DNA of 64,000 nucleotides from Nitrospinaceae bacterium (GTDB lineage: Bacteria; Nitrospinota; Nitrospinia; Nitrospinales; Nitrospinaceae). Position 1 is the stretch's first letter; each line of letters begins with the position of its first letter. Under the pieces are notes generated by a model that was given only the letters and a program-made list of their open reading frames with translations, had not been told where the DNA came from and made no database searches. Of this stretch, positions 1 to 64,000 are shown piece by piece. Both the position numbers and the translations under genes were made by a program. Where the stretch lies: assembly GCA_965237905.1 (NCBI GenBank), contig OZ250172.1, positions 2,816,001 through 2,880,000 of the forward strand. The letters run 5' to 3'.

Positions 1-53
1 GTCGCCACTTGCTTCCACTTGTCGTTCAATTCTACTTTGCGTTTGTTCTTCAT
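1..53 (-). CDS. N-terminal fragment of an unidentified protein running off the window edge (MKNKRKVELNDKWKQVA...)
   Basis: ATG at 53 on the minus strand, preceded by a GGGG SD-like motif; frame open to the window end; lies downstream of alaS. Confidence 0.5.
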   Translation of the reverse strand, partial: MKNKRKVELNDKWKQVA

Positions 54-193
54 AATCCCCCGTTTTATTCACTTACGCCTGACGAGTTGGACTCTGAAGG
101 CAAGTGAGCATTTTATAAGTATGCCCAAGAGTATATGAGACAGGAAAAGAAGGCAATCACAAATCGCCGGGGCCTCGGGAATTCAGCCCTTTG

Positions 194-2830
194 TTACTTC
201 AGCAGGGAGGGGACCATCCCCAGCGCTTCGTCCAGTTTTTCCGGTTTGGAACCTCCCGCCTGCGCCATATCCGGCCGCCCGCCGCCGTTTCCGCCCACGA
301 TTTCGGCTACTTTTTTCAGGATGTTCCCGGCATGGTAACGGTCCATCAGGTCCTTCGTCACCCCGGCGGCGAGGAACACTTTGCCGTTATCCGCCGCCCC
401 CGCCACCACCACAACCGATTTCAACTGATTCTTGGCATTGTCGATAAACGTTCGCAGGGTCTTGGCATCCACGCCTTCCAGCTTTTTGACCAGCAGGGAG
501 ACGTCTCCGATTTTCTGCACTTCATCCTCCAGGCTGGAGCCATTGGCTTTACCGCTCACCATTTTTTCCTTGAGCGAGGCGACCTGCTTCTCCAGCTCTT
601 TGTTCTTCTCGATGAGTTTCTGGAGCTTCTTCAATTCTTCATCCGGCTGCGCCTTGATGAGTGAACGGATGCCCGACAGGTTATCGAATTCCTTCTGAAT
701 CCGCTCAAACGCGCGCGGGCCCGTTACTGCTTCGATGCGCCGCACGCCGGACGCGATACCCGTTTCCTGTGTGATCTTGAGGAAGCCGATGTTGCCCGTC
801 GCGGACACATGCGTGCCGCCGCACAACTCCTTGCTGAAGCCGGGCACGGAAACCACCCGCACATGGTCGCCGTACTTCTCGCCGAACAGGGCGACCGCGC
901 CTTTCTCCAGCGCGGTTTCGATATCCATCTCCTCAGTATCCACCGCAATGTTCTCGCGGATCTTTTCGTTGACCAGCGCCTCGATGCGCGCCCGTTCGTT
1001 ATCGGTCAGCGGAGAGAAATGCGTGTAGTCGAACCGCAACCGGTCCGGTCCCACCAGCGATCCCCCCTGCTTGACGTGCCCGCCCAGCACTTCCTTCAGC
1101 GCGGCATGCAGAAGATGCGTCGCGGAATGGTTGAGTGCGGTGTCGTTGCGTTTCATTGCATCCACTTCCAGCGTCAACGCATCGCCGCCCGTCACCGTGC
1201 CTTGCACGACTTTGGCGTGATGCACAATCAGGTCGGGCAGGGGTTTGGTCGTGTTGATGATATCGAGTAAAGCGTGATCGTTGTAGGCTCGCCCGACGTC
1301 GCCGACCTGTCCGCCGGACTCGCCATAAAACGGGGTCTGGTCCACCAACAGGTCGCATTCCTCTCCTGCCTTCACGGTTTGTACGCTCTTATTGTCTTTG
1401 ATGAGCGTGACCACTTTGCCCTCGCCATGCGTATTGCCGTAGCCGGTAAATTGGGTTGCGCCGTTTTTCTGGAGCGTTTCATTGAACACCGGAGAGACGG
1501 CGCTTTCGCCCGATCCCTTCCACGAGGCCATGGCTTTTTCCTTCTGCGCTTGCATGGCTTTGTTGAATCCGTCCCTATCGAGCGTGTATCCCGTGTCCTT
1601 TGCCGTTTCTTCCACGAGGTCGACGGGAAAGCCGAACGTGTCGTACAGTTTGAAAATCTCTTCGCCGGGGATGGTGGTCGATTTCGCCTGCTTCATCTTG
1701 TCGAGAATTTCGTCCAGCCTCTGCGTGCCGATGGTGAGCGTCGTGTTGAAATTGTCTTCCTCATTGGTGACCACCTTCTGGATGAAATCGTGGTTCACCG
1801 ACAGGTCGGGGTACACGTCCTGAAACTTGGCGATCACGTCCTCGGTAATATGATGAAAGAACGGGTCCTTTTGCTCCAGCAGTTTGCCGTGGCGCAACGC
1901 CCGCCGCATGATCCGCCGCAGGACGTAACCGCGTCCCTCGTTGGAAGGCAAAACGCCGTCACTAATAAGGAACGTACTCGCGCGTGCGTGGTCGGCGATG
2001 ACCCGCAGTGAAACATCGGTCTCGGGATTCTGATTGTGCTGCTTGCCGGTGATCTTGCCGACGTGCTCGATGATGCTCATCAAAAGGTCGGAACCGTAGT
2101 TGCTCGGCTGGCCCTGCACCACCGCAGCGAGCCGTTCCAGTCCCATGCCGGTATCGATGCACGGATTGGGCAGGGGCGTCATCTTGCCGGCTTCGTCCCT
2201 GTCATACTGCATGAACACCAGGTTCCACACTTCGAGATAGCGGTCGCAGTCGCACCCGACCGTGCAGGTCGGCTTGCCGCATCCCAGCGCCTCGCCCTGG
2301 TCCACGAAAATTTCCGAACAGGGGCCGCACGGACCGGTAGGGCCCATGGCCCAGAAATTATCCTCGTCGCCGAACCGGAAAATCCGGTCGTCGGTCAGCT
2401 TGATTTCCTTTTTCCACAGCTCGAACGCCTCGTCGTCGTCCTTGTATACCGAGGCGTACAGCTTGTCGGCGGGGATTTTCATCTCCTTCGTCAGGAAATC
2501 CCAGGCGTAGATGATGGCGTCCTTCTTGAAATAGTCGCCGAACGAGAAATTGCCCAGCATCTCGAAAAAGGTGTGATGACGCGCGGTGCGCCCGACCTGC
2601 TCGAGGTCGTTGTGCTTGCCCCCGGCGCGCACGCATTTCTGGGACGAGGCGGCGCGGGTGTAGTCGCGCTTCTCCTGCCCGAGGAACACGTTCTTGAACT
2701 GCACCATCCCCGCGTTGGTGAACAGCAGGGTCGGGTCGTTCTTCGGCACCAGCGAATCGCTCGGCACCACCGTGTGGCCGCGTTCCGCGAAAAAGTCCAG
2801 AAATCGTTTGCGTATTTCGTTACCGGTCAT
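194..2830 (-). CDS. alaS: Alanine--tRNA ligase
   Basis: 878 aa; LLFTNAGMVQFK, RHHTFFEMLGNFSFGDYFK, editing HxxxH (NHSATHLLH) and ELCGGTHV, C-terminal GGGRPDMAQAGG. Confidence 0.99.
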   Translation of the reverse strand: MTGNEIRKRFLDFFAERGHTVVPSDSLVPKNDPTLLFTNAGMVQFKNVFLGQEKRDYTRAASSQKCVRAGGKHNDLEQVGRTARHHTFFEMLGNFSFGDYFKKDAIIYAWDFLTKEMKIPADKLYASVYKDDDEAFELWKKEIKLTDDRIFRFGDEDNFWAMGPTGPCGPCSEIFVDQGEALGCGKPTCTVGCDCDRYLEVWNLVFMQYDRDEAGKMTPLPNPCIDTGMGLERLAAVVQGQPSNYGSDLLMSIIEHVGKITGKQHNQNPETDVSLRVIADHARASTFLISDGVLPSNEGRGYVLRRIMRRALRHGKLLEQKDPFFHHITEDVIAKFQDVYPDLSVNHDFIQKVVTNEEDNFNTTLTIGTQRLDEILDKMKQAKSTTIPGEEIFKLYDTFGFPVDLVEETAKDTGYTLDRDGFNKAMQAQKEKAMASWKGSGESAVSPVFNETLQKNGATQFTGYGNTHGEGKVVTLIKDNKSVQTVKAGEECDLLVDQTPFYGESGGQVGDVGRAYNDHALLDIINTTKPLPDLIVHHAKVVQGTVTGGDALTLEVDAMKRNDTALNHSATHLLHAALKEVLGGHVKQGGSLVGPDRLRFDYTHFSPLTDNERARIEALVNEKIRENIAVDTEEMDIETALEKGAVALFGEKYGDHVRVVSVPGFSKELCGGTHVSATGNIGFLKITQETGIASGVRRIEAVTGPRAFERIQKEFDNLSGIRSLIKAQPDEELKKLQKLIEKNKELEKQVASLKEKMVSGKANGSSLEDEVQKIGDVSLLVKKLEGVDAKTLRTFIDNAKNQLKSVVVVAGAADNGKVFLAAGVTKDLMDRYHAGNILKKVAEIVGGNGGGRPDMAQAGGSKPEKLDEALGMVPSLLK

Positions 2831-2917
2831 AAGCGCTCAATTATATACCAATCCCTCGCTGTTTGGATGGGGGATTTGTATTAAAAGATTCAGTAAGTTG
2901 GGCGAGAATGTCCCGGC

Positions 2918-2946
2918 TCCCCCTTGTAAAGGGGGATGGGGGGATT
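2918..2946. repeat. REP-like hairpin CCCCCTT-gta-AAGGGGG followed by ATGGGGGGAT
   Basis: Perfect inverted repeat in the alaS/antitoxin intergenic region; related purine/pyrimidine hairpins near 7299-7320 and 60385-60404. Confidence 0.6.
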
Positions 2947-2962
2947 TTTCCTCTTTTGAATA

Positions 2963-2994
2963 TGTTATAATGATTTGCAATAGGAGTGATTGCA
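2963..2994 (+). promoter_or_regulatory. Extended -10 promoter (TGnTATAAT) and TGCAAT-N7-ATTGCA inverted repeat around the SD of the TA operon
   Basis: TGTTATAAT at 2963-2971; TGCAAT 2976-2981 and ATTGCA 2989-2994 flank AGGAG. Confidence 0.6.
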
Positions 2995-2995
2995 T

Positions 2996-3241
2996 ATGAC
3001 TGAATCCAGTGGAAATGTCACCGTACGCCTGGCGGGAGAAACCCGCAAAAAACTCGACCATATAGCGACGGACCTCGACCGGTCCCGTAATTGGCTGATC
3101 AACGAGGCCATTGAAAACTATCTGGACGTGTACGAGTGGCAGGAACAAAAAATCCGCGAACGCCTCAAAAAATCCGAGAAAAAGGGAAAGTTCCGCACCG
3201 CGAAGCAGGTGAGCAAGGTCGTTGATTCCTTCAAGCCATGA
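2996..3241 (+). CDS. CopG/ribbon-helix-helix antitoxin
   Basis: VTVRL...KLDHIA...DRSRNWLINEAIENYL RHH pattern; SD AGGAG upstream; overlaps the toxin start (ATGA). Confidence 0.88.
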   Translation: MTESSGNVTVRLAGETRKKLDHIATDLDRSRNWLINEAIENYLDVYEWQEQKIRERLKKSEKKGKFRTAKQVSKVVDSFKP

Positions 3242-3525
3242 TGGACGTGGTCTGGCTTGAGGATGCGGTCAACGATCTGAAAATGATCGGTGATTACATC
3301 GCGGAAGAAAATAAAGAGGCCGCCTATCGGGTGTTGACCCAGATCCAGGCCGCGGCGGATTCCCTTGCGCGCCATCCGGAGATAGGGCGGCCCGGTCGGG
3401 TCGAAAAGACCCGCGAGCTGGTCATTTCCGGATTGCCCTACATCCTTCCCTACACCATCAAAAAGAACGAAGTCCGCATTTTGGCCGTACTGCACACCGC
3501 CCGCAAATGGCCGGGTGATTTCTAG
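3238..3525 (+). CDS. RelE/ParE family type II toxin
   Basis: 95 aa; A.DL..I.DYIA.EN..AA, HPEIGRPG, TRELV, V.ILAVLH. Confidence 0.92.
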   Translation: MMDVVWLEDAVNDLKMIGDYIAEENKEAAYRVLTQIQAAADSLARHPEIGRPGRVEKTRELVISGLPYILPYTIKKNEVRILAVLHTARKWPGDF

Positions 3526-3612
3526 AACTAAACTTAAATTACTTGGCTGGCGAAAGTGATTGTTCAAACGCGTCCTAATGCCCCAGCGAAATTAGCTCCG
3601 GCGCTTCGCCGG

Positions 3613-4620
3613 TTAAGCTATTCCTGAACGCAACAGGTCGTGGAGGTGGATCATGCCGTCGATCTGTTTGCCGTCGTCGGACACGGCGATACAGGTGATG
3701 GAATACTCCTCCATAATCTGTAAAGCCTTGGTGGCCATATCGTCCTTCTGCACCGTCTTGGGATTGGCGGACATCAGATCGGTCGCTTTGATCGTGCCGA
3801 TGTCGCGCTTCGATTCCATCAACCGGCGCAGGTCGCCGTCGGTGATGACGCCCTTCATCTGCCCCTTGCCATTCACCACCAGCGTGGTACCCAGCCGCTT
3901 GCGGCTCATTTCCGTCAGCACCGCGTAGATATCGGCCGATTCCGGCACCGTGGGAATGGTGTCGCCGGCGTGCATCACATCGGCCACCGTGACCAGCAGT
4001 TTGCGTCCCAGGCTCCCGCCGGGGTGGTTGAGGGCGAAATCGTCCTCCTTGAAGCCGCGTTTTTCGAGTAACCCCATGGCCAGCGTATCGCCCATCGCCA
4101 TCGTCGCCGTGGTGCTGGCGGTGGGGACCAGGTTCAGCGCGCACGCCTCTTCCTTGACAGCGATGTTCAGCACATAATGCGCGCGCTTGGCGAGGGTGGA
4201 GTCCGGGTTGCCCGTCATCGCCACCAGCGTGCATTTGCGGCGGTTGATGACCGGCAGAAGCCGCACCATTTCCTCCGTCTCGCCGCTGTTGGAGATGGCG
4301 AGGATGATATCCTCCTTGCCGATAATGCCGAGGTCGCCGTGGCTGGCCTCCGCCGCATGGACGAACACCGCCGACAGGCCGATGCTGGAGAAAGTCGCGG
4401 CGATTTTCTGTCCGACGAGGCCCGACTTGCCGATGCCCAGCACCACCAGGTGGCCGGGGCAGTCGTCCAGCAGGGACACCACATCGACAAAGGTCGAGTC
4501 GATGCGGTCCATCAGGTCGGCGACCGATTCGCTTTCGATGCGCAACACGCGCTTGCCCGCCGCGATGATTTTCTGTTGCAGTTCCGGCGCCACCGGCGAG
4601 GATTTCTTCAAGGGTTGCAT
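3613..4620 (-). CDS. kdsD: Arabinose-5-phosphate isomerase (KpsF/GutQ family, SIS plus 2 CBS domains)
   Basis: GIGKSG, EASHGDLG, SNSGETEE, PTASTT, HPGGSLG, C-terminal CBS pair ending HLHDLL. Confidence 0.95.
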   Translation of the reverse strand: MQPLKKSSPVAPELQQKIIAAGKRVLRIESESVADLMDRIDSTFVDVVSLLDDCPGHLVVLGIGKSGLVGQKIAATFSSIGLSAVFVHAAEASHGDLGIIGKEDIILAISNSGETEEMVRLLPVINRRKCTLVAMTGNPDSTLAKRAHYVLNIAVKEEACALNLVPTASTTATMAMGDTLAMGLLEKRGFKEDDFALNHPGGSLGRKLLVTVADVMHAGDTIPTVPESADIYAVLTEMSRKRLGTTLVVNGKGQMKGVITDGDLRRLMESKRDIGTIKATDLMSANPKTVQKDDMATKALQIMEEYSITCIAVSDDGKQIDGMIHLHDLLRSGIA

Positions 4621-4689
4621 TTTTGCGGGAGGCCTTTGTTTCTAAACGGTTAAATCGTGCCTACGTTTTAAAAAGATTACCATACTTGC

Positions 4690-4787
4690 CCCCCGTTTGT
4701 CACCCTGAGCCTGTCGAAGGGCGACAAACGGGGGATTTGGGTCACCCTGAGCCGATTAGCCTGTCCTAAGCTTGCCGAAGGAAAGGG
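4690..4787. repeat. Cluster of nested REP-like elements (GTCACCCTGAGC...GTCGAAGGG family)
   Basis: Hairpin CCCCCGTTTGTC...GACAAACGGGGG at 4690-4734 encloses GTCACCCTGAGCCTGTCGAAGGG; a second copy at 4741 is interrupted by GCCTGTCCTAAGCTTGCCGAAGG. Confidence 0.75.
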
Positions 4788-4800
4788 AGACAAGAATGAA

Positions 4801-4832
4801 TTAACCACAGATAAACACAGATGGGCGCAGAT
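4801..4832 (+). repeat. Solo copy of the TTAACCACAGAT(A/G)AACACAGAT 10-bp-periodic repeat
   Basis: TTAACCACAGATAAACACAGATGGGCGCAGAT; matches 7220-7251 and the reverse complement of 7334-7365. Confidence 0.8.
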
Positions 4833-4932
4833 AATTGGATGGTCTCCCCATACCGAATCCGGTAAACTTTCAGAGTATTAGGAATGAAAGTCTCACTTTT
4901 TGGGGTGGATTAAAAGTATCATTTAGGTGTTA

Positions 4933-4962
4933 AGTGTTCGCTATCGACCCAAAGCGGACGTT
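4933..4962. repeat. Putative cassette recombination site 1 (GTTCGCTAT-CGACCC-AAAGCGGAC)
   Basis: Imperfect 9-bp inverted arms around a 6-bp asymmetric core; related sites at 5428-5471 and 6697-6726. Confidence 0.7.
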
Positions 4963-5025
4963 GGTGGGTTGCGAGGAATTGAAAGATATGCAGAATAGTT
5001 CCCTAATAAATTATGTGGCCAAGAC

Positions 5026-5427
5026 ATGAAAAGGAATATGAAAGTAGGTGATAAAGCTTCTTTGAGTAAGGTATTTACTGAGGAGATGGTTATCCAATAT
5101 TCTAAAATTTCAACGGATACCAACCCTATTCACTTGGACGAGAGCTATGCTTCGTCTACTATTTTTGGAAAGCGAATCGTGCATGGAATGTTGGTTGCCA
5201 GTATGTTCTCTGCGCTTATCGGGGTTGAGCTTCCTGGAAAGGGTTCCATATATTTAGGACAAAGTTTGAGTTTTAAAGCACCCGTTTCAATCGGGGATCA
5301 AGTAACGGCGTCAGTCGAAATAGTTGGAATCCGGGATGACAAGCCAATCATCACATTGCGTACTATTTGCATTAACAATGAAAGACAGGTGTTAATCGAG
5401 GGTGAGGCTGTCGTAAAGTATATGTGA
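5026..5427 (+). CDS. MaoC/PhaJ-like (R)-specific enoyl-CoA hydratase (hotdog fold)
   Basis: D.NPIHLD..YA....FG.RIVHGML, LPG.GSIYLGQSLSF.APV.IGD; start could be the ATG at 5038. Confidence 0.92.
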   Translation: MKRNMKVGDKASLSKVFTEEMVIQYSKISTDTNPIHLDESYASSTIFGKRIVHGMLVASMFSALIGVELPGKGSIYLGQSLSFKAPVSIGDQVTASVEIVGIRDDKPIITLRTICINNERQVLIEGEAVVKYM

Positions 5428-5471
5428 AACGACCGCTTTTGGCCGACTGCTGACGACCCAAAGCGGGCATT
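5428..5471. repeat. Putative cassette recombination site 2 (composite/double site)
   Basis: AAC-GACCGCTTT-TGGCCG-ACTGCTGAC overlapping CGACCC-AAAGCGGGC-ATT; begins immediately after the MaoC stop codon. Confidence 0.7.
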
Positions 5472-5486
5472 CTGGAAGAAGATCTA

Positions 5487-6638
5487 ATGACTCTGATATC
5501 TCAGTTTAAATACAAAAACACCGATGCGATTTTTATGTTTGCAGATGGCTTGATTTCATCCGACGCACCTGAAGAAGGGAACTTCATAATGCCAGGTGTA
5601 GGTCGCGTAGGACGCCCACAAACAATACACAAACTATATCTGCACTCCATGGAACAAAAACTAAATGTTCTGGGAAAGGACTTGGCGTACTCATATGCAG
5701 GATCGTACGACTTGGGTGCAAGGTTTGGTAACGATCTACATACGCTGTACACAGATCCTGAATTCAACTTCGAGAAGCTAGTGGAGTTTTGTGACTCATG
5801 GAGCGAGGCTCTTACTGACGAAGAGAAACATGAGGTCGCGCTCTTATGTACTTATCACGATGACGATGAGTACAGGACGTGGAACTATGAAATGAAGAAT
5901 GCTGATGGGTATAAGCATTACTCTCTGCTTCGTATTGAAGGTTCAGGGATTAAAAACTTCCAAAAAGTTGTGGACGAAGATAGCAACGTTATCGAAAACG
6001 ACGATCATGCTTTTGGTCATGCAATGAATTTGGTTAACAAGTTCTATCACGACGACCTTTTTGTACAGAGCAACTACAATCAATCGTTTGGAGGGTTTTA
6101 CGAGCTAGCCACATGCTCCCAAGAGGGAATAGAGAAAGTTACGGATATATTTGTCTCTACAATTCACATCGACGCACGACGCTTAGCCGATGGCTTCGCT
6201 ATTCCTATCACTTTTCTCAAACAGGATCATATCGATAACGTGACTGTATTACGCGATCTAAAGAAGGTTAACGAGTCGTTACCTGATGGCACTGACATGA
6301 GGGCCAGTGGACATATCTATTTACCGACAATCGATGCGTTTAAAGAAAAAGCGGTAGAAACTGCGCAGAAGATATTAAGCGAGGGTCAGTTTTATAACTC
6401 AGAGTTAATTGGTGACCTTAAAGCTAAACATACGCTGATTATGTTGGAGTTAGTCGATGAAACTCACGTACTCAAAATACCTCTCTACTATCGTAGAGCT
6501 AACCGCAATACGCCCATGGCTGTTACCAACGTAGATGGAGAGATTAGTATCTTTCTAGAAACTGAACTCTTACAAACGATCGAACGTAATATAGACACTC
6601 ATATTGATAGGGAAAACAAGTGTCTTCGTGATGCTTAA
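5487..6638 (+). CDS. Hypothetical protein, probable Ntn-hydrolase (proteasome beta/HslV-like) N-terminal domain with a C-terminal extension
   Basis: 383 aa, AT-rich codon usage; N-terminal M-T-L-I, FADG.IS, QKL, YAGS, IEGSG, SFGG motifs in proteasome-like order. Confidence 0.55.
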   Translation: MTLISQFKYKNTDAIFMFADGLISSDAPEEGNFIMPGVGRVGRPQTIHKLYLHSMEQKLNVLGKDLAYSYAGSYDLGARFGNDLHTLYTDPEFNFEKLVEFCDSWSEALTDEEKHEVALLCTYHDDDEYRTWNYEMKNADGYKHYSLLRIEGSGIKNFQKVVDEDSNVIENDDHAFGHAMNLVNKFYHDDLFVQSNYNQSFGGFYELATCSQEGIEKVTDIFVSTIHIDARRLADGFAIPITFLKQDHIDNVTVLRDLKKVNESLPDGTDMRASGHIYLPTIDAFKEKAVETAQKILSEGQFYNSELIGDLKAKHTLIMLELVDETHVLKIPLYYRRANRNTPMAVTNVDGEISIFLETELLQTIERNIDTHIDRENKCLRDA

Positions 6639-6696
6639 TAGATTGGGCACCAATTCTTCCAAAAAAGTGGAGGTACCTTTCCACCCACGAGGTACT

Positions 6697-6726
6697 AACG
6701 GCTGCTTCTGGCCGAAAGCTGCCCTC
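6697..6726. repeat. Putative cassette recombination site 3 (AAC-GGCTGCTTC-TGGCCG-AAAGCTGCC)
   Basis: Same arm/core architecture as sites 1 and 2; core TGGCCG identical to that of site 2. Confidence 0.7.
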
Positions 6727-6807
6727 AGTGGTGCGAAATCCCCAAATATCAATTCAGTACGAATTTGCCCTATTATGGTATAAATGTGATTTGCAGGAGG
6801 TAAGCCA

Positions 6808-7095
6808 ATGGGTATTAAAGAAGAGTATCAGAAGGAACTGCAGGAGCAGTTGGACGAGTGGGGCAAGGAGATCGACAAGCTCAAGGCCGTGGCCGGTAAG
6901 GCAAAGACCGGTTTACAAGGCGAGTATTACAAGGAGGTCGAGGACCTTCGATGCAAGCAGCTGGCGGCTCAGAAGAAACTGCATGAGCTCAAAGAAGCCA
7001 GCGGAGACGCCTGGGAAGACCTCAAGGAAGGTGTCGAAGGGGCGTGGGATTCTCTTAGCACGGGGGTGAAAAAGGCCGCTTCCCGTTTCAAGTAG
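6808..7095 (+). CDS. Small coiled-coil protein (sll1863-like stress-response family)
   Basis: 95 aa; LDEW..EIDKLKA, KL.ELKEASGDAWEDLKEGVE.AW; SD AGGAGG upstream. Confidence 0.8.
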   Translation: MGIKEEYQKELQEQLDEWGKEIDKLKAVAGKAKTGLQGEYYKEVEDLRCKQLAAQKKLHELKEASGDAWEDLKEGVEGAWDSLSTGVKKAASRFK

Positions 7096-7219
7096 CCGGC
7101 CCTCTAGCGAGGGAGGCAGCTGGCTTACCGTTGACTGCAAGCGATGTATCTTGGGGCGCAATTGAAAGACAGGCCCGGGCGGAGTACCTCCGCTGGTTAC
7201 ATGAACTCCACAACCCAAA

Positions 7220-7365
7220 TTAACCACAGATGAACACAGATAAACACCGATGAACCCAAAGGTTGTTGCCTTGAACCAAAACCCCACCCCACCTATATCC
7301 TCCCCTCTGTAAGGGGAGGATCATTAAGCCCTTATCCGTGTCCATCTGTGTTCATCTGTGGTTAA
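7220..7365. mobile_element. MITE-like element with 32-bp terminal inverted repeats built of 10-bp subrepeats
   Basis: 7220-7251 TTAACCACAGATGAACACAGATAAACACCGAT versus the reverse complement of 7334-7365 TTAACCACAGATGAACACAGATGGACACGGAT (29/32); internal hairpin TCCTCCCCT-CTGTA-AGGGGAGGA. Confidence 0.6.
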
Positions 7366-7378
7366 ACCCTTTGTGTTC

Positions 7379-7402
7379 CCTTCGACCTTGCTCAGGGCAG
7401 GC
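7379..7402 (-). repeat. REP-like element GCCTGCCCTGAGCAAGGTCGAAGG inserted into a further GTGTTC^A.CTGTGGTTAAA repeat copy
   Basis: Removing 7379-7402 restores TGTGTTCACCTGTGGTTAAA, nearly identical to 7347-7366. Confidence 0.7.
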
Positions 7403-7426
7403 ACCTGTGGTTAAATCCTTCCTGTT

Positions 7427-10132
7427 ATGGCTAAGAAACCGACACTTTATCTGATTGACGGGTCGTCGTATATCTTCCGGGCGTTTTACGGCATCCGGCA
7501 GTTCCTGTCCAATTCCAAAGGGCTCCCCACCAACGCGCTGTACGGTTTCACCACCATGCTCTCCAAGGTGGTGCGCGACGAGCAACCGGACTACCTGGCC
7601 GTGGTGTTCGACTCCAAAGCCAAAACCTTCCGCCACGAGATGTATTCCGACTACAAGGCCAACCGCGACACCCCGCCGGAAGAACTCGCCGAACAGTTCC
7701 CCTATTTCGAACCGTTGGTGGAGGCGTTCAATATCGTCAGCCTGCGGCAGGACGGGTTCGAGGCCGACGACATCATCGGTACCCTCGCGAAGATGGGCGA
7801 GCAGGCGAAGATGGCAGTGACCATCGTTTCCGGCGACAAGGACATGATGCAGTTGATCTCCCCGCACGTCCACATGCTCGACACGATGAAGGACAAACGC
7901 TTCGAGAAAGCGGAGGTGATCGACAAGTTCGGCGTGCCGCCGGAGAAGGTGATCGAGGTGATGGGCCTGATGGGCGACTCCAGCGACCACATCCCCGGCG
8001 TGAAGGGGGTGGGACCGAAAACGGCGACGGAGCTGATCCAGAAATACGGCTCCATTGAAAAGCTGTATAAGAATATAGAAGACATCGACAAGCAGAAGCT
8101 GAAGGACAAACTGGAGACGGACAAGGAGAACGCCCTGCTCAGCCGCCAACTGGTGACCATCGATACCGAAATGAAACTCGACTGTAAAGTCGAAGACCTC
8201 AAGATGCGCGAACCCGACACCGACAAACTGCGCTCGATGTTTACTGAGCTTGGATTTAAGTCGCTCCTTGAAAATTTACCAGCGGGCGAGGGCACCGCCG
8301 GTGTGCCACCGGTATCAGATTTTTCCAAGATAGAGTCTAATTATCAAACCATATTAGATGAGCAATCGTTGGAGTCGTTATTAAAATTCCTTAAAAAATC
8401 TAAAAAATTCGCGCTCGACTTGGAAACGACGAGCAAGCATCCGACCCGCGCGGAGATGGTGGGCATCTCGTTTTCGTGGGCAGAGGGCGAGGCGTGCTAC
8501 ATCCCGGTGAGCCACCGTTACCTGGGCGTGCCGGAGCAGTTGGACAAGCAGAAGGTGATTGAAGCCCTAAAACCTCTTCTGCAAGATGGAAAACTTAAAA
8601 AGTTCGGACACAACATAAAGTACGATCTCATCGTGCTCGCCAACGAGGGTGTGGCGCTTAAGGGCGTCGCGTTCGATTCCATGCTGGCGTCGTATGTGCT
8701 GGACCCGTCGAAGCGGCAACACGGCCTCGACGATCTGGCAATGGAGTTGCTGGGGCATCAGAACATCACTTTTAAAGACGTGGCGGGGAAGGGGGCCAAG
8801 CAGATCGGCTTCGACGAGGTGGCCATCGACGTGGCGGCCGAGTACGCGGCGGAGGACAGCGACATCACCTTCCGTTTGACGCATGCGTTGCGGCCGCGCC
8901 TCAGGGACGAGACTTTAAAATTGTATGAAGAGCTGGAGTTGCCGCTGATCGATGTGCTGGCGGATATGGAGATGACCGGCGTGCGGGTTGACCGCGAGCA
9001 TCTCAAAAAAATGTCGAGTAAGTTGACCAAGGCCTTAAAGAAACATGAGGACGAAATTTATGCGATGGCGGGGGAGCCGTTCAATATCAACTCGCCGAAG
9101 CAGTTGGGAGTGATCCTGTTCGAGAAGATGGGATTGACGGCGAAGAAAAAAACCAAGACCGGGTTCTCGACCGACATGAGCGTGATGGAGGAGTTGGCGG
9201 ACGAGCACGAACTGCCGGCGATGATCGTTAACTTCCGCCAGTTGTCAAAATTGAAGTCGACTTACATTGACGCACTGCCGCTGGAGATCAATCAGAAGAC
9301 CGGGCGGGTTCATACGTCGTACAACCAGACGGTCGCCGCGACGGGACGGTTGAGCAGTAGCGATCCAAACTTGCAGAATATTCCGATCCGCTCCGACCTC
9401 GGCAAGGAAATCCGTCAGGCGTTTGTCGCGGATAAAGACGGCTGGTTGTTGTCGGCGGACTATTCGCAGATCGAGTTGCGTATTCTCGCGCATTTGTCGG
9501 GCGATCCGGCATTGATCCAGGCGTTCAAGAAGGGGGAGGACATTCACACACGCACGGCGGCGGAGATATTCGGTCAGCCGTTGGACGGGGTGGACGAGGA
9601 CGGGCGGCGCATGGCCAAGGCGGTGAACTTCGGCATCGTGTACGGGTTGAGTGCATTTGGATTATCGCGGCAGTTAAAGATAAGTCCGGGTGAGGCGAAG
9701 GCATTCATCGACCAGTATTTCGATCTGTACAAGAACGTGAAGACCTTCATGGAGAGCACCATCGAAGAAGCGCGGCAGTGCGGGTACACCATGACGATGA
9801 TGAACCGGCGGCGCTACCTGCCTGACCTGCACAGCAAGAACCGGCAGGTGCGGGAGTCGACGGAGCGGGTGGCGATCAATTCGCCGGTGCAGGGCAGTGC
9901 GGCGGACATGATCAAGCTGGCGATGATCCGTTTGCATCACAAGCTGGCGCAGTTGAAGCTGAAGTCGAAGATGATCATGCAGGTGCACGACGAGTTGGTG
10001 TTCGAGTGTCCGGCGAAAGAGAAGAAGGACGTCGAAGCGCTGGTCAAAAAAGAAATGGAAGGCGTGTGGCCGATGCAGGTTCCGGTGGTGGTGCATCTGA
10101 ACTGGGGCAAGAACTGGAACGAGGCGCATTAA
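7427..10132 (+). CDS. polA: DNA polymerase I
   Basis: 901 aa; 5'-3' exonuclease (LIDGSS, EADD), 3'-5' exonuclease (DLETT, HNIKYD, YAAED), polymerase motifs DYSQIELR, R..AK.VNFG..YG, QVHDE. Confidence 0.99.
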   Translation: MAKKPTLYLIDGSSYIFRAFYGIRQFLSNSKGLPTNALYGFTTMLSKVVRDEQPDYLAVVFDSKAKTFRHEMYSDYKANRDTPPEELAEQFPYFEPLVEAFNIVSLRQDGFEADDIIGTLAKMGEQAKMAVTIVSGDKDMMQLISPHVHMLDTMKDKRFEKAEVIDKFGVPPEKVIEVMGLMGDSSDHIPGVKGVGPKTATELIQKYGSIEKLYKNIEDIDKQKLKDKLETDKENALLSRQLVTIDTEMKLDCKVEDLKMREPDTDKLRSMFTELGFKSLLENLPAGEGTAGVPPVSDFSKIESNYQTILDEQSLESLLKFLKKSKKFALDLETTSKHPTRAEMVGISFSWAEGEACYIPVSHRYLGVPEQLDKQKVIEALKPLLQDGKLKKFGHNIKYDLIVLANEGVALKGVAFDSMLASYVLDPSKRQHGLDDLAMELLGHQNITFKDVAGKGAKQIGFDEVAIDVAAEYAAEDSDITFRLTHALRPRLRDETLKLYEELELPLIDVLADMEMTGVRVDREHLKKMSSKLTKALKKHEDEIYAMAGEPFNINSPKQLGVILFEKMGLTAKKKTKTGFSTDMSVMEELADEHELPAMIVNFRQLSKLKSTYIDALPLEINQKTGRVHTSYNQTVAATGRLSSSDPNLQNIPIRSDLGKEIRQAFVADKDGWLLSADYSQIELRILAHLSGDPALIQAFKKGEDIHTRTAAEIFGQPLDGVDEDGRRMAKAVNFGIVYGLSAFGLSRQLKISPGEAKAFIDQYFDLYKNVKTFMESTIEEARQCGYTMTMMNRRRYLPDLHSKNRQVRESTERVAINSPVQGSAADMIKLAMIRLHHKLAQLKLKSKMIMQVHDELVFECPAKEKKDVEALVKKEMEGVWPMQVPVVVHLNWGKNWNEAH

Positions 10133-10289
10133 TCATTTTCATGTATGGTTTTTACTTCCCTAAAGCTCCATCCTTCAAGTATTTTAAATGAGTCTTTCCT
10201 CACGTGGTACCCGCATCTTTTTCTTTAGAGCCAATAGCCCTTTGCTATACTAATGAGGAAACCTTTTCGTTTCTTCTGAGGGTTAGTTC

Positions 10290-11009
10290 GTGAGCCAAAC
10301 ATCTGAACTTTTAAACCGCGCCATCGTTTACAAGCGTTCATCCATCCTTTGTGCCCTTCTTTGTATATATATTTTGATGCTTGCCGGTGGAACAGCGCGG
10401 GCGGAGGCAGAGGGGGGTAATTTTTTGAGCTTTGGTCTGGCGGGCGGTTCGGTGTTTGCTTCCGATGCTGAATTGGAATCCAGTCCACCCTTGGGCGACG
10501 CCGACTTCGAAGGCGGTTATTCCTTCAAAGCTTCTTTGGGAATTTTGCTGGAGAAGAAATTTCAATTGGAAGCCGAATACCTTTACACATTTAACCGCAT
10601 CGATTCGATCATCAATCCCCCGACCGTGACGGAGCTGGTTAACTCCGACCGGGTGACGCACAGCCTGATGTTGAATGCCACCTATCGGGTGGAGGTCCCA
10701 CCTCAGGGAGATACGTTTTGGGTGCGCCGGGGTTATTACGTTTATTTTGGAGGAGGCGTCGGGGTTTCCTGGCAGGATTATACTATTGAAACCCTTGCCA
10801 TCGAGGCAGACTCCAGCACCGCCTGGCAGATACTGATCGGATTTGAAAAGATGCATTCTTCCCCGTATTTGTTTGCCGCTTTTCCCTCGCCCTTTTTACA
10901 GTACCGGTTTCTTCACATCACGGAAGGAGATTTCGGAGCGTTCAAAACAGATGCTTCCCTTCATCTCATTGAGTTCGGTTTCCGTTTTTACGGCGGATTC
11001 GGTTCTTAA
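10290..11009 (+). CDS. Outer membrane beta-barrel protein (8-strand OmpA/opacity-like)
   Basis: Signal peptide, alternating strands (QLEAEYLY, YVYFGGGVG, AWQILIG), terminal strand EFGFRFY; exact start uncertain. Confidence 0.7.
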   Translation: MSQTSELLNRAIVYKRSSILCALLCIYILMLAGGTARAEAEGGNFLSFGLAGGSVFASDAELESSPPLGDADFEGGYSFKASLGILLEKKFQLEAEYLYTFNRIDSIINPPTVTELVNSDRVTHSLMLNATYRVEVPPQGDTFWVRRGYYVYFGGGVGVSWQDYTIETLAIEADSSTAWQILIGFEKMHSSPYLFAAFPSPFLQYRFLHITEGDFGAFKTDASLHLIEFGFRFYGGFGS

Positions 11010-11262
11010 TCTTACCGTTCACTCTTAAGCAAGCCCGCATTGATACCGTTTTATTTCCGAACAACGCCCGATTTCATCTGTTGAGGGACGAGGTGGAAAA
11101 TCAACCTTTTTAAGGTAATTAGATTGTCTGCAGAGGGTAATTCTTCATCTAGGACGGCTAAAACCAAGAGAAAAGTATCCTCAATATTATTAAATTCCAT
11201 TACACTGTAAAGATATGGAATGCGCGTCATTCCATCTTTTTTAGGTGCGTTTGGAGAAGAGA

Positions 11263-12711
11263 ATGAAGAATAGTGCTATTTGGGTTTATGTCGTGGGAAT
11301 CCTTATGTTTATTTGGGGATTCTGTCAACTGGGGTATGCCTTTATGGGTTTCCATCTCCCCATCACGATTCCATATACAGAATGGGGAGCTTTGTTAGGT
11401 GAGAAAGAGTTGTTTGAAGATATGCAGTTGGGACTGGCCTTCAGCTGTATGTTGGCCGGAGTGGGTTTGTTGATTTTTAGAGCCTGGGCTCGAGTTTTTA
11501 CCATATGGATCATCTGGACTTTTGCCGGTTTTTTCTTTTACATCTTTCTCCTGGTCGGTCCCATGGAATTCGAGGTATTCTTCGTGCAGAAGTTTGCCAT
11601 ATTTTTCGCGCTGGCCCTCATACTGCTCTGGTTTTTCAACCAGGAGGAAACCCGGGAAACGTTGAATTCAGATCCACAGAAAAAGCGGAACCGGTTGATC
11701 CCCTTCTTTACCATGCTCCTGATATCGATAGGAATATTTGTTTTTGTCAATTTGCCCGCCCAGCTCCCTCTGGTTTTCACCGATGCCCGGTTTCCTGAAA
11801 TTGAAGAGGTGAGTTACTCCTTCCCAAGCAAACGGTATTATGAAACCAAATATAATCGTACGGAGTTTCCTTTGCCTTACACGGTCGCCGTTCCCAAAGG
11901 CACCCGGCTGATATCGTTGAATCAGGATTCCGGTTTTAAAAATGAGGGAAAATGTGAAGTCCGTTTAGATACTCCCGGCCAGGCTCAGACTCTTCTGTTA
12001 ACCCGTCAAACGCCGGTACAAGCTGAGTGGGGTTCTGAAAAAATCCAAAAATTTCTGAAAAGGATTTATCTCTTAACGCCTTACCATTATGCGAGAAAGA
12101 TTTTTTCCGACCGAAGAAGCATCATTTACTGGCGATCGCGTAACAAGATGGGTCAGTTGGGAGGCGATGAAATTCATGAAGTTCATATGGGTGGCATGAA
12201 TAACTTCGTGGTGAAGCTCAAAAAACCAGGTGAGATATTTGGAAAAAATATTCGCTGGAATTTTGATTTCAATCTTTACCTTAAAGACAAATCCGCCGGG
12301 GGGGGTAGGATATTCGTGTTTAAGGGGGGCGAGAAGACGGCTACGAATATCCTTGCTTCCTTGCAACCCCAATCAGCTCAATCCAAAACGGCATTCGATT
12401 TTCACCAGGAAGGGGAGAAGTTAGCCAAGAAAAAGAGATACGAAAAAGCCAAGATATCTTTTGCCTCCGCTCTATGCCTTGAGGAGGGGAACCCGGAGTA
12501 CCACTATTCCATGGGAAAGGTTTTTTACAAAACCCGAAACTATGAGCAGGCGGACCGGCATTTGACAAAGACGATGGAACTCGACAATGAGTTTTTCGGA
12601 GCCAAAGAATTGTTTGAAAAAACCAGAAAAAAGCTGAGGAAATCTACAGCTCAAGGAAAAAAGGGTCTGCGAGGATACCCGCAGACCCAATTTTATCTGG
12701 CAAGCCGTTAG
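11263..12711 (+). CDS. Membrane protein with C-terminal TPR repeats
   Basis: About 5 N-terminal hydrophobic segments; C-terminal G..LA....YEKA...F..AL...PEYHYSMG...Y....YEQA TPR pattern. Confidence 0.7.
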   Translation: MKNSAIWVYVVGILMFIWGFCQLGYAFMGFHLPITIPYTEWGALLGEKELFEDMQLGLAFSCMLAGVGLLIFRAWARVFTIWIIWTFAGFFFYIFLLVGPMEFEVFFVQKFAIFFALALILLWFFNQEETRETLNSDPQKKRNRLIPFFTMLLISIGIFVFVNLPAQLPLVFTDARFPEIEEVSYSFPSKRYYETKYNRTEFPLPYTVAVPKGTRLISLNQDSGFKNEGKCEVRLDTPGQAQTLLLTRQTPVQAEWGSEKIQKFLKRIYLLTPYHYARKIFSDRRSIIYWRSRNKMGQLGGDEIHEVHMGGMNNFVVKLKKPGEIFGKNIRWNFDFNLYLKDKSAGGGRIFVFKGGEKTATNILASLQPQSAQSKTAFDFHQEGEKLAKKKRYEKAKISFASALCLEEGNPEYHYSMGKVFYKTRNYEQADRHLTKTMELDNEFFGAKELFEKTRKKLRKSTAQGKKGLRGYPQTQFYLASR

Positions 12712-12759
12712 GTTTTTTAATTCGCCCTGCCCATTGGCCCACCTGTCCTGACAACCAAT

Positions 12760-13182
12760 TTATCGTCGCCATTGGCGCCCAGAGCGACCCTGCCGATGGT
12801 GGTTTCCACGGCGTTGACCGTAGCCATCCCGTTTATAGCCTCGTTGATTGCCGTAGTAGTGACCCTTGTGATGACGACCTGATCTATGGTGGCCCCACTG
12901 CTTATGGTTATGGTGGCGATGCCCTGAGTAACCACCCCATCCCCGATAGGGACGGTTAGGATAATATCCGTAATAATACTGGTTAGGGTAATATCCAGAA
13001 TAATAGGGGTAAGGTCGATAGTTGTTATACGAGTAGGTCGATAAACCGGAGTAGCCATCGGAAACCGAAAACCCGAATCCGTTTCCACCCAAGTCTATCC
13101 GAAGCCCGGATTGAGCCCATGCGTTACTGCTGAACATTATTACGAATGCTATGCCGATGAGACCTACGGTTAATTTTTTCAT
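12760..13182 (-). CDS. Secreted low-complexity Tyr/Gly/His/Arg-rich protein
   Basis: SD AAGGAG; signal peptide ending AWA; YY.GYYPN repeats, then a His/Arg-rich tail. Confidence 0.75.
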   Translation of the reverse strand: MKKLTVGLIGIAFVIMFSSNAWAQSGLRIDLGGNGFGFSVSDGYSGLSTYSYNNYRPYPYYSGYYPNQYYYGYYPNRPYRGWGGYSGHRHHNHKQWGHHRSGRHHKGHYYGNQRGYKRDGYGQRRGNHHRQGRSGRQWRR

Positions 13183-13471
13183 GGCCGTTTCTCCTTTAAG
13201 TTATTTGGATTTTCTTTCATCAGCCAAAATCAAACAGTTGTTGAACTACTGGTACCAATATAGTTACATTCATGTTTATAGTCAAATTTATTTGCAATAT
13301 TTTATATTAATTTTGTTTAATCTTTCAATTGATTTGTTTATAATGATTTATGAAGGCTCTATTAGGTGTCTTTTGACTTGGGATTTTATTTATACATAAA
13401 AGTGGAATTAATTTTGACCTTAAGCTTCTTGCCAGTGCAGGTACCGCAAGGGTTTTTTGAGGCAGGTGAAT

Positions 13472-13882
13472 ATGGATCTTCAATACAACGAGAACCAGCG
13501 CAAAGAATACCTGAATATGACCGACCGCATCGGGATGGAGTGGTTGGAAGTCTTTAAGGGAGATACCGAGTTTTACCAGGCGGCGTATTGGGATTTGTTC
13601 ACCCGCCTGTGGAAGTCTGGCATCCCGGAACGTAAAACCGATGCCCTCAAGTTCATGGTGGGAATCAAAAGCGCGCAAACGGCAGGCAAATATATTGAGA
13701 CGGCTATCAAGAAGAAGTTGATTGTCGAGAAAGACAATCCGGAAGACGCCCGTTCCCGCCTCCTCGAGTTATCACCGCAAATGAAAGAACGGCTGGATTT
13801 GTTTTTCGATCAGGCCGTCGGAAACTTGAGAAACTCCAACCGTATTATCGAATCCAGCCAAACTCCATCTATAGAGGTTTAA
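13472..13882 (+). CDS. Winged helix-turn-helix (MarR-like) protein
   Basis: SAQTAGKYIETAIKKKLIV...NPEDARSRLLELS wing motif. Confidence 0.7.
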   Translation: MDLQYNENQRKEYLNMTDRIGMEWLEVFKGDTEFYQAAYWDLFTRLWKSGIPERKTDALKFMVGIKSAQTAGKYIETAIKKKLIVEKDNPEDARSRLLELSPQMKERLDLFFDQAVGNLRNSNRIIESSQTPSIEV

Positions 13883-13967
13883 CCCGAAAGAGAAATATAT
13901 TCCGGTTCATACTTCACACGATGTTTTTGGGGAAATGCAGAATTCATTGGATTTTTAGAGCACTCGG

Positions 13968-14390
13968 TTATTTCGAATTGCCCTTTAGGTCGGCGATCAT
14001 CTGCTCCCGCTCGAGCCGCAGTTTTTCCCGAAATGCCGCTACACCGCCGTGCTTTTTATCGTAATGCTTGCAGATTTCGTCGACGCTAACCACCGTATCC
14101 GCATGCTCTCCCGTCAGGCACCTTCCGTTCTTGTCGCACGCCCAGATCGGGTAATCCTTCTCCACCTGATCGCGAAAATCCTCCGGCAGGTTGGAGCTGT
14201 GCGGCAGATTGTTGTAGTTGGCATCGACCCGTTCCTCAATGCGGTCCAACTCCTTCACCAGGTCGTCGATGTTTTCGCCGTCCCAGTCGCCGACATGATC
14301 GTCGTCTTCCGCCGACAAAATGCGGTTTTTGAGGGCGGGATCGATCACCACCTTGTCCAGCGAAAACCGCCGTCCATGTTCCTCAGCCAT
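13968..14390 (-). CDS. Hypothetical protein
   Basis: 140 aa, acidic, GC3-rich coding bias, SD GGAG; YPIWACDKNGRCLTG motif of unknown function. Confidence 0.7.
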   Translation of the reverse strand: MAEEHGRRFSLDKVVIDPALKNRILSAEDDDHVGDWDGENIDDLVKELDRIEERVDANYNNLPHSSNLPEDFRDQVEKDYPIWACDKNGRCLTGEHADTVVSVDEICKHYDKKHGGVAAFREKLRLEREQMIADLKGNSK

Positions 14391-14660
14391 AGGGCTCTCC
14401 AATAAGCAAATTATGTGAATGATTGGGATACCTTACCGCTCCCGTGCCGTCTATGTCAATTGGATATGTGATCATTGAGTAATGTTCCGACAGATGATTG
14501 GGCGGATGAGAAACCAGGCAAAATGGGAAAAACTTGAAAAGTCAACTCTGGTGAAATAAGTGGTGCTGCTTGCGGGCAAATCCCATTACACTATATAGAA
14601 GATCAATGAAGTGAGTGAGATCTCGGGGGAAGGGCCACTCGATTCTTTAGGAGGCTTCAT

Positions 14661-15014
14661 ATGAGCACTTTTAAAACTCGATGGATGGACTGGTGCGTTA
14701 TTGCCCTACTTCTTGGAGTCTTGGCAGGTTGTAAAGGCGAGCCGTTGCCCGCGGATAAAAAGAACTATGCGGGAAAGTGGGTAAGCTCCAGCATCACTCT
14801 GCAAATTTCTCCCGACGGGGAGGTGAATTACAAGAAGGAGGAAGGTAAAAGGGAAACCACCATCAAGGGTCCGATAAAGGAATTCGACAAGGATAATTTC
14901 GTGGTCGGCATCTGGATATTGACGACTACTTTTGAGGTGCAGAAAACTCCTTTTCAAGAAGAGGAACGCTGGGTCATGGTAGTGGATGGAAATAAGTTAT
15001 ATAAAGTGAATTGA
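14661..15014 (+). CDS. Hypothetical lipoprotein
   Basis: SD AGGAGG; lipobox LAGC; beta-rich YAGKWVS pattern. Confidence 0.8.
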   Translation: MSTFKTRWMDWCVIALLLGVLAGCKGEPLPADKKNYAGKWVSSSITLQISPDGEVNYKKEEGKRETTIKGPIKEFDKDNFVVGIWILTTTFEVQKTPFQEEERWVMVVDGNKLYKVN

Positions 15015-15061
15015 CCCGTTGGGTCTTCCACCCTTAATTTCTCATTGACAGGATTTTTGGG

Positions 15062-16132
15062 CTAACCGTTTTCGGCTTCCCGGACAGACCGGGCAATGGC
15101 TTGGCTGGCTCTCGCACTGATGAACCGTTGCTGGTTGTAACCCCACACCATTTCCCAGGCGAGGTCCGGGTAACGGGCGACCAACGGGAGGGCGACGTCG
15201 TCCAGCATCCACTGGCCATGCCGCTCGTCCTCCCTGATATGCAGTTCCCAGTAGTTGATGGCTTCCCGACTCAATCCCAGGCGTTCCCCGGCGAGTTTGT
15301 AATTTTCAAACGCCGCAGGAACCGAAACTTCAAAGAAAAGAAGGGAACCGATATAACGTAAAAAATTCCGTTTGCGCTCGCAAAGAAAAAAACTTTGATT
15401 GATATTGGCCAGGACCTCCCAGGGAGCCAAATCAAAGTAAGCTTCCGGCCGGGTTTTCATCCCAAATTCCTCCAACATGGTAGAGAAATAGGACGAATGT
15501 TTTCTGGCTAATATCCCTTTCCCGTACTCCTCGAAAAAAATCCGGGTGAGCATCGATTGCACTTCATTCCCAACCCCTCCTAAAACCCGGGAGAGTTGGC
15601 TCGCCTCAACCAATCCGTCGAGAGAAGCGATGGCTAAAAGCCGGCGGTAACCGGTTTGCGTCATCTCATTTCGAAAATAAAGACCTTCAGGCGAAGGTTT
15701 CGGATCGAGGTCCTCAGCCACCCGGTTCCGCAACGCTTTTCTGACCTCAGTGACCGTATCGATGGGTTCAATACCTATAGCGTTCGATTCCCAATCCTGC
15801 CAAGCCGATTCGATTCGGCTTTGGATCCCGAAAAGATACTGAGAACCCTCATTGGTATAATTTTTCAGGTCGTCATACCAAAACAGTTTCAACCGGTTGA
15901 TGCGGTACAGGATCCTTTGAAGAAAGAGAAGGGTCTGTGGTTCGCACTCTGCCCCATCACGAATATCCGAAAGAGCGCACTCAAGCGCATCCTCGAAGGA
16001 CTCTTTCAACGCGGGTTTTTCGGCAATTTTTTGTTCCAGATCATCCAGATGAAGCAATCGAGTGAATTGACGTTCAACATCCTGGAAATCGATATCGGAG
16101 ATGTCTGTCGTTGAATCTATTTTTATATGCAT
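15062..16132 (-). CDS. Iron-containing redox enzyme family protein (heme-oxygenase-like diiron oxidase)
   Basis: EEYG.G....KH, E, and YWELHIREDERH metal-ligand motifs in an all-helical sequence. Confidence 0.82.
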   Translation of the reverse strand: MHIKIDSTTDISDIDFQDVERQFTRLLHLDDLEQKIAEKPALKESFEDALECALSDIRDGAECEPQTLLFLQRILYRINRLKLFWYDDLKNYTNEGSQYLFGIQSRIESAWQDWESNAIGIEPIDTVTEVRKALRNRVAEDLDPKPSPEGLYFRNEMTQTGYRRLLAIASLDGLVEASQLSRVLGGVGNEVQSMLTRIFFEEYGKGILARKHSSYFSTMLEEFGMKTRPEAYFDLAPWEVLANINQSFFLCERKRNFLRYIGSLLFFEVSVPAAFENYKLAGERLGLSREAINYWELHIREDERHGQWMLDDVALPLVARYPDLAWEMVWGYNQQRFISARASQAIARSVREAENG

Positions 16133-16258
16133 TCGGCTTTCATTGGGAAATAATTAACCTTTTTGGATTGCACAGTATGTTTGGAAGGCTGTACCATAAC
16201 ACACTATGACGGAGACCCCAAACATCAGGACTATTTTACTTTCATTATCAGGACAATA

Positions 16259-17257
16259 ATGGCATTTGATTTCAAAAACCTCAGGCCGGACAACGATTCC
16301 AATTCGAAGGATCATGAATTTACGCAAGCGGTTATCAAAGGATTATCTAAAGAGCCAAAAAGATTGCCCTCTTGGCTTATATTTGATGATCGGGGAAGTG
16401 AAATATTTGAAGAAATCGTGGCGCTGAAAAATTATCATCCTGCTGTTTGTGAGTTTGAAATATTTCATGCGCACAAGCAAACGATTACGGAGATTATTTC
16501 TGATGAAGCTTTGCAGATTATCGATCTCGGTTCGGGGGATGCGCGTAAGACCAGGGTCCTTCTTGAGCATTTAGTGGGAAACAACCTGCAGATTCATTAC
16601 ATTCCCATCGATATCTCGGCAGGCGCCGTTAAAAATCTGGTCACCTCATTGGAGTCGAAATTCCGCAACACTTCCCTGACAGTCACCGGGATCGCCTCCG
16701 AATATTTTCAAGGATTGGAAGCGGTTCCCCGGGAACAGTTCAAGCGAAACTTTGTTTTCTTTCTGGGATCGACCATCGGCAATCAGGATTACCCTGCCGC
16801 AGGGAAATTTTTGCACCGGCTAGGGGATTCTCTCAATGACGGGGATTACGTGATGATCGGATTTGATCTCATGAAAAACCCCAAACTCCTTTACAATGCC
16901 TACAACGATCCCGAGGGTGTTTTTGAAAAATTCAATTTGCATCTATTGGACCGCATCAACCGGGAACTTGGAGCCAACTTCGTTAAAAGTAATTATGTTC
17001 AAGAGGGGCATTACAATGAGCAGTCCCGTGCCGTTGAAAGCCATGTTTACAGCACCGAGGACCAAACGGTTCAAATACCGGCGTTGAACCAGGAATTCCA
17101 CTTCAAAGCGTGGGAAGGGATGCAGACCGAATATTCTTACAAATATACGATGCAGGAAATCGAAGCGCTGGCTCAAAATAACGGATTTGGAATCGTTAAA
17201 CACCTTTTTGATTCTAAAAAGTTCTTTGTGGATTCGATCTGGAAAGTTAAAAAATAA
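16259..17257 (+). CDS. EgtD-like (Methyltransf_33) aromatic amino acid N-methyltransferase
   Basis: GLS..PKRLP....D.RGS..FE.I, DLGSG...KT, PIDIS, FLGSTIGN, AYND..GV..FN, TEYSYKY. Confidence 0.88.
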   Translation: MAFDFKNLRPDNDSNSKDHEFTQAVIKGLSKEPKRLPSWLIFDDRGSEIFEEIVALKNYHPAVCEFEIFHAHKQTITEIISDEALQIIDLGSGDARKTRVLLEHLVGNNLQIHYIPIDISAGAVKNLVTSLESKFRNTSLTVTGIASEYFQGLEAVPREQFKRNFVFFLGSTIGNQDYPAAGKFLHRLGDSLNDGDYVMIGFDLMKNPKLLYNAYNDPEGVFEKFNLHLLDRINRELGANFVKSNYVQEGHYNEQSRAVESHVYSTEDQTVQIPALNQEFHFKAWEGMQTEYSYKYTMQEIEALAQNNGFGIVKHLFDSKKFFVDSIWKVKK

Positions 17258-17339
17258 TTTTCTATTAACCGCAGGATACTCTTATGCATGCAGGCCGAAC
17301 TTACACTCTTATAGAAACGATTGGCTGGACCAAGCGGTA

Positions 17340-17483
17340 CATAGCGAGAATCCTTTTGAAAGCGGACCCAATGAGGTTCCCATCACCGCCCTGGCCCGCA
17401 CCATCGAAATCGACCTCCGGGAAATGCTCGACGAAATAGAAATCCCTCCCAAAATAGAACCTAAAAACAATATCCTTCTGTAG
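17340..17483 (+). pseudogene. C-terminal remnant of a bestrophin-family (YneE-like) channel
   Basis: SENPFE..PNEVPITALARTIEIDLREML.E...P; no credible start codon or N-terminal part. Confidence 0.65.
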
Positions 17484-17563
17484 GGAATAGTTCTCATCTG
17501 GAGGAAGATCTTCCGGTGTGCATCCCGGACTGCGCCACATCTCCCACGCACAATGGCGAGTTC

Positions 17564-19348
17564 TTAATGCTGCAGGTGGTGGTGATAAGTCTCTCCGGCT
17601 CCTTTAGGAATGCGGATGGTGTCCACCAGATCCTTGACTTCCTGCGGAGGCTCGGAGGTCAGGCGGCTCACGGCATAGGAAACGATAAAGTTGAAAATCA
17701 TTCCCAGCGTTCCAATGCCCTCCGGTGAAATACCGAACCACCAGTTTTCAGGATTATTGGCTTCCGGATTGATGAACTTGAAATAAATAATATATCCTGC
17801 CGTGAACCCGAGGCCGGTGATCATCCCGGAAATAGCGCCTTCCTTATTCATGCGCTTGGAAAAAATTCCCATCAAAATAGCCGGAAAAAAAGAAGAGGCC
17901 GCCAGACCAAACGCAAAGGCTACGACTTGCGCCACAAATCCGGGCGGATGTATTCCAAAGTAACCGGCAACGGTAATGGCCAACGCCGCGGACATCCGGG
18001 CGAACATCAATTCCTGCTTATCTGTGATGGTGGGTAAAAAAATCTTTTTCATCAGGTCATGGGAAATCGAAGTGGAAATTACCAGAAGGAGTCCCGCCGC
18101 GGTCGACAATGCCGCCGCCAAGGCCCCCGCCGCCACCAGGGCAATGATCCACGCGGGTAAGTCGGCGATTTCCGGATTGGCCAAAACGATGATGTCACGA
18201 TCGATATATAATTCGTTGCCGTTTTCGGTCAACGGGTTGTCGATCTGCCGTTCCCCGAGGGGTCCGCGTCTCTCGATAAATCGCGGTTTGCCTTTAAATG
18301 CCTTTCCCGCAAGGTATTGGATTTTGCCGTCCTCATTTTTATCCACCCAGGCGATCAAACTGGTATCCTCCCAGTTTTTGAACCATTGCGGTGTGTTGGC
18401 GTAGGGCGCATTTTTTACCGTCTGAATCAGATTCACCCGGGCAAACGAAGCCACTGCCGGGGCCGTGGTATAGAGAATGGCGATAAAGAGCAAAGCGTAA
18501 CCGGCGGACTTACGGGCATCCCGTACTTTGGGCACCGTGAAAAACCGAACGATCACATGCGGGAGTCCAGCGGTTCCGACCATCAGGGCGGCGGTAATAA
18601 AAAAGACATCGATGGTTGATTTTGTCCCCGACGTGTAAGTACCGAACCCAAGCTCTTGCGACAAGTTGTCGAGTTTTTCCAACAGGTAAGTTCCCGATCC
18701 ATCGGTCAGGGTGCTCCCAAAACCGAGTTGAGGAACCGGATTGCCTGTCATCATTATTGAAATAAAAATGGCGGGTACCATAAAAGCAAAAATCAAAACA
18801 CAATATTGCGCCACTTGGGTGTAGGTAATTCCTTTCATGCCGCCAAGGACCGCATAAAAGAAAACGATCGCCATGCCGATCAGAACACCGGTGGTGATTT
18901 CAACTTCGAGGAAACGGGAAAATACGATGCCGACCCCGCGCATTTGCCCGGCCACATAAGTGAATGAAACAAAAATGGTGCAAATGACGGCCACCACACG
19001 CGCCAAGTCTGAATAATAGCGGTCCCCGACAAAATCCGGCACGGTATATTTTCCGAATTTGCGGAGATAGGGTGCAAGCAATAAGGCGAGCAGGATGTAT
19101 CCGCCGGTCCATCCCATGAGATAGACCGAGCCATCCCGGCCGATAAACGAAATGATTCCCGCCATGGAAATGAACGATGCCGCAGACATCCAATCCGCTG
19201 CGGTGGCCATGCCATTGGCCAAAGGCGAAACTCCGCCACCCGCCACGTAAAATTCATCCGTGGATCCCGCCCGGGACCAGATCGCTATCCCGAGATAAAG
19301 GGCAAACGTGACACCCACGAAAATAAAGGTTAAGGTTTGGACATCCAT
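17564..19348 (-). CDS. Sodium:solute symporter (ActP-like, paired with DUF4212)
   Basis: NGMATAADWMSAASFISMAG, GWTGGY, GTAGLPHVIVRFFTVP; many TM helices. Confidence 0.95.
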   Translation of the reverse strand: MDVQTLTFIFVGVTFALYLGIAIWSRAGSTDEFYVAGGGVSPLANGMATAADWMSAASFISMAGIISFIGRDGSVYLMGWTGGYILLALLLAPYLRKFGKYTVPDFVGDRYYSDLARVVAVICTIFVSFTYVAGQMRGVGIVFSRFLEVEITTGVLIGMAIVFFYAVLGGMKGITYTQVAQYCVLIFAFMVPAIFISIMMTGNPVPQLGFGSTLTDGSGTYLLEKLDNLSQELGFGTYTSGTKSTIDVFFITAALMVGTAGLPHVIVRFFTVPKVRDARKSAGYALLFIAILYTTAPAVASFARVNLIQTVKNAPYANTPQWFKNWEDTSLIAWVDKNEDGKIQYLAGKAFKGKPRFIERRGPLGERQIDNPLTENGNELYIDRDIIVLANPEIADLPAWIIALVAAGALAAALSTAAGLLLVISTSISHDLMKKIFLPTITDKQELMFARMSAALAITVAGYFGIHPPGFVAQVVAFAFGLAASSFFPAILMGIFSKRMNKEGAISGMITGLGFTAGYIIYFKFINPEANNPENWWFGISPEGIGTLGMIFNFIVSYAVSRLTSEPPQEVKDLVDTIRIPKGAGETYHHHLQH

Positions 19349-19379
19349 TTATCTTATTTCCACTCGACTGACATTTGTT

Positions 19380-19718
19380 TTATTGTTTCGGATCGGACTC
19401 ATGGGATTCGTCTTTCAAATGGTAATAGTCTTCATCCGGAACAAAATTATCCTTGTCCTCATCCACGTCGTATTTGTGGTCCAGTTTGTTCATCTTATAG
19501 ACGTACACAAAGATAAGAATGACAAAGCAAAAAATAGACCCCTGCTGTGCCATCCAAAATCCGAGGTGAAAGCCGAAAAACTGGATAGTGTCCAATGCGT
19601 CGGCAAACAGAATTCCCATGCCGTACGAAACGATAAACCAAACCGACAAAAGCATCAGCACGATGCGAATATTTTCCCGCCAGTAGGCGTTGGTCTTGGA
19701 ATCGTGTGAATCATTCAT
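19380..19718 (-). CDS. DUF4212 small membrane subunit of the SSS transporter
   Basis: YW..N...LL.VWF.VS, GFWMAQQGS, Y...MNKLD; immediately upstream of the SSS gene. Confidence 0.9.
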   Translation of the reverse strand: MNDSHDSKTNAYWRENIRIVLMLLSVWFIVSYGMGILFADALDTIQFFGFHLGFWMAQQGSIFCFVILIFVYVYKMNKLDHKYDVDEDKDNFVPDEDYYHLKDESHESDPKQ

Positions 19719-19905
19719 AACATTAGACTCAAAATAGTTTTCCGTTTTTTCAGAGGAAGGGTACCCAGGAAACCGCAGTTAAAATATATGTTTTCATAGT
19801 GTGCTGGATGATCCGCAAAGAAGGCGAACCTTCTGTCTATTAATTATAAGCCAGTTTTATTGTTTGAGCGACCCGCTCGGCCATATTGTCGGCACATGAA
19901 ATTTG

Positions 19906-22900
19906 TTATTTTGAAAAATGAATTTTGTCGAGGTCACCTAAAATCGCGTACAGAACCGGCACGACCAGAAGAACCAACACGGTGGAGGCCAGCATGCCGA
20001 AGACGATACTGGTCACTAAGGGGATCAACACCTGGGCTTGCAGGCTTCTTTCCAACAGGAGGGGCAACAGCCCCATGATCGTGGTCAGCGATGTTAAAAG
20101 GATTGCCCGAAAACGCAGGCGGCTGGCTTTTTTTGCCGCCTCTTCTGGATGATCTCCCTTCCTTAGATGGTGCTTGATAAATGTGACCAGAAGAATTGAA
20201 TCGTTGATGACCACTCCGGCCAGCGAAACCAAGCCCATCAGGCTCACCATGGAAATATCCAATCCCATGAGGTAGTGTCCCCAGATCACTCCCACCAGTG
20301 CCAACGGAATAGCGGACATGACTGCCAACGGTTCCACGTAGTTCTTGAACTGAAAACTGAGCAATACAAAAACTCCAATAATTCCGACGATGAAAGCTTT
20401 GAGCATGGACTTCCCGGTTTTTTGGGATTCCCTTTCCTGACCCTCCATAGAAAAAATAATGTCCGGGTACTTTTGTTTTAGATTAGGTAGAAAACTCGCT
20501 TTGGTGTCTGCCAGAATCTCCGCCGCGTTAGCGAGGTGGGTATCTACATCTCCTTGAATGGTTACCGTGCGTACGGAATTGATCCTTGAGATGCGGGCGG
20601 TACCTCGCTGATATTCCAGGTGTGCCACATTTTTTAGAGGGATCCTTTCACCGGTTTTTGTCGTGACGTAAAAATAGTCAAGATCATCCAGACTGTTCTG
20701 GTCCAAGGTAGAGAGTTGTACATCAATTTCATACGATTCGGAACCCACTTGGAATTCACCCGCCGTTTGGCCATAGAAAGCGGCCCGCAATTGGTTGGCA
20801 ATGGAGGAGGCATCCATTCCCTGTGCCAGCGCACCGGCTTTGAGTCGCACTCGTATTTCCGGTTTTCCCGGTCGCAAGTCATCGTTCAAGTCAAAAACGC
20901 CGACGTATTGGTCCAACCAATCCTGCAACTCGAGAGAGGCTTGTTTCAATTGCTCCAGGTCGCTACCCTGCAATCGGATTTCGACCGGTAGACCCCCCGG
21001 ACCTATAGTGGGTTCTTTGAAGGTTAAATTAATGATGTCCGGCAGGTCCTGCAGTTTTTCCCGCCACATATTTTTAACGGTATCGAGTTTGGCGTTTCGC
21101 TTTTCTGCTTTTAACAGATCTACTAAAATCGTAGCCACATGAGTCCCGGTTTCATTCGCATCCACATTCTTGTTGTACTGGATATTTATATTTTCGACCA
21201 GCGGCTGTCCTTCCGGCTGAAGGGGTTGGAGTTTTTCATTGACCTCTTTAAGTGCTTTGACGGTTTTCTCTGCAACTTCTTCCGTTCGGGACAAGGGAGT
21301 TCCTTGAGGAAGAAGAATCCGTGCCTCCAGCACGTCCCCATCAATTTCGGGAAAGGCAATAATCTTGATTTTCCCACTGGTTAACATTCCCAATGAGAAA
21401 ATAAAAATCAAAATGATTAAGCCGATGAAAAAATATTTCCAATTCACCGCCCAGTCCACGACACGTCCCAAAACCTGTTCGCGCAGATAATTCAAGGAGG
21501 CGTCCACCTTTTGTTTGAATTTGTTCGGTGCCGAGGCTGAATTCGAATGGATCGAGTGCGAGAGGTGATGAGGTAATATGATAAAGGCTTCGACCAGACT
21601 GACGGTCAAGGTCACGATAAGAATGACCGGCATCACCCAGAGTACCAATCCAATTTCACCCTCAATCAAAACCGCAATAGAGCCGAAGATGGCAACGGTG
21701 GTTAAAAAAGAGGAGAACACGCCAGGGAGCACCTCCAGAGTTCCATCGACAGCCGCGTCCAACGGTTTTTTGCCTCGTTGTGAATGAGAAGAAATATTTT
21801 CAGAAATGACAATGGCATCGTCCATGAGAAGTCCCAAAGCCACCAGCAACCCCACCATGGTCAGCATGTTCAGGGAAAAATCTATGCTATGCATGACAAA
21901 CAGGGTGCCCAGGAAGGAAACCGGGAGTCCCATCGTCACCCAAAAGGATGTTCGTAAGGTGAAGAACAACCACATGGTCAAAAAAACCAGAATCAAACCT
22001 TGAACTCCATTTTTTAAGAGCATGGTCAGGCGGTCACGAACAATATCCGAAACATTTTGAGTGAGGACCATTTTTACTTCCGGGGGATGTTGCAGGCGTT
22101 CCTTTTCCAGGAAATTCTGCACGGCATCCAGAATATTAAGCGAATCCTCACTTTTCATTTTCATGATTTTTAACAGGCCGGCTCGTTGCCCATTAAAGAT
22201 TATTTTGTCTTCATCCAATTCAAACCGGTCCGTGATTTTAGCAATATCACCCAGTCGAATTTCCTCCCCGGTTGTGTGTGAGATAATGATTAGATTTTCG
22301 AATTCCGGCACCGAGTACCGTTTATCCTGAAACCGGAACATGACATTCTGATCGGGAGTTTCAATGGTTCCGGCGGGCAGGTCGACATTTTGACGGGAAA
22401 GATTTTCGGTGATGTCGTTGAGATTCATTCCCAATTGAAGGAGATTCTGAGCAGGAATCTCGATCCGGATTTGGTGGTCCGAAAAACCCAGGATATTGAC
22501 TTGGGACACTTCCTCTAAAAGCAACAGGCGGTCTTTAAACTTTTCGCAAAATAATTTCAGGTCGGGTACGGACATGGGGCCCGTAACCGCCACGGACACC
22601 ACCTGATCGACTTTCCCCAATTGTTTGATGATGGCGCGTTCCACCTCGTCGGGGAAATCATCGATCGCTTCCACCTCCGTTTTGATGTCATTCAAAAAAC
22701 GTGAAAAGTCGCCTTCATCCCGCATTTCCACCACCACCCGAGCCCGGTTTTCCTGAGCCTCACTGCGGATTTCCTCAATGTGATTGACTTCATCCAGGGA
22801 GTCTTCAATGCGCTGGCAAATGGCTTCTTCGATTTCTTCAGCGCTGGCTCCGGGGTAGTTCACGATGATCTCGACTTCCTTGGGGGTGAAGTCCGGGAAG

Positions 22901-23013
22901 GTCTCGCGGCGAATATCCTGAACCGTAGCCAGCCCGAGGAAAATAAAAATCAACATCAAAAGGTTGGCGGCGGTCGGATGATTGGCAAAAAAACGAATGA
23001 AGGATCCGGGCAT
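19906..23013 (-). CDS. RND efflux permease (AcrB/AcrD/AcrF family)
   Basis: 1035 aa; AANLLM, YPGASAEEIEE, GLLMDDAIVISEN, RFRAILLTSLTT. Confidence 0.95.
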   Translation of the reverse strand: MPGSFIRFFANHPTAANLLMLIFIFLGLATVQDIRRETFPDFTPKEVEIIVNYPGASAEEIEEAICQRIEDSLDEVNHIEEIRSEAQENRARVVVEMRDEGDFSRFLNDIKTEVEAIDDFPDEVERAIIKQLGKVDQVVSVAVTGPMSVPDLKLFCEKFKDRLLLLEEVSQVNILGFSDHQIRIEIPAQNLLQLGMNLNDITENLSRQNVDLPAGTIETPDQNVMFRFQDKRYSVPEFENLIIISHTTGEEIRLGDIAKITDRFELDEDKIIFNGQRAGLLKIMKMKSEDSLNILDAVQNFLEKERLQHPPEVKMVLTQNVSDIVRDRLTMLLKNGVQGLILVFLTMWLFFTLRTSFWVTMGLPVSFLGTLFVMHSIDFSLNMLTMVGLLVALGLLMDDAIVISENISSHSQRGKKPLDAAVDGTLEVLPGVFSSFLTTVAIFGSIAVLIEGEIGLVLWVMPVILIVTLTVSLVEAFIILPHHLSHSIHSNSASAPNKFKQKVDASLNYLREQVLGRVVDWAVNWKYFFIGLIILIFIFSLGMLTSGKIKIIAFPEIDGDVLEARILLPQGTPLSRTEEVAEKTVKALKEVNEKLQPLQPEGQPLVENINIQYNKNVDANETGTHVATILVDLLKAEKRNAKLDTVKNMWREKLQDLPDIINLTFKEPTIGPGGLPVEIRLQGSDLEQLKQASLELQDWLDQYVGVFDLNDDLRPGKPEIRVRLKAGALAQGMDASSIANQLRAAFYGQTAGEFQVGSESYEIDVQLSTLDQNSLDDLDYFYVTTKTGERIPLKNVAHLEYQRGTARISRINSVRTVTIQGDVDTHLANAAEILADTKASFLPNLKQKYPDIIFSMEGQERESQKTGKSMLKAFIVGIIGVFVLLSFQFKNYVEPLAVMSAIPLALVGVIWGHYLMGLDISMVSLMGLVSLAGVVINDSILLVTFIKHHLRKGDHPEEAAKKASRLRFRAILLTSLTTIMGLLPLLLERSLQAQVLIPLVTSIVFGMLASTVLVLLVVPVLYAILGDLDKIHFSK

Positions 23014-23014
23014 T

Positions 23015-24373
23015 TTATTTCACGGCTTTGGAGCCGGTGGCCTCTTTGATAATTTTGGAAAGAGCGGCCTCGTCGGTTTGAGGTTGGAGAAGCATCCCGC
23101 TGATGGCCGGAACCAGATCGCTGATGATAATTTTTTCGTTGGGGCGTATTCCCGATTTGACCGATACAAGATTCCCTTGCTGGAAATCGATTTCTATCTT
23201 CTTTTTTCCCAGCCGGTTTTCTTCGGTGGCAATATAAACTTGCCCCTCGTGGACTGCCGATCTGGGAATAACGATGGTTTGGTCGCGCGGTTTCCCCCGC
23301 AGTTCTACTTCGACATACATGTTTTTTTGCAGAGGCGGTTTTTTGCCGGGTTGGGTTTTTTGAAAGGGGTTATCCACCGCGATATACACGCCAATCGAAC
23401 CGGTCTTGATATCCGTTTCTCCAAAGCGGGCAAAACGTCCTTCCCATTCCGCCATGCGCCCCCCCATTTCGAGGCGAACGATGGCTTGGAGACCCAACCG
23501 GCCCTGGACATCTCCCCGGCTCAAACGTTTTAAGTTTTGAATGTCGATCGGTTTCTTTAAGTTCTTGGGAATCAGGTTTTTCATGTAGTGACGGGAGACT
23601 TGAACCAAAATTTCCGAGATTGCTACGCTGTCGAGGGTGACCAGGACTTGTCCTGCCGTGGCCGCCTGGCCTCGTTGGATATCAACTTCCGCCACCCGGC
23701 TGTCAAACGGTGCCTTGATGACGGTTTTTTTCAGGGTGATTTGAGCATCCTGAGACCGGGTTTTGAGGGCGCGTAGGGATGCTTTTAAGGCGCGGCGCTC
23801 TGAGGGCAACTGATTCAATATTCCTTTGTAATTTTCGACCGTATTCTTTTGCGTCAAAAGGTTCTGTTCTTCCCGATTCAGGTCGGAACGGGAAATGATA
23901 CCGCCTTCAAAGAGCTTTTGTTTCCGTTCCAGCTCATTTTTGTAAATGTCCAGGGAACGTTTTTCTACCTCAAGTTGCCGCTGGGTATCGGCTTTTTTTT
24001 GGTCCAGTTCTTCAATCTGCGCCTGCATTTTTTGTATTTCGGCTTCGATTTCCTGCAAGGCCAATTGACTTTGTTCCGGCGCAATGCTGATCAATAGATC
24101 GCCCTTGGCCACGAAAGCTCCCTGCTGTAAGTCGGGATTGAAATCTACAATTCTCCCGGCAACCTCCGCAACGGCTTTCCACGTGCGCTCCGGTTGAACA
24201 TATCCGTTACCAACGGCGATGGGAATTAAAATAACTTTGGGGGCGGGGATGACGCGGACCGGCTTGGCCCGCTCCTGGATTTGGGTTTTCTCAGGACCAG
24301 TCTTGCTTTGAGACATGTACCAGAAAACGGCAATTCCTAAAACAAGACCCGGCAACAGTAGCAGTTTTTTCAT
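23015..24373 (-). CDS. RND efflux membrane fusion protein
   Basis: N-terminal TM, AEVAGRI, V.KGDLL, coiled coil, IKAPFD, VIPRSAV. Confidence 0.92.
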   Translation of the reverse strand: MKKLLLLPGLVLGIAVFWYMSQSKTGPEKTQIQERAKPVRVIPAPKVILIPIAVGNGYVQPERTWKAVAEVAGRIVDFNPDLQQGAFVAKGDLLISIAPEQSQLALQEIEAEIQKMQAQIEELDQKKADTQRQLEVEKRSLDIYKNELERKQKLFEGGIISRSDLNREEQNLLTQKNTVENYKGILNQLPSERRALKASLRALKTRSQDAQITLKKTVIKAPFDSRVAEVDIQRGQAATAGQVLVTLDSVAISEILVQVSRHYMKNLIPKNLKKPIDIQNLKRLSRGDVQGRLGLQAIVRLEMGGRMAEWEGRFARFGETDIKTGSIGVYIAVDNPFQKTQPGKKPPLQKNMYVEVELRGKPRDQTIVIPRSAVHEGQVYIATEENRLGKKKIEIDFQQGNLVSVKSGIRPNEKIIISDLVPAISGMLLQPQTDEAALSKIIKEATGSKAVK

Positions 24374-24565
24374 GGATATTCCAAAAAGCGGGTGGACTCG
24401 ATACTGACAGCGGCCCATTAAAGCAGGATATCGTGAAAACATCAAAAAAAAGGCTTACGATAAATCTCTTAAGCTTTGTGGGGGCTAGGGCTTAAAGACA
24501 AAAATCCTGGCTTAAGATGTGGTACAACTTATTGGCCCAAGTCATTAAGAATAAGGAGATCAAGA

Positions 24566-25171
24566 ATAGATACGTTTGACGCTATTTACCAGCGGCGGGC
24601 CATTAAGCAGTACGACCCTCAGCATAAACTGTCTCTGGAGGAGGAAACCAAGCTATTTGAGGCCGCCATTCAGGCGCCCACCAGCTTTAATATTCAGCAT
24701 TGGCGTTTCGTAATTGTTCGGGATCCTGATCTGCGAAAAAAGATTCGTACGGAATTTGGAAACGACCAGGCTCAAATGACAGATGCTTCCCTGCTCATTA
24801 TCATGACGGCGGATGCCAAAGCCTGGCAAAAAAAACCGGAACGCTATTGGCAAAATGCTCCTAAAGAAGTGGCCGACCTGTTAGTCAATTGGATGGGACC
24901 TTTTCACGAGGGACGGGAATGGTTGCAACGCGACGAAGCTCAACGGTCCATCGGCATGGCCATGCAAACCCTGATGCTGGCCGCCAAGGCGATGGGTTAC
25001 GAGTCCTGCCCGATGATCGGCTTCGACATTGAAAAAGTCGCCGAACTGATCAACCTTCCTGACGATCATGTAATGGGGGCGATGGTGGCCATAGGGAAGG
25101 GTACCAAAGACCCCTGGCCCAAACCCGGACAGCTGCCCTTGAGCGAACTGATAACGGAAAATACATTTTGA
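24566..25171 (+). CDS. Nitroreductase family protein with an apparent ATA start codon
   Basis: AIYQRRAIKQYD, QAPTSFNIQHWRFV, SCPMIGFD; SD AAGGAG at 24553-24558 then ATA-GAT-ACG (I/M-D-T-F). Confidence 0.85.
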   Translation: MDTFDAIYQRRAIKQYDPQHKLSLEEETKLFEAAIQAPTSFNIQHWRFVIVRDPDLRKKIRTEFGNDQAQMTDASLLIIMTADAKAWQKKPERYWQNAPKEVADLLVNWMGPFHEGREWLQRDEAQRSIGMAMQTLMLAAKAMGYESCPMIGFDIEKVAELINLPDDHVMGAMVAIGKGTKDPWPKPGQLPLSELITENTF

Positions 25172-25181
25172 TCCCAAAGAC

Positions 25182-25213
25182 AAAAATGGGCTAGCCCGTG
25201 AGAGCTAGCCCAT
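25182..25213. terminator. Hairpin ATGGGCTAGC-N8-GCTAGCCCAT with an A-tract; duplicate of the tRNA-Pro downstream hairpin
   Basis: Perfect stem; T-run on the minus strand; near-identical to 28261-28293. Confidence 0.7.
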
Positions 25214-25222
25214 AATAATTTT

Positions 25223-25267
25223 AATGGTCGGGATGAGAAGATTTGAACTTCCGACCCCCTCGTCCCG
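25223..25267 (-). repeat. Duplicated 3' half of tRNA-Pro (att-like direct repeat)
   Basis: 45 bp identical to 28300-28344, ending in the anticodon loop. Confidence 0.95.
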
Positions 25268-25272
25268 GAACT

Positions 25273-26262
25273 TTATTTCGCAAGTATGTTTTGCAATCTG
25301 TGATTGCCCCAATCAACGACAATAATATTTCCGAGTGGAGAAAAGGCGAGGTCGGTTGGTCCATTAAATTCCCCAGGTTCCGAACCGAATTTTCCGAACT
25401 TTGTGATAAATCGACCCTGTTTGTCAAATACCTGAATGCGGTGGTTGTAAAAATCAGCCACATAAAGATGTCCTCGGGGGTCCATAGTAATTCCTGAGGA
25501 TACTTTGAAACTTCCTCCCAAACCCCCCGCGCCACCGAACTCCATCAGATATTTTCCTTCCGGAGAAAACGCCTGCACTCGGTTATTATAGGAATCCGAA
25601 ACGTAAACGGTATCTTCAGGCCCAACAGTGATCCGAGAAGGATAATTGAAGTTCCCCTGAGCTCCCGGTTTTATCAGGAAACTAAAAAACGATCTCATCA
25701 GGGAAATGGGCTCGTAACTTCCCCAGGTTTTGAGAAAGATTCCGTTTCTATCGAACTTTTGGATGCGGTGATTGTAAGTGTCGGTCACATAAAGATGCCC
25801 ATGAGAATCCAAAGCCAAGCCACCGGGTGAATTCAGCTCGCCCGGTTGTCTCCCACTTTGACCCCATTGGGTGAGAAATGTGCCCTGGGGGGTAAACTTT
25901 TGTATTCGGTCAAGCTCATAATCTGAAACAAAAACATGGCCAGACGAATCGATGACGATTCCGGAAGGCCTTTCAAATTCCCCTTCCTTGTTTCCCTGGC
26001 TTCCCCATTGAAGAAGGAATTTTCCGTTTGTGTCAAATACTTGAATCCGATGGTTCCTCGCATCGGCAATATAAATTTTCCCCTTGAGATCGATCCCGAT
26101 GGCAAAGGGTTCATTGAATTGTCCAGGCCCGGTTCCTTTGGTTCCCGTGAGGCGGATTGAACCAGGATCCTTTAGAAAAAATTTAGAGTTGGTAGAACAT
26201 CCCTGGCTGGTGAAAAGAACGAGAGCCATCCAAATTAATCCCATTGCATAGATTGGTTTCAT
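25273..26262 (-). CDS. NHL-repeat (6-bladed beta-propeller) lipoprotein
   Basis: Repeated F..P.GI..D..G..YV.D..NHRIQ.F units; N-terminal SQGC lipobox-like motif. Confidence 0.93.
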   Translation of the reverse strand: MKPIYAMGLIWMALVLFTSQGCSTNSKFFLKDPGSIRLTGTKGTGPGQFNEPFAIGIDLKGKIYIADARNHRIQVFDTNGKFLLQWGSQGNKEGEFERPSGIVIDSSGHVFVSDYELDRIQKFTPQGTFLTQWGQSGRQPGELNSPGGLALDSHGHLYVTDTYNHRIQKFDRNGIFLKTWGSYEPISLMRSFFSFLIKPGAQGNFNYPSRITVGPEDTVYVSDSYNNRVQAFSPEGKYLMEFGGAGGLGGSFKVSSGITMDPRGHLYVADFYNHRIQVFDKQGRFITKFGKFGSEPGEFNGPTDLAFSPLGNIIVVDWGNHRLQNILAK

Positions 26263-26582
26263 TTTTTTGGTTCCTTTCCAATCCACGTTACACCATCAAG
26301 TTCAAACCCTGCATTCTCCACCGCTTCAAGGATTGAGGCCCTTGAAACTCTTGCCCCAGATTCAAACGCAATCTCTGCGGTGCCTTCCTTAATATTTATA
26401 TTGATACTTTTAAATCCGTTAATTTTTTTTATATGTTTTTCAAGGCCATATGCGCAAAAGGGACAGTAAAGGCCCTCTACCTGCATAATAACGCGCTCTT
26501 CATTTTCTCCTGCAAGAGTAATTGAGGATAAGCAGAAGAGTATGCTCAAGCTGATTAAGATGATTGCGAATTTTACTTTCAT
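26259..26582 (-). CDS. Periplasmic heavy-metal-associated (HMA) domain protein, MerP/CopZ-like
   Basis: Signal peptide, VEGLYCPFCAYGLEK, I..AVENAGF. Confidence 0.88.
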   Translation of the reverse strand: MKVKFAIILISLSILFCLSSITLAGENEERVIMQVEGLYCPFCAYGLEKHIKKINGFKSININIKEGTAEIAFESGARVSRASILEAVENAGFELDGVTWIGKEPKK

Positions 26583-26604
26583 GGATTTACTCCCAAAAAA
26601 ATAA

Positions 26605-27504
26605 TTAGAATTGAAAACGAAGGCTTAAAGCCAGTCTGTAATCGGTCTCGAGTTGTGTCCCGTTGAGGTCCTGAACAATGGGATACTGGAAGGATGCTTC
26701 GTAGACAATCCGCTTAGTGACATATTGAAGTCCCGGTGAAATAAAGAGAGTATGCCCTCCCGAGTCAGGTTGATCGATTCCGAGAAATTCATTTTCCTCC
26801 TGAAAAAACCCGTTGAATTCTAGCAGGGCATTCAACTGATCGTATATTCCCTTATCGGGCAAGGTGAATGGAAAGATTCTTTTTTGAAACGAAAGGTTGT
26901 ATTGGAATACATTCCCGAACTCAAAGCGGTTGGCTTCATTATTAAAAATGTACCTCAGGTCAGTATCCATTTCATAATCCAGGGTCTGAAGTGTATGGAC
27001 AGCCCCTGCAATAATATCCACCGACCCTGAACCCAACTGGAGTCCGGGAGGGAGAAGGCCAGAGGAATCCCGCTCATTATCATCCCCTGTGGGCAATTCC
27101 AATCCAGCGATAAGGGACAGGCGTGAGGTACCTCCTTTAAAGTTGAGAGTATGAATCCGGTATTTACCAAACACGGAAATGTCGCCTAATCCTTCATCGC
27201 CTCGAATTTGGCCGCTTCCGGTCTTCATTTCTTTTACCAGGAAAGGTATTTTTACCAGAAGGGATATCTTTGAAGTGAATCCATATACCCCCACAACTGG
27301 GACGGAATAGACGTCAACTTCTCTGTTCTGTCCCGAAGGGTCGTCCGTTTTTGTTAAATACCTTCCTTGAATTCTGAAGATAAATTCGTCTTTGTGGGGA
27401 GTTAAACCCAAGTCGCTATTAATGGGCAGTGATTGCGCGGTGAAAGGGTTAAACAGAATAAATATAAAACAGGTAGAAATAGACATAAAGTGTATCGGTT
27501 TCAC
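26605..27504 (-). CDS. Outer membrane beta-barrel 'transporter' (MetA-pathway-like family)
   Basis: SD GAGGAGG plus GTG start; signal peptide; GLGDI, GLELPTG, LQLGSGSVD, LFISPGLQY; C-terminal F. Confidence 0.8.
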   Translation of the reverse strand: MKPIHFMSISTCFIFILFNPFTAQSLPINSDLGLTPHKDEFIFRIQGRYLTKTDDPSGQNREVDVYSVPVVGVYGFTSKISLLVKIPFLVKEMKTGSGQIRGDEGLGDISVFGKYRIHTLNFKGGTSRLSLIAGLELPTGDDNERDSSGLLPPGLQLGSGSVDIIAGAVHTLQTLDYEMDTDLRYIFNNEANRFEFGNVFQYNLSFQKRIFPFTLPDKGIYDQLNALLEFNGFFQEENEFLGIDQPDSGGHTLFISPGLQYVTKRIVYEASFQYPIVQDLNGTQLETDYRLALSLRFQF

Positions 27505-27608
27505 GAAACACCTCCTCGAAATTGAAAGAAAAGGGATTTATCCTTGTTTCAAAAACTCAGAAAGAGAGAAAGAAACAGGTAAAATATGAAAAGTTATCGA
27601 AGAAGGTG

Positions 27609-28049
27609 TTAAAGCAAAAAAGAGGAGTTCGTTAAAAATAAGGGGGAAGTTCTTAAAGAGAGGGATATGCGGTAACGAAGATTTTGAAAACTACGAGGAG
27701 GGGCGCGATTCAATAAGGTTGAAACCGTTTGCGAAACCTCTGGAAAGGTTTTAATTGGATTCACCGTGGTTTCCCAGGCAGGCAAAGAAATAAAAGTGAA
27801 AGAGGGAATGAGCAAGGTTGCCTTGATGCAATTCTTTTTACAACAGTCCCTTGATTCATTTTGACTTAAAGGGGAATTGGCATGTGACCCATGGCGCTTG
27901 AAGGGGGATTTTTTTACATGTTTAAGGCAAAGTTTTTTGCAACAGAGCTTTGCCTGTGCAGGAGAAATAATTGGGGACATGGGAATCAACAAGGAAAAAG
28001 CTAAAATTCCCAGTGCCAATTTGGGGAATCTGAATATCTTAGGTTTCAT
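27609..28049 (-). CDS. Cys/His-rich exported protein with a RAPP motif (DUF2946-like leader candidate)
   Basis: Signal peptide, CC..LC, DCC..NC, RAPP encoded at 27696-27707. Confidence 0.6.
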   Translation of the reverse strand: MKPKIFRFPKLALGILAFSLLIPMSPIISPAQAKLCCKKLCLKHVKKSPFKRHGSHANSPLSQNESRDCCKKNCIKATLLIPSFTFISLPAWETTVNPIKTFPEVSQTVSTLLNRAPPRSFQNLRYRISLSLRTSPLFLTNSSFLL

Positions 28050-28237
28050 GGTTTAAGATTACAGGATAAAAGAATGGGAAATCAATTTAAAAATTGGTCA
28101 CGATTTGTGTCTGATAAAACAATTGATTTAGATATACGTTAAGTTCTAGGTGTATTTAAACGGGTTTCCGATCTCCTGCGAGCAACTAAAGTAAGATATT
28201 TCCGGCAATAATATATGGGGTATGTCACCCCAAACGC

Positions 28238-28254
28238 TACCCGAATTGCTACCC
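28238..28254. repeat. Tandem GCTACCC direct repeats, possible integrase arm-type sites
   Basis: GCTACCC-gaatt-GCTACCC about 50 bp from the tRNA 3' end. Confidence 0.4.
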
Positions 28255-28260
28255 AGAGGC

Positions 28261-28297
28261 AAAAATGGGCTAGCCCATAAGAGCTAACCCATTGATT
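28261..28297 (-). terminator. tRNA-Pro downstream hairpin/terminator overlapping an IHF-consensus site
   Basis: AATGGG(C/T)TAGC stem with a T-run; minus strand AATCAATGGGTTA at 28285-28297 matches WATCAANNNNTTR. Confidence 0.65.
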
Positions 28298-28301
28298 TAA
28301 A

Positions 28302-28378
28302 TGGTCGGGATGAGAAGATTTGAACTTCCGACCCCCTCGTCCCGAACGAGGTGCGCTACCAGGCTGCGCTACATCCCG
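28302..28378 (-). tRNA. tRNA-Pro (anticodon CGG)
   Basis: CGGGATGTAGCGCAGCCTGGTAGCGCA-CCTCG-TT-CGG-GA-CGAGG...GTTCAAATC...CCGACCA; 77 nt with encoded CCA. Confidence 0.97.
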
Positions 28379-28416
28379 AATATTTTATTTGCGTATGATC
28401 CGACAGCGGACTCGAT

Positions 28417-28605
28417 TTAACTTTTGTCCCACACGTAGCGGTTCACGCTCTCGGACTGGAAAGAATTGTTCGTCACGTTGCGTGCTACATCTTTCGACTT
28501 TTTGCATTTGGGGCATTTCACTTCCTTTTCGCCCACTTCGGACATCTTCATTTCCACGACAAAGTCGTGCTTGCATTTCTTGCAGGTGTGATCGTACTGC
28601 GGCAT
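28417..28605 (-). CDS. FmdB-family zinc-ribbon protein
   Basis: MPQYDHTCKKCKHDF...CPKC; SD GAGG. Confidence 0.85.
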   Translation of the reverse strand: MPQYDHTCKKCKHDFVVEMKMSEVGEKEVKCPKCKKSKDVARNVTNNSFQSESVNRYVWDKS

Positions 28606-28681
28606 AATTTTGACCTCTGAAAATCGGTAAGAGTACCTTATTTATATCGTCTTTTCAACGTTCCCGCAAGCGCCGGATGCA

Positions 28682-29431
28682 TCAATCCCGCCTTTTCCCC
28701 GGCTTGACGGCCAGGAATCCCGCGAAATTGAACCATTTGAAAAAAACGTCCGCCTGGCGGAATCCGGCCCCCACCAGCAGGTCCCGGTTTTTCCCCGGTT
28801 TCAGGGGGATCAGCACGTTTTCCAGCGCTTCCCGCTTCTTGGCGATTTCCAGCTTCGAGTACCCCTGGCTTCGCTTGTAGGTATGGTATTGCTCGACGAA
28901 CAGGTCGTTGAGGCCGTCCGACTCCCCCTGCACTTTCTCGATGAGGATCAGCCCACCGCCCGGCCGCAGTCCCTGATAAATCTTTTTCAGCATGGCCGCC
29001 CGCCGCCTCGGTGGTAGGAACTGAAGCGTGTAATTCATAATCACCACACTGGCGTCGGCCAACTCGAATTCGCTTTCCAGGTCCGCTTCCACCAGCTCGC
29101 ACCGTTTGAGATGACCTTTCAGTTTGCCGCGCGCTTTGTTCAGCATGGCCGCTGAATTGTCGAGTCCCACAAAATGGATTTTCTGCGTTGTGGGAATGGC
29201 TTTAACGAGGTGACGCAGAAGCGTTCCCGTGGAGCATCCCAGGTCGTACACCGCCGAATCCTTCTGCGCGAAGTGCAGGGCGAGGTCGATCACCATCTGC
29301 TGGCACTCTTTATAGAAGGGGACACTCCGCTCCAGCATGTCGTCGAACACCCGTGCCACCAGTTCATTGAATTCGAATTTACCCGGTGCCGAAGACTGTT
29401 TGAACAGCGTGTCTTTTTTTTTCGCGGTCAT
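28682..29431 (-). CDS. cmoA: Carboxy-S-adenosyl-L-methionine synthase
   Basis: F.F...VA.VFDDML.RSVPFY, DLGCSTG, NYTLQF, GYS.LEIAKKREALENVL. Confidence 0.93.
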   Translation of the reverse strand: MTAKKKDTLFKQSSAPGKFEFNELVARVFDDMLERSVPFYKECQQMVIDLALHFAQKDSAVYDLGCSTGTLLRHLVKAIPTTQKIHFVGLDNSAAMLNKARGKLKGHLKRCELVEADLESEFELADASVVIMNYTLQFLPPRRRAAMLKKIYQGLRPGGGLILIEKVQGESDGLNDLFVEQYHTYKRSQGYSKLEIAKKREALENVLIPLKPGKNRDLLVGAGFRQADVFFKWFNFAGFLAVKPGKRRD

Positions 29432-29457
29432 ATTGGAAAAGGTTCACCTAAACGCAA

Positions 29458-29485
29458 TCAGGGCGGCCCACACGAGCCGCCCTGA
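29458..29485. terminator. GC-rich hairpin between leuA and cmoA
   Basis: TCAGGGCGGC-N8-GCCGCCCTGA perfect 10-bp stem; only a weak T-run. Confidence 0.5.
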
Positions 29486-29515
29486 CAGGATTGATGAAAG
29501 AATGTGGGTAAACGA

Positions 29516-31075
29516 TCAGGGACCCTGGATTTCTCCACCGCCTACCGGACCCGACTTGGTTTTGACCAGCAGTTTGTTGACGGCGTTGACGTAGGCTTCG
29601 GCGCTGGCTTCCACCGTGTTCACGCCGGTACCTTTGCCGAGCACCTCGCGGCTTTCGTGGAGCACGCGCACGGTGACTTCCCCCTGCGCGTCCTTGCCGC
29701 GGGTCTTCGCCATCACCTGATAATCAATCAGTTTGCAGGTCATCCCGGTGATGTGGTCGATGGCATTGTACATGGCGTCGACCGGACCGTCGCCCTGGCC
29801 GGTTTCCGTGTGAATCTTGCCGTCACGGCTTTTCAAGGTGACCGTCGCGCCAGGTGTGGTGCCGCTTTCAAATGTTCCCTGAACTTTCTCCAGAGTGTAC
29901 GTGTTCAACTCCTCATCGGTGAATTTCCGTTTCTGGATCAGAGCGACGATATCCTCGTCGAACACTTCCTTCTTCTGGTCCGCCAGGGATTTGAAGCCGG
30001 CGAACACCCGGTCGAGTTCCTCCTGCGTTACCTGGTACCCCATCGCTTCGATTTTTTTCGACAACGCGTTTCTGCCGGAATGTTTTCCCAGCACCAGTTC
30101 GGAACTTTCGAGTCCGATATCCTGCGGATTCATAATCTCGTAGGTATCCTTCTTCTTGAGGAACCCGTCCTGGTGTACGCCGGACTCGTGCGCAAACGCA
30201 TTTTTACCGACGATGGCCTTGTTGCGTTGCACAAAGAAACCGGTGAGACTGCTCACCAGACGACTGCAGGCCATGATGTGCCGGGTGTCGATGCGCGTAT
30301 CGATGCCGAAGAAGTCCTTGCGCGTTTTGAGCGCCATGACGATTTCCTCCATCGCCGCGTTGCCGGCGCGTTCGCCGATGCCGTTGATAGTGCACTCCAC
30401 CTGCCGTGCACCTTCCTTGATGGCTTCGAGCGAGTTCGCCACTGCCATGCCAAGATCGTTGTGGCAATGCACGCTGATGATCGCCTGCTCGATGTTCGGC
30501 ACGTTTTGTTTCAAGGAGCGGATGATTTGACCGAACTGGGTTGGTACCGAATAGCCCACCGTATCGGGAATGTTCACCGTACCCGCACCGGCATCGATCA
30601 CCGCTTCCACCACCTCAGCGAGAAATTCCGGTTCCGTGCGCGAGGCGTCTTCTGGAGAGAACTCGATGTCGTCACAGAACTTGCGGCCGAATTTGACCGC
30701 GTCCACTGCCATTTGAATGATCTCATCCTTGCCCTTCTGCAGTTTGTGATCACGATGCAGTTTAGAGGTCGACAGGAATATATGAATACGGGGCGACTCC
30801 GCTTTCTCGAGTGCACGCGCCACTGCTTCAACATCTTTCTCGAGCGCGCGGGCGAGACCCGCCACGGAGGAACCTTTGATCTCGTTCGCGATCTGTTGGA
30901 CCGATTCGAAATCGCCGGGGGACGCGACCGGAAAGCCCGCCTCAATGACATCCACTTTCAATAGAGCCAGCTGCCGCGCGATTTCCAACTTTTCCTTGTT
31001 GTTCATGCTGGCGCCGGGGCACTGTTCCCCGTCTCTTAAAGTGGTGTCGAATATAATGAGTCGTTCCGGTTGCAT
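29516..31075 (-). CDS. leuA: 2-isopropylmalate synthase
   Basis: FDTTLRDGEQ, HCHNDLG, GIGERAGN, AFAHESGVHQDG, regulatory domain G.GPVDA. Confidence 0.97.
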   Translation of the reverse strand: MQPERLIIFDTTLRDGEQCPGASMNNKEKLEIARQLALLKVDVIEAGFPVASPGDFESVQQIANEIKGSSVAGLARALEKDVEAVARALEKAESPRIHIFLSTSKLHRDHKLQKGKDEIIQMAVDAVKFGRKFCDDIEFSPEDASRTEPEFLAEVVEAVIDAGAGTVNIPDTVGYSVPTQFGQIIRSLKQNVPNIEQAIISVHCHNDLGMAVANSLEAIKEGARQVECTINGIGERAGNAAMEEIVMALKTRKDFFGIDTRIDTRHIMACSRLVSSLTGFFVQRNKAIVGKNAFAHESGVHQDGFLKKKDTYEIMNPQDIGLESSELVLGKHSGRNALSKKIEAMGYQVTQEELDRVFAGFKSLADQKKEVFDEDIVALIQKRKFTDEELNTYTLEKVQGTFESGTTPGATVTLKSRDGKIHTETGQGDGPVDAMYNAIDHITGMTCKLIDYQVMAKTRGKDAQGEVTVRVLHESREVLGKGTGVNTVEASAEAYVNAVNKLLVKTKSGPVGGGEIQGP

Positions 31076-31194
31076 GGTTCGGGTTCGTAACCTCCATTTA
31101 CAGGGTTATTGTTGTGAGTCGATATCCTCGACTTTTATCATCTCATAGCTTTCTCGTTTAGAAAAGCCGCTTTGAGATATTCTTGGGAAAGGGA

Positions 31195-31830
31195 TTAATT
31201 GATTGCGCTGACGACTTTAAATCCAGCTTTTTTAATTTTTTCGACGACGTTCGCCGTATCGCATAAATCAAGGCGGAAAAAATACACCTGTTTTTTGTCG
31301 CCGTTTCCGTAGGGCGCCATACCGACACTGATGATATTCAGGTTTTCCCCGTGGATGATGTTCGAGACTTGTTCGAAATTCTTGGGATTTTTGTCCATTG
31401 CCACGTCCACCCGCGAACTGGAATGGATAATGCCCATCAGGTCGACGAAAATTCCCAGAATATCCATGATGGAGATGATGCCCACCAGCTTGTTGCGCTT
31501 GATCACCGGAAGGGCGCCGATCTTATATTTGTAGATGATCAAAGCCGCGTCTTCGATATGGGTTTCCGGCACCACCACCATCGGATCGGGGGTCATATAA
31601 TCGGAAACTTTCATTTTAGCGGGATTCAAAGCCGGGGCTTTTGATTTGGCGCCTCTACCCATAAAGGCTCCGCGGATATCGCTTTCGGTGATGATTCCCA
31701 TGAGTTCTGTGCCATTCATTACCGGCAGATGCCGGATGGACTTCTCCACCATAAGGTCCTGCGCCTTTTTCAAGGAGTCGGATTTTTTAATGGTGATCAT
31801 TTTCTTCGACATGACTTCGCCGACAATCAT
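31195..31830 (-). CDS. CBS-pair plus ACT-like domain protein (AcuB-like)
   Basis: IRHLPV...GIITESDI and IGALPVI...GIIS..DI CBS motifs, C-terminal ACT-like domain. Confidence 0.85.
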   Translation of the reverse strand: MIVGEVMSKKMITIKKSDSLKKAQDLMVEKSIRHLPVMNGTELMGIITESDIRGAFMGRGAKSKAPALNPAKMKVSDYMTPDPMVVVPETHIEDAALIIYKYKIGALPVIKRNKLVGIISIMDILGIFVDLMGIIHSSSRVDVAMDKNPKNFEQVSNIIHGENLNIISVGMAPYGNGDKKQVYFFRLDLCDTANVVEKIKKAGFKVVSAIN

Positions 31831-32173
31831 AACGAGCCTCCAAAATATCAAATCGGTTATTCAAAAACTTACTGTGTATCTAAAATGGGGAATCCCGCCA
31901 GGAAACGGGTGGCAAGATTTGAGCCGGTTGAATCAACCCGAAAAAACCCGGCCGACTGCGGTTTGTGTTCGGCCTACACCCTGTCTTAAACCTTTTTACC
32001 AGAACGGGAATCTAAAATATATTAAAAACAAAAGCTTGCCCGCGGGCCAGATATACTTGGAATAAGTAGATTTAGGTATTATTGAGTAATAAAACTACAC
32101 TAATAGAGATAATAAATATACATAAATCCATCGTGTGCCTCATAATTCCTTTAAAATTGAGGGATTACTGGTT

Positions 32174-32189
32174 TGGCACACCATTTGCT
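32174..32189 (+). promoter_or_regulatory. Sigma54 (-24/-12) promoter upstream of gltB
   Basis: TGGCACACCATTTGCT matches TGGCAC-N5-TTGCW, 100 bp upstream of the gltB ATG. Confidence 0.75.
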
Positions 32190-32289
32190 CTATATTATCC
32201 CTCGAGGGAAAAATTAGACTGATCTTGATTTTGGCCGAAATCTCTATAGAATTTCAAGATTCCGCAATTATCCAATAGATAATAGACAT

Positions 32290-36824
<4,535 letters not shown>

Positions 36825-36825
<1 letters not shown>

Positions 36826-38294
36826 TGGGTGCGGTTAAGGGTTTTATGGAATTTCAGAGAGAGACCCCGAAGCCCCGGCCGGTCAGTGACCGGTTGAAGG
36901 ATAAGAACGAGGTCTATGAACCGTTCCCGCTGGAAAAATATCAGGAGCAGGGGGCGCGTTGTATGGACTGCGGGGTGCCGTTCTGCCAGAGCAATACCGG
37001 GTGCCCGCTGGGCAACGCCATCCCCGACTGGAATGATATGGTGTACCGCGATCAGTGGGAAGAGGCGCTATCCCTGCTTCTCAATACCAATAATTTTCCC
37101 GAGTTCACCGGGCGCATCTGCCCCGCTCCCTGCGAGGGCGCCTGTGTGCTGGCCATCAACGAACCGGCGGTGACCATCCGCAACATTGAGGAGATCATCG
37201 CGGAAAAGGGATTCGAAAACGGTTGGATGCAGCCGAATCCGCCGAAAAAGAGAACGGGAAAAAAGGTAGCGATCGTCGGGTCGGGTCCGGCCGGACTGGC
37301 CGCCGCGGATCAGTTGAACCAGGTCGGGCATACAGTGACGGTTTTCGAAAAGGCGGATCGCATCGGCGGGCTTTTGATGTACGGTATCCCCAACTTCAAA
37401 CTGGAAAAGAGAATCGTAAAACGCCGGACTGATTTGATGGAGGCGGAAGGGGTGGTGTTCAAACCCAATTCGCATGTGGGTGTGAACCTGCCCGGCAAAG
37501 AACTGTTGGAGAATTTTGATGCGGTCATCCTGTGTTGCGGGTCCGAGAAGCCGCGAGACTTGCCGGTGCCGGGGCGGGAGCTGGACGGCATTCATTTTGC
37601 GATGGACTTTCTTCCCCAACAGAACAAGCGCAACGAGGGTGATACCATTCCCGAGGATATTGCTATCATCGCCAAAGACAAAAACGTGCTGATCATCGGT
37701 GGCGGTGATACCGGGTCGGACTGTCTGGGGACCTCTCTGAGGCAGGGCGCCAAAAAAGTGTATCTGTTTGAATTGCTGGACGAACCGCCCGAGGAAAGAA
37801 GCCCGGACAATCCCTGGCCGCAATGGCCCGCCACCATGTATATCAGTTCGTCTCATGAAGAAGCACAGGAGCGGATTACTAAATACAATATCTCGACTAA
37901 AAAATTTACAGGCGAAAACGGTCAAGTCAAACAGGTCCATGCCGTTAAAATCCAATTTGGCGATCCCGATCCTGAAACCGGTCGCCGTCCCCTGGAAGAG
38001 GTTCCCGATTCAGAGTTTACTCTGGACGTTGATCTGGTCCTGCTGGCGATGGGGTTTGTGCATCCCGTGCATGAGGGATTGGTCAAGGAATTTGGATTGA
38101 AGCTGGATGGACGCGGCAACGTGGCCTGCGACCCGAAGAAGATGACCAGTGTGGACGGTGTGTTTGTGGCCGGTGATATGACGCGGGGTCAGTCGTTGGT
38201 TGTCTGGGCGATTGCCGAAGGCCGCGAAGCCGCACGCTCTGTGGACGAACACCTGATGGGTTTTACCTTCCTGCCCCACAGCGAATTTCTATAA
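36825..38294 (+). CDS. gltD: Glutamate synthase small subunit
   Basis: RCMDCGVPFC, GRICPAPCEGAC, GSGPAGLA, GGGDTGSDC, GQSLVVWAIAEGR; TGATG coupling to gltB. Confidence 0.98.
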
Positions 38295-38295
38295 A

Positions 38296-38318
38296 AACCT
38301 GCCCAAGTTAAGCAGGTT
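38296..38318. terminator. Hairpin between the convergent gltD and response regulator genes
   Basis: AACCTGC-N9-GCAGGTT flanked by A/T-rich sequence. Confidence 0.5.
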
Positions 38319-38370
38319 CTATTCAAAATCGTATTTAAAATTCTTAAAAAATCAGGAATGGAAAGTTACG

Positions 38371-38976
38371 TTACTTTCCCAGGGAAACGATGAGTTCCAC
38401 GCGTTTGTGAATGCCCAGTTTCTTGAAGATGCGTTTCAGGTGAAACTTGACGGTGAAGGCACTGATGGCAAGCATTTTTGCGATTTCATCATCGTTGTAA
38501 CCCTGCGCGGCGAGCTGGACCACTTCTTTTTCCCGCCGGGTAAGCCCGGCTTCTTCCAGTTTTATTATTTGCGCAAAATTGGGTTTGGGATTGGTTGGGT
38601 GGAAATTGCTCTTTTTTTCCAAACACTGATCGATTTTTTGCAATAAATCGTTCTGATTCACAGGCTTCAAAATATAATCGTCCAGTTCCAGGCGTAGAGC
38701 TTCAATCGCAGTTTCCATGGACGCGTAACCCGTTAAAATCATAACCGGAGTTTCCGGATTCAGTTCTTTGACTTTCCGCGATACTTCCAAACCGTCCATG
38801 TTCTCCATCTTTAAATCAATGATCACAAGATCGTGCTGAAGCATTTTGAAACTTCTCAGACCCTCTTCACCGGATTCCGCCGTGGTGACCTCGTACCCGT
38901 TCTCTTTAAGGTCATCGCTGACTGTTTCCAAAAGAACTTTTTCGTCGTCTATAAGTAGAATGGAATTTCCGGCCAT
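38371..38976 (-). CDS. Response regulator (REC plus LuxR HTH)
   Basis: LLIDDE, DLKM..MDG, LTGY, YILKP; LTRREKEVV...G...EIA..L.IS..TVKFH. Confidence 0.92.
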   Translation of the reverse strand: MAGNSILLIDDEKVLLETVSDDLKENGYEVTTAESGEEGLRSFKMLQHDLVIIDLKMENMDGLEVSRKVKELNPETPVMILTGYASMETAIEALRLELDDYILKPVNQNDLLQKIDQCLEKKSNFHPTNPKPNFAQIIKLEEAGLTRREKEVVQLAAQGYNDDEIAKMLAISAFTVKFHLKRIFKKLGIHKRVELIVSLGK

Positions 38977-39181
38977 TTTGATGTTTTGACTCCCTAAAAT
39001 CTCGGTAAACATTGAAATCCGATGTAAGTGGGACATAGTATCAAAATCATTTTGATGAAATCTATTGAAAAGAAAGAACTATTCAAAATAATTGGTAAAC
39101 CGAACTTTAAATGGGGAAGTTTTTCTCTATAAATTAATTTTTTTCGGGTGAGTTCACCTTAAATAGGGTGATTAAGAGAAA

Positions 39182-40261
39182 CTAAAATTTCAGGCGCTGA
39201 AAGATCCCTTTCAGTTTCTCTTTGACGGGCTTGCCGTCGATTTCGGCGAGTTCGTGAAGCAGCTCTTTTTGTCTCTTATTTAATTTTTTGGGAGTTTCAA
39301 CAATCAGTTGGATGATCTGATCTCCCCGGCCGCGTCCTCTGATTTGCGGGATACCGGCTCTCTGGATGCGGTAGCGGTCTCCGGATTGAGTTCCCGGGGT
39401 GATGGAGATTACTTTAGTTTTGTTGTCGAGTAAGGGCACCTCAATATCCGCTCCCAATGCGGCTTGGGAATAAGAGATATTCAGTTGGCAGTAGAGGTCC
39501 AAACCTTCACGGTGAAAAAACTCATGGGTCTGGACATGGACAAAAACATAAAGGTCGCCGGCAGGCATTCCCGGCGCCGCTTCACCTTCGTTGCGCAGGC
39601 GAAGTCGCGAGCCATCGTCTACCCCTGCAGGGATGTTGACCGAAATTTCTTTTTTGTCGATTTCCACGCCTTCCCCATGGCAGGTAAGGCAGGGATCCTT
39701 GATGATTTGTCCGGTGCCATGGCAGTGAGGGCAGGGGCTTTGCAAACTGAAAAATCCCTGGGAACGCACCACCTGGCCGGTTCCGCGGCAGGTACCGCAA
39801 TGAACGGGCGAGGTGCCGGGTTTGCATCGGGAACCTTTACAGGTTCGGCAGGGTACGTGTTTGCGGACTTCTACGGGTTGTTCTGCTCCAAAGGCGGCCT
39901 GTTCGAAGGAGATAGTGATATCGGCGCGCAGGTCTGCGCCGGTTCTTTGGCCACCCCCGCCGCCAAAGAAATCACCGAAGATGTCTCCGAAGGCGGAAAA
40001 GATGTCCTCAAATCCGCCGAACCCGCCTGCTCCTTTTCCTTTTAAGCCTTCGTGCCCAAACTGATTGTAGATATTTCTTTTTTCCGGATCGCGCAGGACT
40101 TCGTAAGCTTCTGCGGCTTCCTTGAATTTTTCTTCGGCCTCTTTATTGTCTGGGTTTTTATCCGGATGGTACTTGAGTGCCATTTGGCGGTAGGATTTTT
40201 TTAAATCGGATTCGGAAGCATTGCGGTCAACACTCAAGATTTCATAATAATCTCGCTTCAC
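39182..40261 (-). CDS. dnaJ: Chaperone DnaJ
   Basis: J domain with HPD, G/F-rich region, four CxxCxGxG-type zinc motifs. Confidence 0.97.
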
Positions 40262-40270
40262 TCAAGCTCC

Positions 40271-40885
40271 TTACTGTTTCAGTCTTGCCACTTTAACTTT
40301 GGCGGGTTTAAGTAATCTGCCTTTAAAAAGGTAACCCGGTTCCAGTTCTTCCACAATCTCATTATCTTTATCCGGGTCGGTGGTGTCCTCGGTCATGAAC
40401 GCTTCATCCGTCTGGGGGTTGAATTTGCGTCCTGACGCGGAAATGGTTTCAACTCCGCTCTCTTTGAGTGTGCCGAGCAGTTGCGAATAGGTCATTTCGA
40501 TTCCCTGTTTCAGACTTTCATAGTCGGCAGAGGATTGAGCGGAATCGATCGCTCTTTTAAAATTGTCCATAATGGGAATCAGCTTTTTGAAAAAATCGGT
40601 TTTGATCTGTTCGAGCCGATTTTCGTTTTCCTTTTGAAGGCGAACGCGGATTTCATCGGTTTCTGCCGTTTTGGATTTGTAGGCGGCAATATATTCCCGT
40701 AGCTGTTGGTCTTTTGCTTCGGTCTGTTGTTTCAACTGTTCGACATAGGAGGGAAGGCGTTCGGCAGGTTCGCCGGCTGGGTTTTCTCCATCATCTTCGA
40801 GGGCCCAATGACGCCGGTCACTGACGGTGAACCGGGACGTTTCCTGGTTCTCCGTTTGACTGTCCTTGCTTTTTGGCTCGTTCAT
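40271..40885 (-). CDS. grpE: Nucleotide exchange factor GrpE
   Basis: Coiled coil, LIPIMDNF.RA, F.P...EA, GYLFKGRLLKPAKVKVA; between dnaK and dnaJ. Confidence 0.92.
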   Translation of the reverse strand: MNEPKSKDSQTENQETSRFTVSDRRHWALEDDGENPAGEPAERLPSYVEQLKQQTEAKDQQLREYIAAYKSKTAETDEIRVRLQKENENRLEQIKTDFFKKLIPIMDNFKRAIDSAQSSADYESLKQGIEMTYSQLLGTLKESGVETISASGRKFNPQTDEAFMTEDTTDPDKDNEIVEELEPGYLFKGRLLKPAKVKVARLKQ

Positions 40886-41047
40886 AAACGCACCGCATGC
40901 CTGATAAATTATAAGCGGGGAAGCCAGGAAACCAGCTTCCCCGCTCGGGAGAGAGTAAAACCCTCCAAGGGAGGTGAGAAACCGGGCACGCCCGGTTTCC
41001 CGATACTAGCCGGAGCGATGTTCTAAGACACCCACCAGCCTTGGCAC

Positions 41048-43006
41048 TTACTTTTTATTGCTGACGTCTTCAAACTCCGCATCGACGACATCCTCATCGG
41101 ATTTATCAGAGCCATTTTCGCCGCCGCCTTCACCCGATTCGGGGCCGCCTTCAGGACCGCCCTCCGGACCGTCCTCTGGTCCGCCTTCGCCGCCGGAAGC
41201 ATCGGTTTGTGCGTACATCTTTTGAGCCAAGTTATGGGACGCTTGGGTCAGGGCTTCGACCTGGCTTTTGATTTGCTCGGCATCGGGCTCTTCACCTTCC
41301 AATACCTTTTTGGCCTCGGCAACGGCTTCTTCCGCGGCTTTGATGTCTTCTTCACCCAGCTTCTCTTTATTGTCCCTGATGGTTTTTTCAGTGTTGTAGA
41401 TCAGGGAATCGAGTTCGTTGCGGGCGTCGATCGCTTCACGCCGTTGCTTGTCGGTTTCGGCGTTGGTTTCGGCATCCTTCACCATGTTTTCGATTTCACT
41501 GTCACTGAGACCGGTGTTGTCGGTAATGGTGATCTTCTGTTCCTTGCCGGTGCCCTTGTCCTTCGCGGACACGTGGAGGATACCGTTGGCGTCGATGTCA
41601 AAGGTGACTTCGACCTGCGGTACGCCCCGGGGCGCAGCGGGAATCCCGTCGAGGTGAAATTTACCCAGCGAGCGGTTGTCTTTCGCCATTTCCCGTTCCC
41701 CTTGAAGCACGTTGACCTCGACGCTCGGCTGGTTGTCCGATGCGGTGGAAAACGTTTCACTTTTGCGGGTCGGAATCGTGGTGTTGCGTTCGATCAGCCG
41801 GGTGGTCACGCCGCCCAGGGTTTCGATTCCCAGGGAAAGGGGAGTGACATCCAGCAACAGGATATCTTTCACATCACCGGAAAGAACGCCGGCTTGTACG
41901 GCGGCGCCCAGTGCTACGACTTCGTCTGGATTAACGCCGCGGTGAGGTTCCTTTCCGAACAGGTTTTTGACGATTTCCTGGACCTTTGGAACCCGTGTAG
42001 AACCACCCACCAGAATCGCTTCATGAATCTTGCTGGAATCCAGCTCGGCATCTTTGAGGGCTTTTTTGCAGGGCGCTTTGGTGCGCTCCAGCAAATCGTC
42101 CACCAATGACTCGAACTTGGCGCGAGACAGCTTCAGGTTGAGATGCTTGGGACCCGTTTGATCGGCGGTGATGAACGGGAGATTGATATCGGTTTCACTG
42201 GTAGAGGAAAGCTCCATCTTGGCTTTCTCCGCCCCTTCTTTCAGTCTCTGCAGAGCCATGCTGTCGTTGGACAGATCGATTCCACTGTCTTTTTTGAATT
42301 CAGTCACCAGCCAGTCGATGACGCGTTGATCGAGGTTGTCGCCGCCGAGATGGGTATCCCCGTTGGTGGCTTTGACCTCGACGACGTTGTCGCCAACTTC
42401 AAGAATGGAGACGTCGAACGTTCCGCCGCCAAAGTCATAGACGGCGATCATGTGATCTTTGTTTTTATCCAGACCGTAAGCGAGTGCAGAAGCGGTCGGC
42501 TCGTTGATGATTCGCTTGACGTCCAGGCCGGCAATTTTCCCGGCATCCTTGGTGGCCTGTCTCTGGGCATCATTAAAATAGGCGGGAACGGTGATCACCG
42601 CTTCCGTTACGGTTTCTCCCAAATAGGCTTCGGCTGATTTTTTCACCTTTTGCAGAATCATGGCGGAGATTTCCGGAGGGCTGTATTGTTTGCCCTGGAT
42701 TTCAATCCGTACGTCATTTTTAGGGCCCTTAATTACTTTATAAGGCACCATTTTCATTTCTTCGCTGACTTCGTCATAGGACCGCCCCATGAACCGTTTC
42801 ACGGAAAAAATAGTGTTTTCAGGGTTGGCAATGGCCTGCCGCTTAGCCACCTGACCCACCAGAATTTCGCCTTCTTTGGTGAACGCCACGACGGATGGAG
42901 TGGTCTGGTTGCCCTCCTCGTTGACTATGACTTTAGGCTCACTTCCTTCCATCACGGCGACCACGGAATTGGTGGTCCCCAAATCGATTCCAATGATCTT
43001 TCCCAT
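41048..43006 (-). CDS. dnaK: Chaperone DnaK
   Basis: [48 protein letters not shown]. Confidence 0.99.
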
Positions 43007-43260
43007 GGGTGCAAATCCTTTCAAAGTATGCGATATTAATATTAAGTCTTATATTTAAAACAGTTATTGTTTTTTGGGTTATTTCGCGTTACTTGGTTAA
43101 ATAAAATCCCTTGGAGGCAGAGTCAAGCTGTGGGGTCTTAAATATTTTAAGTGGGGTAAAGGCCGGTTTTTAGGGGGATGTATGTGGGAAACTTTTAAAA
43201 ACAATGACTTAAATGAAATTAACCCTGGTTTCTGAGCCAAATCAAGCTTGAGAGGTGTCC

Positions 43261-43647
43261 GTGAATAATAAAATTACGGAAGATCACAGAGAATTTTCCC
43301 GGGTAGACGTCAAAATACTCGCCAAAGTGCAGGCCAAGGGCAAGGAGATGGTTTCCACAGGTGCGCATGATGTCAGTATGAAAGGTGTATTTGTGAGCGG
43401 CAAAACCGATTGGTCCATGGGGACTGAGTGTGAGATTCATTTGATTCTGGAGGGCCAGAATCCGCCGGTGGATATTAAAGTGAAGGGCAGGGTTCAGCGG
43501 ATCACTGAAGAGGGAATCGCGTTGTTGTTTACCGAGGTCAGTCTTGAGGCCTATGAACACCTCCACAATTTGGTTTTGTTAAATACTGATGACCCTGAAA
43601 AAGCAGAACGGGAATTTAAAAACCACCTGGGCCTGAAAAAGAAATAA
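43261..43647 (+). CDS. PilZ-domain protein
   Basis: RxxxR (REFSR) and DxSxxG (DVSMKG) c-di-GMP-binding motifs. Confidence 0.85.
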   Translation: MNNKITEDHREFSRVDVKILAKVQAKGKEMVSTGAHDVSMKGVFVSGKTDWSMGTECEIHLILEGQNPPVDIKVKGRVQRITEEGIALLFTEVSLEAYEHLHNLVLLNTDDPEKAEREFKNHLGLKKK

Positions 43648-43669
43648 TCCCCCTGAAGCGGATCACTTC

Positions 43670-44119
43670 CTACTTTTCATGGAGCAGGACCACCAGAAAA
43701 GGCAGGCCCTCGCAATCAAAGTTTACCGCAGTTAACGTTTCGCTTCCTGGGTGATGGAGGTTGTAATCGGTTACGGCCACGCAAGGCAGAGATATGGAAC
43801 AAGGGGCAGGAAAAAGAGATTTGATATTACCCGCCAAGATATTAGTGATTTCCCCTATGACATCCTGAATCTGCTGGTTGTCAACTTCAGTCTCATCAAG
43901 ACCATACATTGTTGCGGCAACCTTTCTGCCGATTTCCTTGGGAGCATATAGAGTGACGGCCCCCTGCCATTCTCCTGTAATTTGGACGCATCCGGCCAGT
44001 GTATTGTCCTTGCCTCTGGGCTTAAAAGGTTTGTCGGTAGGAGAAGCCTTCATGCTCAAAAATGTAGACCAAATATCAGTAACAAATTGACTGATCTCTG
44101 CTTCGCATTCAAACGCCAT
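43670..44119 (-). CDS. cheX: Chemotaxis phosphatase CheX
   Basis: ITGEWQGAV, DVIGEITNILAGN, ISLP. Confidence 0.9.
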   Translation of the reverse strand: MAFECEAEISQFVTDIWSTFLSMKASPTDKPFKPRGKDNTLAGCVQITGEWQGAVTLYAPKEIGRKVAATMYGLDETEVDNQQIQDVIGEITNILAGNIKSLFPAPCSISLPCVAVTDYNLHHPGSETLTAVNFDCEGLPFLVVLLHEK

Positions 44120-44125
44120 AGTTTT

Positions 44126-44947
44126 TTACCTTTTCAAACGATAGCAACCTGAGTGCTTATAGTCCACCCGCTCAAAAGCATTATCCAGGTTGATGGTGGA
44201 TTCCGCCGCGCCCAAAAATAGAAATCCATCGGGTTGAAGTATAGATCTCAGTTGTTCTAGAATTTTCTTTTTCGTTTCAATATCAAAATAGATCAAAACA
44301 TTCCGCATGAAAATGATGTCCATTGGGGGAAGGTAGGGCAATTCCCTGGACAGGTTGATATGTTGAAAGTGGATCATTTCCTGAAGTTGTTTTTTGATGG
44401 ACCACGTCGTTCCGTTCTTCTCAAAGTATTTGACCAAAAATGAGGCAGGAAGACCGCGGTTCACTTCGAGCTGGCTGAACTTCCCGGATCGGCACCGGTC
44501 CAGCATTTTCTCGGAGATATCACTTGCGATAAAATTTATTTTCCAATCGAGGAGTGCCGGAAAGCTTTCCCGGATAAGCATGGCTATCGAATAAGGTTCC
44601 TGACCGCTGGAACTGGCGGCGCACCAGATATTCAGTTTTTCGGTGCTTGTACGGCTTTCAAGTAATTCAGGCAGGACTGCGTCCTTAAGAGTTTCAAAGG
44701 GATGGATATCCCGGAAAAAGGATGTTTCATTGGTGGTCAACGCTTCGATTACTTTAGACTGAAGACCATTGTCGGAATTCTTACGAAGGGCCTCGACCAG
44801 TTGATCGATCGTATCGAAACCTTCGGTTTCGACTACCTGCCCGATACGTGACTCGACCAAATATTCTTTGCCGTCTTCAAGGACAATGGCGGAACGCTCC
44901 AAAACCAATTCCCGAATATAATTAAAATCGCTCTCAGAAACCGACAT
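44126..44947 (-). CDS. cheR: Chemotaxis methyltransferase CheR
   Basis: TTNETSFFRD, IWCAASSSGQEPYS, RNVLIYFD, LFLGAAE. Confidence 0.95.
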   Translation of the reverse strand: MSVSESDFNYIRELVLERSAIVLEDGKEYLVESRIGQVVETEGFDTIDQLVEALRKNSDNGLQSKVIEALTTNETSFFRDIHPFETLKDAVLPELLESRTSTEKLNIWCAASSSGQEPYSIAMLIRESFPALLDWKINFIASDISEKMLDRCRSGKFSQLEVNRGLPASFLVKYFEKNGTTWSIKKQLQEMIHFQHINLSRELPYLPPMDIIFMRNVLIYFDIETKKKILEQLRSILQPDGFLFLGAAESTINLDNAFERVDYKHSGCYRLKR

Positions 44948-45059
44948 AATTTTATAGTAATGCTTTCCCAGATAAGTAGGGTTTGACAGCCTGTTTGCAT
45001 TTTAAAGGGAGGCGGTACTATCGGACCTCGACAACCGCTTCCGCCTTGTCAATGGGATT

Positions 45060-45440
45060 TTACTTGGGTGTGTTGGAGATATTCATACCCATCAGGGCCA
45101 ACTTTTCAACAATCATTTCGTTGGTAAACGGCTTCATGATGTATTCATCTGCTCCCGCCTTCAAAGCCTCCGCCACCTTGTCTATTGCCGTTTCAGTGGT
45201 CACCATCATCATCCGCATATCTTTGTAGGCATTGTCTTTGCGGACCTCCTGAATAAACTCGCAACCGTTCATATCCGGCATGTTCCAATCGACAAGAGCC
45301 AAGTCTACTTTTTCTTTTTTGATCAAATCCATTGCCTCCAAACCATTGGCGGCTTCCTCAACCGTAAATCCTACCCCTACGAGGATTCCAGTCAAAATTG
45401 AGCGTATGGATTTGGAGTCGTCAATGACTAAGGCGCGCAC
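45060..45440 (-). CDS. cheY: CheY-like single-domain response regulator
   Basis: LVIDDS, DWNMPDMNG, MVTTE, YIMKPF; upstream of cheR. Confidence 0.88.
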   Translation of the reverse strand: MRALVIDDSKSIRSILTGILVGVGFTVEEAANGLEAMDLIKKEKVDLALVDWNMPDMNGCEFIQEVRKDNAYKDMRMMMVTTETAIDKVAEALKAGADEYIMKPFTNEMIVEKLALMGMNISNTPK

Positions 45441-45728
45441 TCATTATCTCCTGCGGCATGGATCTCCGTCTGGATCTGGAAACCCTTTAAACATAATGGC
45501 TTATAAGACTAAAATTGCAACTGTTTGAATTTAGACTAAGGGGTAAACCAGGGTCTGTCAATTGAAAAAGAATGGATTGGGAGGGGTTGATAGAACTGAA
45601 AGAATCTTCGTAAACTATTATTTTTATAGGAAAAATGAAACAGGGATGAATGTCTGGAGAGTGCGCTTGAGGCCTTGGTACAGGGTCGGCAATTTTTAAG
45701 AATGATAATTCAGGGAAGGGTGACTGGG

Positions 45729-45754
45729 AAAAAACAGGCCCGCCAAAGCGGGCC
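45729..45754 (-). terminator. Rho-independent terminator
   Basis: GGCCCGC-N4-GCGGGCC followed by TGTTTTTT on the minus strand, 7 bp after the stop of 45762-46478. Confidence 0.8.
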
Positions 45755-45761
45755 GCAAACT

Positions 45762-46478
45762 TTATTCCTGGTTTTCGTCGAGGCCTTGGTGGAGCTCTCC
45801 CATAAACAGGGTCGCATTCTCCTTGGAGTCCGCTTTAAGCCTTTCCTTATTTGCCCGGATTTCTTCCAGTTCTTCTATGCCTTCGGAAGTTAAAGCCCAG
45901 GGAGTAATGGATTTTTTGGCCTTTTTAATGGCCTCGGTAATTTTGATCAACTTGTCCGAATCCAAATCCCTAATGGACAGCAGGGCATCCTCATGGCCAT
46001 CATAGGCACACCAAGCCATGGTATAGCAGTTGGTATTCGCCCGGATCATTTTCAGGGTGATGTTGGCAAAATGGCAGTGAACCCCGATTAAGGCGCATAC
46101 ATGAATCTTATTATGCTGGATGGTTAGATTGGGGTGACAGGGATTGATCACCGCTTCAGGATCAATTTTGGGGTAGATGGGTCGATAATCCGGCATAGGA
46201 ATGATATTCATTCCGGGAACTTCTTTAGCCAGATCGAGAGCCAGCTTGGCTTTATGTCGGGTTTCCTCGGTCCATCCCCACACAATCATGGGTCCGGGAA
46301 ACAAGGTTGGGTTTCTACGAGTCAGCATTTCGTGGGCAGCAGTTTCGATGGCTTTCTCTGTGGGCACGTGTTCCCCTTCCACCAATTCCATATTTGACCC
46401 TTCTTCGGGCTGGAAAATTCCCATCGACGCGGCCGAAGGGGGTAGAAACCCCGCAGGACCCAGTTCTAATTTCGGCAT
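45762..46478 (-). CDS. Delta-type subunit (PorD/ForD-like; CODH-beta family) of a five-subunit 2-oxoacid:ferredoxin oxidoreductase
   Basis: GP..FLPPSAASMG, NPTLFPGP, IIPMPDYRP.YPKIDPE..INP.HPNLTI.HNKI, GVHCHFAN..LK.IR, GHEDA. Confidence 0.8.
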   Translation of the reverse strand: MPKLELGPAGFLPPSAASMGIFQPEEGSNMELVEGEHVPTEKAIETAAHEMLTRRNPTLFPGPMIVWGWTEETRHKAKLALDLAKEVPGMNIIPMPDYRPIYPKIDPEAVINPCHPNLTIQHNKIHVCALIGVHCHFANITLKMIRANTNCYTMAWCAYDGHEDALLSIRDLDSDKLIKITEAIKKAKKSITPWALTSEGIEELEEIRANKERLKADSKENATLFMGELHQGLDENQE

Positions 46479-46699
46479 TCTAATAAACCTCCAAATATCA
46501 ATTATTTACGATAAACCCGTAAGGGGGCTAAACTATATTATTTCTGCCCTTGGGGTCGTTATCAGGAAAGAAATCACTGAAACGGGCAGGTATAGACCTC
46601 TCAAGCATAAGAGTGGAATATTATTATCAAATACGAAAACTGTCAATGAATTAATGGGATAAATTTGGCGGATGCTAAGGGGCATTTCAGGTGAATTCG

Positions 46700-47341
46700 T
46701 CAAAATCCCTGTAGTTTTCCCCATTCAAAGGGATTTTGCATCCAAGTGTCCACCACCTGTTTTTCCTCTGGCGCGATATATCCTTCTTTCATCGCAAATT
46801 GGAGGAGGGAGTCCAGGTTTAAGAGGGTATGGAGCCGGCATTGAGACTTTTCAAACCGCTCCTTCGCCTCAGGAAAACCGTAGCTGAAAATTCCCAGACA
46901 ATGTTCGACCACTCCGCCGGCTTCCCGTATGGCCTCGACCGCTTTGACAGCGCTTCCGCCGGTAGAAATCAAATCTTCTACCAGGACCACTGCCTGTCCG
47001 GGTTTCAGTATGCCTTCCACCTGGTTTTTCATCCCGTGCTCTTTGGGAGAGGAGCGGACATAAATTAAAGGCAATTTGATCAGGTTGGCCAGGGAGGTGG
47101 CGTGGGGAATGCCCGCGGTGGCGACCCCGGCAACCGTGTCGACACGTACGCCTTCTTTTTCGATGACTGCCTTCATGCCCTCAGCAATCAGAGTCCGGTG
47201 ATCGGCATGGCCCAAGAGCATTCGGTTGTCATTGTATAAGGGCATCCGGTATCCCGAAGCCCACGTGAATGGATTTTTGGAGTTAATTTTAATCGCCCCG
47301 ATTTCGAGACTGATTTTTGCCAGTTGCTGTGCAAAGTTCAT
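46700..47341 (-). CDS. pyrE: Orotate phosphoribosyltransferase
   Basis: PFTWASG..P.Y.DNR, AGVATAGIP, VEDLISTGGS. Confidence 0.95.
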   Translation of the reverse strand: MNFAQQLAKISLEIGAIKINSKNPFTWASGYRMPLYNDNRMLLGHADHRTLIAEGMKAVIEKEGVRVDTVAGVATAGIPHATSLANLIKLPLIYVRSSPKEHGMKNQVEGILKPGQAVVLVEDLISTGGSAVKAVEAIREAGGVVEHCLGIFSYGFPEAKERFEKSQCRLHTLLNLDSLLQFAMKEGYIAPEEKQVVDTWMQNPFEWGKLQGF

Positions 47342-47367
47342 TTTAGATAAATTCCATTTCGGTTTTG

Positions 47368-49563
47368 CTAGAAGGTGCGATGGAGAAAAGATTCTCCTCG
47401 GGATCCGTCAAAATTGCCCAAGCCTTTTAGAGAAATACTGAACAGAAACCGGGTATCATTCGTTTTTCCCGTTCCGTTGAAAATATTGCGGTCGATGTAA
47501 TCGATGCTAAATCCCCAGCACATACATTTGTCATTATATGTCAGGCGGGTGTTATGTTCCAAAAGCTCATCGGTAAATTCATCATACCGGATGCTGTACT
47601 TTGCGTTCCATCCTTTAGGCAAGGTGACGTCCAGGGTACCCAGGATGCTGGCCGTCTGATTATTCGGATCGTCTCTCTCCCGGCGCTCAAAAATCAGCAT
47701 TAACCACTTGTTCAGTTTGATGCCGGCATCAATGTTCCAGGTTTCCAGAGCATCACTGTAGACGTTGTAAGTGAAGTCAGTATTCAGGAAAAAGTTATCG
47801 GAGAGTTTGCTGTCCAGATCGAAACGAATGGGAGAAAAGGGGCGGCGGGGATTTCCCGGAATCACCTGACCTCGGGCCTCGTCCAAATCGTAACTCTGGC
47901 TGATTTCCAACCGGGCAATTTGCCTCACTTCCGTGTCTTTGTCGCTAGCTGATCCTTTGCGGAGCAGACGCTGGACCAGGAATAAACTGAGTTGGTTCAC
48001 GTTTTCAACCGCATCAATGCCGTCCACCAGGCGTATTTTGGCCCGGTCGCTGCGGTCGATATCCGGTATGTAATCATACTGCAAGCGCGGTTCGATGACA
48101 TGTTTGAAACTGGAGCCTTCCGGATCGTCAGATAGAAATATCCGGTTGAACTTGGGGCCTTCCAGCAAAACGTTCACATCCACCATTTCCCGTGAAAAAC
48201 TATCCCCCTCGGCGACGCCGGGGCTGGCTGGGATTTCCTTATTGTAGAACGTTTCCCGGAAGCCCACACGGGGAGTCAATTGCAACCACGGGGCAATATT
48301 GATGGGCAAGGCCAGGCTGGGGTGGTAGTCAAACCGCTGGCTGGTTTCAGTCAGATCCGAGGTACTGCTGGTATCCAGGTCAAATAAAAAGTGTGTGTAG
48401 CTGACTTCCTGATCGAAATACGCACTTAAAAATTTGATTTCCACGGGCTGTGTTTTGTAGGTGACTGTGGGCAGAAGTCCAAACGTTTCGTCCAGATCGA
48501 ACTGCTCGCTTTCCCGGAACCGGGCCAGGACATCAAAAGAATGGTTATCCCACTTTCGGAATAAACTCGCGTAAGAGTCCGAACTCCGGCGCGTTCTCAA
48601 CTCAGTCTGATTACGAAAGGTTTGATTGAAATTGGCCTTGGACGTTTGGTCGATCTTGGCATTCAGTTTGAATCCCAGGGGCAGTTGTTGCCGATGCGTT
48701 GCATCGAGTTTCCAGAACGTGCTTTGAGTCAAATTGTCATCCAGAAACACGAAGTTGACCTGTCCGGATGTGGTTTTGTTGGGGGTGTACCGGAACTCTG
48801 TCCGTGAACGGATGCCCCGCCTTTCAACATAATCGACACCGATCGTGGCATCGGACCACTGATTGATGGCCCAGAAATAGGCCATCGCTACCGTTTCCCC
48901 TTCCACACTGCTGGTCGAAACTCTGGGAGCGAGTAATCCGGACTTTCTTTTGGTTAATATCGGGACATAGCCCACGGGAATATAAAGGATGGGAATATTT
49001 TTGATACGAAACACGCCTCCCGCAAACCAGGCCCGGTCGTCGAGAATCACATCCGCATCGGCAACGTCGATTTGCCAATCGGGAATCTCCCCTGTGCAGG
49101 TGGTGAGCGTCGAATTCTGGGCGGTGTAATGATTTTCCGATAATTTGGTGACCTCATCCCCAGTGATGTAATACAGATCGCCCAGTTTACCCGCTACCTT
49201 GAACAACCGCCCCTTTTCGGCTTTTATGTTGAATTGCGCCTTCTCTGCCTGGAATTTTGTTCCCTGTTCCGCGGTCATGACCACATTTCCCTTGGCCTGT
49301 CCCTTACCGGTCTCGGTGTTGATGATGATCTCGTCTGCGCTGACGGTCCGCGCGCCGTAAGTGACCACGACATGTCCCTCGGCTTTGACCAGGTTTTTTT
49401 CAACCAGATGAAGCATTCGGTCGGCCGTCAAATTTACAGGGTCCGTGTTCTCGTTGGAAGGGGTCTCCGGCTGGGCCCAGGAATCCAGAAAAAACATCCC
49501 GGTTGCCAGGGGCAAAAGAAAGGAGATAATAAATATCTTACGAATTATAGGTTTGATTATCAA
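47368..49563 (-). CDS. lptD: LPS assembly protein LptD
   Basis: OstA-like N-terminal domain, TTC, RKSGLLAP, HVIEP...Y.Y.P, C-terminal C.CW and barrel strands. Confidence 0.88.
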   Translation of the reverse strand: MIIKPIIRKIFIISFLLPLATGMFFLDSWAQPETPSNENTDPVNLTADRMLHLVEKNLVKAEGHVVVTYGARTVSADEIIINTETGKGQAKGNVVMTAEQGTKFQAEKAQFNIKAEKGRLFKVAGKLGDLYYITGDEVTKLSENHYTAQNSTLTTCTGEIPDWQIDVADADVILDDRAWFAGGVFRIKNIPILYIPVGYVPILTKRKSGLLAPRVSTSSVEGETVAMAYFWAINQWSDATIGVDYVERRGIRSRTEFRYTPNKTTSGQVNFVFLDDNLTQSTFWKLDATHRQQLPLGFKLNAKIDQTSKANFNQTFRNQTELRTRRSSDSYASLFRKWDNHSFDVLARFRESEQFDLDETFGLLPTVTYKTQPVEIKFLSAYFDQEVSYTHFLFDLDTSSTSDLTETSQRFDYHPSLALPINIAPWLQLTPRVGFRETFYNKEIPASPGVAEGDSFSREMVDVNVLLEGPKFNRIFLSDDPEGSSFKHVIEPRLQYDYIPDIDRSDRAKIRLVDGIDAVENVNQLSLFLVQRLLRKGSASDKDTEVRQIARLEISQSYDLDEARGQVIPGNPRRPFSPIRFDLDSKLSDNFFLNTDFTYNVYSDALETWNIDAGIKLNKWLMLIFERRERDDPNNQTASILGTLDVTLPKGWNAKYSIRYDEFTDELLEHNTRLTYNDKCMCWGFSIDYIDRNIFNGTGKTNDTRFLFSISLKGLGNFDGSRGESFLHRTF

Positions 49564-50824
49564 TAACCTGCTTAGCCTCAGCTACCGTGAATAGAGAACC
49601 TGTGACAACGATCAGATCGTCAGGGTCGGCCACTTGATAGGCGCGATCCAACGCCAACGGAATTTCATCCACCAGATCGATGGGCTGGGTGAAGTTCGTA
49701 AATGCTTTCCGGACTTGTTCCGGAGGAGTACTTCTATCGTTTTTCGGCTGGGTCACTACTATATAATCGGCATAATCTGAAATTAATTCAGTGATTTCTG
49801 CCAGGGGTTTATCCTTCATGATTCCGAAAACCCAGATTTTTCTTTTGTGGGGAAACAATTCGGAAAGGGATGCCGTCAACTTTTTAAAGCTATCGAAATT
49901 ATGGGCACCATCCAAAATAAGAGAAGGATTCGTGCCGCACATCTCCAGGCGGCCGGACCAGTCCGCTGATTTCAAACCTTGCCTGATGGTCGGCTCGGTG
50001 ACGGAAGGATCGGCCAGGGCCGTACAGGCCGCCACTGCCAACCCGGCATTGACCGACTGGTGCCTGCCCGCCAAAGAAATTTCCAGACCTTTATACCAAA
50101 TTTCCGGACCATTAAAATCAAAAACCTGACCCTGCAGAGAGTGGGATTGAATATCGACTTGAAAATCCTGTCCCAATTGAAGCAGAGAGGCCTTGTGACC
50201 CCGGCTCTGGTCCTGAATCACCTGAATAACCTCTTTTTCCTGTGAGCCGCAGACCACCGTGCAGGGATGCTTGATAATCGCGGCCTTTTCCCGCGCGATT
50301 TGGCTCAAGTCAGTCCCCAGGCTCGATTCATGGTCACGGGATATGGGGGTTATAATGCAGACTCGGCCCTGGCACAGGTTGGTGGAGTCCAGGCGGCCTC
50401 CCATACCGACTTCCACGACGTTCCAGTCGGTTTCCTGCCGGTCGAAATGCAGGAGCGCCATGATGGTACCGAATTCGAAAAAAGTGGGGGATAACTTTAA
50501 ATCTTCCGAAGCTTGTTTGAGGGTGGCGACCCAATAAATTGTTTCCTCAGGTGCAATGAGTTGGCGGTTGATTTGAATACGTTCCCGAAAATCCAGAATG
50601 TGAGGCGAGGTATAAAGCCCCACACGGTAACCCGAAGCGCGTAGAATGGATTCCACAAAAGCCGCTGTGGAACCTTTACCGTTGGTGCCGGCAATATGGA
50701 CTACCGGAGTTTTTAGTTGGGGGTTGCCGAAATAATCAAGCAACCGCGTTGTGTTATCCAATCCCAGTTTGATTCCCAGCCGGGCCAGGCTGTAAAGATA
50801 ATCCAGGGATTCCTGATAGTTCAT
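49538..50824 (-). CDS. folC: Folylpolyglutamate/dihydrofolate synthase
   Basis: HIAGTNGKGST, YTSPH, EVGMGGRLDSTN, LDGAHN, VTGSLF. Confidence 0.96.
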   Translation of the reverse strand: MNYQESLDYLYSLARLGIKLGLDNTTRLLDYFGNPQLKTPVVHIAGTNGKGSTAAFVESILRASGYRVGLYTSPHILDFRERIQINRQLIAPEETIYWVATLKQASEDLKLSPTFFEFGTIMALLHFDRQETDWNVVEVGMGGRLDSTNLCQGRVCIITPISRDHESSLGTDLSQIAREKAAIIKHPCTVVCGSQEKEVIQVIQDQSRGHKASLLQLGQDFQVDIQSHSLQGQVFDFNGPEIWYKGLEISLAGRHQSVNAGLAVAACTALADPSVTEPTIRQGLKSADWSGRLEMCGTNPSLILDGAHNFDSFKKLTASLSELFPHKRKIWVFGIMKDKPLAEITELISDYADYIVVTQPKNDRSTPPEQVRKAFTNFTQPIDLVDEIPLALDRAYQVADPDDLIVVTGSLFTVAEAKQVIDNQTYNS

Positions 50825-50982
50825 AAGATGGAGGCTCCCTGTTTGCCTGGAAGCGTTAAATTTTTATTGGACGCCAGTGAATAAGAAAAGTCAGGCGGTC
50901 GTTAAGGGGATTATATTTTCTCATTTGCGCTTTGTGTGAGTAAAATGCTTAAAAATTAAATATTTTTAATAATAGAGGGAGT

Positions 50983-51537
50983 ATGACCAGTCAACCCACA
51001 CCAATTCGAATTCCATTAATGGAGATTTCAGGAAAGGTGGGGCAAGAAGGACAGGCGGAGGAGTTGCCGCCGGGCCTGAAGCGGCTTTCTGAGGTCGAAA
51101 TCTCCGTGTCCCAGGGTTTGCCGGAGCAATGCTATGCTCTGGAACTAACCGATATCATTAAGAAATCTCTAGAATCGGGAAAGTCTCTGGGAATATTCGG
51201 ATCCGGAAAGGGTGGTGCGGCGCTGAATGATATTTATGCTCTGGGTCTTACGGGGCGGGAACCTCTCGTCTGCAAAGTGATCAAAAACGATGCGCGTCCC
51301 GGTTCTTCCAATCGGGAGAAACCAGCCGTTTCCCCTGCGAAGAATCGCAGAAAAAGTTTCATGACCCCCACACCCCTGCATATCCCGGAAAGCCGGGTGT
51401 CGCCCATTCCCGATTCCGCCCATGAGATGATTTATCTGAAAGATTTGAACGAAAGCGAAGCTTTAAAGGTGGTTCCCTTGCGGGATGTGGTGTGGATGCA
51501 TCCCTTGATTTCCGTGATGGAAAATCCTCAGGGATAA
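50983..51537 (+). CDS. Hypothetical protein, possibly a degenerate S24/LexA-like C-terminal domain
   Basis: SD GAGGGAG; IPL..ISGKVG, CYALEL, LVCK, YLKDLN, DVVWMHP pattern. Confidence 0.55.
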   Translation: MTSQPTPIRIPLMEISGKVGQEGQAEELPPGLKRLSEVEISVSQGLPEQCYALELTDIIKKSLESGKSLGIFGSGKGGAALNDIYALGLTGREPLVCKVIKNDARPGSSNREKPAVSPAKNRRKSFMTPTPLHIPESRVSPIPDSAHEMIYLKDLNESEALKVVPLRDVVWMHPLISVMENPQG

Positions 51538-51548
51538 TCGTTGGATGA

Positions 51549-52181
51549 TTATTCCAAAACCAAGTGAACCAGATCGCGAAAGGCTTGGACGCCTGTCTGT
51601 GCCCAGTTGAGTTCTGGGAAGGATTCTTCCGATACCGGAAAAAGTCTCATCAGTTTGAGGTATTGGAGACGATCGGCGATCTCTTGAATTTCGTTTTTGG
51701 AAAGTTTGGACACTTTTGCAAAATGGTTTTCACTGAATTCCCACTCCCAGGGACTGGTGTGTTGGGAAAGATAAACATTTTCGCAAGCGGCATCCTGTCG
51801 GTATTCTTTCAGCCGGCTTAAGTAGGTATCCAATTCAGGACCTTTCAATATGAGAGCAAACCCAAGGTAATGCCCCCACCAGAAAAGCGTGCGATAAGTA
51901 AAGAATTCCGTTTTTGAGAATTTCTGCGGGATGTCGAGCGAAAGAAAAGGGAATCCTTTATGATTTTCTCCCCGGGCGATTTGGCCTTTAGTCAGGTCCG
52001 TATCCGGCGGATAGGGTTTGGGATGGGCCTTCAATTCAGCCGCCAGAGCAGAGCGCAACTCCTCAAGATAACTTTCCGCCTTTTTCAAGATGGCGGGTTT
52101 GTGCTTGAAGATTTCCGTTATGTTGATCAGATCCCATTCGTGGTGAGACCAATGCGTATGGTTTTCCTGGCTAGTTTTCAT
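51549..52181 (-). CDS. Hypothetical protein
   Basis: 210-aa ORF co-oriented with the motAB-PilZ genes; RGENHKGFPF...LD.P..F....RT.FWWG conserved-looking motif. Confidence 0.75.
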   Translation of the reverse strand: MKTSQENHTHWSHHEWDLINITEIFKHKPAILKKAESYLEELRSALAAELKAHPKPYPPDTDLTKGQIARGENHKGFPFLSLDIPQKFSKTEFFTYRTLFWWGHYLGFALILKGPELDTYLSRLKEYRQDAACENVYLSQHTSPWEWEFSENHFAKVSKLSKNEIQEIADRLQYLKLMRLFPVSEESFPELNWAQTGVQAFRDLVHLVLE

Positions 52182-52208
52182 GGGACCCGAAGCTGACTTT
52201 TAAAAAAA

Positions 52209-52583
52209 TCAGGGATTTTGGGATCGAAGGTCGTCCTTTTGACGCACCAGAACGTAGCGGTGAAGGGAATCTTCGGATTCGACACCCAGATCAATGAAAC
52301 TACACCGGCAAACATCTTCTTCATCGATGCGCAAAATTTTTATCTGGGTTTTTATAATGCCTCCCGTAGGCAAGACAAAGTCTACCATATGCGAGGAATC
52401 TTCTTTGAGCCCCTGATTTTTAAATGCCAGTCCACCGGAACTGATTTCCACGATTTCCAGCGAATTCCCGTCCAGATTAAGAAACAGAGGGTTTTCCGGA
52501 TCCGGGGCGATTCGGTAGGCCTGGCGCGCTTCCTCCGGTGCTTTTAATTTCTTTTCCTGTTTATTTTTCTTTTTCCAGAACAA
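52209..52583 (-). CDS. PilZ-domain protein
   Basis: RQAYR and EISSGG motifs; C-terminal LHRYVL.RQK; start overlaps the end of motB. Confidence 0.8.
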   Translation of the reverse strand: MFWKKKNKQEKKLKAPEEARQAYRIAPDPENPLFLNLDGNSLEIVEISSGGLAFKNQGLKEDSSHMVDFVLPTGGIIKTQIKILRIDEEDVCRCSFIDLGVESEDSLHRYVLVRQKDDLRSQNP

Positions 52584-54042
52584 ATTCGACTCTCCTATTG
52601 GTGGATTGCCCTAATTCCGAATTATTAGAAGCGATAGGAAATATATCGGCATATCCGGTGGCGGTCAACCGTTTAGGGTCAATATTCTTATCGATGAAAT
52701 ACCTCAAAACCGCGGTAGCGCGGGCTGAAGACAATTCCCAGTTGGATGGAAACCGGTCGGTAGAAATGGGGGAATCGTCGGTATGCCCTTGAATGCTTAT
52801 CCGGTAACGAGGATAGGTATTCAGAAGGCGGACGATCTCGTCCAGAACCGGCTTGCTCTTTTGCAGGTCCAGATTAGCATTCCCGGGTTCGAACAACGAA
52901 CCTCCAGGGATGCGAACAACGATTTTGGTGCGGTCCGTGGAAATATCCATGATTTCATTCATGGCTTCCCGGTCGGCGACGTGCTGAATATCCGATAGTA
53001 TATTATCGCTTTTGAGCCCGGTCAGCACTTCAATCGTTTCCTTCCTTTCGACGGAGTCCATAAGCTCGAGCAGTCCGATGCTGGCGGATTCTGTTCCCAG
53101 AATAGCCTCCTTGAATTTATTGTTCGCGATGGAGGACAATGAATAATATAAGATGAAAAATGTTAAAAGGAGAATAGCCATGTCGGCATAGGTGGTCATC
53201 CACAAGGGTGAAGATTTTTCCTCCATCGCTTCATCCATAAACTCGGCCAGCTTTTTTCTTGTGAATCGAGACCGTTTCAGCTTTTTCGCGGCACTTTCTT
53301 CTGCTCTTTTAACCTCATAATCCAACTCGGATTTGAATTTTTTCTTTTGTAGAACGAGTTCTCTTTCCAGTTCATCCTTTTCCGATGTTAGTGCGGTTAA
53401 TTCCTTGCGCACTTGTTTGACGATTTCCGCTGGAAACTGAGACTCATCCCCTTCCTCGAAATCACCATCGAGAAGTTTTTCGTAGGTCTTGATCAGATCT
53501 TCTTTCTCTTTAATCAGCTGTTCGAAGCGTTTCCGCGATTCGTCATCCCGTTTGTCCACTTGGCCGGCTTCAGTTTTCAGGGAGGCGGCGGGTTTAGGCT
53601 CTTTTTGAAGACGCCGAATTTCCCTGGCCATCACCCCTTTTTCATCGTTCAGCCGATCTTTGGCCTTGCGTTCCTCCTCAATTTTTTGGGCCAGGCGGGA
53701 GTTCTTTTCACGCAGTTCTTTCAGCAGTGGGTTGGTTTTTTCCGCCACCTGCAATTCCGGAGTTCCTCCCGGAGCCGATTCTTTGATCGTGGACGGCGAG
53801 CTTTTTTTGCCGCCCGAACTTGTTGCCGTGGATCGTTGGTAGGAAATGGATTTTTGTAAGCGGATTTGCTCTTTTTTTTCATTCAACTGTTGTTGGAGGG
53901 TATTGATTTTCTTGCCGGTTATCGCCAGCAAATGCTTGATCTTCACTTCTTGCTGGTTCTTTTCAGCATTCGTTTTTTTCAGCTCGACATTTTTAATTCT
54001 GAGCTGTTCTTTGACTTGTTCCATGTTTTCTCTGTTTGCCAT
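52561..54042 (-). CDS. motB: MotB/PomB-type stator protein with a long N-terminal coiled coil
   Basis: WMTTYADMAILLLTFF TM with the conserved Asp; OmpA domain GHTDD, SNWELSSARA, NRRVEF; about 280 aa of charged helical sequence precede the TM. Confidence 0.85.
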   Translation of the reverse strand: MANRENMEQVKEQLRIKNVELKKTNAEKNQQEVKIKHLLAITGKKINTLQQQLNEKKEQIRLQKSISYQRSTATSSGGKKSSPSTIKESAPGGTPELQVAEKTNPLLKELREKNSRLAQKIEEERKAKDRLNDEKGVMAREIRRLQKEPKPAASLKTEAGQVDKRDDESRKRFEQLIKEKEDLIKTYEKLLDGDFEEGDESQFPAEIVKQVRKELTALTSEKDELERELVLQKKKFKSELDYEVKRAEESAAKKLKRSRFTRKKLAEFMDEAMEEKSSPLWMTTYADMAILLLTFFILYYSLSSIANNKFKEAILGTESASIGLLELMDSVERKETIEVLTGLKSDNILSDIQHVADREAMNEIMDISTDRTKIVVRIPGGSLFEPGNANLDLQKSKPVLDEIVRLLNTYPRYRISIQGHTDDSPISTDRFPSNWELSSARATAVLRYFIDKNIDPKRLTATGYADIFPIASNNSELGQSTNRRVEFVLEKEK

Positions 54043-54063
54043 AATGACGCTCGATTTACCCGG

Positions 54064-54837
54064 TTATTTTCTTACGAAGAAAGGTCGGCGCGGTCTCCGC
54101 TTCTTCGCAGGAATATAAGACGATAATTTTTCGTAAACGAAAATCGGATTGTTATCTTCAAGAATGGATATGGCTCCCTCAAATATGATCTCAAGCTTGA
54201 TTACTTCTACCAGCGTCCGATCTTTCAGCTTTCCGGCGATAGGAAGAAAAAACAAGGTCGCTAACAACATTCCGTAAAAAGTGGTCAGTAACGCTACCGC
54301 CATGGCCGGCCCAATGGTTTCGGGATTGGAGAGCTGACCCAACATCTGTACCAGCCCGATCAGGGTTCCCATCATCCCAAAGGAAGGAGCGTAGATCGCC
54401 ATTTTTCTGAAAACGTCCTGAACAATAAAATGCCGCTGTTTCATAGACTCAATTTCAATGTGAAGCGTGTCGCGGATCAGATCTTCCTTGGACCCGTCCG
54501 CAATCAGGTTGCAGGCTTTTCTGAGTAAATCGTCCTCAATACTCATACGGCTCAATGCGATCAATCCCTGACGGCGGCTGATGGTGCACAACTCGATCAT
54601 GGTTTCCACCATGTCGTTGGGATCCTGCTGTTTTTCTGAAAACACAAAAAAGGCCGCTTTAAAAGCGGAGATCACATCTTTCAGCTGGAAGGTGATTAGA
54701 GTGGCGGCGATCGTTCCCCCGAAGACAATCATGAAACCCGGCAAATTAAAGAAATTATCCAGTTGGCCATCAATGAAAATGGCACCCACGATGAGAGAGA
54801 TCCCTAATATGATTCCTACAAGGGAAGCAGCGTCCAC
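54064..54837 (-). CDS. motA: MotA/PomA stator protein
   Basis: IVFGGT, RRQGLIAL, APSFGMMGTLIGLVQML, GPAMAVALLTTFYG. Confidence 0.92.
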   Translation of the reverse strand: MDAASLVGIILGISLIVGAIFIDGQLDNFFNLPGFMIVFGGTIAATLITFQLKDVISAFKAAFFVFSEKQQDPNDMVETMIELCTISRRQGLIALSRMSIEDDLLRKACNLIADGSKEDLIRDTLHIEIESMKQRHFIVQDVFRKMAIYAPSFGMMGTLIGLVQMLGQLSNPETIGPAMAVALLTTFYGMLLATLFFLPIAGKLKDRTLVEVIKLEIIFEGAISILEDNNPIFVYEKLSSYIPAKKRRPRRPFFVRK

Positions 54838-55018
54838 TAAATACGGTCCTTTTTATTAATATTGAAAAAATGGAATATTCTTTAAAGTTAACATGTCAAC
54901 GCTGTTTCTGCAATTTTTTCATGGGTTTAGGGGTAGAAATCATCAGCTTTCTCTGTCAAGGATTTGATGGATGTGGGGTCGTCAATCGGGATTAGGGGGT
55001 CGGCTCGTATTGAAGCAT

Positions 55019-57136
55019 TCAGTCGGATTCGGGTGATGGAGGGCCTGTTCGGAGGAACTGAGTCATGTCGTCAGGGGAAAGGACCGGACTCAGCATGATT
55101 CCCTGCGCCAGGTCGCAACCGGTTTTTTTGAGGAACGCCAATTGGTTTTCTGTTTCCACCCCTTCTGCGATCGTTTGCAGTTCCAGGTTTTGGGCCAGCG
55201 AAACTATGGCTTGGATAATGGCGCTACTGGTTTTCAATTGGTATTCATGGACGAAGGTTTGGTCGATTTTCAAGCTGTGGATAGGCATATCCTTTAAATA
55301 CTTCAGGGAGGAGAAGCCGGTACCAAAATCATCGATTGATAATCGAAGTCCAAATTCGCTCAAAGTCTTCAAGCGGGAAATGGCGCTATCGGAATTTTCC
55401 ATAAGAATGGTTTCGGTCAACTCCAGCTCCAGAAGTCTTGGATCGATTCCTGATTGAACCACCTGTTTTTCAACTTTTTGGGCCAGGTCGTCCTGGTTGA
55501 ACTGGTGGCCCGAAAGGTTGACTGCCACGTTGATCGGATCCAATCCCATAGACTGCCATTTCTTGATCTGTTGGCAGGCGGTCTCAAGAACCCATTCTCC
55601 AATGGGTATGATCAAACGGTTTTCTTCCGCCGCCAGGATAAACTCCAAAGTGGGGACCCAGCCCTTTTCCGGATGACACCAACGTATCAACGACTCCATG
55701 CCGGCCAATTGGCCGGTTGCCAGGTTAAACTTGGGCTGGTAATGCAGTTCGAATTCTTCACGTTCCAACGCTTTCCGCAAATCCGTTTCCATGTCGACTT
55801 TCTTGGCCGATTGGAACAGGAACGCCGGATTGTAATATTGAAAAGAATGCTTATCCTTTTCCTTGGCGGACCACAATGCGGCTTGCGCATTTTTAACCAG
55901 AGAGTGCGGATCCTTGCCGTCATGGGGGTAAAGAGAGATTCCCATAGTGGATCGTATGCTGACGTCATGATTGTTGATCGTGAACATGGGTTCGAGAGTT
56001 TGTAGAATTTTTTGAGCCATCAGAGTGATAAACCGTTGGTGGCTGGCCCCACTCAAGATCAGGAGAAAGTCCTCACCCTCCAGTCGGGCCACCGTATCCT
56101 CTTTTCGCAGGCATCCTTCCAGGCGTTTTCCAATATCCTTAAGTAAAAGTTCCCCCACATGGGGATCGAGAGAGTGGTTTATGGATTTGTAATTAACAAT
56201 GCTTACTATGGCCACCGCAATTAATTTTTCATTTCGATCAGCTTGGGAAATAGCGACACTCAATCGGTCCTTGGCTAAAGACATATTGGGTAGACTGGTT
56301 ACAGGGTCGAAATAAGCCAGGGTCTCCAGGCGCTCCTCCATTAACAACCGCTCGGTTTTATCTACAGCCATTGCAATATAAAGTGGGTTCGTGTCTTTCT
56401 GTAAAAGCTTAAAGCGGATTTCAGAGTTGTATTGTGTGCCGTCTTTTCTCTGGTGGATGCCTTGAAACGTGGCAAAAGAGTTCCCGTTGTTGCGAAGAGG
56501 CCGTGACAAATTGTTGAATGTATCGGGTGTCAGGTTCTTGATGACATCGAAAATGGTGCGCTTGGTAATTTGATCTTTGTCATAACCTAAATTATTCAGC
56601 GCCAGTGAGTTGCCGCGAACAAAGTGATGATCGGAGGAATCGATGATATAAATCTCATTGGGAGAATCGTCCAGGATGCGAAGCAAATGAACTGAGATTT
56701 TTTCCTGGGCTTCTTTTTTCTTGTAACCCATGGCCAAATCGCTGATGTTGCCCCGGGACCGGTACGACAAGGTGGTTAACAAGGAAAACAGAAATTGGTC
56801 ATTGGACGCCACGAGGGAATCAAATTGAGGTTTGGTGATTTCCATTAAAGTGGTTTGAGTAGCTGCCTGGACTATTGCGGAACGGTTTTTGGATTCGATG
56901 ATGGCCATTTCTCCAAAAACCTGCCCGTTGTTGATTTGGGATATTTCCTGGCCTTCTTTGAAAATAGTAAGACGCCCACCCAAGACCACATACATGTGGT
57001 GGCCGGGGTCACCGTCTTTGAACAAAGTTTCTCCCGGTTGCAAAACAACAGTTTGGCACTGTCCCGAGAGCTCGCTCAAAGTGGAGCCGGGTAAAGATTT
57101 GAATAGCTCGACGTCTTTTAATTGAACCAAATCCAT
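55019..57136 (-). CDS. cNMP-binding/PAS/degenerate GGDEF/EAL protein (probable c-di-GMP phosphodiesterase)
   Basis: FGEMAI...RSA cNMP domain; HQRKDG PAC; ARLEGEDF in place of GGDEF; ESLIRW, ELTE, DDFGTGFSSL, AEGVE. Confidence 0.92.
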   Translation of the reverse strand: MDLVQLKDVELFKSLPGSTLSELSGQCQTVVLQPGETLFKDGDPGHHMYVVLGGRLTIFKEGQEISQINNGQVFGEMAIIESKNRSAIVQAATQTTLMEITKPQFDSLVASNDQFLFSLLTTLSYRSRGNISDLAMGYKKKEAQEKISVHLLRILDDSPNEIYIIDSSDHHFVRGNSLALNNLGYDKDQITKRTIFDVIKNLTPDTFNNLSRPLRNNGNSFATFQGIHQRKDGTQYNSEIRFKLLQKDTNPLYIAMAVDKTERLLMEERLETLAYFDPVTSLPNMSLAKDRLSVAISQADRNEKLIAVAIVSIVNYKSINHSLDPHVGELLLKDIGKRLEGCLRKEDTVARLEGEDFLLILSGASHQRFITLMAQKILQTLEPMFTINNHDVSIRSTMGISLYPHDGKDPHSLVKNAQAALWSAKEKDKHSFQYYNPAFLFQSAKKVDMETDLRKALEREEFELHYQPKFNLATGQLAGMESLIRWCHPEKGWVPTLEFILAAEENRLIIPIGEWVLETACQQIKKWQSMGLDPINVAVNLSGHQFNQDDLAQKVEKQVVQSGIDPRLLELELTETILMENSDSAISRLKTLSEFGLRLSIDDFGTGFSSLKYLKDMPIHSLKIDQTFVHEYQLKTSSAIIQAIVSLAQNLELQTIAEGVETENQLAFLKKTGCDLAQGIMLSPVLSPDDMTQFLRTGPPSPESD

Positions 57137-57376
57137 ACAGTATTGTTTCTGCGTGTTCGTTTTTTAAGGGTATAAAATTTAGTATAAGGGGAGTTTAAGA
57201 AGTCTGTTTGGAAATTATCCATAAATTATGAATAAATAAGAGGTTTTGATGTAAATGTAATTTAAGAATGGAAGGTTGGTTGTAGCGAAAGGTATTGATT
57301 TTATTTAATAAAAATAGAGCTTTGTGGGAAGAGCGGAATCGCGATTTAAATTTATCCGAGAAGGATAAGGGACCGG

Positions 57377-58351
57377 TCAGGCGGGATCGTTGTAGAGATG
57401 GCAGTCCACGGTATGTCCGGGGCTCAATTGAATGGTACGGGGGACTTCCGTTTTGCAGTGGTCCATCACTTTGGGGCACCGGGGATGGAAGTGGCATCCG
57501 GAGGGAGGGTTCATGGGGGAGGGCACATCGCCACCCAGAATAATACGTTGGTTCTTTTCCTTCGGGTTCAGCGAGGGTTTGGAAGCCAGCAGAGCCTGAG
57601 TATAAGGATGAGCGGCTTCGCGATTGAGAACATCCGTCGGCGCGGTTTCCACAATTTTTCCGAGGTACATCACCGCTGTTCGCTGAGACAGGTGCTTGAC
57701 CACGTTCAGGTCATGCGAAATGAACAGCATGGATATGTCGCTTTCCTCCTGTAGTTGTTGCAGGAGGTTGATGATCTGCGCCTGAATGGAAACGTCGAGC
57801 GCAGAGACCGGCTCATCGCACACGATGTATTTCGGGTTCAATGCCAAGGCCCGGGCAATGCCGATTCTCTGCCGCTGGCCGCCGGAAAATTCGTGGGGAT
57901 ACCGACGTGAATATTTTGGAGAAAGCCCCACTTTGTCCATAATCGCTTCAACTTTTTGTTTGAGTGTCGGGCGGTCGGCCATTTTATGGATGATCAACGC
58001 TTCGCCGATGATCCGCTCCACCGTGAACCGGGGGTTGAGTGAGCTGTAAGGATCCTGAAAGATGATCTGCATTTTTGGACGCAGGCGAGTCAACTCTGCC
58101 GAATCGAGATCAAAAATATTTTGTTCCTCGAAGTAAACCTTTCCTTCGGTGGGCTCCAGAAGGCGGATGCTCAACCGACCCACCGTGGTCTTGCCACAAC
58201 CGGACTCGCCGACAAGACCCAGTGTCTCTCCCGGTCCGATTTCCAGTGAAACGTCGTCGACGGCTTTTACTTGGTTTACGGTTTTGCCGAGTACGCCGCC
58301 CGTTACGGGAAAATATTTTTTGAGGGAATCGATTTTGACGACTGCGCTCAT
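57377..58351 (-). CDS. Oligo/dipeptide ABC transporter ATPase (DppF/AppF-like)
   Basis: [38 protein letters not shown]. Confidence 0.95.
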
Positions 58352-59337
58352 GAGGAAGAAGCCTGTTTGGAGTCGCGGTACAACCAGCAGGCGACTTGCT
58401 GTTGGGATTGTTCGGTTTGGAACTTCGGCGGAATTTCCTGACGGCACTCGGGCATAACGTCCTTGCAACGAGGATGAAAGGCGCACCCGTCGGGGAGAAA
58501 CACCGGATTGGGAACCGTTCCTGGAATGGATTCCAGGGCCTCTCCCGGTTCGCCCCGGGGCAGAGAATTCAGGAGCCCCTGTGTGTAAGGGTGAGCGGGC
58601 GATTCAAACAACACTTCCACCGGCGCTTCTTCTACAATCTTCCCGGAATACATCACCGCCACCCGGTCGGCGTATTGGGCGACAATGCCCAGGTTGTGAG
58701 TGATCAGCAGAATCGCCATATCCGTATCGCGCCGCAATTGATCCATCAATTCGAGAATCTGCGCTTCAATCGTGACATCGAGTGCGGTGGTCGGTTCGTC
58801 CGCGATCAAAAGCGCCGGCTGGCAGGCAATGGCCATGGCGATCATCACGCGCTGTTTCATGCCGCCGGACAGTTCGTGCGGATATTGGTCGATCCGGCGT
58901 TCGGGGGAAGGGATCGCGACCTTACGCAACAGCTCCAGGGTGATCTCCCGCGCTTCTGCCTTGGTTTTCTTCTGGTGTAGGATGATGGATTCTGCAATCT
59001 GGTCGCCGATGGTGAAAATAGGATTGAGCGAAGTCATCGGTTCCTGAAAGATCATGCTGATATCGTTACCCCGCAACCGCTCCATCTGCTTTTCTGTTTG
59101 GGAGAAGATGTCTTTGCCGTCGAAAAGGATGTTGCCGGTTTCAAATTTTCCCGGCGGGGTGGGGACGAGTCTGAGGATGCTGAGGGCAGTGACCGATTTG
59201 CCGCAACCGGATTCCCCGACCAGCGCCAGGGTTTCTCCCCGGCGGATCTTTAAATCCACGTTGCGGACGGATTGGACGACGCCCTCTTCAATGTAAAAAA
59301 ACGTGCTGAGGTTCTGGATTTCGAGGAGAGAACTCAT
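58348..59337 (-). CDS. Oligo/dipeptide ABC transporter ATPase (DppD/AppD-like)
   Basis: [42 protein letters not shown]. Confidence 0.95.
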
Positions 59338-59363
59338 TCGATGACCGGGGCCTCGGCAGTGGG

Positions 59364-60239
59364 TTATTGGGGGTCGTCGAAAATGTCCTCGTAACGGTAG
59401 TCTTCATCCTCTGAGTCAATATCGTAACGGGCCAGATGGGTGTTGACTTTTTCCGACCAGGCATCGATGCCGCCTTCGAGACATTTGACGTCGGTGAAGC
59501 CGCGCTCACCCAGCCACTTTTGAAAACTCGGCGCGCGGTCGCCTTTCCAGTCGATCAACACAACCTCCCGGTCTTTCGGAGTGGTATTCAGAACATTTTC
59601 GCAGTTGTCGCGGGTGATCAACGTTGCGCCTTCGATTTTGGCGATGTCGTGCTCCCACTTTTCCCGGATGTCGAGCAGAACCAGGTCGGTGCGCCCGGAT
59701 TCGATTTGCGATTTCAATTCTTCCGGGGTGATGGAGGGCGAAAGTTTGCCTCCCGCTTCCTGATTCAACAGAGACAGTACCTCACCAATTTTTTTGTCGT
59801 GTTTTTCGCAGACCGTGAAAATGGTCTCGTCCGGTTTGTATCCGGAAACGGGCATGCCGATGTGGAACTTTTTGAACAACAGGGTATGCACTTCCGGCAG
59901 TACCTTGTTGACCTCCGTCATCGAAGTGTCCGGATTGAATACGATGGGTTCCGCGCTTTCCTCCACCCGGACTTCGGTGATTTTTATAATATGGTAGCCG
60001 TAAGGGGTGTGCAGAGGGCCTAAGACGGCTCCCTGGCTGACTTCGGAAAGATCCCCCATGAGAGCTCCGGCGCTATCCTCGGGCATCCATCCCAGATCGC
60101 CGCCGTTTTTCTTGGACGGGCAGGTGCTATATTTTTCAACCACCTCGGTGAAAGGCGTTCCGGCGTCCAACTGCTTTTTGGCCGCCACCGCATCGTCGAT
60201 TTCATTGGTAAAAACCTGGCTGGCACGTACACTGATCAT
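59364..60239 (-). CDS. Parvulin-type peptidyl-prolyl isomerase fused to a rhodanese-like domain
   Basis: YSTCPSKKNGGDLGW, TPYGYHII; LLDIREKWEH..KIEGA, LEGGIDAWS. Confidence 0.85.
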   Translation of the reverse strand: MISVRASQVFTNEIDDAVAAKKQLDAGTPFTEVVEKYSTCPSKKNGGDLGWMPEDSAGALMGDLSEVSQGAVLGPLHTPYGYHIIKITEVRVEESAEPIVFNPDTSMTEVNKVLPEVHTLLFKKFHIGMPVSGYKPDETIFTVCEKHDKKIGEVLSLLNQEAGGKLSPSITPEELKSQIESGRTDLVLLDIREKWEHDIAKIEGATLITRDNCENVLNTTPKDREVVLIDWKGDRAPSFQKWLGERGFTDVKCLEGGIDAWSEKVNTHLARYDIDSEDEDYRYEDIFDDPQ

Positions 60240-60384
60240 GACTGTCTGACTCCTTTGGTTAAAGCTGCGAATGGCAACATCATATAATGACTGGGTTTAG
60301 GATTCAATAGATTAGGTGAAGATTCCCAGTTTTAGTCCGCCGGGCCACACACACCCAGCCAGCGCAACGCTGGGCATATATTCC

Positions 60385-60404
60385 CTCTCCCTTCATAGGG
60401 AGAG
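60385..60404. repeat. REP-like hairpin CTCTCCCT-TCAT-AGGGAGAG
   Basis: Perfect 8-bp stem followed by a G-run; similar in style to 2918-2946 and 7299-7320. Confidence 0.5.
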
Positions 60405-60488
60405 AGGGGGGGAACGGTGGATTTGTTCTGGTTTCGTTGAAGAGATTTGGGAGAAGTGCTATATAAGGTAAGGAGTGTCGAAGAATAA

Positions 60489-60565
60489 GCCCCCGTAGCT
60501 CAGCTGGATAGAGCATCGGATTCCTAATCCGGGGGTCGTGCGTTCGAATCGCGCCGGGGGCACCA
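60489..60565 (+). tRNA. tRNA-Arg (anticodon CCT)
   Basis: GCCCCCGTAGCTCAGCTGGATAGAGCA-TCGGA-TT-CCT-AA-TCCGG...GTTCGAATC...GGGGGCACCA; 77 nt. Confidence 0.97.
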
Positions 60566-60682
60566 TATAAACTTTGGAGGATCTACCGCAGCATTGTTCC
60601 AGGCAAGCGCCGGGGAGGGTGGAATTAGAACACAGCGATTGTAACCGGGAATAACTTCCATCTATAGAGACGGGTCAAGATT

Positions 60683-61042
60683 TTAGCTGATACTACCACT
60701 CGCGTTTATAACGTATGAATTGCCCGAGTCAGCATGAGAGGCGGTACCACTAAAGGCAATTTCTCCACCTGCGGCCACAATAGTGATCTTGCTGGATTGT
60801 ATATATCCATAGGTTGTGGTACCGGCGATGGGCACCGTACAAGCGTTGAAAGAACCTTCATCTGACCAATAGCTTTTACAAGCTAAAAAGACGTTGTGTA
60901 AGTTGGATTTGGTATCGGCATCATAGGCACGACCTTTATATTGTGTATAAACGGGGAGAGCAATAGCTGCCAAAATCCCAATGATAGCTATAACGATTAA
61001 TAGCTCTATGAGAGTAAATCCCTTTTTATTCTCTAATGTCAT
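60683..61042 (-). CDS. Type IV pilin (short, PilA-like)
   Basis: Prepilin motif KKG^[20 protein letters not shown]; two Cys; AT-rich. Confidence 0.92.
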
Positions 61043-61080
61043 TTCAGTCTCCGTTAACGTTGCCCAACCTGTGATAAACA

Positions 61081-61097
61081 AGCAAATGCTGTGCCTA
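61081..61097 (-). promoter_or_regulatory. Sigma54 promoter of the pilin gene
   Basis: Minus strand TAGGCACAGCATTTGCT: GG-N10-GC, about 40 bp upstream of the ATG. Confidence 0.7.
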
Positions 61098-61447
61098 ATT
61101 GGTGTCTAAATAGTTGAAATATATAGAGCCCTAGTGAATGTAACTGTATGAGAGTACTTCAGCATTGAAAAATAGACATCTGCTCGTGTGCCGCGTTGAA
61201 ACTTTATTTTTGAAATAAAGCAGCAAGTTTTTTAGATAGCGCACTGCTTCATTTAAAATCAAAAAAAGGATGATTTTTGATACAAACAGTGTCGCTTATT
61301 TCATACAAAATAATCAGACCAAAAGGTCTGAAGATGGTTCGGTTAGGGGATACACTAGAGGGCAGGAATTAGATAGTGGAGCGCTAAAATGGAAAGTGAT
61401 ACAACAACCGGGGGCGGACCTCACAATTCATCAACGAATGGAAAATT

Positions 61448-61585
61448 ATGGACGACACTGGCAAAGAGGAACCGAGAGAACCGCGCAGGGAAAACCCGAT
61501 CTTTACCATCTGGGTGCATACTGGCTACGCCGTCCTGATCCTTTCCATGATCGCGTGGATGGTCTACATGGAATTTTTTATGTGA
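61448..61585 (+). CDS. Small single-TM membrane protein (45 aa)
   Basis: MDDTGKEEPREPRRENPIFTIWVHTGYAVLILSMIAWMVYMEFFM; charged N-terminus plus a hydrophobic helix; below the ORF-track cutoff. Confidence 0.55.
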   Translation: MDDTGKEEPREPRRENPIFTIWVHTGYAVLILSMIAWMVYMEFFM

Positions 61586-61626
61586 AGGCTGTTAAAAAGG
61601 GGAGCAGAATCCTCATCGGTGGTTAA

Positions 61627-63468
61627 TTATAAATTAGAATTGTGAGGCAATGCTAAATTTAGATATTTGCCGCGTTCGCCGTACACCAGGCGCTGGTCTT
61701 CCAGGTCTTTTAAGATGGTTTCCAGCTCGGTGGCCTTGATGGGTTGGCCCTGTTCTTTCAGGTGCGCCTGTATCTGATCTAAATTCCGGGGCGCCTCGTT
61801 GCAGAACGCGAAGGCTTTTCCCGCCGCACCTTCCAGCCGCAGTTTCACCGGATGCTCCGCCGACCGCTCGTCGTACACGGTGACAAAATCCATCGACTTG
61901 GTGAACATAAGATAGGGAAGGTTCTCGGATTGGTGTCGTTCTTTCCAATGGCCTACGGTCTGGTGGAGTTCCTCGACGAGGGCCGGGTCGATTTTCAGGT
62001 CCGACTCGAATTCAAAATCGTACGCCACTTTCATGAGGTCGATCGTATCGCCGTCATACACATAAGGGTACGCCACGCCGGGACCGGTGATGCGGATGCC
62101 GTACTGGTCGGGCCGCGTGAAGTAGGGGCTGAACCGTTCCAGCCAGATGTCACCGACAGAGATCGGCGGTTGCAGGTGGGTGAGTGATTTGATCAGGTCG
62201 ATCTGCTGGCGGTAGTCCGCATCCGTCTCCAGCGGGAAGCCGGTCAGTATGCTCCAGGTGACTTCCATGCCGTAATACATTGCCCACTTCAGGCAGAACA
62301 CATTTTGTAAGGGGCGCACGCCCTTGTCCATTTCCTGCAGTTGGTTGGTGCTGAAACTTTCGATGCCGGGCTGGATCACGTTGACACCGCCGTGGGCCAG
62401 ATTCTTGATTTGCGCTTTGGTGAGGTTGCTCTTCACCTCGATGAAAAATTGCAGATCGTAATTGTTCTGCGCGAACTCCCCGAACACGCCGTCGATATAT
62501 TTCATTTCCAGGATGTTGTCCACCAGCCGGAAGCGGTAGCTGTTGTAGCGTTTGGACAGGTCGGCCAGATCGGCGTGGACCTGTTCCATGGACCGCGCCC
62601 GGAACTCCATGGTCGAGGCGTTGAGGCCACAAAAAGTACAGTGATGCTTCTCCCCCCACCAGCAACCCCGCGCGGTTTCGTAGAGGATGATCGGATTCTC
62701 CAGCAGGGGGGAATGCGGATCGATCTCCTTGATCTGTTCCATATAATCATCATAATCCGGCGGGCCGTACTTCTTGAAGTCGGTGAAATTCTCCTGGCTC
62801 TCCTCGAAACGGATGTCACCGTCCACCCGGTGAATCACGCCTTGGGGAATCGGACCGCCCGACTCCAGCGCTTCCATCAATGCCGGGAGAGAGTCCTCCG
62901 CTTCGCCGGAGATAACGTAATCGATCCACTCGAACACGCGGAAATATTCGAGACCCATTTCCGAGTCGAAGTTGGACCCGCCGAACAGGATCTTAATGGA
63001 AGGGTATTTTTCCTTGATCAATTTCGCCAGGGTGACGCTGGCGATGTTCTGATTGAAGGTTGAGGTGAAGCCGACCGCCCCGTATTCCCCCCAATTTACA
63101 GACTCCAGGGCCCACTGGAGAAATTCCGGAACCATTTGGGTTTTGACGTCGTGTAGGAATGACTCCGGCCGGTTGATGGTGTGGCTGATGCTTTGGAGAT
63201 GGGATTTGAAATGCTCCGCGTACTCCTGGTTCTTCCGGGATTCGCCGAACAGCGTGTGGGAGAACAGCCATTCGCCGATCAGAAACCGCTCCTCGCACAA
63301 TTTGTTGTAGACCTCCATATCGATCTGGTGGGCGAAGTGGAGGTTCAGGTAAAAGCTTTTCACCTCGTGGCCGTGCGTTTTCAGCAGGGTCGAAAGCGTC
63401 CCTAACTGAATGGACGGATACACATGAAAGCCGAACGGCATGTTGACTAATGCGACTTTAGAAGGCAT
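61627..63468 (-). CDS. B12-binding radical SAM protein of the RiPP-maturation C-methyltransferase type
   Basis: LVNMPF..PSIQLG, VGFTSTFNQ, GGSN, ETARGCWWGEKHHCTFCGLN (CX7CX2C), QPGIES, LERFSPYF. Confidence 0.88.
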   Translation of the reverse strand: MPSKVALVNMPFGFHVYPSIQLGTLSTLLKTHGHEVKSFYLNLHFAHQIDMEVYNKLCEERFLIGEWLFSHTLFGESRKNQEYAEHFKSHLQSISHTINRPESFLHDVKTQMVPEFLQWALESVNWGEYGAVGFTSTFNQNIASVTLAKLIKEKYPSIKILFGGSNFDSEMGLEYFRVFEWIDYVISGEAEDSLPALMEALESGGPIPQGVIHRVDGDIRFEESQENFTDFKKYGPPDYDDYMEQIKEIDPHSPLLENPIILYETARGCWWGEKHHCTFCGLNASTMEFRARSMEQVHADLADLSKRYNSYRFRLVDNILEMKYIDGVFGEFAQNNYDLQFFIEVKSNLTKAQIKNLAHGGVNVIQPGIESFSTNQLQEMDKGVRPLQNVFCLKWAMYYGMEVTWSILTGFPLETDADYRQQIDLIKSLTHLQPPISVGDIWLERFSPYFTRPDQYGIRITGPGVAYPYVYDGDTIDLMKVAYDFEFESDLKIDPALVEELHQTVGHWKERHQSENLPYLMFTKSMDFVTVYDERSAEHPVKLRLEGAAGKAFAFCNEAPRNLDQIQAHLKEQGQPIKATELETILKDLEDQRLVYGERGKYLNLALPHNSNL

Positions 63469-63676
63469 GGCGCCATCTTATCAATTCATATAGGGCAATT
63501 CACCCGAAAAGTGGGTAGAGCCAGCTTTGTGGTGGGCGGGTCTGAGGCCTCACCAGCAAGTTTGGGCCGGTCAGAGATCGGGAGGAGGGGGGACTTTTCT
63601 TTACAAAGGGTAGGGCGCACTCTAAAATAATAATAAGAACGGCCTATACAGGCAGTCGAACTGACGGGAGGTAATC

Positions 63677-64000
63677 ATGAATAAGCAAAGATATTGCGTT
63701 TCTGTATTAGTAGCGTTTGCTTTTGTGTTTTTATATGAGTTTCTCGTTCACGGTTTTCTGTTAAAGGATCTCTATACGCAAACAAAGGAAATGTGGCGCC
63801 CTGAAGGAGAAGGCAATATGCTCTTCTTGTTCGCGAGTCAGCTGGGTTTCGCTGCTGTTGCAGCATATATTTTTACCCTGCATTACGAGGGCAAGGGTAT
63901 CGGGGAAGGGGTTCGCTTTGGTTTATATATAGGGATGCTCATTGGATCAATCGAAATAGGGACCTATTGTTATATGCCTATCCCCATGGTGCTGATGCTC
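63677..64000 (+). CDS. Membrane protein (DUF1761-like), truncated at the window end
   Basis: SD GGAGG; MNKQRYCVSVLVAFAFVFLYEFLVHGFLLKDLY...WRP...GIGEGVRFGL. Confidence 0.7.
   Translation, partial: MNKQRYCVSVLVAFAFVFLYEFLVHGFLLKDLYTQTKEMWRPEGEGNMLFLFASQLGFAAVAAYIFTLHYEGKGIGEGVRFGLYIGMLIGSIEIGTYCYMPIPMVLML

What the first reader, a model, noticed from the sequence alone, without database searches (positions are those of the whole stretch)
4933..7095. Integron-like gene-cassette array punctuated by non-attC palindromic sites (9-bp arms, 6-bp asymmetric core)
Seen in the sequence: three unrelated, co-oriented genes (MaoC hydratase, 383-aa Ntn-like protein, 95-aa coiled coil), the first two clearly AT-richer than kdsD and polA. 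Each is preceded by a related site: GTTCGCTAT-CGACCC-AAAGCGGAC-GTT (4936-4962), AAC-GACCGCTTT-TGGCCG-ACTGCTGAC/CGACCC-AAAGCGGGC-ATT (5428-5471) and AAC-GGCTGCTTC-TGGCCG-AAAGCTGCC (6697-6723). The approximate consensus is AAY-GNYNGCTWY-YGRCCS-AAAGCKGVC. Site 2 begins at the base after the MaoC stop codon, as attC sites often do. Established: inverted arms around a 6-8 bp asymmetric spacer is the architecture of tyrosine-recombinase core sites (dif, lox); these sites lack the RYYYAAC...GTTRRRY attC ends and the dif consensus. Inference: a distinct cassette-capture system served by a recombinase acting in trans, since no recombinase is encoded in this window.
Basis: partly seen in the sequence, partly recalled or inferred. 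Interest (0 to 1): 0.88.

Follow-up and report, generated by a model that had tools for sequence, protein, structure and literature searches.

The report
Two-core recombinase sites bounding swappable genes
Two foreign genes here are each bracketed by short DNA sites that elsewhere flank a tiny recombination enzyme, which points to a gene-swapping system that is neither an integron nor any other system I found described, although the enzyme itself is missing from this genome.

Summary
The sites are real. They are four half-sites of two core types, CGACCC (A) and TGGCCG (B). MaoC and the 383-aa proteasome-beta-fold gene each sit in an A...B module. The 95-aa gene lies outside the last site and is not cargo. 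The family has about 20 copies in this genome and occurs in 54 of 120 genomes of the phylum. Sites that share only one flank always carry the same core type (0 of 21 pairs A x B). The MaoC module moves with breakpoints at its cores. The same two cores bracket a 208-aa catalytic-domain-only tyrosine recombinase at fixed distances, in a 725-771 bp unit. The 47 bp left of site 1 are that unit's leader, cut at the ribosome-binding site; the gene is absent from this genome. Best reading: pdif-like module exchange at matched cores, driven by a rarely resident recombinase. Activity is inferred, not shown. Not attC, not dif. Nine literature searches found no description. This scan had already reported the same system on other DNA (e1-755577, e1-5128486, e1-5234108 and others).

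The parts
4898..4944 (-). Relic of the A end (leader) of the small-recombinase unit, cut where the Shine-Dalgarno begins; includes the outer arm of site 1; no coding remnant
   Evidence: 84.6% over 65 bp (4898-4962) to L055, E 2e-13, the only match in G000 to four recombinase units; local score 70 vs shuffle maximum 31, while 4800-4897 scores at shuffle level; alignment
4933..4962 (+). Site 1, type A: outer arm GTTCGCTAT, core CGACCC (4945-4950), conserved inner arm AAAGCGGAC-GTT
   Evidence: MaoC module identity to G002 starts at this core; contigs of three studies start at 4939-4948
4945..5445 (+). Module 1 (A core to B core) carrying MaoC
   Evidence: 91% identical copy at another locus in G002, with unrelated DNA outside both cores
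5026..5427 (+). MaoC-like dehydratase, 133 aa, GC 0.41
   Evidence: PF01575 E 7e-22
5428..5457 (+). Site 2a, type B: inner arm AAC-GACCGCTTT, core TGGCCG (5440-5445)
5446..5453 (.). 8-bp B-to-A junction ACTGCTGA in which the two outer arms overlap; near-identical 8-bp junctions in G001, G002 and G098 join other genes
5442..5471 (+). Site 2b, type A: core CGACCC (5454-5459), inner arm AAAGCGGGC-ATT
5487..6638 (+). 383-aa protein, N-terminal proteasome-beta/Ntn-hydrolase fold, Thr after the start Met; cargo of module 2 (5454-6714); rare family, no Pfam, NCBIfam or PADLOC match
   Evidence: found in 2 of 120 phylum genomes
6697..6726 (+). Site 3, type B: inner arm AAC-GGCTGCTTC, core TGGCCG (6709-6714), right arm AAAGCTGCC kept at this locus in G001 and G008 (resident dock)
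6722..6745 (+). Copy of a host intergenic repeat family fused to the right arm of site 3
   Evidence: 7 copies in G000 with up to 2 mismatches
6808..7095 (+). sll1863-family 95-aa gene, outside the last site; resident neighbour of polA in the genus, not cargo
   Evidence: NF052504 E 3e-31; 94% identical in G001 behind the same site arm; GC 0.545
3613..4620 (-). kdsD (SIS-CBS), conserved left flank
7427..10132 (+). polA, conserved right flank

Best explanation
The sites are double-stranded recombination sites (12-bp arms, 6-bp core) of a small tyrosine recombinase family of about 205 aa with a catalytic domain only and an N-terminal PWNKG motif. SHOWN by comparison: there are two fixed cores. 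Cargo modules run A...B with the conserved arms inside. They alternate with 'outer' segments running B...A, which are either a 4-60 bp junction, longer resident DNA, or the 725-771 bp unit that encodes the recombinase. Flanks change at the core, and only between like cores. INFERRED: the enzyme recombines A with A and B with B. One crossover integrates or excises a circle (here 509 bp between 4945 and 5454, or 1269 bp between 5440 and 6709). Two crossovers replace one module with another between resident docks, a natural counterpart of recombinase-mediated cassette exchange and of pdif module replacement through a cointegrate. INFERRED: the enzyme is usually a visitor. This array kept only the leader of its own recombinase unit and is frozen until such a unit arrives again.
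For: Association: 44 of 84 recombinase loci from metagenome and viral contigs carry a site above 16 bits (76 hits; 1.7 per resampled set). In 78 loci with enough flank, exact CGACCC lies 70-140 nt upstream in 32 (CGGCCA there in 4), and exact CGGCCA lies 25-60 nt downstream in 42 (CGACCC in 0). Half-sites point away from the gene in 36 of 78 upstream (0 inward) and 34 of 78 downstream (4 inward). Controls: 5 of 5 phylum hits of this family have a site; 0 of 30 XerC/D loci, 1 of 20 other tyrosine-recombinase loci and 0 of 5 weak hits do. Catalytic R59, K87, H156, R159, H182, Y191 are present. Relic leader at 4898-4944. Grammar: convergent neighbours are A/B in 30 of 36 and divergent in 21 of 27, and 8 of 10 and 6 of 7 in loci fetched later. 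Among 137 distinct sites, 21 pairs share one flank only; none pairs A with B and 17 have identical cores. MaoC module at another locus. Same outer flanks with 2.7 kb vs 6.8 kb of different cargo at the proS locus in G000 and G002. kdsD-polA gap is 82 bp in G011 and G015 and holds other genes in G001.
Against: No activity was tested. The recombinase is absent from G000 and from all 20 other genomes of its family, and only 2 of 120 phylum genomes hold an intact copy while 54 hold sites. 40 of 84 recombinase loci, and 3 of 4 plasmid loci, have no site above 16 bits, although weaker cores are visible beside the plasmid genes. No joint at the sites appears in contigs of run X22, which hold the stretch itself (contigs drop rare forms). 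A 70% MaoC homolog in G011 and two pieces of 383-aa homologs in G016 have no sites. The largest ORF runs A to B in only 20 of 30 modules. How a protein without a core-binding domain holds a 12-bp arm is unexplained, and its model is weak at the N-terminus (pLDDT 64; residues 1-22 below 50). Genomes and site pairs are not independent, and some loci were picked by the junction pattern.
Confidence: 0.62

Rival explanations
1. Same enzyme and sites, but no exchange system: the 740-bp unit is a selfish element that inserts and decays repeatedly, and the modules are by-products left between its footprints.
For: The unit is a compact element with its own ends; relic ends and a 30-bp junction made of both unit ends exist; most site-bearing genomes lack the gene.
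Against: The best-conserved arm travels with the cargo, not with the unit; the same 8-bp junction joins unrelated genes in four genomes; orthologous docks have swapped whole cargo blocks.
Confidence: 0.2
2. Host XerC/XerD, or another resident recombinase such as the 202-aa tyrosine recombinase or the large serine recombinase of G000, act on the sites, and the small recombinase is only a passenger.
Against: The genome's dif-like site (GGTTCCCATAA CATATA TTATGTCAACT, position 124583, near the GC-skew maximum) shares nothing with the arms; genomes with XerC/D and no exact pattern match are common; no sites lie beside the other G000 recombinases; 140 ORFs next to sites include 2 PWNKG recombinases, 1 phage-type integrase, 1 rve transposase and no Resolvase match.
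Confidence: 0.08
3. Core plus inner arm are the terminal inverted repeats of non-autonomous transposons (mobile insertion cassettes) moved by a DDE transposase.
For: Each module ends in 18-19 bp inverted repeats (84% complementary).
Against: Sites that share only the outer flank also keep the core and a conserved outer arm; the two ends carry fixed different cores; no transposase is recurrently associated.
Confidence: 0.05
4. Atypical attC sites recombined as single-stranded hairpins by an integron integrase.
For: Site 2 abuts a stop codon and folds (z -3.1 bottom strand).
Against: Sites 1 and 3 do not fold better than shuffles (z 0.0 to -0.8); no RYYYAAC...GTTRRRY pair in 4600-7400; no IntI over the cut-off in G000; sites are 30 bp and occur in both orientations at about 8 loci.
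Confidence: 0.03
5. Operators of a transcription factor, or a REP-like repeat.
For: Palindromic and intergenic: 23 of 26 lie outside long ORFs.
Against: Sites lie both before and after genes, mark homology breakpoints to the base and obey the A/B grammar.
Confidence: 0.02

Closest known systems
pdif (dif) modules of Acinetobacter plasmids, recombined by XerC/XerD (PMC13141974, passages read)
   Same: Asymmetric sites with a 6-bp spacer; genes bounded by inversely oriented sites; two module types that alternate; crossover needs matching spacers; single modules are replaced through two crossovers, pairs are excised together.
   Different: Arms unrelated to dif; only two spacer types across many taxa instead of many; chromosomal docks at several loci; a dedicated small recombinase that is itself encoded on one module type; that paper calls the dif module system unique to Acinetobacter.
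Integrons and CALINs (IntI, attI, attC) (definition recalled; search listings only)
   Same: Arrays of unrelated, mostly AT-rich accessory genes separated by recombination sites; often no enzyme nearby.
   Different: No attC ends or hairpin; two cores and inverted sites; multi-gene and oppositely oriented cargo; enzyme lacks the integron-integrase signature (TIGR02249 21 bits vs cut-off 265).
Recombinase-mediated cassette exchange with heterospecific lox or FRT sites (engineered; recalled, abstracts)
   Same: One recombinase, two incompatible spacers flanking an exchangeable segment.
   Different: RMCE is a laboratory tool; here the layout is natural and the exchange is inferred.
FimB/FimE-type tyrosine invertases (catalytic domain only; recalled)
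   Same: About 200 aa with no core-binding domain; weak match to NF007371 (21 bits vs cut-off 222).
   Different: Fim enzymes invert a promoter between identical repeats; here the inverted ends carry different cores.
Tn6212 'XerC transposon' of Pseudomonas syringae ICEs (PMC3583860, PMC10945833, bioRxiv 2023.04.24.538000; passages read)
   Same: Cargo blocks bounded by short repeats and linked to a tyrosine recombinase.
   Different: Its 14-bp direct repeat as printed (AAATACGTTATCAC) is unrelated to these sites.

Membership tests
Integron / CALIN | attC ends RYYYAAC ... GTTRRRY, 55-141 bp | tested here: not met
   No such pair in 4600-7400; sites are 30 or 44 bp
Integron / CALIN | Bottom-strand hairpin at every site | tested here: not met
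   Only double site 2 folds (z -3.1); sites 1 and 3 z 0.0 and -0.8
Integron / CALIN | IntI integrase in the genome or family match of the candidate | tested here: not met
   0 of 5 matches over the TIGR02249 cut-off in G000; candidate 21 bits vs 265
Integron / CALIN | IntegronFinder attC covariance-model hit | not testable with these tools
   Model not available; Rfam scan of 4500-7500 gave only two chance hits
pdif / dif module | XerC and XerD arms (TTATGTTAAAT-type) | tested here: not met
   Arms AAAGCGGAC-RTT vs pdif table and host dif-like site
pdif / dif module | 6-bp spacer, inversely oriented sites, alternating module types | tested here: met
pdif / dif module | Exchange between sites with matching spacers | tested here: met
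   By comparison only: 0 of 21 one-sided pairs are A x B
pdif / dif module | Dependence on XerC/XerD | not testable with these tools
   Needs an experiment; sequence evidence points elsewhere
Tyrosine recombinase (candidate enzyme, outside the window) | Catalytic R-K-H-R-H-Y | tested here: met
   PF00589 E 2e-19; alignment; XerH/XerD sequence matches
Tyrosine recombinase (candidate enzyme, outside the window) | Core-binding domain, as in Xer, IntI and the 'simple' subgroups | tested here: not met
   208 aa; catalytic match starts at residue 35-41
Tyrosine recombinase (candidate enzyme, outside the window) | Recombination of the A and B sites | not testable with these tools
   Association only
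Non-autonomous DDE transposon (MITE / mobile insertion cassette) | Target-site duplication outside the terminal repeats | tested here: inconclusive
   No true empty/filled pair for either module; flanks outside the cores are conserved arms rather than duplications
Ntn hydrolase, proteasome-beta fold (383-aa cargo) | Fold with N-terminal Thr nucleophile | tested here: met
   protease activity not tested

The most novel reading that the evidence does not exclude
A third natural gene-module system beside integrons and pdif modules, spread across bacterial phyla: one catalytic-domain-only tyrosine recombinase and two fixed, mutually incompatible 6-bp cores carry out cassette exchange at chromosomal docks. 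The enzyme travels as a 740-bp module and acts hit-and-run, so genomes that lack it still share one pool of modules.
Probability: 0.5. Interest if true: 0.88.

Novelty: new variant of a known kind. Interest (0 to 1): 0.72.

Why it matters
Current integron and pdif scanners would miss this route of gene flow, yet exact sites occur in 54 of 120 genomes of this phylum, and the recombinase family has matches on 355 plasmid records. If activity is confirmed, a 208-aa enzyme with two orthogonal 30-bp sites is a compact natural cassette-exchange tool. It would also test directly how a tyrosine recombinase without a core-binding domain recognises DNA. The sites mark accessory genes of unknown function, such as the proteasome-beta-fold protein here, for study.

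Tried and rejected
Rfam scan: nothing. Exact B-A junction pattern in the species-genome collection gave only 3 loci; it was too strict. Exact A half-site in viral contigs: 3 loci. The 383-aa gene was not found on plasmids, and its relatives came without context, so its module was not seen at a second locus. A viral-contig search with its alignment could not be run for lack of conserved stretches. No PADLOC support for a defence role. A control scan with the 202-aa recombinase of G000 found no relatives in viral contigs; it has no sites nearby. No coding relic of the recombinase left of 4898, although the multiple alignment suggested one. Tn6212 rejected on its printed repeat. Serine recombinase as mover: no Resolvase match among 140 site-adjacent ORFs, and one unlinked gene in G000; earlier notes that name one may concern other site families. 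No excision joint in contigs of X22; contigs cannot show absence. Literature searches for the motif, PWNKG and the concept (one search was for pdif) found no description. The library lacks most subscription papers, and I did not see the supplements of PMC8138268, whose datasets might classify this family.
Full report
1. The observation. Read closely they are four half-sites with two cores: A (CGACCC) at 4945 and 5454, and B (TGGCCG) at 5440 and 6709. A well-conserved arm (AAAGCGGAC-RTT) always faces the gene, and the other arm varies. The order is A-MaoC-B-(8 bp)-A-383 aa-B-95 aa. MaoC and the 383-aa gene have GC 0.41 and 0.42; the 95-aa gene has 0.545, kdsD 0.62 and polA 0.56. No tyrosine or serine recombinase family match lies in the window. 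Rfam gives only two chance hits.

2. A dispersed family. An iterated matrix finds 21 hits in the genome, in about eight clusters. A half-site matrix gives 26 above 17 bits, against 5 and 6 in Markov-2 controls; 23 of the 26 lie outside ATG-started ORFs of 150 aa or more, which cover 82% of the genome (matrix trained on these sites). The fixed pattern CGRCCMWWAGCGGAC matches 22 of 31 relatives and 54 of 120 phylum genomes, up to 23 times in one genome, while the reversed control gives 0-2.

3. Grammar. Across G000 and 29 loci, neighbouring sites that face each other are A/B in 30 of 36 cases (1 A/A, 5 with an ambiguous core). Sites that face apart are A/B in 21 of 27 (6 ambiguous). Same-direction neighbours are A/A or B/B in 22 of 29. 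Caveats: L049-L051 were selected by a B-A pattern, L145, L146 and L148 by likeness to site 2, and L043/L150 overlap. In seven loci fetched afterwards the counts are 8 of 10 and 6 of 7; one divergent pair repeats L049, leaving 5 of 6. B-to-A junctions range from 4 bp to hundreds of bp, and the window's 8-bp form recurs in three other genomes. The largest ORF runs from A to B in 20 of 30 modules, so orientation is biased, not fixed.

4. Modules move, and flanks change at the core. G002 has the MaoC module (91% identical) at another locus; identity starts at the A core and ends at the B core. Contigs of runs X1, X3 and X5 (three studies) carry it starting at 4939-4948 with other DNA before it; in X1 and X3 a site-3-like B site precedes it by 22 letters, and in X5 its B core is followed by a longer junction. 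At the proS locus, G000 and G002 keep both outer flanks but hold 2.7 kb and 6.8 kb of different cargo. Among 137 distinct sites, 8 pairs share only the inner flank and 13 only the outer flank. None of the 21 pairs A with B, 17 have identical cores, and core identity is 0.96 in both sets. About 9 mixed pairs would be expected from the 67 A, 58 B and 12 other sites (my arithmetic; pairs are not independent). At this locus kdsD and polA are 82 bp apart in G011 and G015 and 344 bp in G014. G001 keeps the B core, its right arm and the 95-aa gene but has other genes upstream; G008 keeps the same arm. So the 95-aa sll1863-family gene is resident, not cargo. Against generality: a 70% MaoC homolog in G011 and two pieces of 383-aa homologs in G016 have no sites, and the 383-aa module was not seen at a second locus.

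5. The candidate enzyme. A 208-aa one turned up beside a B site in G019. It matches PF00589, keeps R-K-H-R-H-Y, has no core-binding domain, and falls far below the XerC, XerD and IntI cut-offs. Its model is modest (pLDDT 64). Of 84 loci of relatives (the best 80 of 518 metagenome hits, and 4 full-length of 8 viral loci), 44 carry a site above 16 bits. Position is fixed: in 78 distinct loci with enough flank, CGACCC lies 70-140 nt upstream of the PWNKG motif in 32 (CGGCCA in 4), CGGCCA lies 25-60 nt after the gene in 42 (CGACCC in 0), and both in 25, giving units of 725-771 bp (orientation test). The unit is therefore a B...A 'outer' segment, the same slot as the 8-bp junction. All 5 phylum hits have a site nearby; 0 of 30 XerC/D loci, 1 of 20 other recombinase loci and 0 of 5 weak hits do; 1 of 4 plasmid loci passes the threshold, with weaker cores visible in the others. 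Among 140 ORFs within 350 bp of a site, the mobility genes are two of these recombinases, one phage-type integrase and one rve transposase.

6. What is special here. G000 lacks the gene; only 2 of 120 phylum genomes have it intact and 3 more hits are partial. But 4898-4962 matches the A end of a recombinase unit at 84.6% over 65 bp, the only such match in the 3.09-Mb genome. The match stops where the Shine-Dalgarno begins, and nothing further left aligns above shuffles. Site 1 is thus the former end of a recombinase unit, which ties this array to the enzyme directly.

7. Mechanism. Shown: two cores, alternation, breakpoints at like cores, fixed bracketing of the recombinase, the relic. From established knowledge: tyrosine recombinases need spacer identity, and pdif modules are excised in pairs or replaced singly through a cointegrate between sites with matching spacers (PMC13141974, passages). 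Inferred: A x A and B x B crossovers by the small enzyme integrate or excise circles (509 and 1269 bp here) or swap single modules between docks, and the enzyme usually acts in passing. The main rival keeps the same enzyme but treats modules as by-products of a selfish unit (0.2). XerC/D is unlikely because the host dif-like site at 124583 is unrelated. attC is excluded by ends, folding and the lack of IntI.

8. Cargo. The 383-aa protein has few relatives (4 and 22 hits), a confident model and a proteasome-beta-like N-terminal domain with conserved Thr2, Asp20, Lys58 and Gly-Ser-Gly. Its function is untested, and PADLOC gives no support for defence.

9. Known systems and novelty. It works like pdif modules and like engineered cassette exchange, but fails membership of pdif (arms) and integrons (attC, IntI). 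PMC8138268 (passages) names no catalytic-domain-only subgroup in what I read; its supplements were not seen. Tn6212 has an unrelated repeat (passages). Nine searches of open PMC and bioRxiv found no description. This scan has reported the same system on other DNA several times; those notes are not independent support, and every count above was made here. Verdict: real feature, new variant of a known kind, interest 0.72.

Noticed in passing
G000 559212/561991, 245089, 246552, 247605, 248198, 663008, 848078, 1360317: Many other sites in this genome have IS-like inverted ends (GTGTCTCAGTT...) just outside the outer arm, in places with imperfect flanking repeats of about 16-19 bp. This may be a miniature element that carries an A/B dock to new loci. 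No autonomous copy was seen. The window's sites lack these ends.
   Followed up: partly
window 2990-3525 (+): RHH-ParE toxin-antitoxin pair between alaS and kdsD; present in G004, absent from the same interval in G001 and G007.
   Followed up: partly
window 4690-4834 and 7096-7426: Several families of host intergenic repeats with many genomic copies bracket the island on both sides.
   Followed up: no
G000 2666754-2669713: Three genes that look by eye like a patatin, a nucleotidyltransferase and an E2-like protein (CBASS-like; recalled, not tested) lie directly beside the site cluster at 2670 kb.
   Followed up: no
G000 2658094-2658702: A second catalytic-domain-only tyrosine recombinase (202 aa, 24-27% identical to the candidate) with no A/B sites beside it.
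   Followed up: partly
G000 124583: dif-like site near the cumulative GC-skew maximum (116487).
   Followed up: yes
L030 (G008, upstream of polA) vs G000 848-849 kb: An aldo-keto reductase gene 91% identical in the two genomes sits at different site-bearing loci. In G008 it lies between two copies of the site-3 right arm, the second without the B core.
   Followed up: partly
L151 (G008:C5): The same recombinase-leader relic plus about 60 bp of the same unexplained DNA (80% over 109 bp) precedes an A site at a different locus, beside a umuC-like gene.
   Followed up: partly
L021 11371-11420 (G001): A second, truncated start of the sll1863-family gene inside the variable kdsD-polA interval.
   Followed up: no
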